From: a virus | Strand: one strand, 5' to 3' | Virus record (IMG/VR): IMGVR_UViG_3300032224_000679 | Span: 1-64,000 of that record | DNA length: 64,000 bases | Part shown: piece by piece, positions 1 through 64,000 of the stretch | Layout: every line of letters starts with the position of its first letter | Numbering within the stretch: position 1 is the first letter of the stretch | Position numbers and translations under genes: made by a program | Notes under the pieces: generated by a model | Seen by the model: only the letters and a program-made list of their open reading frames with translations | The model's database searches: none | What the model was told of the DNA's origin: nothing

Positions 1-5
1 AAAAA

Positions 6-416
6 ATGTTTCCAAATTTAGATATAGTTCAAGTCGAAGGATTATCTACTTGTAAAAATTATCAATTAAATAAAACACAAGTAGACAAGATATTCAACGA
101 TATCAACCAACAATTAAAATTTTCAAATATGCATTACCCTGGATCTATATTAGTTATGGATCATGCAAATTTTTTAAAATATCGTTCAGTGTCACAATTA
201 AATCAATTACTCAATGAGTTAACGCAGAACATACAACCTAAAGAAGTTTATATTAGGATGTCTACTGCAACCATGGGAGATTTTAGACTGCACGATAGAA
301 TTAAAGACCTAGTTAATATTGTTCCTGTAAATTACATTACTTCAACGTTTTCTTATTGCAATTCATTATTAACAGCAACTTATAAAATAAAACAGAATTA
401 TAACACAAATGTTTAA
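6..416 (+). CDS. Hypothetical protein, AT-rich (may be 5'-truncated by the window edge)
   Basis: 136-aa ORF whose stop overlaps the gp46-like start; no recognisable motif. Confidence 0.55.
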   Translation: MFPNLDIVQVEGLSTCKNYQLNKTQVDKIFNDINQQLKFSNMHYPGSILVMDHANFLKYRSVSQLNQLLNELTQNIQPKEVYIRMSTATMGDFRLHDRIKDLVNIVPVNYITSTFSYCNSLLTATYKIKQNYNTNV

Positions 417-2181
417 AATAAAATCATTATCAGCTAAAAATTTTATGAGTGTGGGCAATGCCACACAGGGCATAGACTTTGATCGTCGAGACTTAACACT
501 GGTCCTAGGTGAAAACTTAGACTTAGGCGGGGACGACAGCGGTGCTCGTAATGGTACTGGTAAGACTACTATCATCAATGCACTGAGCTATAGTCTGTTT
601 GGACAAGCACTGACCAACATCAAAAAAGATAACTTAATCAATAAAACCAATACTAAAAGTATGTTGGTTACTATTGACTTTGAGTGTGAAGGGCAAAGTT
701 ATAGAATTGAACGTGGGCGTAAACCCAACGTGCTTAAATTTTACATAGGTGATAACGAGCTGGAAAGCAAAGACGATAATAGTCAAGGTGACAGTAGAGA
801 AACCCAAGCAGAGATTGAACGACTGCTTAATATGAGCCACGACATGTTCAAGCATATCGTAGCTCTTAACACTTACACTGAACCGTTTTTAAGTTTAAAA
901 GCCAATGATCAACGTACTATTATTGAACAGCTATTGGGCATTACTATGCTCAGTGACAAAGCAGAGTCTTTAAAAGAACAAAATAAAGCCACTAAAGATG
1001 CTATTCAAAAAGAAGAATTTAGAATCAAAGCAGTAGGCGATGCCAACAAGCGTATACAGGATCAAATTGATGCATTGGTACGTAGACAAGTGTTGTGGCA
1101 GCGTAAAAAGGAAGAAGATTGTGCGGCACTACAGGCTGCGTATGATCAGCTAGCAGAGCTGGACATTGAAGCAGAGCTAGATGCACACAAAGCCTTGGCT
1201 GCATATAATGAAAAGTCTAAAAAGATTGCTGAACTAAATCGCTGGATCAAACAATGTGAAACTGACGAGCGTAGGGAGACCAAACTAGCAGAGCAATTAA
1301 AAACTGAGATCGCTAGTTTAGAAAATCATACTTGTCATAGTTGTGGACAAGCATTCCACGACAGCAAGCAAGAACAGATATTAGAAGACAAACGTAAAAC
1401 CCTGCAAGAAACTGCACTACAGGCATTGGCTACTAATTCACAGTTGTTAGAGCATACCACTGCCCTTACTGAGTTGGGAGAACTGGGCAACAAGCCAACT
1501 ACATTTTATGCTACGGAATTAGATGCTTTTGAACATAGAAGCAGTATGGGATCTGTGCTCACACAGCTAACATCTAAACAGTTGGAAGCAGATCCTTATG
1601 CGGATCAAATCAAAGACATGCAGGAAACTGCTGTTGAAGAAATTACCTACGATATAATCAACGAGCTTACTAGAATCAAAGAGCACCAAGAGTTTTTGCT
1701 TAAATTGTTGACTAACAAAGACAGTTTTATTCGTAAAAAAATTATTGATCAAAACCTAAGTTACTTAAATGCTAGATTAGGATATTATTTGGATCGTATT
1801 GGACTGCCGCATACAGTTAAATTCCAAAATGATTTGACTGTTAGTATTGAAGAACTGGGCCGTGAGCTAGACTTTGATAATTTAAGTAGGGGAGAACGTA
1901 ACAGACTTATACTTTCTCTGTCATGGGCATTCCGTGATGTGTGGGAAAGTTTATATCAACCCATTAACTTGCTGTTCATTGACGAACTTGTTGACAGCGG
2001 TATGGATGCCAGTGGTGTTGAAAATGCATTGGCTATACTTAAAAAGATGAGCCGTGAGGGTAAAAAGTCTGTTTGGTTAGTTAGTCACAAAGATGAGCTA
2101 GCAGGACGAGTTAACAACATCCTCACAGTCGTAAAAGAAAACGGATTCACAAGTTATAACACGGACATAGAAGTTGTTTAA
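409..2181 (+). CDS. Recombination/repair ATPase subunit, T4 gp46 / SbcC / Rad50-like
   Basis: Walker A GARNGTGKTT, coiled coil with central CHSC zinc hook, signature LSRGE, Walker B LLFIDE, H-loop VSH. Confidence 0.95.
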   Translation: MFKIKSLSAKNFMSVGNATQGIDFDRRDLTLVLGENLDLGGDDSGARNGTGKTTIINALSYSLFGQALTNIKKDNLINKTNTKSMLVTIDFECEGQSYRIERGRKPNVLKFYIGDNELESKDDNSQGDSRETQAEIERLLNMSHDMFKHIVALNTYTEPFLSLKANDQRTIIEQLLGITMLSDKAESLKEQNKATKDAIQKEEFRIKAVGDANKRIQDQIDALVRRQVLWQRKKEEDCAALQAAYDQLAELDIEAELDAHKALAAYNEKSKKIAELNRWIKQCETDERRETKLAEQLKTEIASLENHTCHSCGQAFHDSKQEQILEDKRKTLQETALQALATNSQLLEHTTALTELGELGNKPTTFYATELDAFEHRSSMGSVLTQLTSKQLEADPYADQIKDMQETAVEEITYDIINELTRIKEHQEFLLKLLTNKDSFIRKKIIDQNLSYLNARLGYYLDRIGLPHTVKFQNDLTVSIEELGRELDFDNLSRGERNRLILSLSWAFRDVWESLYQPINLLFIDELVDSGMDASGVENALAILKKMSREGKKSVWLVSHKDELAGRVNNILTVVKENGFTSYNTDIEVV

Positions 2182-3277
2182 CTATACTGCTATTGACGAA
2201 TATCAAATTGAAATTACAAGTTACTGTAATGCTGCCTGCCCACAGTGCCCTAGGAATAATCTGGGTGTGGGCATTAATCCTTATATGCCTTTGACGCATT
2301 TACCACGTGCAACTATTGATCAAGCATTTGACACCGAATTGTGTCAGCGGTTAAGACAAGTATTTTTCTGCGGCAGTTATGGTGATCCAATAATGCACCC
2401 AGACTTCTTAGAAATATTACGCGACTTTAGATATAAAAGTCCTACACTGTGGTTGTACATACACACTAATGGCGGAATGCATGATCCTGAATACTGGGCA
2501 GAGATAGCCCGCATCATGAACGGCTATGGGCAAATAGACTTCGGCATTGACGGCTTAGAGGATACTTTACATCTGTACAGAAAGAATGTAAAATACAGCA
2601 CTGCTATTGCTAATGCACAAGCATTTATCAATGTTGGTGGCAGAGCACAATGGAATTTTATTGTTTTTAAACATAACGAACATCAAGTCGAGCAAGTTCA
2701 ACAACTGGGACAAGACATGGGTTTTCACAATGTGTTGATCCGTAAAACTGGAAGATTTTTGAATCACACTACTATGACTGAGTTAGATGCTTGGCCTGTT
2801 GCTAATGCAGAACATGTACTAGAACCACCCAGCAAAGAAGAATATAGAAATCGTAGTATGCAATACTTGCCAGATCTTAAGAAACAATATATCAATATTA
2901 AAGATTACTTTGACACTACACCTATACGTTGTGATGCATTAATGGGCAAGAAAGTTGCCATTAACGCCGAAGGTGTAGTATTACCTTGTAATTTTTTTAA
3001 TCATAACTTGTATGATGTTAGATTTAGAGATGGTGTATTGCCTGGAGCAAATCCATTGAGCACAGTCAATGGCAAAAATCAAGTACGTGAGTTTTTGGAA
3101 AATTACGGGTTAGAAAACTTAAACATACACAATAAAACATTGCCAGAAATATTTGATAATGAGTTTTGGCAGGACCTTGTAGCATCGTTCAATAACAGCA
3201 ACAGACTATTTGAATGTGCCATGACCTGTGGTGAGAAATTTACAAAAGTATGGGATCAAGGAGGATCCAAAAGATGA
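2174..3277 (+). CDS. Radical SAM protein with C-terminal SPASM/twitch-like Cys motifs
   Basis: CNAACPQC (CxxxCxxC), GSYGDP and HTNGG motifs, C-terminal C...GVVLPC...CAMTC; TTG start overlapping the gp46 stop. Confidence 0.88.
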   Translation: MFNYTAIDEYQIEITSYCNAACPQCPRNNLGVGINPYMPLTHLPRATIDQAFDTELCQRLRQVFFCGSYGDPIMHPDFLEILRDFRYKSPTLWLYIHTNGGMHDPEYWAEIARIMNGYGQIDFGIDGLEDTLHLYRKNVKYSTAIANAQAFINVGGRAQWNFIVFKHNEHQVEQVQQLGQDMGFHNVLIRKTGRFLNHTTMTELDAWPVANAEHVLEPPSKEEYRNRSMQYLPDLKKQYINIKDYFDTTPIRCDALMGKKVAINAEGVVLPCNFFNHNLYDVRFRDGVLPGANPLSTVNGKNQVREFLENYGLENLNIHNKTLPEIFDNEFWQDLVASFNNSNRLFECAMTCGEKFTKVWDQGGSKR

Positions 3278-3858
3278 AAATGTTAGTAACAGGTGGTAAT
3301 AGAGGATTAGGACAACATTTAGTAGATGCGTTTGGCGCGGACAGCGCAAGTCGTAGTAATGGATTTGATATCAATCACAACACACATGAAATTGCCGCAC
3401 TGAGTTTGGAATACGATGTGTTTGTGAACAACGCATTTGATGGCCCTCCGCAGGAGTTGTGGGCCGACTTTGGACAAGCACAGATATATTTTGCTGTTTA
3501 CGATGCGTGGAAAACAGCTGGAAAATCTGGTTGGATTATTAATATCGGTAGTTCGGGAGAAAAGCACATTGTTGCGCCTGAACCTAGATTTGAAACGTAT
3601 AGAGTTAGCAAGGCTGCACTAAGTCATGCCAGCAAACAAGGCACACAAGCATTCAAACAAAACTTAGTTCCTTTTAGAACTACATTAATTACATTAGATA
3701 GATTAGACACAGAACTTAGCCGTAGCCGCCCAACATGGACTGGAAATGGCATTAATCTGTCAGATGTTAGCGATTTTATTCATTATGGCACAAAAGTTAG
3801 TACCAATACTTGCATAGAAGAAATAACATTTTATTGTAACTTTGAGTTTAAGGCATAA
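3274..3858 (+). CDS. Short-chain dehydrogenase/reductase (SDR) family protein
   Basis: LVTGGNRGLG (TGxxxGxG), VFVNNA, IINIGS, YRVSK (YxxxK). The ATG at 3274 overlaps the upstream TGA and follows GGAGGA, so the track start at 3250 is too early. Confidence 0.88.
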   Translation: MKMLVTGGNRGLGQHLVDAFGADSASRSNGFDINHNTHEIAALSLEYDVFVNNAFDGPPQELWADFGQAQIYFAVYDAWKTAGKSGWIINIGSSGEKHIVAPEPRFETYRVSKAALSHASKQGTQAFKQNLVPFRTTLITLDRLDTELSRSRPTWTGNGINLSDVSDFIHYGTKVSTNTCIEEITFYCNFEFKA

Positions 3859-3861
3859 TTA
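3856..3861 (+). promoter_or_regulatory. Variant late promoter (TAATTA) 6 nt before the GIY-YIG ATG
   Basis: One mismatch to the TAAATA motif, same spacing to ATG as the other leaderless cases. Confidence 0.45.
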
Positions 3862-3867
3862 TGTTAC

Positions 3868-4296
3868 ATGACATGGATTTATCAAGGAACTACAGTAGAA
3901 TCCCTACCGGAAGATTGTGTGGGGTTTGTCTATTTGATTACAAATAACGTATCGGGTAGAAAATACATCGGTAAAAAACTAGCAAAATTTGCAAAGACAA
4001 CATATAAAGTAGTAAAACTTAAAAACGGAACTAAGAAAAAGAAAAAGATTCGAAGCAAAGTTGACAGCGATTGGCAAGAATATTATGGCTCAAACGATCA
4101 ACTAAACAAAGATGTAGAAACTTTGGGCAAAGAAAATTTTACTAGAGAAATTATATTTTATTGTCGATCAAAAGCAGAATGCAGTTACATAGAAGCAAGA
4201 GAACAGTTTACACACAAGGTATTGGAATCAGCAGACTATTACAACGGACAAATTTCAGTTCGTGTACATGGATCACATATTAAAGACAAATTATAA
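3868..4296 (+). CDS. Small GIY-YIG family endonuclease-like protein
   Basis: GFVYLITN...RKYIGKK, YYGS, conserved E (YIEAREQ) and YYN; 142 aa with a basic insert KLKNGTKKKKKIRSK. Confidence 0.85.
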   Translation: MTWIYQGTTVESLPEDCVGFVYLITNNVSGRKYIGKKLAKFAKTTYKVVKLKNGTKKKKKIRSKVDSDWQEYYGSNDQLNKDVETLGKENFTREIIFYCRSKAECSYIEAREQFTHKVLESADYYNGQISVRVHGSHIKDKL

Positions 4297-5150
4297 TGAA
4301 CAAGTTAATTGTTGTTAATTGGATAGCAGGCACTGCCGGAGATTTAGTAACAGCGTTACTATCAACGAATTCATCGTTTAGAGCTGGGACTAAAAACTTC
4401 GCAGTTAATTCTGCTGGCAGAGTCTCTGTAGACTATGACAACGAAATTTTGCAGTTATTTCCAAAACAACCAAAAACACATTGGTACAACAGAGATTGGG
4501 GCAATGACTTAGATAAACTGTCACAATTACCTTATGATTTTATTATTCAAACTACATCTGAACAACAACTTATCAAATTAAAAAACCATTTTGGTAGCAA
4601 TATAACAACAATTAGTATATCATACGACACAAATTTAAAATTTTGCGTACTGAAGAATTTTTGTAGCAAAGTATTGGACAGCGATGATTATCTAACCAAA
4701 GATGATGTAGGTGAGAATTTTTTAAATGCAGTCAGCAAAACAGAACAACAACGACAACAATTTATTAATTTAGGAAAAAACAGAAAGTTAGGGGAGTGGT
4801 ATTTTAAGCATTATTTAGAAAATGCGTTAAGCTACCCCCCTGAAAAATTTTCAACACCCAGCGACGTAAACTTAAATTTGGACAATATATTAAACGAAAC
4901 AAAATTTTCAACAGAACTAAAAAATTTAAACAACATAGTAGATTTTGAATACAACACAGCATTATCATTTTATCAATCATGGATTAAACTTCAAGACCCG
5001 CTATACACTGCACCCAGCAACTATAAATATAAAGACTTACTAGGCTATAATAAAACTTTCAATATCAGTGATCATCACTTTCTCCCTGACACCACGTCTG
5101 CTTTCAACGATTTATTGATTCAAAATAAATCCAATTTAATTACAATTTAA
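4296..5150 (+). CDS. Hypothetical protein, possibly P-loop/sulfotransferase-like fold
   Basis: N-terminal strand-loop-helix IVVNWIAGTAGDLVTALL; very AT-rich; fold assignment is weak. Confidence 0.55.
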   Translation: MNKLIVVNWIAGTAGDLVTALLSTNSSFRAGTKNFAVNSAGRVSVDYDNEILQLFPKQPKTHWYNRDWGNDLDKLSQLPYDFIIQTTSEQQLIKLKNHFGSNITTISISYDTNLKFCVLKNFCSKVLDSDDYLTKDDVGENFLNAVSKTEQQRQQFINLGKNRKLGEWYFKHYLENALSYPPEKFSTPSDVNLNLDNILNETKFSTELKNLNNIVDFEYNTALSFYQSWIKLQDPLYTAPSNYKYKDLLGYNKTFNISDHHFLPDTTSAFNDLLIQNKSNLITI

Positions 5151-5500
5151 CATTATAGGCACTGTGCTGAGTGTTTGACTCAGCCCCATTGAGGATATGT
5201 GAAATACCATATTCAGACTTGGGCGCCAAAGAACAATGCTAACTTCAGGCATAAATGGTTCGGGCTCTGTGAAACAGATACAACCCGTGCTCGTAGGATT
5301 TGGGTCTATTCCGGATTACTAGGGTTCCGTTGACATGTGAAGCTAGAGTAGGGGGTACAGGTCAACCGCCTCCGCGCTGTAAAGCAATCTCTTTAGAATA
5401 GATGACTGTGCTACTCGGATGATGCACATTTTTCACCCTGTTAGGGTGAATTGTGACCGATTAATCTGGATGATACTATTAATCGCTTTGCTCTTAAAGA
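5151..5500 (+). ncRNA. Candidate large structured non-coding RNA of unknown class
   Basis: ORF-free and more GC-rich than its flanks; many helices (5166-72/5178-84, 5193-99/5208-14, 5304-11/5396-5403, 5432-39/5443-50, 5458-65/5478-85); loop-loop complement GTTGAC/GTCAAC; G-U pairs favour the + strand. Confidence 0.65.
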
Positions 5501-5508
5501 AAAGAAAA

Positions 5509-5554
5509 TAGTACTGAGCGATAGCGAAAGTACTGGACCTTGCGTAGCAAGTCC
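5509..5554. other. Two adjacent compact hairpins with GC-GATA-GC and GC-GTA-GC caps
   Basis: TAGTACT..GCGATAGC..AGTACTG and GGAC-C-TTGC-GTA-GCAA-GTCC at the convergence of two transcription units. Confidence 0.5.
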
Positions 5555-5773
5555 TTAAAAGAATGGCAATCCTGTTTCTTTAGCAACGTCTAAGTTCTCA
5601 GTGATCATATCATTAATAAGTTCTCTATCATGATAACTAGTTGTCCATGCTTCTTCTAATGACATGCCACCTCTCATATACCAACACATTTTAATTAATG
5701 ATTTCTTTAAGGCTTTTGACTCATTATCTAATTGTTTGAGCCATTCAACGACTTCCTCATTGGATAAAGTCAA
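5555..5773 (-). CDS. Small baseplate-hub/tail assembly chaperone segment (T4 gp51-like), probably the -1 frameshift extension of the upstream gene
   Basis: 72-aa ORF with TTG start and no clear SD; lies in the -1 frame of the gp26-like gene. Confidence 0.65.
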   Translation of the reverse strand: MTLSNEEVVEWLKQLDNESKALKKSLIKMCWYMRGGMSLEEAWTTSYHDRELINDMITENLDVAKETGLPFF

Positions 5774-5778
5774 AAGCC

Positions 5779-6624
5779 TTAGCCGAAAAAACTTGATAGT
5801 TCAAATCTCAATGGTGCTGTGTAGTTTTTCATGCATGGTTCATTTTCGCAGTGTACTGGAATATTTTTCAGTGCATCAGCTTCGCCAATTTCAGTAATTC
5901 TATCTCTAACTGCATGCCATATGGGCCTATCACAATTTGCAAAAAACTCAGTGAGTTGTGCAGGATCTGATACCACTAGTCCGTCGGGCATTTTTATTCC
6001 TGCTACATTATTGGATACTTGTTTTACAGTCATATCTAATACACTACGAAACAGTTGATTAAATTTTATTAGTTTCTCAGTTTCGGAAATAGATTCGTTT
6101 TGTACAACCGACAGTAATCTTTGCTCCTCATATGATTTCATACTAGCACGGTTAAAGTCCAAGAAACTCAAAGGTTTTAAATAAATTTCTAAATCTTCTA
6201 CTAATATAGGTGTGTCAAAATCTGGACATTTAATTGTGTTTAATAAAAATTCTAGATCTGCTGCATGATCATTTTTGCTTCCACAGTGTGGGCATACACT
6301 GACAAATTCCATACGATTTCCGTAGGTAGCAATTCTTATAGCAATTAATATACTATCTAAGTCTGTGCTGGGAATTTTCCAAGCATCTTTAATAGCAGGG
6401 CAGCAACTTTGAATTACATCCACAGTACTTTGACCATTTAACAGTGCGTCAGGTGTTTTGCTGGCCAGTTCGTCTCTAGCAGTCATAGCATAAACTGGCA
6501 ATTCCCCAGTTACTGGTAATTCAACGCCACCTGCCCACCATTTACCCCCACTGGGTAGTTTTAAGTGTAGTTGGGGCTGTCTAAAGTATTTTGTTAACGG
6601 GTTTGAATGAGTTTGGTCCACCAT
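5779..6624 (-). CDS. Baseplate hub assembly protein, T4 gp26-like
   Basis: LKLPSGG, MTARDE, DLDSILIAIRIATYG, CPHC and C-terminal CxxxxC, ends in SSFFG; position next to the tape-measure-like gene. Confidence 0.8.
   Translation of the reverse strand: MVDQTHSNPLTKYFRQPQLHLKLPSGGKWWAGGVELPVTGELPVYAMTARDELASKTPDALLNGQSTVDVIQSCCPAIKDAWKIPSTDLDSILIAIRIATYGNRMEFVSVCPHCGSKNDHAADLEFLLNTIKCPDFDTPILVEDLEIYLKPLSFLDFNRASMKSYEEQRLLSVVQNESISETEKLIKFNQLFRSVLDMTVKQVSNNVAGIKMPDGLVVSDPAQLTEFFANCDRPIWHAVRDRITEIGEADALKNIPVHCENEPCMKNYTAPLRFELSSFFG
5785..5791 (-). other. Candidate -1 ribosomal frameshift site T TTT TTC
   Basis: X XXY YYZ heptamer one codon before the stop; the -1 frame runs open into ORF 5555..5773. 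Confidence 0.6.
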
Positions 6625-6637
6625 ATTTTGATTCCAA

Positions 6638-6654
6638 TAAATATACTATACTTA
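6638..6654. promoter_or_regulatory. Overlapping divergent late promoters (TAAATA on +, TAAGTA on -)
   Basis: TAAATA 6638-6643 (+) and TACTTA 6649-6654 (TAAGTA on -) in the 56-bp gap between divergent genes. Confidence 0.6.
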
Positions 6655-6680
6655 TCTGGATTTTAACCCAATTTTAAATT

Positions 6681-8657
6681 ATGAGCGACATTGACCCAGC
6701 CCAAATACAAAATCTAATGAACTCGTTAAATCTAACGAGTGCTCAAGCAGAAGATGTTGCAAGATCATTAGGCCGATTAAGCCAATCATCTAGGGGTGCA
6801 GCCAATGCCGCAGACGCACAAAGAGATGCGACTGGTCGTCTTATCAGTAGCTATGACAGTTTAAAAACTGGATTCAGCGGGTTAGGGCAAGGTATTGGTT
6901 CTGCGGCACAAGGTATTAATACACTAACATCCAGCGTGGGATCTACACGTGATATGTTCATGGCATTGATACCAAGTATTAATTTTGCACATGATATATT
7001 CAATAAACTGGTTCTTTCTACTGGAGGCTTTGCTAGTGCGTTAACACAAGCCGCAGAAGGTTTGCCTAGTTTATTTGGTAAAATTGCTGGTGCTATGCAT
7101 GCATCTGGCGAAACGTTTAAAAAAGTTATTTTGGCAGCTGGTGATATTGCGTTTAATGCTGCCAAGACTCAAGTTTCAGAAACACAAAAACTAGTAAACG
7201 AATTTAAGGCCATGGCTGATGCGGGCATGACATTTGGTGGTAGTTTTGAAGCCGCGACAGCGGCTGCACATGCCGCAGGCGTTAGCATGGAAACATTTTC
7301 ATCTTTTGCATCCAAAAGTGCAGCCAATCTAGCCTTAATTGGTACAAGTTCACAATCAGCCGCAGGGATGATTATGAAAATGGCCAAGGATGTAAGCCCG
7401 GGTTTAATGGACATATACGGTTCTATGGACAACATAGCCAGTGAAATGGCAAACTATGTTGCGCTACAAACTGGATTAGGTGTTGATGCAGTTAAAAATC
7501 AAAAAGAACTTGAAGAAGGTGCTAAACGATATCTGTTAAACGAAAGAGAAATGAGTAATTTAACAGGTAAAAAAGTAGATCAGCTAAGACAAGAAGAAAA
7601 ACAAAGACAACAGTCAGCAGCATATCAATTAAAGATGCAAGAACTGGACCCAGCACAACAAGCAAATCAGAAGTTCCTATTTGATATGCTTACTAAACAG
7701 TATGGAGAATTAGGCTCACGAATGGCCATGAATCAATTGTTGAATGGTGATGCTTCTGCTGGTAATCCAGACCTTATGAGATTAGAATCACAAGTGCCTA
7801 AGTTATTCGAAACAGTTAATGGTATGGCACGTAATATCAATTTAGATTCTGAAACTTTTAAACGAACTGTTGGAGAAACTCTAGCAAGCTCAGCTGACCC
7901 AATTAAAGATCAAATTAAAGGATTACAACCTTTATTGACTTATGCCGCATCTGGTATAGGTAATGATATCTTTAATCAATTGAATAAGTTACTTGCACCT
8001 GTCTTGGGATCTTACAGTGAACAAGTAAATTCCCCTGCAGCCGTGGCAGCATCTATACAGAATTTCAATGCCGCAATGTCTAATACTGGTAGTATGGTTG
8101 ATAGTATGACTGCGGCAATTGAAAAAATGAAACGAGCACTCGAAGGTGTGACTATACAGAATTTAGATATGGTAAGCGATGCAATAACATTAGCTACCGG
8201 CTTAATAAAACCCGACGGTGCATACGTAGAAGCACTTGGCACTGCAAGGAAATTATTTTCAGCATTGGCAGACCCAACAGATGCTAACAAGTGGCTTGCT
8301 GTATTAGATAAATTAGGTAAGGATTTAACTCCTATAGGTGATACGATTGGGGGTACAGTTGCTCCACCTCGTCGTCCTGATGATCCTACTCCTAGAACTC
8401 ATCCTATAGAACAGTTGACAGAAAAAATTGAAGAACTAATACAAACAATAAAAAATTGGAGTCCAATTAGAACAAGTTCTGCAGATGCAGACTTGCCTGT
8501 ACTTGCTTCTGCCAGCAGAATCAATCGTTCACCAACTCCAGAAACTGATCCAGTGTTGCTTGCACTACAAGATCAAAATAGAATATTAGAAGACGTGGCT
8601 CAACATTCAAAAGACACTGTTGACATGCAAGGAAAAATATTGAATGCTCTAGCATAA
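6681..8657 (+). CDS. Tape-measure-like / baseplate hub protein
   Basis: 658 aa, Ala/Gly/Ser-rich helical sequence, adjacent to the hub chaperone genes. Confidence 0.6.
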   Translation: MSDIDPAQIQNLMNSLNLTSAQAEDVARSLGRLSQSSRGAANAADAQRDATGRLISSYDSLKTGFSGLGQGIGSAAQGINTLTSSVGSTRDMFMALIPSINFAHDIFNKLVLSTGGFASALTQAAEGLPSLFGKIAGAMHASGETFKKVILAAGDIAFNAAKTQVSETQKLVNEFKAMADAGMTFGGSFEAATAAAHAAGVSMETFSSFASKSAANLALIGTSSQSAAGMIMKMAKDVSPGLMDIYGSMDNIASEMANYVALQTGLGVDAVKNQKELEEGAKRYLLNEREMSNLTGKKVDQLRQEEKQRQQSAAYQLKMQELDPAQQANQKFLFDMLTKQYGELGSRMAMNQLLNGDASAGNPDLMRLESQVPKLFETVNGMARNINLDSETFKRTVGETLASSADPIKDQIKGLQPLLTYAASGIGNDIFNQLNKLLAPVLGSYSEQVNSPAAVAASIQNFNAAMSNTGSMVDSMTAAIEKMKRALEGVTIQNLDMVSDAITLATGLIKPDGAYVEALGTARKLFSALADPTDANKWLAVLDKLGKDLTPIGDTIGGTVAPPRRPDDPTPRTHPIEQLTEKIEELIQTIKNWSPIRTSSADADLPVLASASRINRSPTPETDPVLLALQDQNRILEDVAQHSKDTVDMQGKILNALA

Positions 8658-8663
8658 TATAGG

Positions 8664-8669
8664 TAAATA
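8664..8669 (+). promoter_or_regulatory. Late promoter motif TAAATA (portal)
   Basis: Recurrent motif upstream of structural genes; resembles T4 late promoter TATAAATA. Confidence 0.65.
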
Positions 8670-8691
8670 TCTAACTAAAGAGATTTTTAAA

Positions 8692-10416
8692 ATGACTTGG
8701 AAAAAGTATTTTCGTACGGCCAGTACTACATCGGGTGCAATTAGCCCGATTAGTGGAGTCACTGCTGGCAGCCCTCAATTTGGTTACAAAAACTACCAAA
8801 GTAATTTACCAGAGGTTTATATTGGGCATCCGAATCGTATTGAACGTTATAACCAATACGAACAAATGGACATGGACAGTGAAGTTAATGCCGCACTGGA
8901 TATCTTAGCTGAGTTTAGTACACAAGACAACGAAGAAAACGGCACTGCTTTTAGTTTTTACTGGAAAGAAAAGCCCACAGACAACGAAGTAAAAATCATA
9001 CGTGAACAGCTAACACAGTGGGTTAGCTTAAACGAATTCAACAAACGTATATTCAAAATGTTCCGTAATACAATCAAATACGGTGATCAAGTGTTTATAC
9101 GTGACCCTGAAACATTTAAATTGTTTTGGGTGGAAATGAGCAAAGTTACAAAGATTATTGTCAACGAAGCCAAAGGCAAAGAGCCTGAACAGTATATTTT
9201 AAAAGACGTTGCGCCTAATTTCCAAAATTTAACAGCTACAGCAATTACTAATACTGACATTAGCGTTAATCACCCACAAGTGGGCGGAGGCAGTGGTGCA
9301 TATATACAACCTAAAAATCCCTACAGCGGCGGCAGTAGATTCAGTCATGCACAAAACGAAACAGCCATTAATGCTGAACACATTGTACATTTGACACTAA
9401 CTGAAGGATTAGATTTTAGCTGGCCTTTTGGCAATTCGGTATTAGAAAATGTTTTCAAAGTATTCAAACAAAAAGAATTACTAGAAGATGCTATCATTAT
9501 CTACCGTGTACAACGTGCGCCAGAACGTAGAGTCTTTAAAATTGACGTAGGTAACATGCCTGCACACATGGCTATGGCATTTGTGGATCGTGTTAAAAAC
9601 GAAATTGCACAGCGTAGAATTCCTACACAAACTGGTGGTGGTCAAAATATGATGGATGCTACGTACAACCCATTGTCAACTAACGAAGATTTCTTCTTCC
9701 CACAAACTGCTGATGGTAGGGGTAGTAGTGTTGAACCTTTGCCTGGTGGACAAAACTTAGGTGAAATCACAGACTTGCACTTCTTTACTAACAAGTTGTT
9801 CCGTGGATTACGTATTCCTGCTAGCTATTTGCCCACAGGATTAGACGATGGAACTAGTAATCCCAATACATTTAGTGATGGTAGAGTTGGCACAGCACTG
9901 ATTCAAGAATGGCGGTTCAACCAATACTGTATGCGTTTACAGCGTATGATTGTTGAAAAACTGGATCAAGAATTTAAAATGTTCTTACGTTGGCGAGGTA
10001 TTAACATAGATAATAACTTGTTTGAGTTAAACTTTAACGAGCCACAAAACTTTGCTAGCTATCGTCAAGCAGAAGTTGACCAAGCTAGAATTACATCATT
10101 CACACAATTAGAAGCATTTCCTTATCTAAGCAAGCGTTTCTTGTTAACTCGTTATTTGGGATTGACTGAAGAAGAAATGAGCGACAACGAGCGTATGTGG
10201 GCCGAAGAGCAAGGTGATACAGAAAAAGCACCAGCAGAGGAAGCAGGATTACGTAGTGTTGGTATTAGTCCAGGTGGATTAGATTCTGACATACAAAATG
10301 CAGAAATGCCAGCAGCACCTGAAGGGGAAGGCATGCCAGGTGCACCATCTCCAGGAGGGGCTCCTGCAGGCGGAGCAGGTCCGGCAGCAGGCCCAGCACC
10401 AGTTCCGGCAAGTTAA
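8692..10416 (+). CDS. Portal protein, T4 gp20-like
   Basis: LLEDAIIIYRVQRAPERRVFKIDVGNMP, EDFFFP, LPGGQNLG, LFRGLRIP motifs; Pro/Ala/Gly-rich tail. Confidence 0.96.
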   Translation: MTWKKYFRTASTTSGAISPISGVTAGSPQFGYKNYQSNLPEVYIGHPNRIERYNQYEQMDMDSEVNAALDILAEFSTQDNEENGTAFSFYWKEKPTDNEVKIIREQLTQWVSLNEFNKRIFKMFRNTIKYGDQVFIRDPETFKLFWVEMSKVTKIIVNEAKGKEPEQYILKDVAPNFQNLTATAITNTDISVNHPQVGGGSGAYIQPKNPYSGGSRFSHAQNETAINAEHIVHLTLTEGLDFSWPFGNSVLENVFKVFKQKELLEDAIIIYRVQRAPERRVFKIDVGNMPAHMAMAFVDRVKNEIAQRRIPTQTGGGQNMMDATYNPLSTNEDFFFPQTADGRGSSVEPLPGGQNLGEITDLHFFTNKLFRGLRIPASYLPTGLDDGTSNPNTFSDGRVGTALIQEWRFNQYCMRLQRMIVEKLDQEFKMFLRWRGINIDNNLFELNFNEPQNFASYRQAEVDQARITSFTQLEAFPYLSKRFLLTRYLGLTEEEMSDNERMWAEEQGDTEKAPAEEAGLRSVGISPGGLDSDIQNAEMPAAPEGEGMPGAPSPGGAPAGGAGPAAGPAPVPAS

Positions 10417-10428
10417 TAGGATTTTGGT

Positions 10429-10434
10429 TAAATA
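10429..10434 (+). promoter_or_regulatory. Late promoter motif TAAATA, 5 nt before ATG
   Basis: TAAATA-acaat-ATG(10440). Confidence 0.65.
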
Positions 10435-10439
10435 ACAAT

Positions 10440-10670
10440 ATGCAAGTAAACGAATTATTTGAGCCAACACCCGCAGGATATCGTAGCGAAAAAGACGATA
10501 ATTCTGTGCTTAAAGCCGATGATACACGTAAAACTCGCTTAACTCTGGCTAGACTTAACAAGTTAAGAATGATGAATGACGTGCGAAAATTAGAGCACGA
10601 ACAAAAGTTAGAAAAAGTCACAACACAGTATAAAGTGCCTGCCGCAGCCGCAGGTGCTGCTGGCGTATAA
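10440..10670 (+). CDS. Small head-module protein (probable prohead core/internal protein)
   Basis: 76 aa between portal and core genes; N-terminus MQVNELFE. Confidence 0.7.
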   Translation: MQVNELFEPTPAGYRSEKDDNSVLKADDTRKTRLTLARLNKLRMMNDVRKLEHEQKLEKVTTQYKVPAAAAGAAGV

Positions 10671-10729
10671 TTATATTCTTAAAATACGTCAAAAAATGCC
10701 CATTTAACCCCTAATATACGCATATTCTG

Positions 10730-10735
10730 TAAATA
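10730..10735 (+). promoter_or_regulatory. Late promoter motif TAAATA
   Basis: Upstream of SD AAAGGA and ATG 10780. Confidence 0.6.
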
Positions 10736-10779
10736 ACTATACAGAATTCATTTACATATTTTTAAAAAGGATCACGAAT

Positions 10780-11832
10780 ATGTCAACAAAATACGAACAA
10801 CTAATTGAATACATCATTAATGATGACGAAGCTAAAGCTCGTGAATTGTTCCACCAAATCGTTGTGGAAAAATCACGTGACATCTACGAATCATTAATTG
10901 ACGAGCAGGACCTAGAAGAAGTTGGTGGAAACCCAGTCGGCCGCATGGTTGACGAAATTTCTGCAGACGAAGAAGGCATGCAAGAAGACGAAGAAGATTC
11001 AGAAGACGAAGACGGCATCAGCTTAGACAGCGATGACGACATGGGCGACGACATGGGAGACATGGACGGCGATATGGGTCACGGCATGGGCGATGAAGGC
11101 AGCGTAGAAGATCGCGTTATGGATCTAGAAGATGCACTAGACGAACTAAAAGCAGAATTTGACGCTTTAATGGCTGGTGAAAATGCTGAAGAACACGACC
11201 ACCCTGGTATCCACGACATGGGCGGTGACGACATGGGCATGGGTGACGAAGGCGATGAAATGGAAGGCATGTACATGGAAGCCGAAGACGAAGAAGATGA
11301 TGACGAAGAAGAAGATCTTGAAGAGTCTAAGAAAACCAAAGAAGACATGTTAAAAGCCAAAAACATGAAGAACATGAAAGACAGCAAAAAGAAAATGACC
11401 GAAGCTGAGTGGATTCGTGAATACGTTGAGAAAATTGGCGAGTATCCAGGTGAGCAATCTAGCCCAAGCGGTAAGATGGCTGGTACTGGTGCTAAGAGCG
11501 AAAAGCAAGGTGAGCGCAACACTAGAAGCGTTACTGGTCCTGGTGCTGACATGGGCGGTACAACTAAAAATACTGCACGTGGTGGAGCCGAAGCTGATGT
11601 ATTTGGTAAGACTATTGAAGAGCCAAACAACGAATATGCTAAAGGCCGCGGCAATTTAAAAGACGCAGGTAAATTTGCTAACGTTCCAGGTAAAGACTCT
11701 GGTCACACATCTTACAAACACAAGTCAGATCGTCAACCTGAAACAAACGATCCAGAAAAAGGCAAACTAGTTGGTAATGACGGAACTCGTCCTATCAACA
11801 AGAAAAGCCCAATGAAGCACATCGGTAAGTAA
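10780..11832 (+). CDS. Acidic prohead core/scaffold-type protein
   Basis: Helical N-terminus, long Asp/Glu/Met-rich region, many hydrophobic-X-E sites; lies between portal and protease like T4 gp67/gp68. Confidence 0.7.
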   Translation: MSTKYEQLIEYIINDDEAKARELFHQIVVEKSRDIYESLIDEQDLEEVGGNPVGRMVDEISADEEGMQEDEEDSEDEDGISLDSDDDMGDDMGDMDGDMGHGMGDEGSVEDRVMDLEDALDELKAEFDALMAGENAEEHDHPGIHDMGGDDMGMGDEGDEMEGMYMEAEDEEDDDEEEDLEESKKTKEDMLKAKNMKNMKDSKKKMTEAEWIREYVEKIGEYPGEQSSPSGKMAGTGAKSEKQGERNTRSVTGPGADMGGTTKNTARGGAEADVFGKTIEEPNNEYAKGRGNLKDAGKFANVPGKDSGHTSYKHKSDRQPETNDPEKGKLVGNDGTRPINKKSPMKHIGK

Positions 11833-11836
11833 TTAC

Positions 11837-12472
11837 ATGAACTTATTAAGAGAACATTTAACCTTTGATAATGCCAGGATGGAACTCCTAGCAGAGTCAA
11901 CTGCTGACGGCAAAGGTAAGAATCTCTATATGAAGGGTATATTTGTTCAAGGCGGAGTTAAAAACGCTAACCAACGTGTATACCCAGTTCAAGAAATTGC
12001 TCAAGCTGTTGAAACTATTAACACACAAATCAAAGATGGTTATAGCGTATTAGGCGAACTAGATCATCCAGATGATTTAAAAATTAACTTAGACCGAGTA
12101 TGTCACATGATTACAGACATGTGGATGGATGGCCCTAACGGCTTCGGTAAGTTAAAAATTCTTCCAACTCCAATGGGACAACTAGTAACAACTATGTTGG
12201 AAAGTGGAGTGAAGCTAGGTGTTTCGAGCAGAGGTAGCGGTAACGTTAACGAAGGTTCGGGGCATGTCAGTGACTTTGAAATAGTCACAGTTGATATAGT
12301 TGCACAACCCAGTGCGCCTAATGCATATCCAAAAGCTGTTTACGAAGGGCTTATGAATATGCGTGGAGGTCACAGAGTTCTCGATATGGCGAAAGATGCC
12401 GGTGCAAATCAAAAGGTCCAGAAGTATTTGCAAGAGGAAGTAAGACGCCTCATCAAAGACTTAAAAATATAA
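11837..12472 (+). CDS. Prohead core protease, T4 gp21-like
   Basis: NANQRVYP, LGELDHP, LGVSSRGSG, DIVAQPSAPNAY; preceded by TAAGTA-attac-ATG. Confidence 0.96.
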   Translation: MNLLREHLTFDNARMELLAESTADGKGKNLYMKGIFVQGGVKNANQRVYPVQEIAQAVETINTQIKDGYSVLGELDHPDDLKINLDRVCHMITDMWMDGPNGFGKLKILPTPMGQLVTTMLESGVKLGVSSRGSGNVNEGSGHVSDFEIVTVDIVAQPSAPNAYPKAVYEGLMNMRGGHRVLDMAKDAGANQKVQKYLQEEVRRLIKDLKI

Positions 12473-12486
12473 CAGGAGAATGATCC

Positions 12487-13584
12487 ATGTTTGATGCTAT
12501 CAAACCATTAGTAGATAGTGGTATCATTAACGAAGAAACCAAGACAGCGATTAACGAAGCTTGGGAATCAAAGTTAAATGAAGCACGTGAACAACTTCGC
12601 GCAGAAATCCGTGAAGAGTTTGCTGGCCGCTATGAACACGATAAAAGTGTAATGGTCGAAGCTCTAGACAAGATGGTCACAGAAAGTCTCCAAGCAGAAA
12701 TCCGTGAATTTGCTGAGGAAAAAACTCAGTTAGCCGCAGACCGTGTGCGCTTTAACAAGCGTATGCAAGAAAGCGCAGGTAAATTTGATCGCTTCCTAGT
12801 TGGAAAACTAGCAGAAGAAATCAAAGAACTACGTGGCGACCGTCACACTCAGAAGGAAAGCATTCAGCGCCTAGAGAAGTTCGTTATCCGTGCATTGGCT
12901 GAAGAAATTCAAGAATTTGCTAAAGACAAACAAGACGTAGTTGAAACAAAAGTTAAACTAGTACGTGAAGCTAAATCAAAACTAGCTGAACTACAAAAAA
13001 CATTTGTTGCTAAATCTTCTGCACTTGTTAAAGAATCTGTAGCTAACAAGCTAGAGTCAGAATTGACTCAACTAAAAGAAGACATTCAAATTGCTCGTGA
13101 GAACAATTTTGGACGTCGTCTATTCGAAGCTTTTGCTAGCGAATTCGCTATCACTCATTTAAATGAGAATACTGAAATTGCTAAACTAACAAAAGCACTA
13201 GAGAAAAAAGAACAGCAAATCGCAGAAGCTAACCAAGCTGTTGCACAAAAGGCTGCTCTGGTTGAATCAAAAGACCGTGAAATTAAAATTATTAAAGAAT
13301 CACAAGAGCGTAAGCAATCACTAAACGAATTGCTAAAACCTCTAAACAAAGAGAAGCAGGCTGTAATGGGTCAACTTCTTGAGAACGTGCAGACCGATAG
13401 GTTGAAGTCTGCATTTGAAAAGTATCTACCAGCAGTTCTAAACAACTCTGTAGCAGTACAACCTGAAAAGGCTATGCTAGCTGAGAGTCGTGTAGAAGTT
13501 ACTGGTGATAAATCTGCTAAGGTCAGCGTTGAAACCGACTATAATAATGTAGTTGAAATTAAACGTTTAGCAGGGCTTAAATAA
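12487..13584 (+). CDS. Prohead core scaffolding protein, T4 gp22-like
   Basis: Coiled-coil Glu/Lys/Ala-rich 365 aa between protease and capsid genes; SD AGGAG; ends IKRLAGLK. Confidence 0.85.
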   Translation: MFDAIKPLVDSGIINEETKTAINEAWESKLNEAREQLRAEIREEFAGRYEHDKSVMVEALDKMVTESLQAEIREFAEEKTQLAADRVRFNKRMQESAGKFDRFLVGKLAEEIKELRGDRHTQKESIQRLEKFVIRALAEEIQEFAKDKQDVVETKVKLVREAKSKLAELQKTFVAKSSALVKESVANKLESELTQLKEDIQIARENNFGRRLFEAFASEFAITHLNENTEIAKLTKALEKKEQQIAEANQAVAQKAALVESKDREIKIIKESQERKQSLNELLKPLNKEKQAVMGQLLENVQTDRLKSAFEKYLPAVLNNSVAVQPEKAMLAESRVEVTGDKSAKVSVETDYNNVVEIKRLAGLK

Positions 13585-13606
13585 ACCCTAATTAGGAGAA
13601 ATATAA

Positions 13607-14791
13607 ATGACACAAGCACTATTAGAAGGCCGTTGGGGCGAAACAAAAGATGCCCTGCTAGAAGGTCTAAACGGTTCACGTAGAACCACAATGGGTGTTA
13701 TCCTTGAAAACACCCGTAAGCACTTGGCTGAAAATGCAACAGCTGGTGCAACATCTGCAGGTAACGTAGCTACACTTAACCGTGTTATTCTACCAGTTAT
13801 CCGTCGTGTTATGCCTACAGTTATTGCTAACGAAATCGTTGGTGTACAACCAATGACAGGTCCAGTGGCTCAAATCCACACATTGCGTGTTCGCTATGCT
13901 GACACACAAACTGTTACAGCTCCAAGCCCATTTGATACATCAGTAACAAAAGGTGATGAAGCTCTAAGCCCATTCAAAATTGCTACTGCTTACTCTGGTA
14001 ATAGCACAACTGGTCGTGCTTCTTCTGTAAGCGCACTAGAAGGTCAACCAGGTAACCGTATCAACGTCCAAATCTTGAAACAAGTTGTTGAAGCTAAAAC
14101 TCGCAAATTATCAGCACGTTGGACATTTGAAGCCGCGCAAGATGCACAATCTATGCACGGTCTAGATATTGAAGCAGAAATCATGGCTGCTCTAGCACAA
14201 GAAATCACAGTTGAAATTGACCAAGAAGTTCTAGGTTCTCTACGTGGGTTGGCTGCTACTGAGTTTGCATATGATCAAGCATCTGTATCTGGTACAGCTA
14301 CATTCGTTGGTGACGAACACGCTGCTCTTGCAGTATTGATCAACCGTACAGCTAACTTGATTGCACAACGTACACGTCGTGGCGCAGGTAACTGGGCAGT
14401 TGTTAGTTCAGCTGCATTGACAGTTCTTCAGTCTGCTACAACTTCTGCTTTTGCTCGCACTACAGAAGGTACATTCGAAGCTCCTACAAACACTAAGTTT
14501 GTTGGTACATTGAATGGCGCAATGAAGATTTATGTTGACAGCTATGCCAGCGATACACAAGCTGTTCTAGTTGGATACAAAGGTACATCAGAGGCTGATG
14601 CCGCAGCATTCTACTGCCCATATATTCCTCTAATGAGTTCTGGAGTTGTTCTTGACCCAAGCACATTCGAACCAGTCGTAGGCTTTATGACTCGTTACGG
14701 ATACATTGAGTTAACAAACACTGCATCGTCTCTAGGCAATGCAGGCGACTATCTTGGCGAAATTTCTGTAGCCAACTTGAGCTTCCAGTAA
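13607..14791 (+). CDS. Major capsid protein, T4 gp23-like
   Basis: LPVIRRVMP, VGVQPMTGP, KTRKLSARWTFEAAQD, EIMAALAQEI, FYCPYIPL, GFMTRYG; likely cleavage after HLAE. Confidence 0.97.
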   Translation: MTQALLEGRWGETKDALLEGLNGSRRTTMGVILENTRKHLAENATAGATSAGNVATLNRVILPVIRRVMPTVIANEIVGVQPMTGPVAQIHTLRVRYADTQTVTAPSPFDTSVTKGDEALSPFKIATAYSGNSTTGRASSVSALEGQPGNRINVQILKQVVEAKTRKLSARWTFEAAQDAQSMHGLDIEAEIMAALAQEITVEIDQEVLGSLRGLAATEFAYDQASVSGTATFVGDEHAALAVLINRTANLIAQRTRRGAGNWAVVSSAALTVLQSATTSAFARTTEGTFEAPTNTKFVGTLNGAMKIYVDSYASDTQAVLVGYKGTSEADAAAFYCPYIPLMSSGVVLDPSTFEPVVGFMTRYGYIELTNTASSLGNAGDYLGEISVANLSFQ

Positions 14792-14823
14792 TCACAAAAC
14801 TTTCTCAGGGATGGGAAGACATC

Positions 14824-14846
14824 AAAGGACCTTCGGGTCCTTTTTT
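14824..14846 (+). terminator. Rho-independent terminator after the major capsid gene
   Basis: AAAGGACC-TTCG-GGTCCTTT plus T tract (cUUCGg loop). Confidence 0.9.
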
Positions 14847-14852
14847 GTTGAT

Positions 14853-14858
14853 TAAATA
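14853..14858 (+). promoter_or_regulatory. Late promoter motif TAAATA, 6 nt before ATG
   Basis: TAAATA-tccaat-ATG(14865). Confidence 0.65.
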
Positions 14859-14864
14859 TCCAAT

Positions 14865-15866
14865 ATGAGTTCTTACGTTTATCCTGATCTTGATTTTCCA
14901 GTTAAAGTAATAATGCCAAACCCTAATCCTATTAGTGCAGGCATAGATCCTATTGTATTAGAAGAATTATATAAAAACGAATTAACTTTACTGGACTTTA
15001 GTAGAGAGCATGTGATTGGTCGAAATAGTTGGAATGCCACTAACGCAAAACAATATTTTGATCAACTAGGATTAACAAATATCATTTACTTAACCAGTAA
15101 CTTAGCTGAATCTAGTGATCGCATCATATTTTTTCCAGGATGGATTTATAATAAAAATTTGAGTTATAAAGATTTAACCTGCAGTGATATAAAACGCAGA
15201 TCAATTAAAATAAGTTGCTTAAACAGATTTCCTTCTGCACATCGTGTTTATTGTTTTCATGAATTACAAAAAAAGAAGTATAGTAATGAAATGATGCTTT
15301 CTTTTTATGGATTAAGCGATCCGTACTTGCCAATGAATCAAGGACATGACATTTATCATTCAATGTACAATAATATACCTATAGCTATCAAAGATGAAAT
15401 AGCAAAATTAATTTTATATAAAGAATCAATACCAAAAGATAATATATGGTATTATCAAAATTTACACAGCTTTGACCACCCAGCATATTTAGATTCTTAT
15501 CTTAATATTGTAACAGAGTCTAGTCATGATCAATGTTTCTTTAGTGAAAAATCCTGCAAGCCTTTGGCCGCAGGGCAGTTATTTTTACAAGTAAATGCAA
15601 AGAACAGTGTAGATACATTAAGATATTTGGGTTTTGAATGTTTTGATCAACATTTAAATAATCATAGTTATGAAAATAACGATCATTTTGTTGACAGAAT
15701 TAATGAAATGATGAGTTTAATAGACAACATTTATGATAATATAGAAGAACTATATTTTTTAAACAAACAGGAAATTATCTTTAACCGAGAATATCTAACA
15801 TCTGACGGTTTTAAATTAAAATTACTAAAACCGTTAAGGCAATTTGGGGCACTGATTGATAAATAG
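14865..15866 (+). CDS. Hypothetical protein, possible glycosyltransferase-like (GT-B type) enzyme
   Basis: SCLNR...HR, YLNIVTES..FFSEKSCKPL, LRYLGFECF; the SEK..KP segment is reminiscent of the GT10 nucleotide-sugar-binding motif; AT-rich insertion. Confidence 0.5.
   Translation: MSSYVYPDLDFPVKVIMPNPNPISAGIDPIVLEELYKNELTLLDFSREHVIGRNSWNATNAKQYFDQLGLTNIIYLTSNLAESSDRIIFFPGWIYNKNLSYKDLTCSDIKRRSIKISCLNRFPSAHRVYCFHELQKKKYSNEMMLSFYGLSDPYLPMNQGHDIYHSMYNNIPIAIKDEIAKLILYKESIPKDNIWYYQNLHSFDHPAYLDSYLNIVTESSHDQCFFSEKSCKPLAAGQLFLQVNAKNSVDTLRYLGFECFDQHLNNHSYENNDHFVDRINEMMSLIDNIYDNIEELYFLNKQEIIFNREYLTSDGFKLKLLKPLRQFGALIDK
15860..15865 (+). promoter_or_regulatory. Late promoter motif TAAATA
   Basis: Precedes a ~70-nt leader with SD AAAGGA. 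Confidence 0.6.
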
Positions 15867-15940
15867 TATTGTTCACATGAATTCTCGGAGCGCCACTTCG
15901 GGTAGCCTAGAACGCTAACACAACTATAAAGGAAAAAGAA

Positions 15941-16699
15941 ATGGCAAAGTTAAAAATACAAAATGCAACCGGAAGTAGCACACAACGTGATGCTTATGTA
16001 AGTCCGATTCAAATCAATGGTACAAATATTGGTGGTACAGGTGGTGATACAGCATTGTCAGTTCCAACTATTCGCATACAATATCTTAGAGATAGCGGTG
16101 GTGCAGTTGAGAACGGTTTTATTGTTTTTCAAAAGGGCGCCCGCAAATTTGAAGTGAACAATACATCTAACGCTAATGTTACTGTTGTTAGTTTGGTCAA
16201 CAGATCTAATGCGGCAGCAGAAATTACATCAGCAAACACTGGTGCTATTAGAGTTAACGTTGCAGTAATTACAGGTGCTAATCTAGCAAACATTGGTACA
16301 GGCGGTGGTGGTTACACAAACGCACGTACATTTGCTTATCTAACATTTACTGCTGCCAACGTAGCAGGTTATGCTACTCCTGTAGTAGGATATCAATTAA
16401 CAGGAAACAGCGGCTTCTTAACCAGCAATATTTCTGGAAATGTACAAGTAGTTGCAATTAACAGCGCAACCAATGTAACAATTCAATGCCCTGATCAAAC
16501 GATTACAACTAATGCTACTGGACGTATTCAAGTTACTGAAACATTCAATGCTAAACGTATCAGCAACAAGTATGTTTGGGACTGGTCTGACAGAAAATGG
16601 CGCTTCTATCTAGGTACTCCATACACTGATGGATCTTCAACTATAAGCACTCAACCAACATGGCAAGGTGTTAACCTTGTTCGTGTAGACAACGCTTAA
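15941..16699 (+). CDS. Probable virion structural protein (possible head decoration)
   Basis: Beta-rich Thr/Asn/Gly sequence; own late promoter, strong SD and terminator; capsid-proximal. Confidence 0.6.
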   Translation: MAKLKIQNATGSSTQRDAYVSPIQINGTNIGGTGGDTALSVPTIRIQYLRDSGGAVENGFIVFQKGARKFEVNNTSNANVTVVSLVNRSNAAAEITSANTGAIRVNVAVITGANLANIGTGGGGYTNARTFAYLTFTAANVAGYATPVVGYQLTGNSGFLTSNISGNVQVVAINSATNVTIQCPDQTITTNATGRIQVTETFNAKRISNKYVWDWSDRKWRFYLGTPYTDGSSTISTQPTWQGVNLVRVDNA

Positions 16700-16723
16700 T
16701 CCACGTTTTTTATCAAAAACAAT

Positions 16724-16747
16724 AAAATGGGCTTCGGCCCATTTTTT
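16724..16747 (+). terminator. Rho-independent terminator
   Basis: AAAATGGGC-TTCG-GCCCATTTT plus T tract. Confidence 0.9.
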
Positions 16748-16766
16748 GTCTATAAAAATATTTGAA

Positions 16767-16772
16767 TAAATA
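16767..16772 (+). promoter_or_regulatory. Late promoter motif TAAATA
   Basis: Immediately after the terminator, upstream of ATG 16793. Confidence 0.6.
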
Positions 16773-16792
16773 CTGTATTATTGGAATTTTAA

Positions 16793-18250
16793 ATGGCCCA
16801 AACTATAAGAATATCGCAAGGCGACTATGCTGTAACTACAGCGGCCAATGCCAACGTTGCCCTTAGCACTAACTATCTTACTGTAACTGGTAACGTGGTT
16901 GCTTTGAGAGGCATTCAAGCAACAGCAATTGGTAACATAACTGTTAGTACTGGGGCATTTAGTACATTAAGTGCTACCAGCACATTTTCCTTAACTGCCA
17001 CAACACAAACAATTAGCGCAACCAGTCAGACCACTGGTACTTTAACTTGGGGCGGAACTGCACAAACCGGTACTCAAACTTTTGGTCAATCTGCTAGTAA
17101 TCATACAGTTAACTTTGGCAGCGGAACAACAAGTAGTAACAACACAAAGTTGGTTTATCTTGGAGCAAATGGTGCCGCAGGATCCAACACTACAATAACA
17201 GTAGGACCAACACTGGGATATGGTGTTGTAACTTTTGCAACAAACACCAATGTTCGTATATCTAACACAGCTCCTGCTGTGTCGTCCACTACGGGTGCGT
17301 TAACAGTATTAGGTGGACTGGGAGTAGTGGGTAATATTTACACTGCTGGTAATCTTATTCTAAGTTCAAATAGTTTTATTGGAGTAGGAACATCTACTCC
17401 TGACAGTGACTTTACTTTATTGGCTTATCCACAAACAGTTAGTTATTCATTAAGTGGAAATAGCACTACAGCTGGTACAGATATTCACGTAGCAGGTGCG
17501 GACAGTAGTATTAGTCGTATGGTACAAGATTCGTTTGGTACTGGTACATATGTAGCATTTACTGGAAGGTCTGCAAGAGGAACAGCAGCAAGTCCTACAC
17601 AAACACAGAGTAGTGATGTATTAGTTCAGTATACTGCACGAGGATTTAGTAACGGAAGTTTGCAATTTGGAAATATTTCCACTGGTGTTGTTTCTTTCGA
17701 AGCAGCAGAAAATTTTACTGATACAAGTCGTGCTACAAAAGTTGTTATACAAACAACTCCTTCTGGAAGCATCACCCCAACGGCCGCGGCAACATTTGAA
17801 GCCAATGGCACTACTACATTTAATAGTAATGTTAGAGTCAACGGTAACTTAACTGCTGGTAATGTAACCACTACTGGTACACTATACGGTAATGCAGCAC
17901 CTGGCGCAACTGGTACAACCAGCAATGCTGTTGGCTACTTAGGTATGCCACAAAACAGTCAAAATGCGAACTACACACTAGCACTAATTGATCAAGGCAA
18001 ACATGTTTATATTACAGCAAACAGCAACGTAACAATACCAGCTAACTCCAGTGTGTCTTTCCCAATTGGTTCTACTATCAGCGTCATTAACGCTGCCAAC
18101 ATTCAGTGTAATATTTCGATAACAACAGATACATTGTATCTAGCAGCCAATGGAGCAACAGGTACTAGAAATCTTAGCTCATATGGTATGGCTACGCTAG
18201 TTAAAGTTACTAACACAGTTTGGTATATCAACGGTTCAGGAGTATCATAA
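16793..18250 (+). CDS. Fibre-like virion protein
   Basis: Thr/Gly/Ser-rich; TGALTVLGGLGVVGNIY fibre motif; C-terminal domain YTLALIDQGK...TIPAN..FPIG...WYING typical of phage fibre tips. Confidence 0.7.
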   Translation: MAQTIRISQGDYAVTTAANANVALSTNYLTVTGNVVALRGIQATAIGNITVSTGAFSTLSATSTFSLTATTQTISATSQTTGTLTWGGTAQTGTQTFGQSASNHTVNFGSGTTSSNNTKLVYLGANGAAGSNTTITVGPTLGYGVVTFATNTNVRISNTAPAVSSTTGALTVLGGLGVVGNIYTAGNLILSSNSFIGVGTSTPDSDFTLLAYPQTVSYSLSGNSTTAGTDIHVAGADSSISRMVQDSFGTGTYVAFTGRSARGTAASPTQTQSSDVLVQYTARGFSNGSLQFGNISTGVVSFEAAENFTDTSRATKVVIQTTPSGSITPTAAATFEANGTTTFNSNVRVNGNLTAGNVTTTGTLYGNAAPGATGTTSNAVGYLGMPQNSQNANYTLALIDQGKHVYITANSNVTIPANSSVSFPIGSTISVINAANIQCNISITTDTLYLAANGATGTRNLSSYGMATLVKVTNTVWYINGSGVS

Positions 18251-18251
18251 T

Positions 18252-18962
18252 ATGACAGGTGCAATGATGATGAATATGTCGCAGAGTATAGTACCTGCGG
18301 TGTCGTCCAGTCCAACGTTGGTTTACGACTTAGATGCAGCCAACTATTCGGCTGTGCCCACAAATGGAAGCACAATAGCAGGTACAGGTGCTTACACTAT
18401 AACAGTGGCCAATACTGGCGGTAGGTTAGGATGGAGTGCTAGTAATGGTGGAATTTTTACCTTTACTGGAGCCAGTACCTCAACTACAGACACCATGTAC
18501 GGAGGTCCTAATTACGCTACCGGACAAAGTTATTCGGTGTTCATGGCCTATCAACGAACTAATGTGGCCAATGGTAGATTGTTAAACACACAAAATGAAA
18601 CAGTCAAAGACTGGCTCATGGGCTTGTACAACGGCAATCCTGACACATTCTATCCCAACTATGCAGTGAACTTGCCTGGCTCAGGTGCTGATCTTGTGTG
18701 GCACTTTGGTTGGGCTACATGGAATACCTCAACCAGTCTGGGACAACTGTACACCGCAACCAGTGTTCAACCAACTGGTACAGCATATGCTGTGACCAAC
18801 GCAGGTGGTGGTGGTTTCAATCAATTGAGATTGTTCAGTAGATCTGCTGGCAGTGAAGTGCAAACTGGCAACATTGGATTTGTCAAAGTATACAACGGTG
18901 TAATAGACTTAGCCACTGTGCAATCCCTGTATGCCACCTACAAAACAAGATTTGGTTATTAA
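18252..18962 (+). CDS. LamG/concanavalin A-like lectin domain protein (fibre accessory)
   Basis: LVYDLDAANYS at N-terminus; GNIGFVKVYN...VQSLYATYKTRFG at C-terminus. Confidence 0.7.
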   Translation: MTGAMMMNMSQSIVPAVSSSPTLVYDLDAANYSAVPTNGSTIAGTGAYTITVANTGGRLGWSASNGGIFTFTGASTSTTDTMYGGPNYATGQSYSVFMAYQRTNVANGRLLNTQNETVKDWLMGLYNGNPDTFYPNYAVNLPGSGADLVWHFGWATWNTSTSLGQLYTATSVQPTGTAYAVTNAGGGGFNQLRLFSRSAGSEVQTGNIGFVKVYNGVIDLATVQSLYATYKTRFGY

Positions 18963-18992
18963 TCATGTAAAATCCTAATCTCCAAACTTCGA

Positions 18993-18998
18993 TAAATA
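18993..18998 (+). promoter_or_regulatory. Late promoter motif TAAATA
   Basis: Upstream of the giant fibre gene cluster. Confidence 0.6.
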
Positions 18999-19021
18999 CT
19001 CTAAGTTACGAGATATCACGG

Positions 19022-22000
19022 ATGACACAACAATTAATTGACTTAGGTACAGGTAGTCCTTCACGTTTAAGTGAATCAATCAGATCTGCTTTCACGAAAG
19101 TCAACAGTAATTTTACAGAAATATTTACTGCTTGCGGTCCTGGTGGAAACGCGGTTACATACAGTAACAGTATTTCCTCAACAGCCAGCTTAATAAATTT
19201 AGGTGTTGGTGATGCATTAACCAATGGTGATACACTTCGTGCTGCATTTACAAAAATAGTCAACAACTTCAATACTCTATTTGCAGTTGTTCCTATTTCT
19301 CACTACAATATTGATTTAGGTGACGGCCCAAATACACAGACTGGGGATACAGTAACTTCTGCATTTCAAAAAATAAATGCAGATTTTACAAATCTTTACA
19401 CTACATTAGGACTTACTGTATCCAATGCTGCTGTTAACACAACTGATTTTGGCCCAAGTTATAGAAACAGGCTAACCATTGAAACTGTTAGTTCTGAATA
19501 TATTTTACCAATAGTTACAGAGCCATTCGGCTACTACGGAGCTGGGCAACAATTTATTGACTTAGGCGATGGGCCAGACACACAAACTGGTGATACTGTA
19601 CGAGAAGCGTTTATAAAAATTAATGCTAACTTTAGTGACTTGTATCAAGTATTCGGAGCAAACGGAGAAACAAATTTAATTGGTAATACTATTATTGCCA
19701 ATAACATTAATGTTACTGACACTGTACGTGCCGGAGGATTTTTTGGATATGGTAATGTAGAAACAGACGGCAATATAATAGGTTCGAATTTCTTATATCC
19801 TAACGGTACAAGTGTATTCTCAAATTTAACTGCTGATTATACACACATTTCATCGAGTATGATACCAACAGCAAACAATACGTTTACTATTGGTAATGCA
19901 TCATTACAGTGGGCCAGTGTTAATGCTGGATACTACTTTGGTAATGGTAGATATCTAAGCGGCATTGACGCTACAAGTATACAAAATGGTACCAGCAATG
20001 TAAAAGTTTATTACAATGCAAATGTTGGAATTACCGCCAATGGTACTACTTGGACATTTGACCCTGGCGGTACACTATCATTCCCCACCGGCAGTCTAAT
20101 ACGAAATGGTTATCCAGGACCTGCCGGCGGATCCGGCACCGGCGACACTTGGTTCGTATCATCCACCGACGGTGGCGGAATTGCTAGTCCAGATGGCAAA
20201 CAATATGTACAAGTAGACAATAATGGCCCCATATACATAGGTACTAATTTCACTGCTAATACTGGAAAAACTTGGGTCTTTGACCAAGTTGGCAATCTAA
20301 CATTGCCTGGTAATTTAATCACGTCTTCAAATGTTGTTGCAAATTATTTTCAAGGCAATGGTAGATACTTAACTGGTATTGATGCAACGTTAATTAGCAA
20401 TGGTACTAGTAATGTAAAAGTTTATTCAAACGCCAATGTTACAATCAGTATAGCTAACGTAGCCAACGTAGTATCTATTGGTTCTAACAGCACGACAATA
20501 ACAGGCGATCTTGGTATTACTGGTAATGTAACAGCCAATAATTTGTTTGGTAATCTAACACAATTATACAACACCGGTTATACAGCAACTTTAAGTAGCA
20601 CAGGACAACTAAGTGCATACTATATACAAGCTAGCAGTGGATATTTTACAAGTCCGTACGGTATTGCGTTTACATATGCAGGAGACACCAATCAACAATT
20701 TGGCTGGACTATTGTTAATGCTGATGCATTGGCATTAAAAAGTACAATCAGTAGTACATTAGATACCACGATATTAACGTTTAACAGAACAACAGGAAAT
20801 TTATCACTAACAGGTAATTCATATACCACTGGAAATGTAACAGGTAATTATTTCTTTGGCAATGGTAGATTCTTAACTGGAATCGACGCAACCAGCATAC
20901 AAAATGGAACTAGCAATGTAAAAGTTTATGCCAATGCCAATGTCACATTTAGCATCAACAGTACTGCTAACGTAGTATCCATTGGTTCTACTGGAACTAC
21001 AGTAACGGGTAATCTCGGTGTTAGTGGAAATGTTACTGCCAATTATTTTGTAGGTAATTTTTCTGGTAACGTGTCAGGCAACATTACTGCGGCCGGCGCA
21101 AATACTCAGGTACTATTTAATGATGGCGGCACAGTAAACGCTACCAGCGGATTTACTTTTGATAAAGCCATAAATTTAGTTAGTATCACTGGTAACTTAA
21201 CTTCAAATGCGTTAACTATTAACAATTCTGTCACAGTCGGCTCAACATTAAGGGCCGCGGCAGGCATACAAAATACACCTGTTGGAAACGGTACAGCAAG
21301 TTCTGGTGCATTTACAACATTAAGTGCAAGCTCGTTGTCGATCAGTGGAAATGCAGTACTTGGTAATTTAGATGTACTGGGTAATGTAACTTACATTAAT
21401 AGCACAATTACCACAATAGTGGATCCTATTATTGAACTGAACACTGGCGCAAACGGAGCTCCATTAAGCGGCAGTGCTCCTTATGACTCCGGTATAAAAA
21501 CACATTATTGGGATGGCACCGCAGATAGGCAGTCATTCTTCGGAAGAACAAATGACACAGGTAACTTTGAATATTATTCAAATGTTATTAGTGAAACTGG
21601 TAACATTGTTACTGGCACGTACGGAACAATAAAAACTGGAAACTTAACTTTAACCGGCACAGCCACTATTGCAAGTACACTAACTGTTCAATCAAATATA
21701 ACAGCCAATGCAATAACAGTTAATAACAGTGGAACATTTGGCACTACCTTAAGCGCACTAGGCGGTTTACAAGCCACACCAATTGGTAATGTTGCACCTA
21801 GTACTGCTATCTTTACTAGCGAAAGCGTTAGTGGCAATAGTACCGTTAATGGATTAACGGTTAATAATTCAGCAACGATTGGCGGTACGCTGGGTGTTAC
21901 GGGTAACTTAATTGCAGGCAACTTATCTGCCACTAACTTTGTAGGCAATGCAATAACACTTGGAACTAATACCGCAGGACAATTAGTCAGCAATGCAGTT

Positions 22001-23590
22001 ACTTTAACATCAGGAACTTCTATTACTAACAGTATAGCACAATTAAATTATGTATTAGGTAAACTTGTACCTACTGCACCAAACAACTTCCCAGGCGGAC
22101 AATCGTTAACGATCAGTACATTGAGTACATATCGTATGGCTAACTTTACACAAACTGATAACACCGCTACTGGCGGCAAATCAGTCGCAGGTGGAACCAG
22201 TGTTGCTAACGTCAGACGTGTTAACACTTATACCACATCTACTATAGCCAACGTTGGCCCGGGTGACAGTGGCATAGTCACAGCATACAGAAACGGAGTT
22301 GGTGTAGGTAATGTTACATTAATTGCTGGAAACGTAAGCGGAACATATGGCAATTTAGTAATTACTCGTAGTGGTGACTATGCGAACGTTTCAAACGTTA
22401 CACCTGGCTTTTGGTATAGTTTTAGTTCAAGTTTAAGTGGCAACGTCATAGCAGGGTGGAACGAAGTTTATATAGCGCACAGTACAACAGCCAACACAAA
22501 TATTCCTTATTGGTATTATGATTCATCTGCTCCGGGCACACCAACTTGGAGTAATACCAATATTTCAATGACCACAAATAGTTCTACTTATTCAAGTACT
22601 ATTCCGCACTTGAACAGTGGTTCTGCATTTACACTAACTGGCAATGTGGCAAAACTAAGTGGAGATATGTTCCCAAGCGGTGCTAGCTCTAATGCTTATG
22701 CGTTTGTAACTGGCTCAGCAGGCGGCGCATTGGCTGCACCAACTAGTGTAACTTATGCAGGTGCAAACGTAACTTGGCCATTGGCACAAAATTTATATGT
22801 AAGTTCAGGCAGTGCTTATTTGTCCACAACAGCCGCAGTTATCAGTGGATTTGGATCAAGCAGTACTGGTCCAAGTTTAACAGCAGATAACAGTTACTTT
22901 ACAGGTGCGGCAACATTTAGTCCTGGTGTTACTATTTTATATAAAACTGGTACAAGTACACAGATTGAAGAAACAAGTATAACTGTAACCAGTGTGGGTA
23001 CTGGTAGTGGTAATGCATTACGAGTTATAAATCCAGGTAGTACAGATACTCCCGTGATATCAGCCAACACAGCATTTAACAGTCAAACATCCACACTGCA
23101 AACATATGATACAACAGTAGTTGCTGCCATATTAAAACACGACCAAGTTAATTATTCAACTGGTTACTTGCCAGTTGGTCCTAATTTAAGTTCAGGCAGA
23201 ACAGGAGATCAATATTTCACATTCAGATTTACAAGAACAGTTGTTAGTAAATTTGATATCAGTATAACTGGTAACGTAGCAGGATGTTTTGTAGCACTGC
23301 CGGGTAGTACCATAGATAGTACAAGTACATTAAATGGTTGGATAGACATGAGTGTTGCATATGCTGGATCAGGCGTACCTGGTGCAAATACTGGAGCAGG
23401 CGGCAATGGAAGTAACGGCTGTGCATTGGGTGGTGTGTTTACCACAAACTCATCATCTACACAAAGTAAAACTTGTACATTTGGTACAGTAAGTTCAAGT
23501 AGTACAGTAAGCAACGAAATTTTTGTAAGATTAAGACTGGTATCAGGTCAAACTGTTACCGCACTAAGTATAGTAACAGCGACTCATTAA
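19022..23590 (+). CDS. Giant fibre protein 1 (1522 aa)
   Basis: Four N-terminal IDLG..GDT.R.AF.KIN.NF-type anchor repeats, three GNGRYLxGIDAT.I.NGTSNVKVY repeats, C-terminal ~510-aa domain shared with the next gene. Confidence 0.8.
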   Translation: MTQQLIDLGTGSPSRLSESIRSAFTKVNSNFTEIFTACGPGGNAVTYSNSISSTASLINLGVGDALTNGDTLRAAFTKIVNNFNTLFAVVPISHYNIDLGDGPNTQTGDTVTSAFQKINADFTNLYTTLGLTVSNAAVNTTDFGPSYRNRLTIETVSSEYILPIVTEPFGYYGAGQQFIDLGDGPDTQTGDTVREAFIKINANFSDLYQVFGANGETNLIGNTIIANNINVTDTVRAGGFFGYGNVETDGNIIGSNFLYPNGTSVFSNLTADYTHISSSMIPTANNTFTIGNASLQWASVNAGYYFGNGRYLSGIDATSIQNGTSNVKVYYNANVGITANGTTWTFDPGGTLSFPTGSLIRNGYPGPAGGSGTGDTWFVSSTDGGGIASPDGKQYVQVDNNGPIYIGTNFTANTGKTWVFDQVGNLTLPGNLITSSNVVANYFQGNGRYLTGIDATLISNGTSNVKVYSNANVTISIANVANVVSIGSNSTTITGDLGITGNVTANNLFGNLTQLYNTGYTATLSSTGQLSAYYIQASSGYFTSPYGIAFTYAGDTNQQFGWTIVNADALALKSTISSTLDTTILTFNRTTGNLSLTGNSYTTGNVTGNYFFGNGRFLTGIDATSIQNGTSNVKVYANANVTFSINSTANVVSIGSTGTTVTGNLGVSGNVTANYFVGNFSGNVSGNITAAGANTQVLFNDGGTVNATSGFTFDKAINLVSITGNLTSNALTINNSVTVGSTLRAAAGIQNTPVGNGTASSGAFTTLSASSLSISGNAVLGNLDVLGNVTYINSTITTIVDPIIELNTGANGAPLSGSAPYDSGIKTHYWDGTADRQSFFGRTNDTGNFEYYSNVISETGNIVTGTYGTIKTGNLTLTGTATIASTLTVQSNITANAITVNNSGTFGTTLSALGGLQATPIGNVAPSTAIFTSESVSGNSTVNGLTVNNSATIGGTLGVTGNLIAGNLSATNFVGNAITLGTNTAGQLVSNAVTLTSGTSITNSIAQLNYVLGKLVPTAPNNFPGGQSLTISTLSTYRMANFTQTDNTATGGKSVAGGTSVANVRRVNTYTTSTIANVGPGDSGIVTAYRNGVGVGNVTLIAGNVSGTYGNLVITRSGDYANVSNVTPGFWYSFSSSLSGNVIAGWNEVYIAHSTTANTNIPYWYYDSSAPGTPTWSNTNISMTTNSSTYSSTIPHLNSGSAFTLTGNVAKLSGDMFPSGASSNAYAFVTGSAGGALAAPTSVTYAGANVTWPLAQNLYVSSGSAYLSTTAAVISGFGSSSTGPSLTADNSYFTGAATFSPGVTILYKTGTSTQIEETSITVTSVGTGSGNALRVINPGSTDTPVISANTAFNSQTSTLQTYDTTVVAAILKHDQVNYSTGYLPVGPNLSSGRTGDQYFTFRFTRTVVSKFDISITGNVAGCFVALPGSTIDSTSTLNGWIDMSVAYAGSGVPGANTGAGGNGSNGCALGGVFTTNSSSTQSKTCTFGTVSSSSTVSNEIFVRLRLVSGQTVTALSIVTATH

Positions 23591-23591
23591 T

Positions 23592-26500
23592 ATGGCCATA
23601 TCAGATACACAAAAAGTAGATTACTTATACAAGAAACTAGGTTACGGTGTAGCTAAAACTGACACTTCATCTGTCAAGAGTCCCAGTAACGAAGCCAATG
23701 CGAGCCCGTTACTGATTCGTGGTGATACATTGTGGGTCAACTCTGGCAACGTACCAGCATCCGCACCCAGTTCAAATACTAGCATTGTTGCAGTGTATAC
23801 AGGAACTGCGGCAATTAAAACAGTCAACGATGGCACATCCAGTACTAACAGAACTTGGTTAACTAATTTATCCGACTGGATTGGTAGTGAATTTGGCGCA
23901 ACATATCAACCCCGAGTTTGGGCAGCACCCGCCGCTACAGCCAATGCGGCAGCGTCTGGAACAAGACTATTTCCAGACGGCAGCGGCAACAATGACAGTT
24001 GGTTCTTTGATCCACAAGCTGGTATTTTAAACTTTGCAGATACTAGCGTACCAACAGCAGTCACGGGTAATGTGGTATTCATTGAAGGCTATAGGTACAT
24101 TGGGCCAAAAGGCGTTGCCAATGCCACAGGAAATATTACGTTCAGTAACGTTACTATCACTAATAATTTTGCCAATGCAAATATTTTTATAACACCAACA
24201 GGCACTGGTCAATTAATTGTAAACAGTAATCTAACTGCAAATGCGCTGACAATCAACAACTCAGCTACCATTGGATCAACACTGGGTGTGACTGGTAACG
24301 TAACTGCTCCTTATTTTATTGGTAATATAATTGGTAATGTTTCGGGTAATCTTTCAGCAGCCGGGGCCAATACACAAGTCATGTTTAATGACGTTGGTAC
24401 GATTGCAGGCAATACCGGATTAACTTTTAACAAACAAACTCAAGTTTTAAGTTTAACAGGAAATTTAGTTGCGTCAGGAATTACTGCCAATAATTCAATC
24501 ACAGCAGGAACAACACTAAGTGCTGCTGGTGGTATACAGAATACTCCTATAGGTAACGTAACTGCTAGTTCAGGTCAATTTACCACGTTAAGTGCGACAG
24601 GTAACGTAACTGGCGCTGCTTTAACAAGTAATGGAAGTATAACTGCGATTACCACGCTAAGTGCTCTTGGAGGCATACAAGCAACGCCCATTGGCAATGT
24701 TACTGCGTCAACAGGTCAATTTACTACTGTGTCCGCAACTGGTAACGTAACTGGTGCTGCATTGACCAGCAATGGATCAATTACAGCAATTACTTCGCTA
24801 AGTGCATTAGGTGGATTACAAGCAACACCTATAGGTAACGTTACTCCAAGTACAGCAATATTCACAAGTCAAAGCACCAGCGGCAATGCTACTGTAAATG
24901 CTCTAACAGTTAACAACTCGGCTACAGTAGGCGGCACATTAGGTGTAGTTGGTACATTAACCGGAACAGCAATAACCACAACAGGCAATGTCACAGCCGC
25001 TGGACTAACTAGTAATGCAAGTATAACAGCAGGAACGACTATCAGTGCTCCTGCAGGTCTACAAGCAACTCCAATTGGTAATGTTACCCCAAGTACAGCA
25101 ACATTTACCAGTGCTATTGTCAGTGGAGCATTAAGTGTGGGCGGTAATGCTACAGTTAATGCACTGGCAACAAATGGTAGTGCAGTAATTAACACAACGT
25201 TACAGGCTATCGCAGGTATTCAGAACACACCAATTGGCAATTTAACACCTAGTACAGGTAACTTTACTACACTAAATGCTAGTTCAGGATTAACTGGCAG
25301 TGCATTGACAGTAAACGGTGTTGCTACTGTTGGGTCAACTTTAACAGTATCTGGCGCCACAACAGTTAACAGTTTAACAAGTAATGGCGCAGTCAGCGGC
25401 ACAACTGCTCAATTTACAACAATTAATGGGTCAGGCAATGCAACCCTATCAGGACTAAATGTAAACAACAGTGCAACTATTGGCACAACATTAAGTGCCA
25501 ATGCAGGTATTCAAAATACAGCAATTGGTAATGTAACACCTAGTACTGGTAATTTTACTACATTAGGTACTACTGGTAATTTAACGGTGTCGCAGTTAAC
25601 AGTTAATACCACTGCTACTGTTGGTACAACATTGGGTGTTGGCAGTAACATTACCGTTGGTGTGGGTACTGGTGGTAATATAACTGGTGCTAATTTAATA
25701 TCAGCTAATTCATTTACTGCCGCAGTATCATTTAATGGACCTGTAAATGGGACATTGGGCTCAGCAGGCGGCAATACTGCTATTGTTACTACACTGAGTG
25801 CGACAGGTAATGTAACTGCGGCAGCAGTAACTAGTAACAGTAGCATTACCGCTGCCACTACAATAAGTGCTAATGCAGGTATTCAAAATACAGCAATTGG
25901 TAATGTTACACCTAATACTGGTAATTTTACTACACTAACAGCAAGTTCTGTATCAATTAGTGGAAATGCTATAGTTGGTAATTTAGATGTATTGGGTAAT
26001 GTAACTTATATTAATAGTACTATTACCACAATACTTGATCCAATCATTGAACTAAACACCAGTGCAAACGGTGCGCCATTAAGTGGCAGTGCTCCTTATG
26101 ATTCAGGTATAAAAACACATTATTGGGATGGATCAGCTGACAGACAGTCATTCTTTGGTAGAGCAAATGATTCTGGATTCTTAGAATATTATTCAAATGT
26201 AATCAGTGAGTCAGGTAATATCGTCACTGGTACATACGGAACTATTAAAACTGGTAATTTACTATTAACTGGTAATGCTACTATTGCAAGTACATTGAAT
26301 GTGCAAGCAAACACCACAGTAAATGCTTTGACTGTTAATAACAGCGGAACATTTAATACTACGTTGAGTGCGCTCGGAGGCCTACAAGCAACACCAATTG
26401 GTAATGTTGCCCCAAGCACTGCATTGTTTACTTCAGTGGGTTCTAGCGGTAATGTCACAACCAGTGCATTAACAGTTAACAATTCAGCTACTATAGGATC

Positions 26501-29432
26501 ATCTTTAGGAGTTGTAGGAACATTAACTGGTACAACTATTAATGCTGCGACATTTGGTAATACTAGTGCTGTGTTTACTGGCGCAACATACACAGCAACC
26601 AATTCATTTAATGGCCCACTGAACGGAACATTGGGATCTGCAGGTGGAAATACAGCTATTGTTACAACACTAAGTGCCACAGGCAATGCCACAGTAAATG
26701 CATTAACGGTGAACAGTAGTGCAGTAGTTGGTACAACATTACAAGCATTGGGCGGCTTGCAAGCAACCCCAATTGGTAATGTAACAGCTAGCTCAGGTCA
26801 GTTTACCACAGTTTCAACAACAGGAAATATAACAACTGCGGCATTAACTACAAATAGCTCTGCAACCATTGGTTCAACTTTAGGCGTAACTGGAAACATT
26901 ACTGCCAGCAATTTAAATTTAACCAGCAATACTATTTCTTTTGCTAATTCAAGTATTGTACAAGTTAATCCTTTGGCTTTGGCTATTACAGGTGCGTATC
27001 AAATTGCTATTAAACCAGCGGGCGGTTCATACCAATGGACATTTAATAACGACGGTTCGTTAACTGGTCCGCAATATATCACTGCATTGGGTGGTATACA
27101 AGCAACACCAATTGGTAATGCTACTGCTAGTACAGGGCAGTTTACAACATTGTCAGCAACTGGTAATGTTACTGGTGCTGCATTAACTAGTAATGGAAGT
27201 ATCACAGCAGCCACTACATTGAGTGCGTTAGGCGGTATACAAGCAACACCAATTGGTAATGTAACAGCTAGCTCAGGTCAATTTACTACTGTTAGTGCAA
27301 CCGGAAATATCACAGCAAGTGCATTAACTATTAATAATTCAGTTACGGTTGGCACAACATTAGGTGTCACTGGTAATGCCACAGTTGGCAACATTCTTGC
27401 TAATGCATTTTATTTTGCAAATGGTGCTCCGTTTACTAGCGTAGGCGGAACAACGGGACAAATACAATACAATAACGCCGGTAACCCTGCAGGCGCAACA
27501 TACTTGACTTATGTTAGCGGTAATGGGCAGATTATTGCCAATGCAGGTATAAGTTCAACTAATACAGTAACTGGTACAATGGTAGTTACTGGAGGAGTTG
27601 GCGTCAGCGGTAACATTAATGCTGATGGATTGGCAGTAAATAACTCTACTACAATTGGATCTACATTAAGTGTAACTGGTAATGTAACATTATCAGCAAA
27701 TATCACTAGCCCAACAAATACTAATGTGACATTGGCCCCAGCTGGTACTGGTGTTGTATCAATTAAATCTAGCGTAGGCGGCGCAACTGGAATAGCAATG
27801 GGTACACCTACACAAGGTAACTTAACAAGTAATGCGGTTACATTAACAGCGGATAGTAGTATTACAAATAGTATTGCACAGTTAAATGTAGTATTAGGTA
27901 AATTAGTTCCAACAGCACCAAATAACTTCCCAAGCACTTTTACACTGACTGTTACCACAGCCACAGTTGGTCCGTATAGAATGGCTAATACAAGTCAAAC
28001 GGATAATACTAACAGCGGCGGCAAAACAGTTGCAGCAGGTACTAGTTTGAGTGTAATTCGTGGAAGCGGATACACAACAAGCACAATAGCCAACGTTGGA
28101 CCAGGCGACAGTGGCGTTCTTACTGGCTACAGAAACGGTGTAGCAGTAGGTAACGTTGCGCTAACTGGTAGTAGCAATGGTACATACAGTAACTTAGTAG
28201 TCCTAAACAATCAAGATTATCACAATGTGGTCAGCAGTGTATCTGCCGGTTTTTGGTATTCATTCTCAACGTATATGTCTGGTGTAGTACAACCAGGATG
28301 GAATGAAGTAAATATCAAACACAGTACAACAGCCAACACAAATATTCCTTATTGGTACTATGATTCAACTAGTCCGGGCACACCAACTTGGAGTAATGTT
28401 AATATAGCATTGGCTTCAAATAGCTCTACCTATAGTAGTACTATACCTCACTTGAACAGTAGTTCAATATTCACTTTAACTGCTAACGTTGCCAAATTAA
28501 GTGGAGATACATTCCCATCAAGTAACACATTTGTCACAGGCACAGCAGGTGGTGCAATTGCCGCACCAAGTAGTGTTACGTATGCCCAAGCAGTTGGTAT
28601 AACTTATCCGCTAGCACAAAATTTATATGTAAGTTCAGGCAGTGCTTATCTAAGCACCAATGCCGCAGTAGCCAGTGGATTTGGATCAAGCAGTACTGGT
28701 CCAAGTTTAACAGCAGATAACAGTTATTCAACAGCCTCACAATCGTTTACTACAGCATTAGGAAAAACAGTGTTGTACAAAACTGGAACAGCCAGCTCAA
28801 TGGAGGAAACCAGCATTACATTTGGTAGTACAGTGGGTACTGGATCAGGTTTAGCATTTAGAATTATTAATCCAGGCAGTGCAGACACTCCTACATACAC
28901 TGGTACAGAAGCAGCATTTGACAGTCAGAACAGTACACTACAAACTTATGATGCTACTATTGTCGCCGCAGTGCTTAAAAACGACACAACAAACTATTCA
29001 ACAGGATATTATCCAGTTGGTCCTAACCTAAGCGGACAAGGTGCATCACAGTACTTTACATTTAAGTTTATTCGCACATCTGTATCAAAATTTGATATTA
29101 GATTTACAGGAACCATAGCAGGCCTTTGGGTAGCACTGCCAGGTAGTACCATTGATTCTACTTCAACGTTGAATGGATGGTTGGATTTAAGTGTAGCATA
29201 TGGGGGCTCAGGTATACCTGGTGCAAACACTGGCGCAGGAGGCAATGGTAGTAATGGTGGCTCATTGGGAGGCACAGCACCATTGAATTCAGCACAAGTA
29301 AACAAAAACGTTACAGTAACATTCGGTACAGTAAGTTCATCGAGTACAGCAACTAACGAAATATACGTTAGAATAAAACTTACCGCAGGACAAACCGTAA
29401 CAGCATTATCATTACAGACAGCGAGTAACTAA
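23592..29432 (+). CDS. Giant repetitive fibre protein 2 (1946 aa)
   Basis: N-terminal domain MAISDTQKVDYLYKKLG shared with protein 3, repeat shaft, C-terminal domain shared with protein 1. Confidence 0.8.
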   Translation: MAISDTQKVDYLYKKLGYGVAKTDTSSVKSPSNEANASPLLIRGDTLWVNSGNVPASAPSSNTSIVAVYTGTAAIKTVNDGTSSTNRTWLTNLSDWIGSEFGATYQPRVWAAPAATANAAASGTRLFPDGSGNNDSWFFDPQAGILNFADTSVPTAVTGNVVFIEGYRYIGPKGVANATGNITFSNVTITNNFANANIFITPTGTGQLIVNSNLTANALTINNSATIGSTLGVTGNVTAPYFIGNIIGNVSGNLSAAGANTQVMFNDVGTIAGNTGLTFNKQTQVLSLTGNLVASGITANNSITAGTTLSAAGGIQNTPIGNVTASSGQFTTLSATGNVTGAALTSNGSITAITTLSALGGIQATPIGNVTASTGQFTTVSATGNVTGAALTSNGSITAITSLSALGGLQATPIGNVTPSTAIFTSQSTSGNATVNALTVNNSATVGGTLGVVGTLTGTAITTTGNVTAAGLTSNASITAGTTISAPAGLQATPIGNVTPSTATFTSAIVSGALSVGGNATVNALATNGSAVINTTLQAIAGIQNTPIGNLTPSTGNFTTLNASSGLTGSALTVNGVATVGSTLTVSGATTVNSLTSNGAVSGTTAQFTTINGSGNATLSGLNVNNSATIGTTLSANAGIQNTAIGNVTPSTGNFTTLGTTGNLTVSQLTVNTTATVGTTLGVGSNITVGVGTGGNITGANLISANSFTAAVSFNGPVNGTLGSAGGNTAIVTTLSATGNVTAAAVTSNSSITAATTISANAGIQNTAIGNVTPNTGNFTTLTASSVSISGNAIVGNLDVLGNVTYINSTITTILDPIIELNTSANGAPLSGSAPYDSGIKTHYWDGSADRQSFFGRANDSGFLEYYSNVISESGNIVTGTYGTIKTGNLLLTGNATIASTLNVQANTTVNALTVNNSGTFNTTLSALGGLQATPIGNVAPSTALFTSVGSSGNVTTSALTVNNSATIGSSLGVVGTLTGTTINAATFGNTSAVFTGATYTATNSFNGPLNGTLGSAGGNTAIVTTLSATGNATVNALTVNSSAVVGTTLQALGGLQATPIGNVTASSGQFTTVSTTGNITTAALTTNSSATIGSTLGVTGNITASNLNLTSNTISFANSSIVQVNPLALAITGAYQIAIKPAGGSYQWTFNNDGSLTGPQYITALGGIQATPIGNATASTGQFTTLSATGNVTGAALTSNGSITAATTLSALGGIQATPIGNVTASSGQFTTVSATGNITASALTINNSVTVGTTLGVTGNATVGNILANAFYFANGAPFTSVGGTTGQIQYNNAGNPAGATYLTYVSGNGQIIANAGISSTNTVTGTMVVTGGVGVSGNINADGLAVNNSTTIGSTLSVTGNVTLSANITSPTNTNVTLAPAGTGVVSIKSSVGGATGIAMGTPTQGNLTSNAVTLTADSSITNSIAQLNVVLGKLVPTAPNNFPSTFTLTVTTATVGPYRMANTSQTDNTNSGGKTVAAGTSLSVIRGSGYTTSTIANVGPGDSGVLTGYRNGVAVGNVALTGSSNGTYSNLVVLNNQDYHNVVSSVSAGFWYSFSTYMSGVVQPGWNEVNIKHSTTANTNIPYWYYDSTSPGTPTWSNVNIALASNSSTYSSTIPHLNSSSIFTLTANVAKLSGDTFPSSNTFVTGTAGGAIAAPSSVTYAQAVGITYPLAQNLYVSSGSAYLSTNAAVASGFGSSSTGPSLTADNSYSTASQSFTTALGKTVLYKTGTASSMEETSITFGSTVGTGSGLAFRIINPGSADTPTYTGTEAAFDSQNSTLQTYDATIVAAVLKNDTTNYSTGYYPVGPNLSGQGASQYFTFKFIRTSVSKFDIRFTGTIAGLWVALPGSTIDSTSTLNGWLDLSVAYGGSGIPGANTGAGGNGSNGGSLGGTAPLNSAQVNKNVTVTFGTVSSSSTATNEIYVRIKLTAGQTVTALSLQTASN

Positions 29433-29433
29433 C

Positions 29434-32400
29434 ATGGCAGTATCTGACGCACAAAAAGTTGACCTCTTATATAAAAAGTTATTTGGTGTTGCCAAGACTG
29501 ACAACTCTACAAATAAAGCGCCAAGTAACGAATCGATTGCTAGTCCAGCGTTTTTACGTGGCGATACAATTTGGACTCAGTCAACACTTATTCCAAACGT
29601 TGCAGCCAACGTATCTACTGTTGTACAAGGGTACACCGGCGGCGGTGCTGTACAATGTACAGCTGATACCACAACAACTCCTATTAGCACAGTATATCCA
29701 ACTTGGAAAACAAATTTAACTAATTGGGTTCCTCCAGAATTTGGTGCCACATATTTGGTAAAAGTTTATGCGGCTCCCACAGGACAAGCCAACGTTGAAG
29801 CCACAGGCACTCAATTATCTGCTGCTGGTTCGGGTGGTACAGGTGAATGGTATTTTGATCCAGTTGCGGGTGTACTAAACTTTATTGGACAAACAATACC
29901 TAGTGCATTGAGTAGTTCCAATGTAATTTACGTTGTTGGTTATAGATACATAGGCACCACCGGAGTCTCGTCTACATCCAATGTAACTGCTGGTAATATC
30001 AATATTGCTAATAATTCTATTATTAGTACAAACGCCAACGGCAATATTTTATTAACACCTAACGGTACTGGTAACGTACTAATTTCTAGTAATGCTACAT
30101 TAACTGGCAATGCTACAATTAACGGACTAACTGTTAATACCAGTGGAGTGTTTAACACTACATTACAAGCAAAAGCAGGTATACAAAATACACCAATTGG
30201 TAATGTCACCCCAAGCACAGCTATTTTTACTACAGAGAGTGTCAGCGGTAATAGCACAGTAAATGCATTAACAGTTAACACCAGCGCAGTTATAACTTCT
30301 ACACTACAATCAAAAGCAGGTATACAAAATACAGTTATTGGTAATGTAACACCAGCCGAGGGATATTTCACAAGCATCAGCACTACTCTTGACAGTATAA
30401 TGGGCGCCAACTTAACGGTTAACGGCAACTTAATTATTATTGGTAATACCATTACATCAGGATCTAATAATGTTAGCTTTACTGACAGTATTATCGAACT
30501 CCATACTTTACCTAATCTAGGAAACTTAACTTTCAATGATGGTAAAGACATCGGTATTAGATTCCATTATTATTTTACAGAAAACCAAGACGCCGCTTTA
30601 GTGTTGGCCAACGACACTGGTTTCTTAGAGTGGTATGGTGCGTTTGCGGCAGAAACAGCAAATAGTAATATTGGTGGTAATGCTACATACGGAACAATTA
30701 AATCAGGTGAATTGCTACTCGCCAACACCACAATATCCACATCAAGCTCAACTGGTGCGCTACGTGTAAGTGGTGGTGCAGGTGTAACTGGAAATATATA
30801 TGTTGGGGGACTGGGCCGATATTCAGGCGGATTACAAAATACACCAATTGGTAACGCAACACCGAGTACAGCACTATTCACTAGCGTTGGATCGAGTGGA
30901 AATATAACAGCATCAGCACTAACTGTTAATAATTCTGCCACAGTGGGCGGCACACTAGGCGTTACGGGAACAACTACCGCAGCCGCAATTACTGCTAGTG
31001 GTACAGTACAACCAAATGCTAATGCTAGTGTTGACTTTGGTACAACCGGTGCATATTGGAACAACGGATATATCAAAACATTAAATGCACCTAGTATAAC
31101 TGGTGTATTGCAAACAAACGCACAAACCAATATTACTTCAGTTGGTACACTGACTGGGCTAACATTAAGTGGTACGCTATTTGGTACAACCATCAATGCA
31201 GCCACAATTGGTAACAGCGGGGCAAACTTCTCGGGCGCAACCTACACAGCAACCAACTCATTCAATGGCCCGTTAAACGGAACATTGGGATCAGCGGGCG
31301 GAAATACTGCTATAGTCAGCACTTTAAGTGCTACTAGCAATGCCACAGTTAATGCATTGACTGTTAACAATAGTGCAACTATTGGCACAACATTGAATGT
31401 TACTGGTAATGTAATTTTTAATAGTAATTTAGGTATTGATGGTGGGCAAGTAACTATATTTGACAGTATCTTAGATTTACATACTTACAGTAATCTAGCT
31501 CCGTGGACTGTTGACGATGGAAAAGATATCGGCTTACGTATGCATTACTACAAAGGTGCCGATACGTTAGCATTCCTTGGAATAGAAAACACTACAAATA
31601 CACTACAATTTTTACAAAATGCCACTGAGACCAGTAGTAACGTGACTGGTACATTTGGTAATGTGCAGTTCGGTAGTTTAACATTATCAAACACTACTAT
31701 AAGTGCAAATACAACATCAGGCGCATTAATAGTATCGGGTGGTGTGGGTGTAAGTGGCAATTTAAACGTTGGCAATGCATTGTCTGTATCTGGAGGCATT
31801 CAAAATACCCCAATTGGTAATGCAACTGCATCAACTGGTCAGTTTACTACATTATCGGCAACTGGAAACTTAACTGCGGCAGCAGTAACCAGTAACGGAT
31901 CGATTACGGCTGTTACTACATTGAGTGCATTAGGTGGCATACAAGCAACTCCAATTGGTAATGTTGCACCAAGTACAGCATTGTTCACTAGTGTCGGGTC
32001 AAGTGGAAATACTACTGTATCTGCATTGACAGTCAACAATTCGGCAACGGTTGGGTCTACTTTGGGTGTTGTGGGAACTTTAACCGGTACAACTATTAAT
32101 GCTGCTACATTTGGTAATGCCAGTGCCGTGTTCACTGGTGCAACTTATACAGCAACTAATTCATTTAATGGACCACATAACGGAACATTGGGCAGTGCCG
32201 GTGGTAACACGGCTATAGTTACAACATTAAGTGCCACAGGCAATGTAACAGCAGCCGCAGTAACTAGCAATGGGAGTATAACCACAATCACTACTTTAAG
32301 TGCATTAGGTGGTATACAAGCAACTCCAATTGGTAACGTAACCGCTAGTTCAGGTCAATTCACTACAATAAGTGCTACAGGTAATGTAACTGGTGCTGGA

Positions 32401-35400
32401 TTAACAAGTAATGGATCAATTACCGCAATAACAACAGTAAGTGCTTTAGGTGGGTTGCAATCAACACCAGTTGGTAACGTTACTCCAAGTACAGGTAATT
32501 TTACCACATTAAGTACTACTGGTAATTTAACAGTATCACAATTAACAGTTAATACCACTGCTACAGTTGGTACAACATTAGGTGTTGGTAGTAACGTTAC
32601 TGTTGGTACTGGTACCGGCGGTAACATAACTGGTGCTAATTTAATATCAGCTAATTCATTTACTGCCGCAGTATCTTTTAATGGCCCATTAAACGGAACA
32701 TTGGGATCTGCAGGTGGCAACACAGCTATAGTTACAACACTAAGTGCAACAGGCAATGTAACTGCTGCCGCAGTAACCAGCAACGGATCAATTACTGCAA
32801 TTACTTCATTAAGTGCGTTGGGCGGTATACAAGCAACACCAATTGGTAATGTTACTCCAAGTACTGCATTATTTACATCTGTTGGATCGAGCGGAAACAT
32901 AACCGGAGCTGCTTTAACCAGCAACACCTCAATTACTGCAATTACTACACTAAGTGCTCTTGGGGGCATACAAGCAACTCCAATTGGTAATGTAACAGCT
33001 AGTTCAGGTCAATTCACTACAGTAAGTGCTACAGGAAATGTAACAGGAGCCGCAGTAACAAGCAATGGAAGTATAACAGCGATCACTACGCTAAGTGCAT
33101 TAGGCGGATTACAAGCAACACCTATTGGTAATGTTACTCCAAGTACTGCATTGTTTACTTCAATTGTATCCAGTGGTAATGCTACAGTATCAGCATTAAC
33201 TGTTAATAATTCTACAACAATTGGTTCTACATTAGGAGTAACTGGCGCTGGTATAATTTATGGCGGTTTGCAAAACACTCCTATAGGAAATTCAACAGCC
33301 AGCACTGGTGCATTCACTACTCTTTCTGCTAATTCATTATCAATTAGTGGTAATGCTGTAGTTGGTAATTTAGATGTATTGGGTAATGTAACTTATATTA
33401 ATAGTACAATCACCACAATAGTTGACCCAATCGTCGAATTGAATACAGGAGCAAATGGTGCACCGTTAAGTGGTAGTGCTCCGTATGACTCTGGCATCAA
33501 AACTCATTACTGGGACGGTTCAGCTGACAGACAATCATTCTTTGGTAGGACCAATGACACAGGCAATTTTGAATTCTATTCTAATGTTATTAGTGAAACT
33601 GGTAACGTCATTACTGGTACTTATGGTACAATTAAAACAGGAAATCTAACACTAACTGGCCTTGCTACTATTGCAAGTACATTGAATGTACAAGCAAATA
33701 CTACAGTAAACGCATTAACAATTAATAACTCTGCTACAGTTGGCGGCACATTAGGAGTTGTTGGTACATTAACTGGAACAACAATTAATGCAGCCACAAT
33801 TGGTAATGCTAGTGCGGTGTTTACAGGCGCAACATACACAGCGACTAATTCATTCAATGGACCACATAACGGAACATTGGGATCTGCAGGTGGTAACACA
33901 GCTATAGTTACAACACTAAGTGCAACAAGTAACGTAACTGCTGCCGCGGTGACCAGCAACGGATCAATTACCGCAGTTACCTCATTGTCTGCATTAGGTG
34001 GTTTACAAGCAACACCAATTGGTAATGTTACTGCAAGTACAGGTCAATTTACTACTGTCAGTGCAACAGGTAACGTAACTGGAGCTGCTTTAACTAGTAA
34101 CGGATCAATTACAGCGATTACCACAGTAAGTGCTCTCGGTGGATTACAAAACACACCAATTGGTAATGTAACACCTAGTACTGCATTGTTTACATCTGTT
34201 GGATCGAGCGGAAACATAACTGGAGCTGCCTTAACCAGCAACACCTCAATCACAGCAGTTACTTCATTAAGTGCATTAGGCGGTATACAATCAACACCAA
34301 TTGGTAACGTTACTCCGAGCACAGCAACTTTCACAAGTCAAAGCACTAGCGGAAATGCCACAGTCAATGCGTTAACTGTTAATACCAGTGCAGTAGTTGG
34401 TACAACTCTACAAGCCGCAGGCGGATTACAGAATACTGTAATTGGTAACATTACACCAAGTACAGCAACTTTCACAAGTCAGAGTACCAGTGGAAATGCC
34501 ACAATCAATGCGTTAACTGTAAATGGCAGTGCTACAGTTGGTACAACATTAAGTGCTACGGCAGGTATTCAAGCAACACCTATAGGCAATGTTACAGCAA
34601 GTACTGGGCAGTTTACAACATTATCAGCTACTGGTAATATTACTGCTGCTGCCTTAACTAGTAACGGAAGCATAACAGCAGTTACTACAATAAGTGCATT
34701 GGGCGGATTACAATCAACACCAATTGGTAATGTTACACCAAGTACAGCACTGTTTACTTCGGTTGGCTCAAGTGGAAATATTACAGCATCTGCACTTACA
34801 GTTAATAATTCGGTGACTATTGGTACAACACTGGGTATTACTGGAATAACCACTGCCAGTGGTACAGTACAACCAAATGCCAATGCCACAGTCAACCTGG
34901 GCACTACCAGTGCATATTGGAACAATGCTTATATTGCCGCACTAAATGCTCCAAGTATCACGGGTGTATTACAAACCCCTGGACAACCAAATATTACTTC
35001 AGTCGGTACGCTAACTGGATTAACACTAAGCGGTACGCTAACTGGCACAACAATTAATGCTGCCACATTTGGTAACAGTGGTGCAGTATTCACAGGTGCT
35101 ACATACACAGCAACTAACTCGTTTAATGGGCCACATAACGGAACATTGGGCTCAGCTGGTGGTAATACTGCTATCGTTACGACACTAAGCGCAACTGGTA
35201 ATGTAACCGGTGCTGCCTTAACCAGCAATGGATCAATCACAGCAGTAACAACTTTAAGTGCAGCAGGTGGTATACAAGCAACACCAATTGGTAATGTCAC
35301 CCCAAGTACTGGTAATTTTACCACACTAAATGCCAGCAGTAATGTAACAGTATCTGCTTTAACAGTAAATGCGTCTGCTACTATTGGGACTACATTGGGG

Positions 35401-35754
35401 GTCACAGGCAATGCTACGGTTGGTAATATTTTGGCTAACGCATTCTACTTTGCCAACGGAGCTCCGTTTACTAGTGTGGGCGGTATATCGGGGCAGATTC
35501 AATACAACAATGCAGGTAATCCTGGTGGTGCAACATATCTAACATATTTAAGCGGCAATGGTCAAATCATAGCTAACAGCGCCATTGTAAGTACCAGCAA
35601 TGTAACTGGAGCAATGGTTGTTACAGGTGGGGTGGGTGTAAGCGGTAATATATATGTTGGACAACGTGTGGGCTTTGTTGCAGCCAACAGCGTGAGTGCA
35701 GTTTACCAAATCTACAATGCAGCCACAAATAGTTTAGATACTATATTTGGATAA
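29434..35754 (+). CDS. Giant repetitive fibre protein 3 (2106 aa)
   Basis: N-terminal MAVSDAQKVDLLYKKLFG; shaft with about 18 TP[IV]GN-type repeats; nearly uncharged. Confidence 0.8.
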   Translation: MAVSDAQKVDLLYKKLFGVAKTDNSTNKAPSNESIASPAFLRGDTIWTQSTLIPNVAANVSTVVQGYTGGGAVQCTADTTTTPISTVYPTWKTNLTNWVPPEFGATYLVKVYAAPTGQANVEATGTQLSAAGSGGTGEWYFDPVAGVLNFIGQTIPSALSSSNVIYVVGYRYIGTTGVSSTSNVTAGNINIANNSIISTNANGNILLTPNGTGNVLISSNATLTGNATINGLTVNTSGVFNTTLQAKAGIQNTPIGNVTPSTAIFTTESVSGNSTVNALTVNTSAVITSTLQSKAGIQNTVIGNVTPAEGYFTSISTTLDSIMGANLTVNGNLIIIGNTITSGSNNVSFTDSIIELHTLPNLGNLTFNDGKDIGIRFHYYFTENQDAALVLANDTGFLEWYGAFAAETANSNIGGNATYGTIKSGELLLANTTISTSSSTGALRVSGGAGVTGNIYVGGLGRYSGGLQNTPIGNATPSTALFTSVGSSGNITASALTVNNSATVGGTLGVTGTTTAAAITASGTVQPNANASVDFGTTGAYWNNGYIKTLNAPSITGVLQTNAQTNITSVGTLTGLTLSGTLFGTTINAATIGNSGANFSGATYTATNSFNGPLNGTLGSAGGNTAIVSTLSATSNATVNALTVNNSATIGTTLNVTGNVIFNSNLGIDGGQVTIFDSILDLHTYSNLAPWTVDDGKDIGLRMHYYKGADTLAFLGIENTTNTLQFLQNATETSSNVTGTFGNVQFGSLTLSNTTISANTTSGALIVSGGVGVSGNLNVGNALSVSGGIQNTPIGNATASTGQFTTLSATGNLTAAAVTSNGSITAVTTLSALGGIQATPIGNVAPSTALFTSVGSSGNTTVSALTVNNSATVGSTLGVVGTLTGTTINAATFGNASAVFTGATYTATNSFNGPHNGTLGSAGGNTAIVTTLSATGNVTAAAVTSNGSITTITTLSALGGIQATPIGNVTASSGQFTTISATGNVTGAGLTSNGSITAITTVSALGGLQSTPVGNVTPSTGNFTTLSTTGNLTVSQLTVNTTATVGTTLGVGSNVTVGTGTGGNITGANLISANSFTAAVSFNGPLNGTLGSAGGNTAIVTTLSATGNVTAAAVTSNGSITAITSLSALGGIQATPIGNVTPSTALFTSVGSSGNITGAALTSNTSITAITTLSALGGIQATPIGNVTASSGQFTTVSATGNVTGAAVTSNGSITAITTLSALGGLQATPIGNVTPSTALFTSIVSSGNATVSALTVNNSTTIGSTLGVTGAGIIYGGLQNTPIGNSTASTGAFTTLSANSLSISGNAVVGNLDVLGNVTYINSTITTIVDPIVELNTGANGAPLSGSAPYDSGIKTHYWDGSADRQSFFGRTNDTGNFEFYSNVISETGNVITGTYGTIKTGNLTLTGLATIASTLNVQANTTVNALTINNSATVGGTLGVVGTLTGTTINAATIGNASAVFTGATYTATNSFNGPHNGTLGSAGGNTAIVTTLSATSNVTAAAVTSNGSITAVTSLSALGGLQATPIGNVTASTGQFTTVSATGNVTGAALTSNGSITAITTVSALGGLQNTPIGNVTPSTALFTSVGSSGNITGAALTSNTSITAVTSLSALGGIQSTPIGNVTPSTATFTSQSTSGNATVNALTVNTSAVVGTTLQAAGGLQNTVIGNITPSTATFTSQSTSGNATINALTVNGSATVGTTLSATAGIQATPIGNVTASTGQFTTLSATGNITAAALTSNGSITAVTTISALGGLQSTPIGNVTPSTALFTSVGSSGNITASALTVNNSVTIGTTLGITGITTASGTVQPNANATVNLGTTSAYWNNAYIAALNAPSITGVLQTPGQPNITSVGTLTGLTLSGTLTGTTINAATFGNSGAVFTGATYTATNSFNGPHNGTLGSAGGNTAIVTTLSATGNVTGAALTSNGSITAVTTLSAAGGIQATPIGNVTPSTGNFTTLNASSNVTVSALTVNASATIGTTLGVTGNATVGNILANAFYFANGAPFTSVGGISGQIQYNNAGNPGGATYLTYLSGNGQIIANSAIVSTSNVTGAMVVTGGVGVSGNIYVGQRVGFVAANSVSAVYQIYNAATNSLDTIFG

Positions 35755-35756
35755 TT

Positions 35757-35984
35757 ATGGCAACAATAGCAACTAGAATTACTGCTGACGGGATATTCTA
35801 CTCTCGAGGGGAATTAGACGAAGTCACAAAGACTACGATAAGTGTCACGCCAAATAATGTATTTGCGGCTCAATTTGACGAAGTTAGTATAAGTCCTGTT
35901 AGCAACGGACTTGCCAAAAGAGAATATTTCAATGGTAATTTGCAAGTGGGTGGATATTTTGATGAGGTAACTGGGATTACTTAA
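35757..35984 (+). CDS. Small protein with three [FL]DEV[TS] repeats (fibre-associated)
   Basis: ELDEVT, QFDEVS, YFDEVT within 75 aa; 2 nt after the protein 3 stop. Confidence 0.65.
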   Translation: MATIATRITADGIFYSRGELDEVTKTTISVTPNNVFAAQFDEVSISPVSNGLAKREYFNGNLQVGGYFDEVTGIT

Positions 35985-36021
35985 TGGTTTTGTGTCGCAT
36001 TTGGCACTTTAAAAGTTCGAA

Positions 36022-36027
36022 TAAATA
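36022..36027 (+). promoter_or_regulatory. Late promoter motif TAAATA, 6 nt before ATG
   Basis: TAAATA-taaaat-ATG(36034). Confidence 0.65.
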
Positions 36028-36033
36028 TAAAAT

Positions 36034-39000
36034 ATGGCAAAACTCCTTAGCGGCACAAGAATTTACGGTAACGCAACCGTTGATACGAACTTAATTGTAA
36101 GCGGTACAACTACCAGTACCACCCCATTGACGGGCGCATTAACTGTAGCTGGTGGCGCAGGCGTTGTCGGTAATTTATTTGTTGGCAATATTTTAACAGC
36201 TAGTGCAGGGCTGCAAAATACCCCAATTGGCAATTTGACAGCAAGTTCAGGTCAGTTTACTACAGTAAGTGCTACTGGAAACGTAAACGCCGCGGCATTA
36301 GCCAGCAACGGATCAATCACTGCAATAACAACATTATCAGCATTAGGGGGTGTTCAGAACACACCAATTGGTAACGTTACACCGAGTACAGCACTGTTCA
36401 CTACTGTTGGTGCAAGTGGAAATACTACAGCGTCAGCATTAACAGTTAATAACTCAGCAACCATTGGATCTACATTAGGTGTTGCGGGTACATTAACGGG
36501 TACAACTATCAATGCAGCCACATTTGGTAATTCAAGCGCAGTGTTTACCGGCGCAACCTATACAGCAACTAACTCGTTTAATGGGCCACATAACGGAACA
36601 TTGGGCTCAGCAGGCGGCAATACCGCTATAGTTAGTACTCTAAGTGCAACTGGAAACGTAACAGCAGCCGCAGTAACTAGTAACGGAAGTATAACAGCTA
36701 TTACTTCGTTGAGTGCTTTAGGTGGTATACAAGCGACCCCAATTGGTAATGTCTCACCAAGCACGGCATTGTTCACTAGTGTTGGATCGAGTGGTAACAT
36801 CACAACATCAGCATTAACAGTTAACAACTCAGCTACTATTGGCACAACGCTAAGTGTTGGTGGTATGTTACGTGCATTTGAGATATACGTAAGTCAATCT
36901 GCTGGCGACGAAGGCGGACAGATTAATTTTGCACCAGCACAAACCAACACGTCCGTAGCTGGTAATATTATAATTGATGTATTTCAAAATAAAATTAGAT
37001 TTTTTGAAAGCGGTGGTACCAACCGTGGTGCTTATCTTGATATCACTGGTGCAAATGCTGGTGTGGGTACAAACTTATTATCTGGTGGCGGATCAGGCAC
37101 ACCTGGTGGTACATCGGGGCAAGTACAATATAATTTAGGTAGCACATTTGCTGGCGCTTCTGGATTTACAGTAAGTGGTAGCAATGTGTCAATGACTGCA
37201 TTGACAGTTAATAGTTCTGCGGTCATTGGATCAACATTGGGTGTTGTCGGAAATATTGTGGCAGATATTATTGCAGCCACAAATAATGGTAACGGAACTA
37301 ATTTTAAAGTTGGTGATGATACTTGGATTGGCGATATCAACATAGCCAACACATTTCGTGTAACAGGACAACAAGATGGTACACAAGGGTATATTGTATT
37401 TGGTAATAGCAATGCATTAAGTCTTGGTAGATCTGGTACAGGTGCGTTAACTTATCAAGGTGCATTTACATCTTTAGGCGGAGTACAAGCGACGCCAATT
37501 GGCAATGCTACTGCAAGTACTGGTCAATTTACTACATTAAGTGCTACTGGTAATGTGACTGGGGCTGGACTAACAAGTAACACAAGCATAACCGCAATTA
37601 CTACACTAAATGCATTAGGTGGGTTACAAGCAACCCCAATTGGTAACGTAACACCAAGCACTGCTTTATTCACATCAGTTGTATCAAGCGGAAACATCAC
37701 AGCCGCCGCAGTAACAAGTAACGGATCGATTACCGCAGTTACCTCATTGTCTGCATTAGGTGGTTTACAAGCAACACCAATTGGTAATGTTACTGCAAGT
37801 ACAGGTCAATTTACTACAATATCAGCAACAGGTAATGTCACCGGATCTGCATTAACTAGTAACGGATCAATTACTGCAATTACTACATTAAGTTCGTTGG
37901 GCGGTATTCAGAACACACCAATCGGTAACTTAACACCGAGTACTGCTATTTTCACTAGTGAAAGCGTTAGCGGAAATAGCACAGTTAATTCTTTAACTGT
38001 TAACAACTCAGCTACTATTGGTTCTACCTTAGGTGTAGTGGGCAATATCACAGCTGGTAATATATCAACATCTGGTCCCAGCGGTAACATAACTGGCGCA
38101 AATATAATATCAGCTAATTCATTTGTGGCCGCAGTATCATTTAATGGACCACATAACGGAACACTAGGATCAGCTGGGGGTAATACAGCAATAGTCAGTA
38201 CGCTAAGTGCTACTGGTAACGCTACTGTTAATGCATTAACAGTCAATAACTCAGCGACAATTGGTACAACCTTAGGTGTAACAGGTAACATAAAAACTGG
38301 CGGAATATTAACGGATGGATATTATTATGCCAACGGATCGCCCTTCGCTGGTGGCGGCGGGTCGAGTTTTACTTCCGTTGCGGTACCAAGCCAATCTTCA
38401 TTACTGCCATCATTTAATCCAGTATTAACTTTAGCTAATTTACCAGGTTTGGTGTTTACTACAACACAATCAAACAGCACCATAACAATGGGAATGACTG
38501 GCGGAACGTTTGCTACCCCATCAGATTTTGGATTAGAAACAGGGTCAGTAACATACAGCCAAGATTTGGGTAGCATTACTGGTGCGGTAACGGAATCAGT
38601 AAATTTAAGTAAATTGGCAGTAGACGGAGTAGTTCCTGGTTCTAGCATAGTAGCAAACTCAATCACAGGCTCTACAATACAGTCAAATACCAATATTACT
38701 ACAACTGGTAACGTAACTACTGGTGCAATTTACACTGATAATTTCTTGTTTGCCAATGGTACTCCGTTGGCTAGTGCTATATTCCCGGTAGATACCATAT
38801 ATGAATTGGATGATATTTCCAATTACACAGATGGTCGATCAAATTCATTTAAGCTAACATACAATCAAGCAAATGTAACAATTAATAGTCCATTCAATTT
38901 ATTGGTTACTGTAAATGGTTTGACACAACCAGCATTTGATTTCAATCTTTACAACTCATATGGCGCACTTTGGGGCAGTTATGTATTGGGAAGTTACAAA

Positions 39001-39153
39001 GGTTATACTATAGATTCAACCAGCGGAAACATCAAATTCGCCAATACGCCGCCAATCAATTCACAAATTATGATGCGAACTGTGGTTGGCGCACCTGCAG
39101 CCACTACCAAACAATACCCTTTCAAAGCAGTAGATATACTGCTGGGCTTCTAA
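36034..39153 (+). CDS. Repetitive fibre protein 4 (1039 aa)
   Basis: Same TPIGN repeats; C-terminal domain LDDIS..DG..F.L...NLLVTVNG..Q.P...IKFANTPP. Confidence 0.8.
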   Translation: MAKLLSGTRIYGNATVDTNLIVSGTTTSTTPLTGALTVAGGAGVVGNLFVGNILTASAGLQNTPIGNLTASSGQFTTVSATGNVNAAALASNGSITAITTLSALGGVQNTPIGNVTPSTALFTTVGASGNTTASALTVNNSATIGSTLGVAGTLTGTTINAATFGNSSAVFTGATYTATNSFNGPHNGTLGSAGGNTAIVSTLSATGNVTAAAVTSNGSITAITSLSALGGIQATPIGNVSPSTALFTSVGSSGNITTSALTVNNSATIGTTLSVGGMLRAFEIYVSQSAGDEGGQINFAPAQTNTSVAGNIIIDVFQNKIRFFESGGTNRGAYLDITGANAGVGTNLLSGGGSGTPGGTSGQVQYNLGSTFAGASGFTVSGSNVSMTALTVNSSAVIGSTLGVVGNIVADIIAATNNGNGTNFKVGDDTWIGDINIANTFRVTGQQDGTQGYIVFGNSNALSLGRSGTGALTYQGAFTSLGGVQATPIGNATASTGQFTTLSATGNVTGAGLTSNTSITAITTLNALGGLQATPIGNVTPSTALFTSVVSSGNITAAAVTSNGSITAVTSLSALGGLQATPIGNVTASTGQFTTISATGNVTGSALTSNGSITAITTLSSLGGIQNTPIGNLTPSTAIFTSESVSGNSTVNSLTVNNSATIGSTLGVVGNITAGNISTSGPSGNITGANIISANSFVAAVSFNGPHNGTLGSAGGNTAIVSTLSATGNATVNALTVNNSATIGTTLGVTGNIKTGGILTDGYYYANGSPFAGGGGSSFTSVAVPSQSSLLPSFNPVLTLANLPGLVFTTTQSNSTITMGMTGGTFATPSDFGLETGSVTYSQDLGSITGAVTESVNLSKLAVDGVVPGSSIVANSITGSTIQSNTNITTTGNVTTGAIYTDNFLFANGTPLASAIFPVDTIYELDDISNYTDGRSNSFKLTYNQANVTINSPFNLLVTVNGLTQPAFDFNLYNSYGALWGSYVLGSYKGYTIDSTSGNIKFANTPPINSQIMMRTVVGAPAATTKQYPFKAVDILLGF

Positions 39154-39162
39154 CTGAAACGA

Positions 39163-39168
39163 TAAATA
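39163..39168 (+). promoter_or_regulatory. Late promoter motif TAAATA
   Basis: Upstream of SD GGAG and ATG 39198. Confidence 0.6.
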
Positions 39169-39197
39169 TTATGAAATATTCCCGGAGAATTCATTAA

Positions 39198-42100
39198 ATG
39201 GCAAGAAAAGCAATATTAGACACATATTATGTCTTTACACCCTCAACAAGAACTATTGTAATCCCGCGAGCCATCCCACGTGAACGACTAGTTTTAATTA
39301 CTGATGTAACAACTAATCAAGTTATTTTTAACTTCAGTGATTCAACCTTGTCGGCTACATCGTACACTATAACAAACGATGGATTGGGTAATGCAAACAC
39401 AACTATTGTTCTAGCATACAATACTACAAATTTATCGGCCACTGATAAGTTGCAGATTCTAATAGATGAATATGCAGAATCAATGAAGCCCAATGAAGAA
39501 TACACTGATCCAGTTAACAAGTTCAGAGTCTCAACACCGCAGGCTTTGATTGACACTGACTTTGAATATGGCACACAGTCAACAAAATGGGAAAGTCTTT
39601 CCCTTTTAAACAATATTCCTTTTGCTTATTATAATCTAAATAATCCTATTACTATCACAAACGTTTCTGCAACCAACGGGTCCAGAAATGTTGTGGTTGC
39701 AACAACAACACCACCCGCTGGCGGTGTTCCAGTATATATACAAGATACAAATTGGTCAGGTGCAGATGGATTATATATTGTTGATTCTAATATTGCCAGT
39801 ACAAGTTTTTCTTACACAGCCCGTGTAGCTTACACTGGTGCAACAGGCACTATTTACAATGCTGCACAAACTGCCGTATATCAAGGTAATATTTTTAGTA
39901 ATGCTAATATTGGTATTTCTACAGTAGTTGCAAATGGAACCAATGCTTCCAATGTTCAAATTACTACTTCAGTACCGCACGGTCTAAGCATAGGTAATGA
40001 AGTTGCAGTGGTAGGAACTTCAGCCACAACATTCTCCCCTAACGGATCATGGATTGTATCAACTATTTCTAACTCTACAGCTTTCTCTGTTTATACTACT
40101 AGTGCTCCCACTGGATCTATAACAGCTCCTACAGGAGCTAACGTATATGTTAGACCGCAAGGACAAACAATACACAGGGCATTTGACGGCGGCGTACAAT
40201 TTAGTACATTTGCTGCCAGCCACAATCATCAAATGGTTCGACAAACACGTAGATATTTCCGCTATCAGTCTGGTAAAGGTATACAAATGAGTACTGGTAG
40301 TATTTTAAAACCTAACTTTAATGTGGACTCGATAACCAGTTCAGGTACCACAGTGACCGTAGTTACAAAAATTCAGCATAATATAAACATGGGCGCTACA
40401 ATACAAATTAGTGGATGTAACGAAACAGCTTACAATGGTACATTCAGTGTTACTGCTGTACTAGATGCTTATAGATTTACGTATACAACACTATCAACCC
40501 CAACGGCGGCCCAAGCTAGTGGAAACTATGTTTTAGCTGTTACTGGATGGTACGGCGCTAGTACCCGTGTTGGTATGTTTGATAGCCAAAACGGTATTTT
40601 CTTTGAATTTGACGGACAAAGTTTATTTGCAGTAAGACGTAGTTCAACCTATCAACTCAGTGGATTTATCGCAGCTACTCCAGGTAGTAGCACTATAACT
40701 GGGATAAGCATAAACGGCGTCACCACAGCTTTTAGTAAACAGTTACAACCTAATGACTTCGTTGTAATTAGAGGTATGAGTTATCGTGTTCTTAATATTG
40801 CTAGCGATACATCTCTCACTGTTACTCCTGCATACAGAGGATCTGTGGCAGTTACTCAGGGTGTAATGAGTAAGACCATTGACTACAAAATTCCAAGTAA
40901 TTTATGGAATATTGATCGTTGTGACGGAACTGGCCCCAGTGGATTTTCAGTAGATCTTACTAAGATGGAAATGTTTTATTTAGATTATAGTTGGTATGGT
41001 GCTGGTTTTATTCGTTGGGGTTTCAGAGGTCCTGACGGTAACGTTATTTACTGCCATAAACTTGTCAACAATAATGTAAACTACGAAGCGTATATGCGTT
41101 CAGGCAACTTACCTGGTCGTTATGAAACAAATACATTTAGTAAGTCTGCAATACTTACTAAAGACATGGGTTCTGCAAATACCGTTGCATACCTATCAGA
41201 TACAATGAATTGGCCTCCAATTGGAACTTTAGTAATTCGAAATGCCAATCAAGTTGAGTATGTGAACTATACAGCAAAATCTCAAGATGCGCTGTTACCG
41301 TTTACATTAACGTCGGGTAATACTGTAGTTACTGGCACAAATACAACAGGTATTGTTGCAGGTATGTTTGTTATGGGCAACGGCATACCAACCGGATCTA
41401 CGGTACAGAGTGTAGTTGCAGGAACATCAGTGACGTTAAGTCAACCTGTTACAATTACTGGATTACAAACACTAACGTTTAATCCTCAACTTGTTAATCT
41501 AACTAGAGCACAACCTGGCGGCAACTTGACATTTACTACTACGGCAAATAGTATAACTGCTACTGGGTCAGTGACTAGTGGTGTGCAAATTGGACAATAT
41601 ATTATTGGAACAGGAATACAACCAGGAACTCAAGTGAATGCGTTTGTAACTAATACTAGTATTACAATGAACCAAGCTGCCACAGCTAGCGGAACAGTAA
41701 CATTAACATTTGCCCCGATGGGTAATACAACAGCACAAACATTTAGTTATAGTGCAACTGCTCCTACTGCTGTAGAATTACAAGCACCACAATTTGCAGC
41801 CACCATCAGTCATTGGGGTACATCAGTTATTATGGACGGACGCTTTGATGATGATAAATCTTTCGTGTTTACACAGGGTCAAACGTCTTCAACAGTTATT
41901 GCTCCTGGTGTAAGAAATGTGCTACAAAGTTTCCGTATTGCACCATCGGTGAGTAATGGTGTTACATCAGCTACACTAGGTAGCAGGGAACTTATTAATC
42001 GTATGCAGATGGTTTTGCGTCAGATGGACTTGTACTCAAATGGTAGCTTCTTGGTACAGTTGGTACTTAACGGAGTGGTTGGCAACACAGCCAGCGGTAC

Positions 42101-42422
42101 TAATGCTACATGGCTCAGTGTAGGCGGTTCGAGTTTAGCGCAATATATTAATCATGGAACTAACGTTGGTATTAATGGCGGCGAAACAATTTTCGGCTTC
42201 TTCTTAAATTCATCAGCTGGTGCTTCAACATTCGGTGCATCACAGCAAGACTTGATATTAGTTCGAGACATGGGTACTAGTATTTTAAGTGGAGGATCCA
42301 CAGTGGCCAACTTGAATATATACCCAGATGGTCCTGACCAAGTTCACACTGTTGTACAAAACTTAGGAACATCGAATGCCAACGTTTTTGCTCGTATGAG
42401 TTGGACAGAAGCACAAGCGTAA
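39198..42422 (+). CDS. Large multidomain virion structural protein (1074 aa)
   Basis: DPVNKFRVSTPQALIDTDFEYG, RQTRRYFRYQSGKG, YSWYGAGFIRWG core with several small beta-domain repeats (e.g. HGLSIGNEVAVVG). Confidence 0.75.
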   Translation: MARKAILDTYYVFTPSTRTIVIPRAIPRERLVLITDVTTNQVIFNFSDSTLSATSYTITNDGLGNANTTIVLAYNTTNLSATDKLQILIDEYAESMKPNEEYTDPVNKFRVSTPQALIDTDFEYGTQSTKWESLSLLNNIPFAYYNLNNPITITNVSATNGSRNVVVATTTPPAGGVPVYIQDTNWSGADGLYIVDSNIASTSFSYTARVAYTGATGTIYNAAQTAVYQGNIFSNANIGISTVVANGTNASNVQITTSVPHGLSIGNEVAVVGTSATTFSPNGSWIVSTISNSTAFSVYTTSAPTGSITAPTGANVYVRPQGQTIHRAFDGGVQFSTFAASHNHQMVRQTRRYFRYQSGKGIQMSTGSILKPNFNVDSITSSGTTVTVVTKIQHNINMGATIQISGCNETAYNGTFSVTAVLDAYRFTYTTLSTPTAAQASGNYVLAVTGWYGASTRVGMFDSQNGIFFEFDGQSLFAVRRSSTYQLSGFIAATPGSSTITGISINGVTTAFSKQLQPNDFVVIRGMSYRVLNIASDTSLTVTPAYRGSVAVTQGVMSKTIDYKIPSNLWNIDRCDGTGPSGFSVDLTKMEMFYLDYSWYGAGFIRWGFRGPDGNVIYCHKLVNNNVNYEAYMRSGNLPGRYETNTFSKSAILTKDMGSANTVAYLSDTMNWPPIGTLVIRNANQVEYVNYTAKSQDALLPFTLTSGNTVVTGTNTTGIVAGMFVMGNGIPTGSTVQSVVAGTSVTLSQPVTITGLQTLTFNPQLVNLTRAQPGGNLTFTTTANSITATGSVTSGVQIGQYIIGTGIQPGTQVNAFVTNTSITMNQAATASGTVTLTFAPMGNTTAQTFSYSATAPTAVELQAPQFAATISHWGTSVIMDGRFDDDKSFVFTQGQTSSTVIAPGVRNVLQSFRIAPSVSNGVTSATLGSRELINRMQMVLRQMDLYSNGSFLVQLVLNGVVGNTASGTNATWLSVGGSSLAQYINHGTNVGINGGETIFGFFLNSSAGASTFGASQQDLILVRDMGTSILSGGSTVANLNIYPDGPDQVHTVVQNLGTSNANVFARMSWTEAQA

Positions 42423-42450
42423 TTGACAGTAATATAGGATAATAATAAAA

Positions 42451-43881
42451 ATGGCAACCCAAATACAGTTTAGACGTGGAACAACAGCAGAAAACAATGC
42501 CTTTACTGGTGCCTTGGCTGAAATTACTGTAGATACTACTCTGAGTGTGGTAAGGGTACATGATGGATCCACTGTTGGTGGGTTTCAACTAGTTGGTGCA
42601 AATTCAGCACAAAACTTAAACAATAAAACTTTTGGTACCACAACATTTAGTCCTAACATATCTGTATTACAGAGTTTGTTTGTTGGTAGTACAGCCAACA
42701 CCACAACCTATTCTAATCCTACATTAGTTATTAAAGCAGCAAATACTAGTTCATCGTCTTACATTCAAGCTGCCATGGTCAATAGCACCAGCAGTGGTGC
42801 AAGTCGATGGATCGCTTATGCAGACAACGGAACAGATTTAAGTGGATGGACTGCAATTGGAACAACTGGTTCTACATTTGCCAATGCTAGTTATACTATA
42901 ATTGGAAAAACTGACGGATTTGTATTTTCAAATGGAATATCAGGTTATGGCGGCAACTTAGTTATTGCCACTGGCGTGGGTGGCGGAGCCAACAGCGATA
43001 TTATTTTTGGTGCAAATGGATTTACTTCAACAGATGAAAAATTTAGATATGTAAGTAGTACTAATTCTCTGAAACCATATGGTAACTTGGCTATGAGCTT
43101 AGGAACTACTACTAATTGGTATGGTAACCTCTATTCTGGTAATGCTAGTATTAGCACATTGACAGCAGGAACTTTCTCGGTAAGTAACTTTAATGTTGCT
43201 GGTCCTATTACATTGAACAGTAGTGGTAATGCTTCTGCAATTATTAATGGCGGAGCGAACGGCGTCGGTAACATTGGATCAAGTATTGCACAATTTAATA
43301 CAATCTATGCCACAGCCGCACAATTAACCGGCAATTTAACTTTTGGAAATATCGTTGGTAATGCCAATATTACTGGCTCAATAGTAATTGGATCCACCAA
43401 CAATGCCACAGTAATAGTTAACGCTGGTACGAGCGGCTCAGGTAATATTGGTGCAACTGGAGCTACTTTTAACACTGTATTTGCTAAAGCGACAACTGCA
43501 CAATACGCTGACTTGGCAGAATACTATTCTAGTGATAATGTATATCCTCCAGGAACAGTGGTTGATTTTGGCGGCACTGCTGAAGTCACACTAAGCACAA
43601 AAGATATGAGTACAAAGGTAGCAGGTGTAATTTCTACCGAACCTGGATTTTTAATGAACTCAGTATGGGATGGTGGCGGCAAGGTAGTGGCAGTGGCATT
43701 AACAGGTCGTGTACCTTGCTTGGTTACAGGTAATATTTCTGCAGGGGATATGGTAGTCAGTGCTGGAAACGGATATGCTAGAGCAGAATCTAATCCTAAA
43801 TTGGGTAGTGTAATTGGTAAAGCACTGTCTAACTTTACTGGCAACCGCGGTGTAATCGAAGTAGTTGTTGGAAGACTTTAA
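42451..43881 (+). CDS. Fibre/spike protein with Mtd-N-like N-terminus and a C-terminal chaperone-like domain
   Basis: MATQIQFRRGTTAENNAFTGALAEITVDT...VHDG; C-terminal ADLAEYY..GTVVDFGG..VAGVIST.PG..VALTGRVPC..IGKAL. Confidence 0.75.
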   Translation: MATQIQFRRGTTAENNAFTGALAEITVDTTLSVVRVHDGSTVGGFQLVGANSAQNLNNKTFGTTTFSPNISVLQSLFVGSTANTTTYSNPTLVIKAANTSSSSYIQAAMVNSTSSGASRWIAYADNGTDLSGWTAIGTTGSTFANASYTIIGKTDGFVFSNGISGYGGNLVIATGVGGGANSDIIFGANGFTSTDEKFRYVSSTNSLKPYGNLAMSLGTTTNWYGNLYSGNASISTLTAGTFSVSNFNVAGPITLNSSGNASAIINGGANGVGNIGSSIAQFNTIYATAAQLTGNLTFGNIVGNANITGSIVIGSTNNATVIVNAGTSGSGNIGATGATFNTVFAKATTAQYADLAEYYSSDNVYPPGTVVDFGGTAEVTLSTKDMSTKVAGVISTEPGFLMNSVWDGGGKVVAVALTGRVPCLVTGNISAGDMVVSAGNGYARAESNPKLGSVIGKALSNFTGNRGVIEVVVGRL

Positions 43882-44312
43882 TCTAATAGAGATTCCAAAG
43901 TCTTTAACTTATCTTTACTTGCTTTAATTTTAATAGTTCTATAAACACCTGGGTGTAATGGCTTGGGGTGATCTTCTAATGGTACCCAGCAATATCCACG
44001 GTGTTCGTCATTTAGCACAGGTACAAATTCTTCTTCTACTTTAACTAAAAATGTATGATAAACAAATTTACCATTATCACTGGTAAATTGTTCAACGGGA
44101 ACATATTTTGCATCTTTGATTATGCCGCCCAGTTCTTCTTGTATCTCTCGCTCTAGTCCCTGTTGTACAGTCTCATTGAGTTCAATTTTTCCGCCAACAA
44201 GCCCCCAAGTATTTGAGTAGCGCCCATTGCTTCGTAATAAAAAAAGATATCTGTTAGTGGTGGTGCAATATATCATCGCACCGCATCCAGATTTTATATG
44301 ATTAGTTGCCAT
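43878..44312 (-). CDS. NUDIX hydrolase
   Basis: Nudix box GGKIELNETVQQGLEREIQEELG; LNDEH and LHPG. Confidence 0.92.
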   Translation of the reverse strand: MATNHIKSGCGAMIYCTTTNRYLFLLRSNGRYSNTWGLVGGKIELNETVQQGLEREIQEELGGIIKDAKYVPVEQFTSDNGKFVYHTFLVKVEEEFVPVLNDEHRGYCWVPLEDHPKPLHPGVYRTIKIKASKDKLKTLESLLD

Positions 44313-46105
44313 TGTCCTGCAGGATAATATCCTTCGTAACTCTTAGCCCAACTTACACCATCCCATCGATATTGTGTGCCAGTAGTCATATTAGTCACGT
44401 AGTTAACTCCGGGAGTGCTGGAAGCAATAAATGCTCTATACCAGTGCTGACCGTTGTATTGAATTATATCATTAGCATACGCTTCTAATCGAGTTCCGTC
44501 AATACCTAACCAGTTATAAACTGAAGCATTTGCACCAATGTCAGCTGAATAGTAGTCATTGACTAAAAGATATCTAGTGCTGTCCACTAGTTTTTGTAAG
44601 TCTTTATTGGGTCTTGAACTTATGGGATCAATAATAGCATTAACTGGAGCAATAGTATTAACTGGCAGTGTATCAATGTCGGGACTATACAATAACACAG
44701 TGTCGTCTATTGGGTTGTAAGCAACAGTGCCAACAACTTCATTGCCATCTGCTAGTTCAAGTTTAACTTGACTACTGCCATTTACAAGATTTCCGTAAAC
44801 GTTGATTAAATCTCTCCATGGCTCTTCTGCACCGTATTTGTGTGTGGTTGCAGTGAATACAATCTTAGCATTAGCTGGTGCAGTAACAATGTTACTGGTT
44901 ACAATAGAATGTCCAGAAGTAGAAATAACTCTGGTGTTACTTGCTGTGATTGTTTGGAGATAACTGTAACCCACATTACTGATATTACCAGTCAAATTAC
45001 TGGATACAGTAACACTGGTATTACTGGCAACGTTAGTGACATACCCTAAATCGTATGCATTATAAAACATCAATGTACCAATACTCAAATCAGATAAAAA
45101 TGTTGTTCCATTTCCTGTAATAACATTGCTGTTGATATTTCCAGTGATAGTCCCGGCACCAGTAAAATCTAAACCAGAAACTAACATACCAGGCTCGACA
45201 CCATCTGCATTGTCTAGTGTAAAGTTAGTGGCAGCAGTTACATTGGCAGCTAGAGTTTTTACAATTTGTTGCCCAAACTCATCTACAACACCAGAATTAT
45301 ACTTGACTAGTCTCAACGTATTTTCAAATAAGATTACACCGTATTGTAATGGAGTAAACTGCTGTCTACTTAATAAGTTTGCTTCGTTATAAATTGCTTC
45401 ATCTATGTTACCGTCGGCATCAAAAATACTAGCAACAATCTTTTGTATAACACCCAATTTTTTAACAAGTGCAGGACTACTGACAAAAATTGGTAATTCA
45501 AAAGTTAATGTAGCAACGTCAATGGGACTGTCAGCACCAACAGGCACAGTCCTCGAGCTCCATTGTACACTGGTTAATAGAACATAAGTTAAACTAGTCC
45601 AATCAATGTAGTTGTCTGTGCTTTGAATTTCCAATGCTGGATTGAATAATGTGCAAAGTTGTTCCAACAACTGTAATTTTTGTTCAGTGTTACTGGTCCA
45701 AATATCTAACTTCAATGTTAGTTTATAAGGCACAGGCATTAATCGTTCAACTGTAAAAGTATCACCTTGTTGAGTACTGTAATCGCCAGTTTCTGGATCG
45801 TAGTATCGCTCACGCAGGTTTAATTTTCCAACATAAGTAGGATTTTGTACACGAGCTCTATCGTAGTCCATACCACCAATATACACAGCCATAGCAGGCA
45901 CAGCGTTAAGCATGTTTTCACTGTTTTGTTTTATGATAGTTGCAGCTTGTCTACTACTATCACCATAGATGACAGGTACACGTTGTAGGGCAGTTACGCC
46001 ATTTCTATCGCGCCCAAACTCAACTTGGAAATTAGATACCATACGAATAAACTGTATGATGTATCGTCTAATTTGTTGGTCATAAAAAAACTGTTGAAGT
46101 GCCAT
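44294..46105 (-). CDS. Tail terminator / sheath stabiliser, T4 gp15-like, with inserted domains
   Basis: FFYDQQIRRYIIQF, RVPVIYG, PVPYKLTLKLDIWT, QLLEQLCTLFNP. Confidence 0.8.
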   Translation of the reverse strand: MALQQFFYDQQIRRYIIQFIRMVSNFQVEFGRDRNGVTALQRVPVIYGDSSRQAATIIKQNSENMLNAVPAMAVYIGGMDYDRARVQNPTYVGKLNLRERYYDPETGDYSTQQGDTFTVERLMPVPYKLTLKLDIWTSNTEQKLQLLEQLCTLFNPALEIQSTDNYIDWTSLTYVLLTSVQWSSRTVPVGADSPIDVATLTFELPIFVSSPALVKKLGVIQKIVASIFDADGNIDEAIYNEANLLSRQQFTPLQYGVILFENTLRLVKYNSGVVDEFGQQIVKTLAANVTAATNFTLDNADGVEPGMLVSGLDFTGAGTITGNINSNVITGNGTTFLSDLSIGTLMFYNAYDLGYVTNVASNTSVTVSSNLTGNISNVGYSYLQTITASNTRVISTSGHSIVTSNIVTAPANAKIVFTATTHKYGAEEPWRDLINVYGNLVNGSSQVKLELADGNEVVGTVAYNPIDDTVLLYSPDIDTLPVNTIAPVNAIIDPISSRPNKDLQKLVDSTRYLLVNDYYSADIGANASVYNWLGIDGTRLEAYANDIIQYNGQHWYRAFIASSTPGVNYVTNMTTGTQYRWDGVSWAKSYEGYYPAGQWQLII

Positions 46106-47478
46106 TAATTGTCTGCCTTAGGTGTTAGGGCCTTACTTAAACTCTGACGTGTTGGTAATGTTTGGCCTTCATGATTTGTATATGTACTTGTATCATTAAC
46201 AAAAATACTACGTTGAGTTTGATTATTTGGTCCGGGAGTAAGATCTGTTCTTACATTATCTTCTACTTTGATCCAACGTGTTCCGCTGTATCTAAATAAC
46301 CTATTAGGAACATAGTCTGTGCGTAATACATAATCTCCTATGGTAGGAGCCGCAGGGAATGAAGTTGCAACAGTAACAGGCCATCCGTCGGGAGTTTTGC
46401 CATCTCCTGCTAAGTACCCTGGTATATTTGAGTCTGGTGTAGTTGGTTGTGTTGCGTAGTCTACTGTGCTGTCAACATACAAGAAATCTGAATTTGATTG
46501 TTGTCCTGTTGGGTCTCCTGGACTGCCATCAGGGTTTAATGGTAAATTATACAATGGATTAATATCAGTACCACTTGCAGGAACATCTATCTGTGCTTGA
46601 GCAATAATAGCGTCGTTGATTTGATTTAGTTTACTCAATGTGCTGATTACCTGTCCAATAGGTGTTGCATTAGCATCGCCTGCTGATACAATGTTTAAAA
46701 TATCTTTGTATTCTTGACTGTCTACCAATGGTGTACATTTTACACGCCAAATGTGTGGCCACCAGGTTTGACTAAATCCTGAGCTTTCAAATGTAGCATC
46801 TTGTACAACATAATACCGTTTGAGTACAGCAGGGATATCTGCGTTTAACGGATAGTAATCTTTCTTATGCGGCAGCTCTAATACATCGCCACTCATAATT
46901 TTTCTACCCAATGCTGCCACAGTGTCAGTTAAATGAAATGAAATATAAATTGTATCGGCATTTAAGAAAATACCAAATTGTGTTAAGTCAAAGTCGTTGT
47001 CGTTGACAGTATAAATGCCGCGCAGATTATAAACGTCGCTGTCGTACTTGCGGTCTCTATTTTCTAAGAATAACAAGTCCTGAATATTCAACGCACTTTG
47101 ATTAGCATAGTTTGGTTTAGTTGCATCATTCCAATACACTGAAATGGGGTTACCTGATGAAATGGTAGTTGTAGCACCACTGGTCATCGTAACAGTATTT
47201 GCAGTTACATTGGTGCTGAATATAACAGTGTTGGCTGCAATGCCAATTCCGCTTAATGTTTGTCCAACTTCAAAAGAAGCCACATTGGAAAAATACAAAA
47301 CTCTTGAGTTAGCCGAAGTATTGCCAGTGGTAGTGTATGCAGTGGTTTGATTTGTGGTGCCAAGATATTTGTGAAGATTTACTCCCACTCCGCCCACAGT
47401 GAACTCTTCGGAAATTCTTTTATCAAAAAACTTGTAATCGTTACTGTGGTTTTCACGCCACATACTTAATCTTGGCAT
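46105..47478 (-). CDS. Neck / head-completion protein, T4 gp14-like
   Basis: IQDLLFLENRDRKYD, FDLTQFGIFL, GDVLELP, WRVKC; adjacent to the gp15-like gene. Confidence 0.75.
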   Translation of the reverse strand: MPRLSMWRENHSNDYKFFDKRISEEFTVGGVGVNLHKYLGTTNQTTAYTTTGNTSANSRVLYFSNVASFEVGQTLSGIGIAANTVIFSTNVTANTVTMTSGATTTISSGNPISVYWNDATKPNYANQSALNIQDLLFLENRDRKYDSDVYNLRGIYTVNDNDFDLTQFGIFLNADTIYISFHLTDTVAALGRKIMSGDVLELPHKKDYYPLNADIPAVLKRYYVVQDATFESSGFSQTWWPHIWRVKCTPLVDSQEYKDILNIVSAGDANATPIGQVISTLSKLNQINDAIIAQAQIDVPASGTDINPLYNLPLNPDGSPGDPTGQQSNSDFLYVDSTVDYATQPTTPDSNIPGYLAGDGKTPDGWPVTVATSFPAAPTIGDYVLRTDYVPNRLFRYSGTRWIKVEDNVRTDLTPGPNNQTQRSIFVNDTSTYTNHEGQTLPTRQSLSKALTPKADN

Positions 47479-47498
47479 ATCGGATCCTGCTAATAGTG

Positions 47499-47504
47499 TA
47501 TTTA
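47499..47504 (-). promoter_or_regulatory. Late promoter motif TAAATA (minus strand) for the gp14/gp15/NUDIX unit
   Basis: TATTTA on +; SD AGGA follows on the minus strand. Confidence 0.6.
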
Positions 47505-47509
47505 TGGGC

Positions 47510-47538
47510 TTGACAGGTATTCCATTTTATCGTATAAT
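47510..47538 (+). promoter_or_regulatory. Consensus sigma70 promoter
   Basis: TTGACA (47510-15), 17-bp spacer, TATAAT (47533-38). Confidence 0.9.
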
Positions 47539-47569
47539 ATACTTTTTACACAAAGTGCGGGGATCAAAC

Positions 47570-48733
47570 ATGGCTACAGTAGCAGGCGTTAAGATTAAAA
47601 CTAAAGTTGCTAAAGCAAGAGGCACAGCCTTTGCTGATGAAAAATACACAGGTGGCGAGCCCCAGTGGGACACTGAGCAAGCACTGACTATGGAGCAAAG
47701 CGAATTTGACCATAACCTGCGTAAAAGTTTTTATTATTACAACTATTACTATAGTCAAAAAGATACCAAAAAGTATGTAGTAGAATGGATGCAGAAAAAT
47801 GGCTATGCAAAACAGCAAGTCAGTGATTTTGTACGTAGTCCGGACCGCTCGTTAAGCATGACAGCATGTAGTTTGGTTATGGCACATAGAGCAGGGATGC
47901 CCATGCGTGAACGTGAACTGGAATTCCTTAAAACACAGATTGCTGAAGTGCTGGAGAAAAGCGAACCCGAAGTGGTCGAAGTGGTTGCAGATAAGCCCAA
48001 GGCTTACGTACCAACAATTCAGGATCGGTTAAATGAAAAAACCAGCGAGATTATTGGTGAGCTTGAAGGTGTGTTTGATGATGTCAGCACAGGCACTAAA
48101 AACCCCACAAAGTTGTATGACTTTTTGGTTGCTAACAACGTGGTACAAAGTCAACTCAGCAAGTATGAAACACTGTACACCAAACGCAAAGAAGAGTTGT
48201 TGGCCGCACAAGGCAAGGAAGATCCACAGCTCAAAGAAGGTTACAGCAATTTCAAAGCCGCAGACTTTAAGCGCATGATTGCTTGGATTGATGACTTACT
48301 TGCGGCAGTGGAACAATATCGTGGAGTTAAAAAAGCTACCAAAAAAGCCCGTGTTAAGAAAGCGCCCAGCAAAGAAAAGCTGATTGCTAGACTTAAATAC
48401 GCCAAAGAAAATAAAGAGCTTAAAATTGTAAGTATCAATCCTGCTGACATATTGGGCGCACAGGAACTGTGGATGTATAACGCAAAAACTCGCAAATTGG
48501 GCAAGTATGTTGCGGCTACATACAAAACACTGTCAGTCAAAGGTACAAGTATTGAAAACTTTGATACAGATAAAAGTGTATGCAAAACCCTGCGTAAACC
48601 CGAAGAGAAGCTCAAAGAGTTTGCCAAAGCAGGTAAAGTTCAATTACGGAAGTTTTTGGAAGATATTCGAGCTACAGAAACCAAGCTCAACGGAAGAATT
48701 AACGAAGATATTCTGCTATTGAAAGTTGCCTAA
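47570..48733 (+). CDS. Hypothetical protein, basic and helical, probably early-expressed
   Basis: True start most likely ATG 47570 (MATVAG), downstream of the sigma70 promoter and GGGGA; the track start at 47504 lies upstream of the promoter. Confidence 0.75.
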   Translation: MATVAGVKIKTKVAKARGTAFADEKYTGGEPQWDTEQALTMEQSEFDHNLRKSFYYYNYYYSQKDTKKYVVEWMQKNGYAKQQVSDFVRSPDRSLSMTACSLVMAHRAGMPMRERELEFLKTQIAEVLEKSEPEVVEVVADKPKAYVPTIQDRLNEKTSEIIGELEGVFDDVSTGTKNPTKLYDFLVANNVVQSQLSKYETLYTKRKEELLAAQGKEDPQLKEGYSNFKAADFKRMIAWIDDLLAAVEQYRGVKKATKKARVKKAPSKEKLIARLKYAKENKELKIVSINPADILGAQELWMYNAKTRKLGKYVAATYKTLSVKGTSIENFDTDKSVCKTLRKPEEKLKEFAKAGKVQLRKFLEDIRATETKLNGRINEDILLLKVA

Positions 48734-48737
48734 CATC

Positions 48738-48773
48738 TGTGTCCTGTTGGCTAAATATGGTTAACAGGACACA
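48738..48773 (+). promoter_or_regulatory. RBS-sequestering hairpin with late promoter TAAATA in its loop
   Basis: TGTGTCCTGTT (48738-48) / AACAGGACACA (48763-73); TAAATA at 48752-57; SD AGGA in the 3' arm. Confidence 0.75.
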
Positions 48774-48776
48774 TTT

Positions 48777-49940
48777 ATGACAACTGGTAATGTAGTAATA
48801 ACACCCGATTTACAAAATGACCTAAGCCTTCGTTCAAAGAGTTTAGGTGGCCCAGGCACAATTAGCACAGACAGTGCTATCGCCGCCAATGAACAAATAC
48901 AAACACTTAATCAACTACGCAACGATATGGTTGACTATATCAGACTGCGTTTAGGCGATCAAATTGTTGACGTTGAGTTAGATAAAGAGCATTACGAAAT
49001 GGCCATGAAACAGGCTTTGATCAAGTATCGTCAACGTGCGCCCAATGCATCTGAGGAAAGTTATGCGTTCTTAGACTTGTTGCCTGAAGTACAAGAGTAT
49101 ATATTGCCTAACTACATCACAGAAGTTCGACAAATATTCCGACGAGGTATTGGAAGTGTGTCGGGTACTACTGCTAGCCAGTTTGAACCGTTTGCGTCAG
49201 GTTATTTGAACACTTATATGTTGGTAGCAGGGCGGGTTGGCGGATTAACTAACTACGAACTGTTTGCACAATATCAAGAATTAGCCATGAAGATGTTTGG
49301 TGGTTACATGAACTTTACATGGAATCGTGTAACTAAGAAACTTACTATTGTGCGTAAGATTCCAAATTACGGGCATACATATTTTGCACTACATAGCCTA
49401 ACGTCTTCAGGCACAGCAGTAGGTAGTACAATAACAATTACCACAGCAACCCCTCAGGTCATGAGGACTGGCGACAGCATTTACATCGCTGATTGCGGGG
49501 TATCAGGATACAATACACAATATGTAGTTGACACTATAGACAACACAGGTACTGTGATAACTGTTATCTCATCACAAGTCTTAGGTGCAACATCAGTAAC
49601 GGGGTATCAACTAAGTCAAACACACGTTTGGAGTCCTCAAGTTGATGGAATGAATAATACTGAAAGTGTGCTACTTTGGATCTATAACTACAAGCCAGAT
49701 GTCATGCTATTGAGCGATCCTATGGTATTTCCATGGTTGCAGGATTATGCATTGGCGTTTTGTAAAACAATACTTGGACAAGCTCGCGGTAAGTTTGCTC
49801 AAATTGCTGGTCCACAAGGCGGCACACAGTTAAATGGTGCGGCACTGATGGCAGAAGGACAAGCCGAGATGGAAAAGCTCGAAGAAGATTTGAAGAACTA
49901 CGTAGACGGAAGTACTCCACTATATTGGGTAACAGGATAA
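48777..49940 (+). CDS. Neck protein, T4 gp13-like, with an inserted beta domain
   Basis: YIRLRLG..VDVEL, WLQDYALAFCKTILGQARGKF, GGTQLNG..L..EG..E..LEE.L. Confidence 0.88.
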   Translation: MTTGNVVITPDLQNDLSLRSKSLGGPGTISTDSAIAANEQIQTLNQLRNDMVDYIRLRLGDQIVDVELDKEHYEMAMKQALIKYRQRAPNASEESYAFLDLLPEVQEYILPNYITEVRQIFRRGIGSVSGTTASQFEPFASGYLNTYMLVAGRVGGLTNYELFAQYQELAMKMFGGYMNFTWNRVTKKLTIVRKIPNYGHTYFALHSLTSSGTAVGSTITITTATPQVMRTGDSIYIADCGVSGYNTQYVVDTIDNTGTVITVISSQVLGATSVTGYQLSQTHVWSPQVDGMNNTESVLLWIYNYKPDVMLLSDPMVFPWLQDYALAFCKTILGQARGKFAQIAGPQGGTQLNGAALMAEGQAEMEKLEEDLKNYVDGSTPLYWVTG

Positions 49941-49990
49941 TTGACTTTGTTTGTGTTTTATGTAAAAATGCTCCTAATGGGGCATTTTTT

Positions 49991-50611
49991 ATGATTATCG
50001 GAATTTCAGGATTTATTGGCAGCGGCAAAGACACAGCCGCAAACTACCTAGTGGGCTTTCATGGCTTTAGGCGTGACAGCTTTGCAGGCGCACTCAAAGA
50101 CGCAGTAGCCGCTGTATTTGGCTGGGATAGAGAACTGCTTGAAGGATTGACTCCCGAAGCACGACACTGGCGCGAACAAGTAGACCCATGGTGGGCAGAA
50201 CGTTTGAATATACCTGGATTGACTCCAAGGTGGGTATTGCAGTTCTGGGGCACAGAAGTTTGCCGCAAAGGATTCAACGATGACATCTGGATTGCCGCAC
50301 TTGAAAACCGCCTTCGTAGTCGTACAGGTCACACGGTAATTAGCGATGTGCGTTTCCCCAACGAAATTGCTAGTATTAAAAATGCCGGAGGCAAAATTAT
50401 ATGGGTGCAACGTGGTGTTATTCCTCACTGGTATGAGCTTGCTATTAAAGCCAATCGAGGTGATGCCAAAGCAGAGCAATGGTTAGTGGATAATAAGATT
50501 CATGTCAGCGAAACTGCTTGGGTCGGAACAGAATTTGATGTTATTATTGACAACAATAGATCCGTTGAGAATCTATACTCAGCACTTAAAAATCTGGTAC
50601 AAGAGGGCTAG
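49991..50611 (+). CDS. Deoxynucleoside monophosphate kinase, T4 gp1-like
   Basis: IIGISGFIGSGKDT, FAGALKD, TPRWVLQFWGTE, ISDVRFPNE, HVSE; start at ATG 49991. Confidence 0.93.
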   Translation: MIIGISGFIGSGKDTAANYLVGFHGFRRDSFAGALKDAVAAVFGWDRELLEGLTPEARHWREQVDPWWAERLNIPGLTPRWVLQFWGTEVCRKGFNDDIWIAALENRLRSRTGHTVISDVRFPNEIASIKNAGGKIIWVQRGVIPHWYELAIKANRGDAKAEQWLVDNKIHVSETAWVGTEFDVIIDNNRSVENLYSALKNLVQEG

Positions 50612-50936
50612 GCTTCCACGGCAACTTACTTGTTGCTACTTCCACTCTACAGTTAAGACAAACAGTCTTTAAATTAAACTGGCCAACATTCTTTAAGTTA
50701 CCATCTACATGATAAACAGTCATTTGTTTATCCACATATTTTGCATGCCACCCACATTTATCACATATATGTGACTTCCTGTAACCTGCTTTATACCAAG
50801 AAGGTACAGGTTTGTATTTCTTCCCTGCCCTAGCACAAACATCACAAACCTTGCGATAATAAACTTTTTCGCCTAGATAACGATTAATTGCTACAGGCCT
50901 ACTGTTACAAGTGGGACATAATGGTCTATCTTTCAT
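50586..50936 (-). CDS. Zinc-finger / HNH-like protein
   Basis: CPTC, CDVC, CDKC, HVDGNLKN...NLKTVCLNC; likely start ATG 50936, 4 nt after minus-strand TAAATA (50946-50941). Confidence 0.7.
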   Translation of the reverse strand: MKDRPLCPTCNSRPVAINRYLGEKVYYRKVCDVCARAGKKYKPVPSWYKAGYRKSHICDKCGWHAKYVDKQMTVYHVDGNLKNVGQFNLKTVCLNCRVEVATSKLPWKPSPLVPDF

Positions 50937-50997
50937 ATTGTATTTACTCAAACCTTAATTAAGGGCAACCAAACAGCCCATATTTTGTTTCATCCGA

Positions 50998-51003
50998 TAA
51001 ATA
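50998..51003 (+). promoter_or_regulatory. Late promoter motif TAAATA (tail sheath)
   Basis: Upstream of SD GAGG and ATG 51032. Confidence 0.65.
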
Positions 51004-51031
51004 TCTTTAACAGTTTAAGAGGAAATGAAAC

Positions 51032-54000
51032 ATGGCAATACTAGTTTCTCCAGGCGTATCAGTTACAGTCACAGATGAAAGTAATTATGCACCTAATCAA
51101 CTTGGTTCAGTAGCTTACATCCTAGTAGCAACTGCAACCAATAAAGTAGCACCAGGTGGAACTGCTTATGCAGCAGGCACACTACTTGAAAATGCAGGTA
51201 AAGTTTATAACATTACAAGTCAACGTGATCTTGTAACAACTTTTGGCACCCCAAGTTTTTATACCACATCCGGCGGAGCACCTATAAATGGTGACGAACG
51301 TAACGAATATGGTTTGATGGCAGCTTATAGCTTATTGGGCGTAAGCAACACAGTTTATGTACAACGTGCAAACGTTGACTTAGCAGCCTTGGGTGGTACA
51401 ACAAGTCGCCCATTGGCAAATCCAGCAAGTGGCGCATTTTGGTTAGACACAACAATGTCTGATTGGGGCATATATGAGTGGAGTTCAGCTAAACAAGATT
51501 TCACTTTAAAAACTCCAATTGTTATCATGGCTAATACAGATTTAGCCACAGACAACTTTACACCAAACACTGCCTTAGGATCAATCGGTAGCTATGCAGT
51601 TAACACATATTCTAATGCAAATCCTATATTCACTAAAGTATATGATAATTCATGGAAACTATTAGGCTCAACAGCTTGGCAAGCAGCACTTCCCGCTGTC
51701 ACAAGTTCGAATGCTAGTGCAAACATCCAAGCAACTGCTGGTATCATTATCAACACAACTAACGTTGTAGTGGGAATCGGCGCTAACTTAACTACAGTGG
51801 CAGGCAATATCAATGCTGCAAATATTACAGGTGTTACTTCTAGAGTAGCAAATAACTTGTTAATTATCAGTGTAACTGATCTTGCTAAAAGTGCCAATGT
51901 AACAGCAGACGGTCGTGCAAATATCAGCAACGGCGGTGCAGGCACAGCACTAACAACATTGGGTATTACAGCAGGTTCTTACACTGCACCTAATTTAAGT
52001 ATAGCACCTTATTATAGCGTACCAAGTTGGCAAGGCACAACTGCTGACGGTGCACTACGTCCAAGTGGTAGCGTATGGCAAAAAGCCAGTTCATTGGGCA
52101 TGGGATTAAATTCTGTTATTAAAAAATACGATAGCAGTTTAGGTGCATGGGCAACACAATCAGTTCCTGACTACTCGACTATATTTGCTGCTACATATGG
52201 ATTAGATCCAACAGGTGGCGGATTGAATATTACTCAAGGAACAATATACTCACAATACAATGCTTATGGTAACGTAACTGCTTCTGAAGTATTTTACTAC
52301 AGAAATTCAACAGGTGCCACAACTGTTACAGCTAATACAACAACCCCTGCAGCTCCTAGAGTTGGTGCAACATTTACCTTAACTACAAGAGCAAATGCAA
52401 GTTTAGGAACTACAACTAGCTATTCAGGTAATGTTACAACTGGTACTGTACAAGGATTTTTAAATGCTATTTCAGCATTGGGTGACCCAAATATTACAGC
52501 TAATTTAGATGCATCTGGTAGAGTTGTTATTACTCATGCGCTGGGTGGAGACATGATTGTTGCTGACGGTACAGGTACTCCTTTTGCTAACGTTGGTATT
52601 AACACTAATGCAACAAATGTTTATGCAAGTCCATATAGCGGAAGTGCAAACTTGTTACTAACTAACTGGAAACCTTTAGATAATGTTACATCTACTGGTT
52701 ACTATAGAAGCAGTACACAACCTTATGTTGAACCTGCTAACAACACATTGTGGTATTATAATACCCCAAGTCGTGCAGACATTATGATCAGTAATGGTAG
52801 TGCTTGGTTAGGTTATCAAAATCTAACTAACGATATTCGTGGTTATAATCTAAGTAACACTAACTCAACTGGTCCAATTCTATCAACCAGCACACCAACA
52901 TTGCAAGATGATGGTACACAATTGGTATATGGTGACTTATGGTTAAACACTGCTGACTTAGAAAATTATCCTAAGTTATACAGATGGCAACGTGTTAATG
53001 GTATTGATCAATGGGTATTGATCGATAATACAGACAACACAAGTCAAAACGGTATACTATTTGCAGATGCACGTTGGTCAACAGCAGGAAATGTAAATCC
53101 AGTAACTGGTACTATTCCTAGCATTGCAACATTGGCAGCAAGTAACTATGTTGATTTAGACGCTCCCGATCCAACACTATATCCACGTGGTATGTTATTG
53201 TTTAACACAAGAGCCAGCGGATACAATGTTAAAGAATATAAGAGTTCTTACTTTACTAGCTCTGCTTATCCAAATCAATCTTTACCAAGTAGAGCAGATA
53301 CATGGATCAGCGTTAGTGGATATCAAAGCAACGGTGTTGTTCCAAACTTTGGACGCAAAGCACAGCGCGGTGTTACATTGGCAGCACTAAGATCTGCTAT
53401 TGACAGTAGTACAGCATTGCGTGAAGATGCAAATCAATTTAACTTGATTGCATGTCCTGGATATCCTGAATTGATTCCTAATATGGTGTCATTGAATGAA
53501 GACCGTGATAACACAGCATTCATTGTTGGCGATACACCGCTGAGATTGGCCGCAACAGGTACAGCAATTCAAGCCTGGGCACAAAACAGTGTCAACACAC
53601 CAAGTACAGGCGAAGATGGATTGGCAACTGTTAATCCATATGTTGGTGTTTACTATCCAAGCGGACAAACAAATGACTTGGCTGGCAATCCTATTGCGGT
53701 TCCTCCAAGTCATGCAGTATTACGTTCTATTATTAAGAGCGATAATATAAGTTATCCATGGTTAGCTCCTGCAGGAACACGCAGAGGTTTAATTGATAAT
53801 GTTAATGCTATTGGATATGTTGACGGCACTTCCGGAGCGTTTGTAAGTGTTGGTATTACACAAGGTCTACGTGACGTAATGTACACAAACAAGATCAATC
53901 CGTTGACTAACTTACCAGGTGCAGGTCTTGTAATTTATGGTCAGAAAACACTAAGCTCTACTCCAAGCTCATTGGATCGAGTTAATGTTTCAAGACTTGT

Positions 54001-54328
54001 AAATTACTTACGTACACAAATGAACACATTGGCTCGTCCGTTTATATTTGAACCAAACGATCCAATTACTCGTAACAGCATTAAATCTGTTGTAAGTTCA
54101 TTGTTAAACGACTTAGTTGCCAAGCGTGGTGTAACAGACTACCTAGTAGTTTGTGACAGCACAAATAACACACCAGAGCGCATTGCAAGAAATGAACTTT
54201 GGGTAGATGTAGCAGTTCAACCAACTAAAGATGTTGAATTTATTTACATTCCGATTAGATTGAAAAATCCTGGCGAAATACAAGCAGGTAACCTAGCATC
54301 AGCTACAACAGTAGGAACAGGAGCATAA
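51032..54328 (+). CDS. Tail sheath protein, T4 gp18-like, enlarged (1098 aa)
   Basis: LVSPGVSVTVTDES, FGTP, PWLAPAGTRRG, YGQKT, LDRVNVSRL, FIFEPND, VVCDSTNNT, EFIYIPI. Confidence 0.95.
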   Translation: MAILVSPGVSVTVTDESNYAPNQLGSVAYILVATATNKVAPGGTAYAAGTLLENAGKVYNITSQRDLVTTFGTPSFYTTSGGAPINGDERNEYGLMAAYSLLGVSNTVYVQRANVDLAALGGTTSRPLANPASGAFWLDTTMSDWGIYEWSSAKQDFTLKTPIVIMANTDLATDNFTPNTALGSIGSYAVNTYSNANPIFTKVYDNSWKLLGSTAWQAALPAVTSSNASANIQATAGIIINTTNVVVGIGANLTTVAGNINAANITGVTSRVANNLLIISVTDLAKSANVTADGRANISNGGAGTALTTLGITAGSYTAPNLSIAPYYSVPSWQGTTADGALRPSGSVWQKASSLGMGLNSVIKKYDSSLGAWATQSVPDYSTIFAATYGLDPTGGGLNITQGTIYSQYNAYGNVTASEVFYYRNSTGATTVTANTTTPAAPRVGATFTLTTRANASLGTTTSYSGNVTTGTVQGFLNAISALGDPNITANLDASGRVVITHALGGDMIVADGTGTPFANVGINTNATNVYASPYSGSANLLLTNWKPLDNVTSTGYYRSSTQPYVEPANNTLWYYNTPSRADIMISNGSAWLGYQNLTNDIRGYNLSNTNSTGPILSTSTPTLQDDGTQLVYGDLWLNTADLENYPKLYRWQRVNGIDQWVLIDNTDNTSQNGILFADARWSTAGNVNPVTGTIPSIATLAASNYVDLDAPDPTLYPRGMLLFNTRASGYNVKEYKSSYFTSSAYPNQSLPSRADTWISVSGYQSNGVVPNFGRKAQRGVTLAALRSAIDSSTALREDANQFNLIACPGYPELIPNMVSLNEDRDNTAFIVGDTPLRLAATGTAIQAWAQNSVNTPSTGEDGLATVNPYVGVYYPSGQTNDLAGNPIAVPPSHAVLRSIIKSDNISYPWLAPAGTRRGLIDNVNAIGYVDGTSGAFVSVGITQGLRDVMYTNKINPLTNLPGAGLVIYGQKTLSSTPSSLDRVNVSRLVNYLRTQMNTLARPFIFEPNDPITRNSIKSVVSSLLNDLVAKRGVTDYLVVCDSTNNTPERIARNELWVDVAVQPTKDVEFIYIPIRLKNPGEIQAGNLASATTVGTGA

Positions 54329-54332
54329 TAAA

Positions 54333-54959
54333 ATGGCAGTTTCATCATTAACAAGATTTACCGTACCACTGGGCGGTAATCAAAGCGCAACAACTCAGGG
54401 CTTGCTTATGCCCAAGCTCAAGTTCCGTTTTAGAGGAACATTTGATAATCTGGGTATATCGACTCCTAAAACAGAACTTACTAAGCAGATCATGAGTTTT
54501 GCAAGACCACAGGTTGAGTTTACTCCAATTGAAATTCCTGTTTACAACAGTAGAGTTTATCTAGCAGGTCGTCCAGTATGGCAAGTTGTGCAAGTTGTTT
54601 TCAGAGATGACGCAGGCGGCAACGTCACTAGATTGATTGGTGAACAGTTGCAGAAGCAATTTGACTTTATGGAACAAGCCAGTGCAAGTTCTGGTATTGA
54701 CTATAAGTTTACCAGTACTATTGAAATGTTAGATGGTGCTAACGGTGCAACAGAACCTACAGTATTAGAAACATGGCAACTATATGGATGTTTCCTAACT
54801 AACGTTAACTACAACGACATGGACTACAATGTCAATGATCCTGCTACAATCACTTGTAGTCTCCGTATTGACAATGCTGTACAAATTGCCAGCGGCACAA
54901 GTCCAGGCGGTGTTGGGCTACCAGTCACACGTACTAACGGCGGTGTTGTAACTGGTTAA
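54333..54959 (+). CDS. Tail tube protein, T4 gp19-like
   Basis: PKLKFRFR, YLAGRPVW, LETWQLYGCFLTNVNY..DY; follows the sheath gene. Confidence 0.9.
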   Translation: MAVSSLTRFTVPLGGNQSATTQGLLMPKLKFRFRGTFDNLGISTPKTELTKQIMSFARPQVEFTPIEIPVYNSRVYLAGRPVWQVVQVVFRDDAGGNVTRLIGEQLQKQFDFMEQASASSGIDYKFTSTIEMLDGANGATEPTVLETWQLYGCFLTNVNYNDMDYNVNDPATITCSLRIDNAVQIASGTSPGGVGLPVTRTNGGVVTG

Positions 54960-54979
54960 TCTCATATTGATGAATAGGT

Positions 54980-55004
54980 AAACCCACTTTCGAGTGGGTT
55001 TTTT
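54980..55004 (+). terminator. Rho-independent terminator after the tail tube gene
   Basis: AAACCCACT-TTCG-AGTGGGTTT plus T tract. Confidence 0.9.
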
Positions 55005-55010
55005 ATTGAA

Positions 55011-55016
55011 TAAATA
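55011..55016 (+). promoter_or_regulatory. Late promoter motif TAAATA, 5 nt before ATG
   Basis: TAAATA-cttgt-ATG(55022). Confidence 0.65.
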
Positions 55017-55021
55017 CTTGT

Positions 55022-57475
55022 ATGCCAACATTATATAATGCAGACTTAAAGCCTTTAGGTAATGGTGTGAAAACTCACCCTTATCAACATGCCACTAAAT
55101 TATTTTTAGATGACAATTATAGGCTTGCACCAAAACAAAGTTTTTTATACTATGTCTGTATTAACATCGATGTTGGTATATTACAAAGTATTTTGTCAGG
55201 TGGGTATTCGGACCCAGCCAGTAGTCAAGATTTAGTTGAGCAATACGAGACTGGGTTATTAGTAAAACGGGTAGACTTACCTAGATTTTCAATGACCACT
55301 AAAACTATGAATGCTTATAATAGAAAAAATATTATACAGACTGGCATTACATACGATCCCATTTCCATGTCGTTCCACGATGATGTTGCTGATGTTGTCA
55401 CCACATTCTGGAATGATTACTATACTTACTACTACAGAGACAGCGATTACGACCCCACTCTTTATCAAGTACCGCACAAGTATCAACCTAGACTTAGAGA
55501 AGGATGGGGTTACAGTCCAAGAAATCGAACACTAAGACCTTTTCTTCGAAACATACAAATTTTTAGTTTACACAATAAAAGATTTACAGAATATCTTTTA
55601 ATAAACCCGTTTATAACTAATTGGCGTCACGGCGAACATAATTCTACAGGCGACACTGGTATTATGGAAAATACAATGACTGTGGCCTATGAAACAGTCA
55701 AGTACAAAACTGGTTATGTTAATCCTGTTGACGTAAACGGATTTGCTTTGTTGCATTATGATAATACAGATAGTCCTATATCAACCAGTGTTACAAACAT
55801 ATACTCTGATGCAGGATTGGTAGGCAGCATTGCTGGGGCGCCCAAGGACCTTGCAAGGCCAGATGGCACTACGGGTGGTGCTGGATTGTTTGGATCTATA
55901 CTGAGTGCATATAGGGCATATCAAGGATTAAAGAAAGCAAACCTACAGTCATTGGCTAAGGTAACTTTAGCATCCATAGGCGTGAATGTTTTAAATGGTG
56001 CAATTAACGGAGCACTAAACAGTATTTTTGTTCCTACTGCTGGCAGTGTACCAGGTTATGGAGGCAACTATAGTGGAAGTCAAGTTGGTGTCCCGTTGCT
56101 GGCATCTACGTTCAGTCCATATGGTTCACCAATGGCATCGTCAGGAATTTCTATTAATGGTCTTGCTTCATCTATAGTAGCAGGCATAGGATTAAATTTT
56201 AATCCTGCAACAAATAATAGTTATGCAAGGGGAGTGAACCAAAATAGCGGAGTTCCAACTTATAATCCAGTGTTTGACGCTAGGAATAATAATGGCGCTA
56301 TTGCAATTAATCCAAGTACTGGCCAACCTGTAACAGGAACTTATACATCTCAAGTAATTAACGTAGATGGGGAAGTAGTAAGTTCAACAAGTAATAAAGT
56401 ATCGGGATATGGCGGATATAACAGTAATGACCCTAACGTAAACGCCGCAACTACAGAAATTATTCAAGATGAATCTGGCCAAACCAATATAAGACGCACG
56501 TACTTAGACGGCACACAAATAACATTTGACGCAAGCAATAATGTATTGAATACTGTACCTGGTTCTGCTAATGTAGTGTTTGGTAGCCCAACAGATACAA
56601 GATCATTGGCTGCAGGGGGATCAATTATAAACCCTGGTCAGCCTCAATACTATACAGATCCTAGATCAGGTATAACTTACACAGTTAACGGTGGTACAGC
56701 AGGTAAAGTCACCAATGCTATAACAGGAACAGCAGGTACTGCGGCTGGTCTATATGCTGGCTATGAAGTTAATCAATATTTAAGTGGCACATTCTTAGGT
56801 AAATCGGTTATTGGTAGAACTGTGTCTGCTGGTATTAGTGGATATGCAGGTAAAGTAATTGGCACAGCAGTCAACAACGGGTTACAACCTATTGTCAATC
56901 AAGTTACTGGATCTATCTCGCAAGGGTTTGATAGTTTGACTGGAAAGATTAAAAACGTAGTAAGTTCGTGGACTGGCACTGGCGGCTATAATCCTTCTAA
57001 ACCAACAGAGAATGTTGCGTTCCCTCCAACTGTTGATGAAATTGGTAATAAAACAACTACATACAAAGACGGGACCGTAGTTAACGTATCGCCTGACGGA
57101 GTTGAAACTATAGTTAACAAAGGGTCCAGTTCAAATTCATTTAGTGACTTCTTTAATAAAACACCTGGAACTAATGTTGATACTTCAGCTACTATTCGTG
57201 GTAGCACCTACGGCGGTTATGTAACTGACCGTGACGGTAATCCTATTAGAACAGCCGACGGCTATTTGACATACGGTTCAGGTCCTGGCACTGTTGTAGA
57301 TCCTGGGTATAACATTACTCCGGTGCTAAACGAGTCTACTGGTCAACCAATATTCTCGAGTGATGCTGGGTGGAATCCTTCTCCAGAATCTACAGACGCA
57401 ATAGATACTTCGTTAACTGACACAGCAGGTAACAATGATTATAATGATAATTATTTCAGTGAAGATGCTGGTTAA
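55022..57475 (+). CDS. Tube-fold baseplate/tube-initiator protein (gp48/gp54-like) with a long low-complexity extension
   Basis: VKRVDLP, YNRK..IQT.I.YDPI...FHDD, NPFITNW.H, TMTVAYE resemble the tube fold; ~570-aa Gly/Ser/Thr/Asn tail. Confidence 0.7.
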   Translation: MPTLYNADLKPLGNGVKTHPYQHATKLFLDDNYRLAPKQSFLYYVCINIDVGILQSILSGGYSDPASSQDLVEQYETGLLVKRVDLPRFSMTTKTMNAYNRKNIIQTGITYDPISMSFHDDVADVVTTFWNDYYTYYYRDSDYDPTLYQVPHKYQPRLREGWGYSPRNRTLRPFLRNIQIFSLHNKRFTEYLLINPFITNWRHGEHNSTGDTGIMENTMTVAYETVKYKTGYVNPVDVNGFALLHYDNTDSPISTSVTNIYSDAGLVGSIAGAPKDLARPDGTTGGAGLFGSILSAYRAYQGLKKANLQSLAKVTLASIGVNVLNGAINGALNSIFVPTAGSVPGYGGNYSGSQVGVPLLASTFSPYGSPMASSGISINGLASSIVAGIGLNFNPATNNSYARGVNQNSGVPTYNPVFDARNNNGAIAINPSTGQPVTGTYTSQVINVDGEVVSSTSNKVSGYGGYNSNDPNVNAATTEIIQDESGQTNIRRTYLDGTQITFDASNNVLNTVPGSANVVFGSPTDTRSLAAGGSIINPGQPQYYTDPRSGITYTVNGGTAGKVTNAITGTAGTAAGLYAGYEVNQYLSGTFLGKSVIGRTVSAGISGYAGKVIGTAVNNGLQPIVNQVTGSISQGFDSLTGKIKNVVSSWTGTGGYNPSKPTENVAFPPTVDEIGNKTTTYKDGTVVNVSPDGVETIVNKGSSSNSFSDFFNKTPGTNVDTSATIRGSTYGGYVTDRDGNPIRTADGYLTYGSGPGTVVDPGYNITPVLNESTGQPIFSSDAGWNPSPESTDAIDTSLTDTAGNNDYNDNYFSEDAG

Positions 57476-57486
57476 GAAAGAAAATT

Positions 57487-57864
57487 ATGGACGCAACTAA
57501 CCCACAACAACCCAGTAACTTAAATAGCTCAGGTACTAATAATACCACGAGATTTTTCAACAACTTTTTCATACCTGCTTATACAGTAAGTTCAAACGTC
57601 AACGATGCTATTGTCAGTTACTTTCAACAACAAACAGGCAGTTTAGAGAGTGCCAAGCTATTGTCACAAACAGTCATCAATACTGCACAAGCACAGAGAA
57701 CAGATCCACTGACTATATTAAATGAATTTCAAAAATTATCTAGTAATCAAATAAATGCATTGCTAGCACTTTATTTGAATAGCTCTAGAGTTAACACAAG
57801 TTTATTAGGTGTTAAAAATACACCCAAGCCTAATAAATTTATCACCAGAACAATCTTAGCATAA
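57487..57864 (+). CDS. Hypothetical protein (tail module)
   Basis: 125-aa ORF translationally coupled to the gp4-like gene. Confidence 0.7.
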   Translation: MDATNPQQPSNLNSSGTNNTTRFFNNFFIPAYTVSSNVNDAIVSYFQQQTGSLESAKLLSQTVINTAQAQRTDPLTILNEFQKLSSNQINALLALYLNSSRVNTSLLGVKNTPKPNKFITRTILA

Positions 57865-58298
57865 TGGCCAAATATATTCAAGGTAAGTTTCAAGTTAAGC
57901 ATCCTGAAAAGTACATAGGCAAAGGCGCACCTACCTATCGTAGTAGTTGGGAATTTGCTTTTATGAATTTTTGTGATAATAATCCAGCAGTAGTGCAATG
58001 GGCCAGCGAAGCCATACATATAAACTATAAAAATCCTTTTACAAATAAGAATACCATCTATGTGCCAGACTTTCTTATCATTTATATAGATAAAAATGGA
58101 ACACGCCACGGCGAAGTTGTGGAAGTTAAACCTACCAAAGAAACAAATCTCAATGAAGCTAAGAGTATGCGGGACAAAGCCGCAGTGGCTCTTAATATGT
58201 ACAAGTGGGAAGCAGCTCGTAAGTTCTGCGCCGCACAAGGATTAAAGTTTAGAATAGTAACAGAATCCGATATTTTTGCGGGTACCAAATCCAAATAA
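57864..58298 (+). CDS. Head completion nuclease, T4 gp4-like (TnsA-type PD-(D/E)xK fold)
   Basis: PEKYIG, YRSSWE..FM.FCD, WASE, YVPDF, VEVKP, KWEAA, FRIVTE. Confidence 0.9.
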   Translation: MAKYIQGKFQVKHPEKYIGKGAPTYRSSWEFAFMNFCDNNPAVVQWASEAIHINYKNPFTNKNTIYVPDFLIIYIDKNGTRHGEVVEVKPTKETNLNEAKSMRDKAAVALNMYKWEAARKFCAAQGLKFRIVTESDIFAGTKSK

Positions 58299-58301
58299 AT
58301 A
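58296..58301 (+). promoter_or_regulatory. Late promoter motif TAAATA, 5 nt before ATG
   Basis: TAAATA-ttggt-ATG(58307); overlaps the upstream stop codon. Confidence 0.6.
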
Positions 58302-58306
58302 TTGGT

Positions 58307-58801
58307 ATGACCAAAAAACTTGAAGAACTTTTTAACTTACCTGAAAAACTGCCTGAAGATGTTACTATGGAACAAGCAGTTGCAGCCGCAGAAGAACACA
58401 AAACTGTGTTCAAAGACATAGACACAGCAATCGATAAAATTGACGAAGCGTTACCACGTGTTAGAGATTTAGACACTAGCGACCAAGAATTAGACGAACT
58501 AGCCAATTTAGCCAAAGGTAAGTTTGAGGACTTAATGGACTTAGGTATGAACATGGAAGCACGTTTTAGCGGGCAAGTATTCCAAACAGCTGGGGTATTG
58601 TTGGGGCATGCTATCACTGCTAAACAAGCCAAATTAGACAAAAAACTACGTATGGTAGACCTACAGTTAAAGAAAATGAGACTGGATCACCAAATGAAAC
58701 AAGACGGTGCAAAGCCTGGAGAAGCTGCTATAGACGGCGAGGGTGTTGTACTGGATCGCAATGCATTACTAGCTCAAATAATGAGCAAACCCAAGCAATA
58801 A
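58307..58801 (+). CDS. Helical protein, candidate terminase small subunit (gp16-like)
   Basis: 164 aa, two long central helices, C-terminal strand + helix (VVLDRNALL); size and layout fit gp16 but no diagnostic motif. Confidence 0.45.
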   Translation: MTKKLEELFNLPEKLPEDVTMEQAVAAAEEHKTVFKDIDTAIDKIDEALPRVRDLDTSDQELDELANLAKGKFEDLMDLGMNMEARFSGQVFQTAGVLLGHAITAKQAKLDKKLRMVDLQLKKMRLDHQMKQDGAKPGEAAIDGEGVVLDRNALLAQIMSKPKQ

Positions 58802-58815
58802 TTATCAAAACCTGA

Positions 58816-58821
58816 TAAATA
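58816..58821 (+). promoter_or_regulatory. Late promoter motif TAAATA
   Basis: Upstream of SD AGGA and ATG 58841. Confidence 0.6.
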
Positions 58822-58840
58822 TCTAATAATAGGAATTACT

Positions 58841-59476
58841 ATGAAGTCGTTTACCACATACTTAACAGAGTCCGCTAGGACTTATGATTTTAGAATTAGA
58901 ATCGCCTGCGAAATGACAGATGATGTTGTTAACAAGATCAAATCTGTATTAGAAGCATATAAAGTCGAATCTATTACTAAACCAAAAAGATTACCAATTC
59001 AAGAGAGTCCGTTGTTCCCTAATATGGGTCCAGTAGAAGTAAACATCATGGATGTGTGCTTATGCTACCCTACTACAGATGCAAAAGTTTTAAATTTAAT
59101 TGCAGAGTGCGGGTGTGCTCCTGCAAATTGTATTAAAGTTACTCCAACTAATAGTCCATTTGAAGCTACTCTAGCTGGACTGGAACAAAGCAATTTACAA
59201 AAGCCAGGCGAAAGTGTTTTAATGACTCCAGACATGGTCACAGAAAAACATGCTCCCGACTTAGTGGGCGATGCACGTATTCCTAGTTTAATCAAAGAAC
59301 TTGAAGACACTCGTAAGTATGAGTATCCAGAAGCTGCTGGCGGCAAAGAGAAAGACAAAAGTCTTGCTGATCACGGCACATTAAACAAAGTACCAGTGGG
59401 ACAAATCAGTCCCATTGGCACACATCAGAACAAAGTCATTAGACCTCGTGACATGAAAGCAGGAAACGGAAGATAA
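58841..59476 (+). CDS. Probable internal head protein
   Basis: N-terminus MKSFTTYLTE resembles T4 internal-protein capsid-targeting sequences. Confidence 0.6.
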   Translation: MKSFTTYLTESARTYDFRIRIACEMTDDVVNKIKSVLEAYKVESITKPKRLPIQESPLFPNMGPVEVNIMDVCLCYPTTDAKVLNLIAECGCAPANCIKVTPTNSPFEATLAGLEQSNLQKPGESVLMTPDMVTEKHAPDLVGDARIPSLIKELEDTRKYEYPEAAGGKEKDKSLADHGTLNKVPVGQISPIGTHQNKVIRPRDMKAGNGR

Positions 59477-59477
59477 T

Positions 59478-62366
59478 ATGAATAATAACAACAACCTATA
59501 TAATATACTAAACAACTTTAACAAACTGTCTGAATCAGACACACCGAAGCCTGCTACTGAATCTAAGCCTAAAACATTGTTAGAATCGACAATGGAAGAA
59601 GTACTGCAAGAAAAGTACATGGGTTTTAAAAAGACAGTCGGTGCATTGAAAAAACAAGGCGGCATCGAAGACCCCGAAGCTCTTGCCGCAAGCATTGGTC
59701 GTAAAAAATACGGAAAGAAAGCATTTCAAAAAGCCGCGGCTGCTGGCAAGAAAATGGGCGAAGAAGTTACTCCACCAAAGACTTATGGCGGACAAGGACC
59801 AGAAGGACAGAAGTTTGACATTTATATGCAAAATCGTAAAGACGCATTAGATAAACAACGTCCAGCACCTGTACCAGTAGTAAAACCCATGGGCGAGGGT
59901 GATATGGAAGAAGGCAACGAGTTCAGTGGCAATCGTGATAAAGCTATCAAATCTGGACAAGATGAATTCAAAGTAGACGGCAAGACTTATCCTGTTAAAG
60001 AAAATGGCCTACAACGCCACATTGGTATCAAGAAGTACACTAAAAAAGGTTTTGAAGAATTACAAGCCGCAGGCCGTGAAGGTGCTGACGAAGAAGAAAA
60101 AGGTCGCATCAAAGATCGATACATTAAGAAAGTAAAAGAAAATCGTGATGCATACCAAAGAGATTATGACAGTAGCGTAAGCGGTATGGGTACAGACCAT
60201 GAGTTTAGAAATCGTGAACGCAATGCTGGTCTTGAAGATGAAAAGAATAATTATGCAGTATACATAGATGGTCGACAATGGAAAGTATTTGCTGACAGGC
60301 GTCAAGCAGAAAACATTGCCAGAAGTTTAACAAACAAAGGTAAAAAAGCAGAGGTGTATGTTACTGGTGCAAATGTATCGGAAGAAAGCGATTGGTCAAA
60401 CCTAGGTGCTGAATACCGTAGCACCAAGCCTGGCACCAAAGAGCCAACACACACTGGCGAAAAAGAATACTTCAAAGGTGGCGTTAAACATACCAAAGAT
60501 TATGATAGAGAAGTTAGCCACACAGCAGCCACAGGAGAAAAACGTGGACGTGGTCGTCCTAAGAAGTCACAGTTTGAAGGTCACTATACTATCGATCAAC
60601 TAATTGCAGAAGCATTTGGCGAAGAAGATCAAGAACAATCATTAAACTACGAACAAGATCAATTACGTAATGCTATCGGTGACGACTTGTTTGCAGAATT
60701 ACAACGTTCGGTTAGTAATGGAGATTACGATTTCGGTGATGATTTATTCCAAACATTATATGATCACTATTTTGATGAAATGCCTCCGGGTACAAGAAAA
60801 GCCCGCGACGGAGATCCTTACGAATGGATTGGTGATAAGATAGGTGAAGTGTTCTCCGATGATTCATTGAAAGAAGGTGGCTGGCAAGACATCGACGATC
60901 GCAGTGCCCCGCCTAAAGGTGCAAAACAAGAGATTAAAACTATAGAACCAGGTAGTGCAATCAGAGTAGACCCTAACTACAAAGATCCAACAACTACCAA
61001 AGCGCCAACAAAATCTCCATCGATGATGGACAAAGTTACACAGTCGGCAGGGCGTACCCCACCATATATGCCTGAAAAACCCACAAAGGCAGACAATGGA
61101 ATGGGCCGCATAGTACAAGGCACATGGCAAGCGGATCCCAAAGGCACAGTTAAAGCACCTAGCGGTGATCCAGAAGGGGTCAAAGAATCTAATCCACAAC
61201 CAGGACAAGACTTTACTACTACTCAAGGGGCACAGATGAAATATAACCCAACTAGCGGTAGTTGGCAACAACAAGCTCCTGTAACTCCCAATGATCCATA
61301 TACAAGCATTAGTACCAAGTCAACTATGAATACTAAAGATGTCAATGGTAAACCAACAACAGATTACACAAACACTACAACAGCAACTGATCCAGCTACT
61401 GGAAAAACGCAAAGTATGACTACAACTGATGACGATGCAAATGAGGATATAATGATGACAAATGAACTAGCAGAGATGATGCGTCTAGCTGGCATGACAG
61501 AAAGCAAAAAAGCCAAACCCGACTACTTAGACTTTGACAAAGACGGCGACAAAAAAGAACCAATGAAGCAAGCTCTTAAAGACAAAAAAGTTGACGAGTC
61601 AGAAGAAAAAGCTGATAAAGATTACGATGGCGATGGCAAGATTGAATCTGGTAAAGATGAATATCTAGGCAGCAAAATTGCAGCCGCTAAGAAAGCTGGC
61701 AAATTAAAAGAAGGTACTTGCAAGAGTTGCCACAAAGATCCATGTGTTTGCAAAGAAGAAAAATGCATGGAGTGCGGCATGTATGAAAGCAAATGCAAGT
61801 GTGATGAAAGTATGTCAGAAGCATTAAATCAAATGCGTAGAATTGCTGGATTGAAAGAATGTGACATGAGTCCTATCTCTGGCGCAGCTGGCGACATGCA
61901 ACAGCAACAAGGTAAGATGAACATCAGTACTAACATGAGCAGCGACGGTAACAAGAGTGTTACAATTACTGCTGATGGCGACTCTGCACTAGAACTAATG
62001 CAAATGCTTAAACTAGCTGGTATGGCTGCACACGGCGAAGTAGAAGTAGAAGTTGACGAAGAATCAGAGTCGCCAACACCAAGTACAGACGGCACTACTT
62101 CTTCTCCTACTCCTACTCCTATGCCACCCACTACAGGCGGTGAAGTAGAAGAAGCCAAAGATCCACGCTATCACGCTAATACTACACCAGAAGAACATGT
62201 TTATCCGGAACAAGTTCTAACCAGAGGCGGTAATGGTGATGTTGCTGGTAGAAATAAACAAATGCACAAAGATGGTTACCAATTTGGCGACAATCCAATG
62301 GCAATGAAAGAAAGCATGGGTTTAAAGTTCATGAAAGAATACGAAGGTATTAAGGTCAAAAAATGA
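59478..62366 (+). CDS. Large charged, modular probable internal head / core protein (962 aa)
   Basis: Many hydrophobic-X-E sites, three M..[LI]AG[LM] motifs, AT-hook KRGRGRPKK, DxDxDG repeats, Cys cluster. Confidence 0.7.
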   Translation: MNNNNNLYNILNNFNKLSESDTPKPATESKPKTLLESTMEEVLQEKYMGFKKTVGALKKQGGIEDPEALAASIGRKKYGKKAFQKAAAAGKKMGEEVTPPKTYGGQGPEGQKFDIYMQNRKDALDKQRPAPVPVVKPMGEGDMEEGNEFSGNRDKAIKSGQDEFKVDGKTYPVKENGLQRHIGIKKYTKKGFEELQAAGREGADEEEKGRIKDRYIKKVKENRDAYQRDYDSSVSGMGTDHEFRNRERNAGLEDEKNNYAVYIDGRQWKVFADRRQAENIARSLTNKGKKAEVYVTGANVSEESDWSNLGAEYRSTKPGTKEPTHTGEKEYFKGGVKHTKDYDREVSHTAATGEKRGRGRPKKSQFEGHYTIDQLIAEAFGEEDQEQSLNYEQDQLRNAIGDDLFAELQRSVSNGDYDFGDDLFQTLYDHYFDEMPPGTRKARDGDPYEWIGDKIGEVFSDDSLKEGGWQDIDDRSAPPKGAKQEIKTIEPGSAIRVDPNYKDPTTTKAPTKSPSMMDKVTQSAGRTPPYMPEKPTKADNGMGRIVQGTWQADPKGTVKAPSGDPEGVKESNPQPGQDFTTTQGAQMKYNPTSGSWQQQAPVTPNDPYTSISTKSTMNTKDVNGKPTTDYTNTTTATDPATGKTQSMTTTDDDANEDIMMTNELAEMMRLAGMTESKKAKPDYLDFDKDGDKKEPMKQALKDKKVDESEEKADKDYDGDGKIESGKDEYLGSKIAAAKKAGKLKEGTCKSCHKDPCVCKEEKCMECGMYESKCKCDESMSEALNQMRRIAGLKECDMSPISGAAGDMQQQQGKMNISTNMSSDGNKSVTITADGDSALELMQMLKLAGMAAHGEVEVEVDEESESPTPSTDGTTSSPTPTPMPPTTGGEVEEAKDPRYHANTTPEEHVYPEQVLTRGGNGDVAGRNKQMHKDGYQFGDNPMAMKESMGLKFMKEYEGIKVKK

Positions 62367-63052
62367 AAATACAAGAAGTCATTGTAAATGAAGATATCGA
62401 AATTGGAGACAGTTTCGATATTGAGCTGGGCAACATAGTTATTGAAACTGGCGTTGTTGGTTTCATGCACGATGGTATAATTGTAGAAGGCGATGAAAAA
62501 ACACTAGCCCTATTAGGAGTCAGCGGTGCATTACTGGAAGGTGTTAACAATTATATGGATACGGATCCAGCATCAGTAACTGCTAACAAAGCTAAAGAAT
62601 TTGATCAGGCTGCAAAACAAGCATTTAAGCCTGATACCCCAGGTTACTTTGATGATGAAGATCCTAACCCAAAAAAGATTCCACAATCCCAGCACTGGGC
62701 TGATCCTAATCCAAATGTCCAAAAAACTGTGCAAAATTACATGAATCGAAATTACATGGATTCTAAACCAGCAGCCGGGGCACAAGGCACCCAAGAGTCC
62801 AAAATAAAAAACGAAGCCAAATATCACGGCCGTGAAGTACCACTGGGTAAAAAGATGGCTGGTGATGTTAAAAAGTCTAAGGTCTATGTACGTGGTCCTA
62901 AAGGCAATGTAGTTAAAGTTAACTTTGGCGACAAGAAAATGCGTATTAAGAAAAGCAATCCTAAACGCCGTAGGAGTTTCAGAGCTCGCCACAACTGTGC
63001 CAATCCTGGTCCACGTTGGAAAGCACGTTACTGGTCATGCAGAAGTTGGTAA
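62363..63052 (+). CDS. Probable internal head protein with a basic C-terminal domain
   Basis: Starts MKIQEVIVNE; C-terminal KVNFGD..M.IKK..P.RRRSFRARHNC...ARYWSC. Confidence 0.7.
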   Translation: MKIQEVIVNEDIEIGDSFDIELGNIVIETGVVGFMHDGIIVEGDEKTLALLGVSGALLEGVNNYMDTDPASVTANKAKEFDQAAKQAFKPDTPGYFDDEDPNPKKIPQSQHWADPNPNVQKTVQNYMNRNYMDSKPAAGAQGTQESKIKNEAKYHGREVPLGKKMAGDVKKSKVYVRGPKGNVVKVNFGDKKMRIKKSNPKRRRSFRARHNCANPGPRWKARYWSCRSW

Positions 63053-63056
63053 ACAT

Positions 63057-63437
63057 ATGAAAATAAACGAAGTCATTGTAGAAGGCAGAGTCGGAAAAAG
63101 ACCTGAGCATGCAGAACATTCTCACGCAGGCGAATGGAAGTTCCGTGACAAAGGCGGCTACGACCGTGCCTACAACCTTAATCGTATTATGATGGCAACA
63201 GCCATGGCCGACGGTAAATCCGACAAACCAGTAGACATGGATCAAAGTAGTTGGGTTGAAAAATACAACGTTGCTCGTCCTTATACTAAAGAAGAACATA
63301 TGATGTTGAAGGCAGCATTTAACACAGTCGACAGCGAAGTAGAACACAGCGGACCTGATCATAAAAGTAGTGAGCACCCAGACACACATAAAGTAAGTCC
63401 AGTAACTAATCCTGGTCCTATCAAACGTAAAAAATGA
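63057..63437 (+). CDS. Probable internal head protein
   Basis: Likely start ATG 63057 (MKINEVIVEG); similar to the next gene (Y..R..MA.A.A core). Confidence 0.7.
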   Translation: MKINEVIVEGRVGKRPEHAEHSHAGEWKFRDKGGYDRAYNLNRIMMATAMADGKSDKPVDMDQSSWVEKYNVARPYTKEEHMMLKAAFNTVDSEVEHSGPDHKSSEHPDTHKVSPVTNPGPIKRKK

Positions 63438-63808
63438 AAATCAAAGAAGTAATCTTAGAAGGCGGTACTGGTAGTTTGTCACCAGCAGTGGCTCGTGCTA
63501 TGCCTACTACGTGGGAACTTCCTGCACTACCAAATCAAGATCCTTACTTACAGTATAGAATGGGTATTGCTATGGCCAGCGCACGTAGCAATGAACCTAT
63601 GGAAACTAAAAGTGCATTTGGTGAAAATATGAGCATTGTTGGATACACAGATGCCGACGACGAAACAGTTGAGCTTGCATTAAAAATCATGGGCAAAGAA
63701 TACGCCAAAGGTGCAAGATCTATTTCTACTAGAAAGTCTGAAGAAGCTACAGACGTAAACAAAACCAGCCCAACACCTGCTAAAAAGCGTAACAAATACG
63801 GTGTATGA
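63434..63808 (+). CDS. Probable internal head protein
   Basis: Starts MKIKEVILEG; ATGA overlap with the previous gene. Confidence 0.7.
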   Translation: MKIKEVILEGGTGSLSPAVARAMPTTWELPALPNQDPYLQYRMGIAMASARSNEPMETKSAFGENMSIVGYTDADDETVELALKIMGKEYAKGARSISTRKSEEATDVNKTSPTPAKKRNKYGV

Positions 63809-64000
63809 AACAACTTCGATTCACAAGCACATATAACTCAGACAGCACAATACCGGATGCAGTAATGGATACAAGCGATCCAGCATTTGCTATTACCAAT
63901 GGTGTTGTGCCTCGCCTCAATTATACAGAATTGCCTGTTTGGCAACAACATAACCCAGAAAATGAAAAAGCTCGAATAATGCGCGAACAAAATATTAAAC
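63805..64000 (+). CDS. Hypothetical protein, 3'-truncated by the window edge
   Basis: ATG 63805 overlaps the upstream TGA; open frame MKQLRFTST...EKARIMREQNIK to the window end. Confidence 0.6.
   Translation, partial: MKQLRFTSTYNSDSTIPDAVMDTSDPAFAITNGVVPRLNYTELPVWQQHNPENEKARIMREQNIK

What the first reader, a model, noticed from the sequence alone, without database searches (positions are those of the whole stretch)
5151..5500. Undescribed ~350-400-nt structured non-coding RNA with a kissing-loop pseudoknot
Seen: this is the only long ORF-free stretch in an otherwise densely packed 64 kb, and it is more GC-rich than its flanks. Helices: GCTGAGT/ACTCAGC (5166-72/5178-84); GGATATG/CATATTC (5193-99/5208-14) inside CCCA/TGGG; CGGG..TCTGT-GAA-ACAGA..CCCG (5261-87); long-range GTCTATTC/GAATAGAT (5304-11/5396-5403). 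The long-range helix encloses two hairpins (CTAG..TTC/GAA..CTAG and GGGGGT/GCCTCC) whose loops carry the exact complements GTTGAC (5329-34) and GTCAAC (5361-66). Further helices are TTCACCCT/AGGGTGAA (5432-50) and CGATTAAT/ATTAATCG (5458-85). Several mismatches are G-U on the + strand, which argues for a + strand RNA. It lacks tRNA, tmRNA, RNase P and group I/II signatures that I can recognise. Inference: a new phage RNA class (ribozyme, scaffold/guide, packaging RNA or replication primer).
Basis: partly seen in the sequence, partly recalled or inferred. Interest (0 to 1): 0.85.

Follow-up and report, generated by a model that had tools for sequence, protein, structure and literature searches.

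The report
Knotted twin-box RNA gene of lake phages
The gene-free gap holds a real, intricately folded, doubly knotted non-coding RNA gene shared by well over a hundred uncultured T4-like lake phages. It carries the same fast-changing 7-letter word twice, only a sister branch's front part is catalogued (Rfam Polynucleobacter-1), and its job is still unknown.

Summary
Window 5151-5554 is the only ORF-free stretch over 300 nt in the window. It encodes a genuine plus-strand structured RNA: core about 5160-5490, plus two 3' hairpins to 5554.

- **Homologues.** One 17-nt core motif retrieved 119+ viral contigs, and nearly all are true homologues.
- **Structure.** Across 36 window-type sequences, 82.9% of cells pair. 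The covariation score is 0.300 against 0.143 in shuffles (0/500).
- **Kissing loop.** Its variable pair is Watson-Crick in 113/113 sequences and uses all four pair types.
- **Other helices.** The long-range helix is also real. Three reader helices are not conserved, and I found two others.
- **Strand.** G.U outnumbers A.C 396 to 103 on the plus strand.
- **Databases.** Rfam, ARAGORN and 50,697 GenBank phage records give nothing for the window. In the sister branch, which includes the window's closest relative L002, the first ~140 nt are Rfam Polynucleobacter-1 (RF01718, function unknown).
- **Twin boxes.** GGAUGAU at 5417-23 and 5468-74 are identical in about 100 of 105 relatives and change together.
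- **Partner.** No complementary partner turned up in the RNA, its flanks or the genome.
- **Nuclease.** The neighbouring small GIY-YIG nuclease is not an obligate partner.

This scan has met the same family before on other genomes. Function is unknown. Best guess: a free-standing trans-acting scaffold RNA.

The parts
5160..5490 (+). Core of the structured RNA gene (type-A 'twin-box' RNA)
   Evidence: Conserved and covarying across 36 type-A homologues (A1). G.U 396 against A.C 103 on the + strand. No Rfam or tRNA match.
5166..5184 (+). P1 hairpin (5166-72/5178-84)
   Evidence: 6 of 7 pairs change on both sides; 85% of cells paired.
5185..5223 (+). P2 (5185-88/5220-23) enclosing P2a (5193-99/5208-14)
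   Evidence: P2: 98.6% paired, all 4 pairs compensatory. P2a: all 7 pairs compensatory.
5236..5252 (+). P3 hairpin with conserved loop UAACUUAAG
   Evidence: 4 of 5 pairs compensatory. The loop is nearly invariant.
5261..5287 (+). P4 (5261-64/5284-87) plus P4a (5268-70/5280-82) with conserved loop GAAAAAGAU-like
Evidence: 94-100% paired. Pair types UA/GC/AU/CG and UA/CG.
5291..5296 (+). 5' strand of candidate closing helix P13 (pairs with 5451-5456)
   Evidence: 6 pairs. All variation is wobble-compatible transitions (U/C opposite G, A/G opposite U). Support is moderate only.
5297..5317 (+). P5 hairpin (5297-5302/5312-5317). Its loop is the 5' strand of the long-range pseudoknot.
   Evidence: 93.5% paired, 5 of 6 pairs compensatory, 82 G.U against 1 A.C.
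5304..5311 (+). Long-range pseudoknot helix, 5' strand (pairs with 5396-5403)
   Evidence: Type A: 80% paired, 6 of 8 pairs compensatory. Type B equivalent: 93.8% paired, 6 of 7 compensatory.
5329..5334 (+). Kissing-loop 5' strand GTTGAC (pairs with 5361-5366 GTCAAC)
   Evidence: The variable pair is A-U 45, U-A 56, G-C 8, C-G 4, with 0 exceptions in 113 sequences. 98.6% paired in A1 and 97.9% in A2.
5345..5348 (+). P12 5' strand AGAG (pairs with CUCU 5389-5392). It closes a junction holding P7 and P8.
   Evidence: Pair 5345-5392 is TA 17, AT 15, GC 2. In type B, 3 of 4 pairs are compensatory.
5351..5373 (+). P7 hairpin (5351-56/5368-73). Its loop carries the invariant core GGUACNGGNCAACCGCC and the 3' kissing strand.
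   Evidence: 99.5% paired; the closing pair is GC 26 / AU 10. The core motif retrieved 119+ loci.
5376..5385 (+). P8 mini-hairpin with GNRA loop (GUAA here, GAAA in most)
   Evidence: All 3 pairs compensatory.
5396..5403 (+). Long-range pseudoknot helix, 3' strand
   Evidence: Same evidence as for 5304-5311.
5417..5423 (+). Box 1: GGAUGAU, in the loop of a variable hairpin (5407-11/5424-28 in the window)
   Evidence: Identical to box 2. MI with the same position of box 2 is 0.99-1.06 for word positions 1 and 5 and 0.43 for position 7 in the 36 type-A sequences; other columns reach at most 0.47. In the 105-sequence set position 7 is identical in 102 of 105. 15+ different words occur in the family.
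5432..5450 (+). P10 hairpin between the boxes
   Evidence: 96% paired, 4 of 8 pairs compensatory.
5451..5456 (+). 3' strand of candidate helix P13 (conserved UURUGA)
5468..5474 (+). Box 2: GGAUGAU
   Evidence: Fitch changes on a tree of 105 sequences: box 1 45, box 2 46, joint state 46.
5510..5554 (.). Two hairpins, T1 (5510-15/5529-34, conserved loop GAGCGAUAGCGAAA) and T2 (5535-43/5547-54), after an A-rich linker
   Evidence: The stems covary (helices 20-23). The hairpins stay with the RNA even where gp51 lies kilobases away. They show no + strand G.U bias (GU 12 against AC 20), and the A-run before T1 reads as a U-run on the - strand. They may be a terminator for leftward transcription or a bidirectional one.
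5119..5146 (+). Weak sigma-70-like promoter match (TTCAAA-16-TACAAT) just upstream of the RNA
   Evidence: 9 of 12 matches; the whole scan found no more sites than shuffles give. A lead only.
3868..4296 (+). Small GIY-YIG protein (142 aa, SegE-type domain), the usual upstream neighbour of this RNA family
   Evidence: PF19835, E 6.6e-34. It lies directly upstream of the RNA in most loci.
4296..5150 (+). 284-aa ORF of no known family, inserted between the nuclease gene and the RNA in this phage
   Evidence: No Pfam or PHROG hit. Absent at this place in the closest relative L002.
5555..6624 (-). Convergent baseplate-hub genes (72-aa gp51-like ORF and gp26, PF12322)
   Evidence: Synteny is conserved in most loci.

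Best explanation
SHOWN. Window about 5160-5490, with two 3' hairpins to 5554, is a plus-strand non-coding RNA gene. It is a 'type-A' member of a large family found in uncultured T4-like (Kyanoviridae-like) freshwater phages.

The RNA has a branch-specific 5' domain (P1-P4). This is followed by a conserved core with two pseudoknots:
- the loop of hairpin P5 pairs with 5396-5403;
- the loop segment 5329-34 kisses the loop of hairpin P7 at 5361-66.

After the core comes a tail that displays the same hypervariable 7-nt purine-rich word twice (GGAUGAU at 5417-23 and 5468-74), on either side of hairpin P10.

The family is homologous, through this core, to RNAs whose 5' domain is Rfam Polynucleobacter-1.

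INFERRED. The RNA is a gene in its own right, not a guide for the neighbouring GIY-YIG nuclease and not a leader or 3'UTR element. It acts in trans. The knotted scaffold holds the two identical words so that they engage one partner at two equivalent sites. The most likely partner is two copies of a complementary pyrimidine-rich nucleic-acid sequence. A two-fold symmetric partner is the alternative. The partner differs between phage lineages.

My odds: real RNA gene of this family about 0.95; independent of the nuclease about 0.75; the two-site trans-recognition mechanism about 0.3.
For: - **Homologues.** 119+ viral contigs carry the core motif, and blastn shows nearly all are true relatives.
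- **Covariation.** A1: 82.9% paired, score 0.300 against 0.143, 0/500 shuffles. A2 core: 94.6% paired, 0.277 against 0.109.
- **Kissing pair.** 113/113 Watson-Crick with four pair types.
- **Strand.** G.U 396 against A.C 103.
- **Twin boxes.** The words are identical in 101-104 of 105 sequences at each position. There are about 45 parsimony changes per box, and the joint state changes only 46 times. In the 36 type-A sequences the only strongly informative column for word positions 1 and 5 is the same position of the other box; position 7 shows no such signal there.
- **RNA without the nuclease.** At least 8 loci with 3.3 kb or more held upstream carry the RNA but no GIY-YIG homologue.
- **RNA separated from the nuclease.** An 0.8-1.8 kb insert separates the two in about 12 loci, including this window.
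- **Nuclease without the RNA.** The nuclease family occurs in 500 cultured T4-like phages. The one checked (Melnitz) has no RNA downstream. The RNA is in none of 50,697 GenBank phage records.
- **No coupling.** No nuclease residue tracks the box word; MI is at most 0.37 of about 1.0 bit.
Against: - No partner was found.
  - No complementary column exists inside the RNA.
  - Own-word complements are not enriched within about 5 kb (68 against 57.7 expected, p=0.09).
  - The best site in the 85-kb genome fragment is an 11-mer expected by chance.
- A trans partner would need three coordinated mutations per switch, which fits poorly with how often the words change.
- No expression data exist, so transcript ends, promoter and abundance are unknown.
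- The nuclease gene is still the immediate or near neighbour in about 100 of 107 loci.
Confidence: 0.45

Rival explanations
1. The two boxes contact each other directly inside the folded RNA, position i with position i. This could be a parallel-stranded run of homo-base pairs or another symmetric tertiary motif. The words would then be a structural element, and the RNA's activity (ribozyme, scaffold, cage-forming RNA like ROOL or GOLLD) would lie elsewhere.
For: The covariation is identity, not complementarity. It is as tight and as frequent as in ordinary helices (joint changes 46 against 45 and 46 singly). That is most economical if one change needs only one compensating change. No third covarying partner exists in the RNA or its flanks. 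The words are purine-rich.
Against: I know of no natural precedent for a 7-nt parallel homo-paired RNA element (own knowledge). Words containing C and U also occur. Nothing here tests geometry. The stems around the boxes vary between branches.
Confidence: 0.2
2. The RNA is the partner of the adjacent minimal GIY-YIG nuclease. This 142-aa protein has a catalytic domain and no DNA-binding domain. The RNA would guide or regulate it, with the boxes specifying targets.
For: The nuclease gene lies directly or closely upstream in about 100 of 107 loci. It is far better conserved than neighbouring structural genes: mean identity 0.72 against 0.40 for gp26. Weinberg et al. already noted the linkage with this gene family. 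The protein is essentially a bare catalytic domain.
Against: The RNA occurs without the nuclease in at least 8 loci. The nuclease family occurs in 500 cultured phages, and the RNA is in no GenBank phage record. Insertions separate the two genes in about 12 loci, including this window. No protein residue covaries with the box word. Seven nucleotides is too short for a specific guide.
Confidence: 0.1
3. The RNA is a decoy for a homodimeric RNA-binding protein, CsrA/RsmA-like. The two loop words would be the two binding sites of one dimer.
For: The window's loop 1, UACUCGGAUGAU, resembles the CsrA SELEX consensus RUACARGGAUGU (recalled from the literature, not tested here). The two sites are 51 nt apart. 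GGA-containing words are common.
Against: More than half of the family has AGA instead of GGA at that place (58 of 105). Rare words such as ACGAAAU and AUAGCAG have no GGA. A constant host protein does not explain concerted change of both boxes.
Confidence: 0.07
4. The element acts in cis. It could be a 3' UTR stabiliser or processing element of the upstream mRNA, or a barrier between the two convergent transcription units.
For: It lies between convergent genes. It ends in two hairpins, and the first is preceded by an A-run that reads as a U-run on the minus strand. No conserved late promoter lies upstream. Weinberg et al. 2010 rated the motif as possibly cis-regulatory.
Against: About 330 nt with two pseudoknots, GNRA loops and invariant loops is far more than a terminator or stabiliser needs. 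The upstream gene varies: GIY-YIG, the 284-aa ORF, or others. The element is kept intact through these changes.
Confidence: 0.08
5. It is a DNA-level element (replication origin, packaging site or recombination site) and not an RNA.
For: The twin boxes are direct repeats. One relative (L007) lacks the segment between them, as if it had been deleted by repeat recombination.
Against: Compensatory changes keep pairing. There is a strong plus-strand G.U bias, for example P5 82 against 1 and P7 71 against 0. DNA-level constraints do not produce that.
Confidence: 0.03

Closest known systems
Polynucleobacter-1 RNA motif (Rfam RF01718; Weinberg et al. 2010, Genome Biol 11:R31, PMC2864571)
   Same: It belongs to the same larger RNA family. 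In type-B relatives, including the window phage's closest relative L002, RF01718 matches the first ~140 nt at 68-120 bits. That domain is followed by the same core as in the window: kissing loop, long-range helix, P12, P10 and twin boxes. It has the same habitat (fresh water), the same upstream gene family and the same unknown function.
   Different: The window's own 5' domain (P1-P4) is a different sequence and fold. It does not match RF01718 even at E<=10. The Rfam model covers neither the pseudoknotted core nor the twin boxes. The 2010 description treats a 141-nt motif, not a 350-450-nt RNA.
Large phage-associated structured RNAs of unknown function (GOLLD, ROOL; Rfam)
   Same: Long, ornate, pseudoknotted RNAs carried by phages, found by comparative genomics, with no known function.
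   Different: No sequence or structure match. The window's RNA is smaller, has a different genomic neighbourhood (baseplate-hub genes and a GIY-YIG gene, with no tRNA gene in the window), and has the twin-box feature.
Guide-bearing RNAs next to nucleases or recombinases (HEARO/omega RNA of IscB and TnpB, IS110 bridge RNA)
   Same: A structured RNA encoded beside a small nuclease gene, carrying short hypervariable words in loops.
   Different: No Rfam match. The words are only 7 nt and identical to each other. The RNA and the nuclease each occur alone. No target was found. The resemblance is by analogy only.

Membership tests
Rfam RF01718 Polynucleobacter-1 | Scores at or above the family's gathering score (37 bits) against the covariance model | tested here: not met
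   No hit in the window at gathering score, nor at E<=10 over 5000-5700. 15 type-B loci score 68-120 bits.
Rfam RF01718 Polynucleobacter-1 | Lies downstream of a GOS11034 / PSSM2_218-like gene (Weinberg 2010 supplement) | tested here: inconclusive
   The small GIY-YIG gene is upstream, but a 284-aa ORF separates it from the RNA here. I did not test whether this gene is the GOS11034 family.
Twin-box RNA family (informal; type A plus type B) | Invariant core GGUACNGGNCAACCGCC in the P7 loop, kissing CCGYUGN upstream | tested here: met
   Window 5354-5370 and 5327-5334. The pair covaries 113/113.
Twin-box RNA family (informal; type A plus type B) | Long-range pseudoknot between the P5 loop and a strand 3' of P8, plus helix P12 closing P7 and P8 | tested here: met
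   5304-11/5396-5403 and 5345-48/5389-92. Compensatory changes occur in both branches.
Twin-box RNA family (informal; type A plus type B) | Two identical 7-nt words after ACUC and UCU, flanking hairpin P10 | tested here: met
   GGAUGAU at 5417-23 and 5468-74.
Group I / group II introns | Match to the intron covariance models; interrupted host gene with exons on both sides | tested here: not met
   No Rfam hit. The flanks are a complete ORF with its own stop codon and a convergent gene.
tRNA / tmRNA / RNase P RNA | ARAGORN or Rfam detection | tested here: not met
   0 genes by ARAGORN in the whole window. No Rfam hit.
GOLLD / ROOL / OLE / HEARO large RNAs | Match to the Rfam models | tested here: not met
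RNA-guided nuclease system | Obligate co-occurrence of RNA and nuclease, and a target complementary to the variable word | tested here: not met
   Each occurs without the other. No enriched complement was found. No protein-word covariation.

The most novel reading that the evidence does not exclude
The two identical, concertedly evolving 7-nt words are a programmable recognition module held by a doubly knotted scaffold. They could be a two-site guide that bridges two copies of a partner nucleic acid, or a natural parallel homo-paired RNA element. Either would make this a new functional class of large phage RNA.
Probability: 0.25. Interest if true: 0.9.

Novelty: new variant of a known kind. 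Interest (0 to 1): 0.66.

Why it matters
Large, intricately folded RNAs with several tertiary contacts have almost always turned out to do sophisticated biochemistry, as ribozymes, riboswitches or RNP scaffolds.

This one is widespread in abundant freshwater T4-like phages. It is better conserved than their baseplate genes and is absent from every cultured phage sequence. The literature knows it only as a 141-nt fragment of a sister branch.

Its identity-type covariation is unusual: two loops always carry the same hypervariable word, and ordinary RNA pairing rules do not explain that. Finding the partner, or showing that the boxes pair with each other, would give either a new mode of RNA-based recognition in phage infection or a new RNA structural principle.

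The alignments, helices and boundaries given here are enough to build a full-length covariance model and to design probing and pull-down experiments.

Tried and rejected
- **Rfam.** The whole window at gathering score and 5000-5700 at E<=10 gave only noise: snoU13 at 17 bits, RCNMV_TE_DR1 at 11 bits.
- **ARAGORN.** No tRNA or tmRNA.
- **Single-sequence folding.** z = -1.15 (+) and -1.97 (-), not informative.
- **GenBank phages.** blastn with the window RNA and with L002's RNA found no match.
- **Own genome fragment.** Only one copy of the RNA.
- **Expression.** No RNA holder is listed. Contigs of two runs labelled 'RNA?', probably DNA, were laid on 3800-6700 and cover only conserved parts of relatives. 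This says nothing about expression, strand or ends.
- **Genome-contig scan with the 17-nt motif.** The 120 rows returned are all chance hits, and none is homologous by blastn. Earlier notes of bacterial copies therefore remain untested here.
- **Partner for the boxes.** All four searches were negative.
  - Mutual information within the RNA.
  - G.U-tolerant complements inside each RNA: own 296 against 322 permuted.
  - Own-word complements or copies within about 5 kb: p=0.09 and 0.26.
  - Best sites in the 85-kb genome: an 11-mer at 12063, at chance level.
- **T4 late promoter.** No TATAAATA within the 330 nt held upstream of the core motif. The sigma-70 scan found no more sites than shuffles give, and no canonical terminator.
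- **Nuclease versus box word.** No coupling.
- **PDB sequence search of the nuclease.** Only a marginal hit to a mobile-intron GIY-YIG protein, 3r3p, E 0.18.
TCTGT/ACAGA, CTAG/CTAG and CGATTAAT/ATTAATCG.
- **Ideas considered and dropped.**
  - tRNA anticodon-loop pairing: the word's position 2 would face the always-purine position 37.
  - Antiparallel box1-box2 pairing: not complementary.
  - Palindromic self-dimerisation through AUCURGAU: not kept in the rare-word variants.
Full report
**Context.** The window is part of an 85-kb IMG/VR virus record of a T4-like myovirus. The stretch 5151-5554 lies between two sets of genes:
- a plus-strand 284-aa ORF of no known family (4296-5150);
- two convergent minus-strand baseplate-hub genes, a 72-aa gp51-like ORF (5555-5773) and gp26 (5779-6624, PF12322).

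One gene further upstream is a 142-aa GIY-YIG protein (3868-4296, PF19835 SegE-type, E 6.6e-34).

With ORFs of at least 80 aa, 5151-5778 is the only uncovered stretch over 300 nt in the 64 kb. Its GC content (0.445-0.47) exceeds that of the flanks (0.28-0.35).

**Is it a known RNA?** No Rfam family reaches its gathering score anywhere in the window. A permissive scan of 5000-5700 gives only noise. ARAGORN finds no tRNA or tmRNA. The single-sequence fold is no better than shuffles (z -1.15 and -1.97). The case therefore rests on comparison with relatives.

**Relatives.** The gp26 protein retrieved two syntenic viral contigs. In both, the GIY-YIG gene is followed directly by an ORF-free stretch of about 440 nt that shows compensatory changes.

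blastn shows that nearly all are true homologues.

The homologues fall into two main sequence types according to their 5' domain:
- type A, 38 loci including the window;
- type B, 58 loci including L002;
- about 16 singletons.

Synteny is strong. The order is GIY-YIG gene (+), RNA (+), a variable 0-3 kb stretch, then gp51 and gp26 (-).

**Structure.** I mapped the window's helices onto a 36-sequence type-A alignment (A1) and counted pairs:

| Measure | Observed | Shuffled | Partners slid |
|---|---|---|---|
| Cells paired (101 pairs) | 82.9% | 73.2% | - |
| Covariation score | 0.300 | 0.143 (0/500 shuffles reach it) | 0.05-0.09 |

Helices that are well supported:

| Helix | Window coordinates |
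|---|---|
| P1 | 5166-72/5178-84 |
| P2 | 5185-88/5220-23 |
| P2a | 5193-99/5208-14 |
| P3 | 5236-40/5248-52 |
| P4 and P4a | 5261-64/5284-87 and 5268-70/5280-82 |
| P5 | 5297-5302/5312-17 |
| Long-range helix | 5304-11/5396-5403 |
| P7 | 5351-56/5368-73 |
| P8 (GNRA loop) | 5376-78/5383-85 |
| P10 | 5432-39/5443-50 |
| 3' hairpins T1 and T2 | 5510-5554 |

The long-range helix uses the loop of P5, so it is a pseudoknot.

Extracted by pattern from all loci, its variable pair is A-U in 45 sequences, U-A in 56, G-C in 8 and C-G in 4, with no exception in 113.

A scan for further covarying stacks produced two additions:
- P12, [A/U]GAG/CUC[U/A] at 5345-48/5389-92, with pair 5345-5392 as TA 17, AT 15, GC 2.
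- P13, a candidate closing helix at 5291-96/5451-56, supported only by wobble-compatible transitions.

The same core holds in type B (A2). There, 94.6% of cells pair and the covariation score is 0.277 against 0.109. The long-range helix has compensatory changes at 6 of 7 pairs and P12 at 3 of 4.

**Strand and coding.** In the modelled helices, G.U pairs outnumber A.C 396 to 103 on the plus strand. In P5 the count is 82 to 1 and in P7 71 to 0. The RNA is therefore read from the plus strand.

The two terminal hairpins show no such bias (12 against 20). The first is preceded by an A-run, which is a U-run on the other strand. They may stop leftward transcription or act in both directions.

The alignments have indels that are not multiples of three, and helices evolve by compensation. 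The window's longest stop-free frame in the stretch is 44 aa, and I saw no conserved ORF.

**Relation to the known motif.** Earlier notes of this scan named Rfam Polynucleobacter-1 as the closest known family, and I tested this. In 15 type-B loci, RF01718 matches the first ~140 nt of the RNA end to end at 68-120 bits. The type-A loci searched (L022, L067, L075, L077) and the window give nothing.

The 2010 paper lists the motif as a candidate RNA from Burkholderiales and fresh water or estuary samples. Its supplement says the motif lies downstream of a GOS11034 / PSSM2_218-like gene and was found in no purified phage. No other paper in the library mentions it.

The family is thus partly catalogued. 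The window's 5' domain, the pseudoknotted core and the tail are not.

**Twin boxes.** While reading A1 and A2, I saw that ACUC-RGAURAU and UCU-RGAURAU vary in the same way. In the window both words are GGAUGAU (5417-23 and 5468-74).

- After fixing obvious misalignments, the two words are identical in about 100 of 105 sequences that have both.
- At least 15 different words occur.
- On a tree built from the rest of the 3' domain, box 1 changes 45 times, box 2 46 times and the joint state 46 times. Nearly every change is shared. The tree is short and noisy, so the absolute counts are inflated; the coupling itself is robust.
- In the 36 type-A sequences, mutual information with the same position of the other box is about 1.0 bit for word positions 1 and 5. 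No other column of the RNA exceeds 0.47. Position 7 scores only 0.43 there, no better than background.

**Search for a partner.** All tests were negative:
- no covarying column inside the RNA;
- no excess of G.U-tolerant complements to a sequence's own word inside the RNA (296 against 322 permuted);
- no significant excess of own-word complements or copies within about 5 kb (68 against 57.7, p 0.09; 98 against 91.5, p 0.26);
- in the 85-kb genome, only an 11-mer at 12063 that chance explains.

**Relation to the nuclease.**

*For a link.* The gene is adjacent or near in about 100 of 107 loci. The protein is much better conserved than gp26 (mean identity 0.72 against 0.40; Spearman 0.13 between the two sets of distances).

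*Against an obligate pair.*
- At least 8 loci with 3.3 kb or more held upstream have the RNA but no homologue of the protein.
- About 12 loci, including this window, have 0.8-1.8 kb inserted between the two genes.
- The protein family occurs in 500 cultured T4-like phage records: cyanophages, Methylophilales phage Melnitz at 50% identity, and others.
- Melnitz has only a 148-nt gap after the gene.
- No GenBank phage record carries the RNA.
- No residue of the protein tracks the box word.

**This window in particular.** Its closest relative L002 (gp26 91% identical, GIY-YIG 94%) carries a type-B RNA directly behind the nuclease gene. The window instead has the 284-aa ORF plus a type-A 5' part.

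- The window's 5' part (5151-5402) is closest to type-A loci: L122 at 88% and L067 at 83%.
- Its 3' part (5403-5554) is closest to L107 and L002 (82% and 80%), against 74-76% for type-A loci.

This suggests a cassette exchange with a breakpoint inside the RNA gene, just before the box module. It also suggests that the 5' part and the box module are interchangeable units.

**What it most likely is and does.**

*Shown.* It is a plus-strand, doubly pseudoknotted RNA gene of a large phage family, displaying two identical hypervariable words.

*Inferred.* It is a free-standing trans-acting RNA whose scaffold presents the two words to one partner at two equivalent sites (about 0.3).

*Main rival.* The two boxes touch each other, position for position, inside the fold (about 0.2). 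This explains the frequent concerted switches more economically but has no precedent that I know of.

*Less likely.* A nuclease RNP, a decoy for a dimeric RNA-binding protein, a cis-acting element or a DNA-level element. The rival explanations give the reasons.

**Expression.** This could not be assessed. No RNA run is listed as holding the stretch, and the two doubtful runs laid were uninformative.

**Novelty.** This scan met the same family before on other genomes and reached similar conclusions. In print, only the 141-nt front domain of the sister branch exists. I rate the window's RNA a new variant of a known but functionally uncharacterised kind.

Noticed in passing
window 4296-5150: A 284-aa ORF with no Pfam or PHROG family sits between the GIY-YIG gene and the RNA. 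It is absent at this place in the closest relative L002. A distant homologue (31% identity) lies further upstream in L023.
   Followed up: partly
window 5151-5554 compared with L002, L107, L122, L067: The RNA looks chimeric. Its 5' part is closest to type-A loci (88% to L122). Its 3' box module is closest to the type-B RNAs of the phage's nearest relatives (82% and 80%, against 74-76% for type A). This points to recombination inside the RNA gene near 5403.
   Followed up: partly
window 5510-5534 (hairpin T1): The loop GAGCGAUAGCGAAA is conserved while the stem covaries. Inside the loop, a 2-bp mini-helix covaries (GC..GC, AC..GU, GU..AC) and is flanked by GA/GA, resembling a kink-turn or loop-E motif. 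A.C exceeds G.U here (9 against 2), hinting at function on the minus strand.
   Followed up: partly
L007 about 8255-8731: This type-B relative lacks the segment from box 1 through hairpin P10 and keeps a single box. It looks like a deletion by recombination between the two direct repeats, though it could be an assembly artefact.
   Followed up: no
window 5330 and 5359 (Y of CCGYUG and N of GGUACNGG): These two unpaired positions are associated across loci: U with C 89, U with A 12, C with A 8, C with C 4 (Fisher p 8e-5, not corrected for phylogeny). This may be a tertiary contact beside the kissing helix.
   Followed up: partly
type-B loci, about 110 nt upstream of the core motif (e.g. L002 around 2995-3005): A constant AUUGUUU in the Polynucleobacter-1 domain can pair, through G.U wobbles, with every RGAURAU word. 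The window's type-A domain has no equivalent.
   Followed up: no
11 type-B loci, +178 to +211 from the core motif: A T4 late-promoter-like TATAAATA lies directly after hairpin T2, presumably serving a downstream plus-strand gene. No such motif lies within the 330 nt held upstream of the RNA's core motif in any locus.
   Followed up: no
window 12063-12073: ATCATCCAGAT is an exact 11-nt complement of loop 2 (AUCUGGAUGAU). About 0.3 such matches are expected by chance in this genome fragment.
   Followed up: partly
window 35755-36033: The only other stretch of 200 nt or more without an ORF of 80 aa or more (279 nt, GC 0.37). No Rfam hit.
   Followed up: no
window 3868-4296 and phage records: The 142-aa GIY-YIG protein is a near-core gene of cultured T4-like cyanophages and relatives. 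It is annotated inconsistently there as 'NAD synthetase', 'homing endonuclease' or 'hypothetical protein'; the NAD synthetase label looks like an annotation error.
   Followed up: partly
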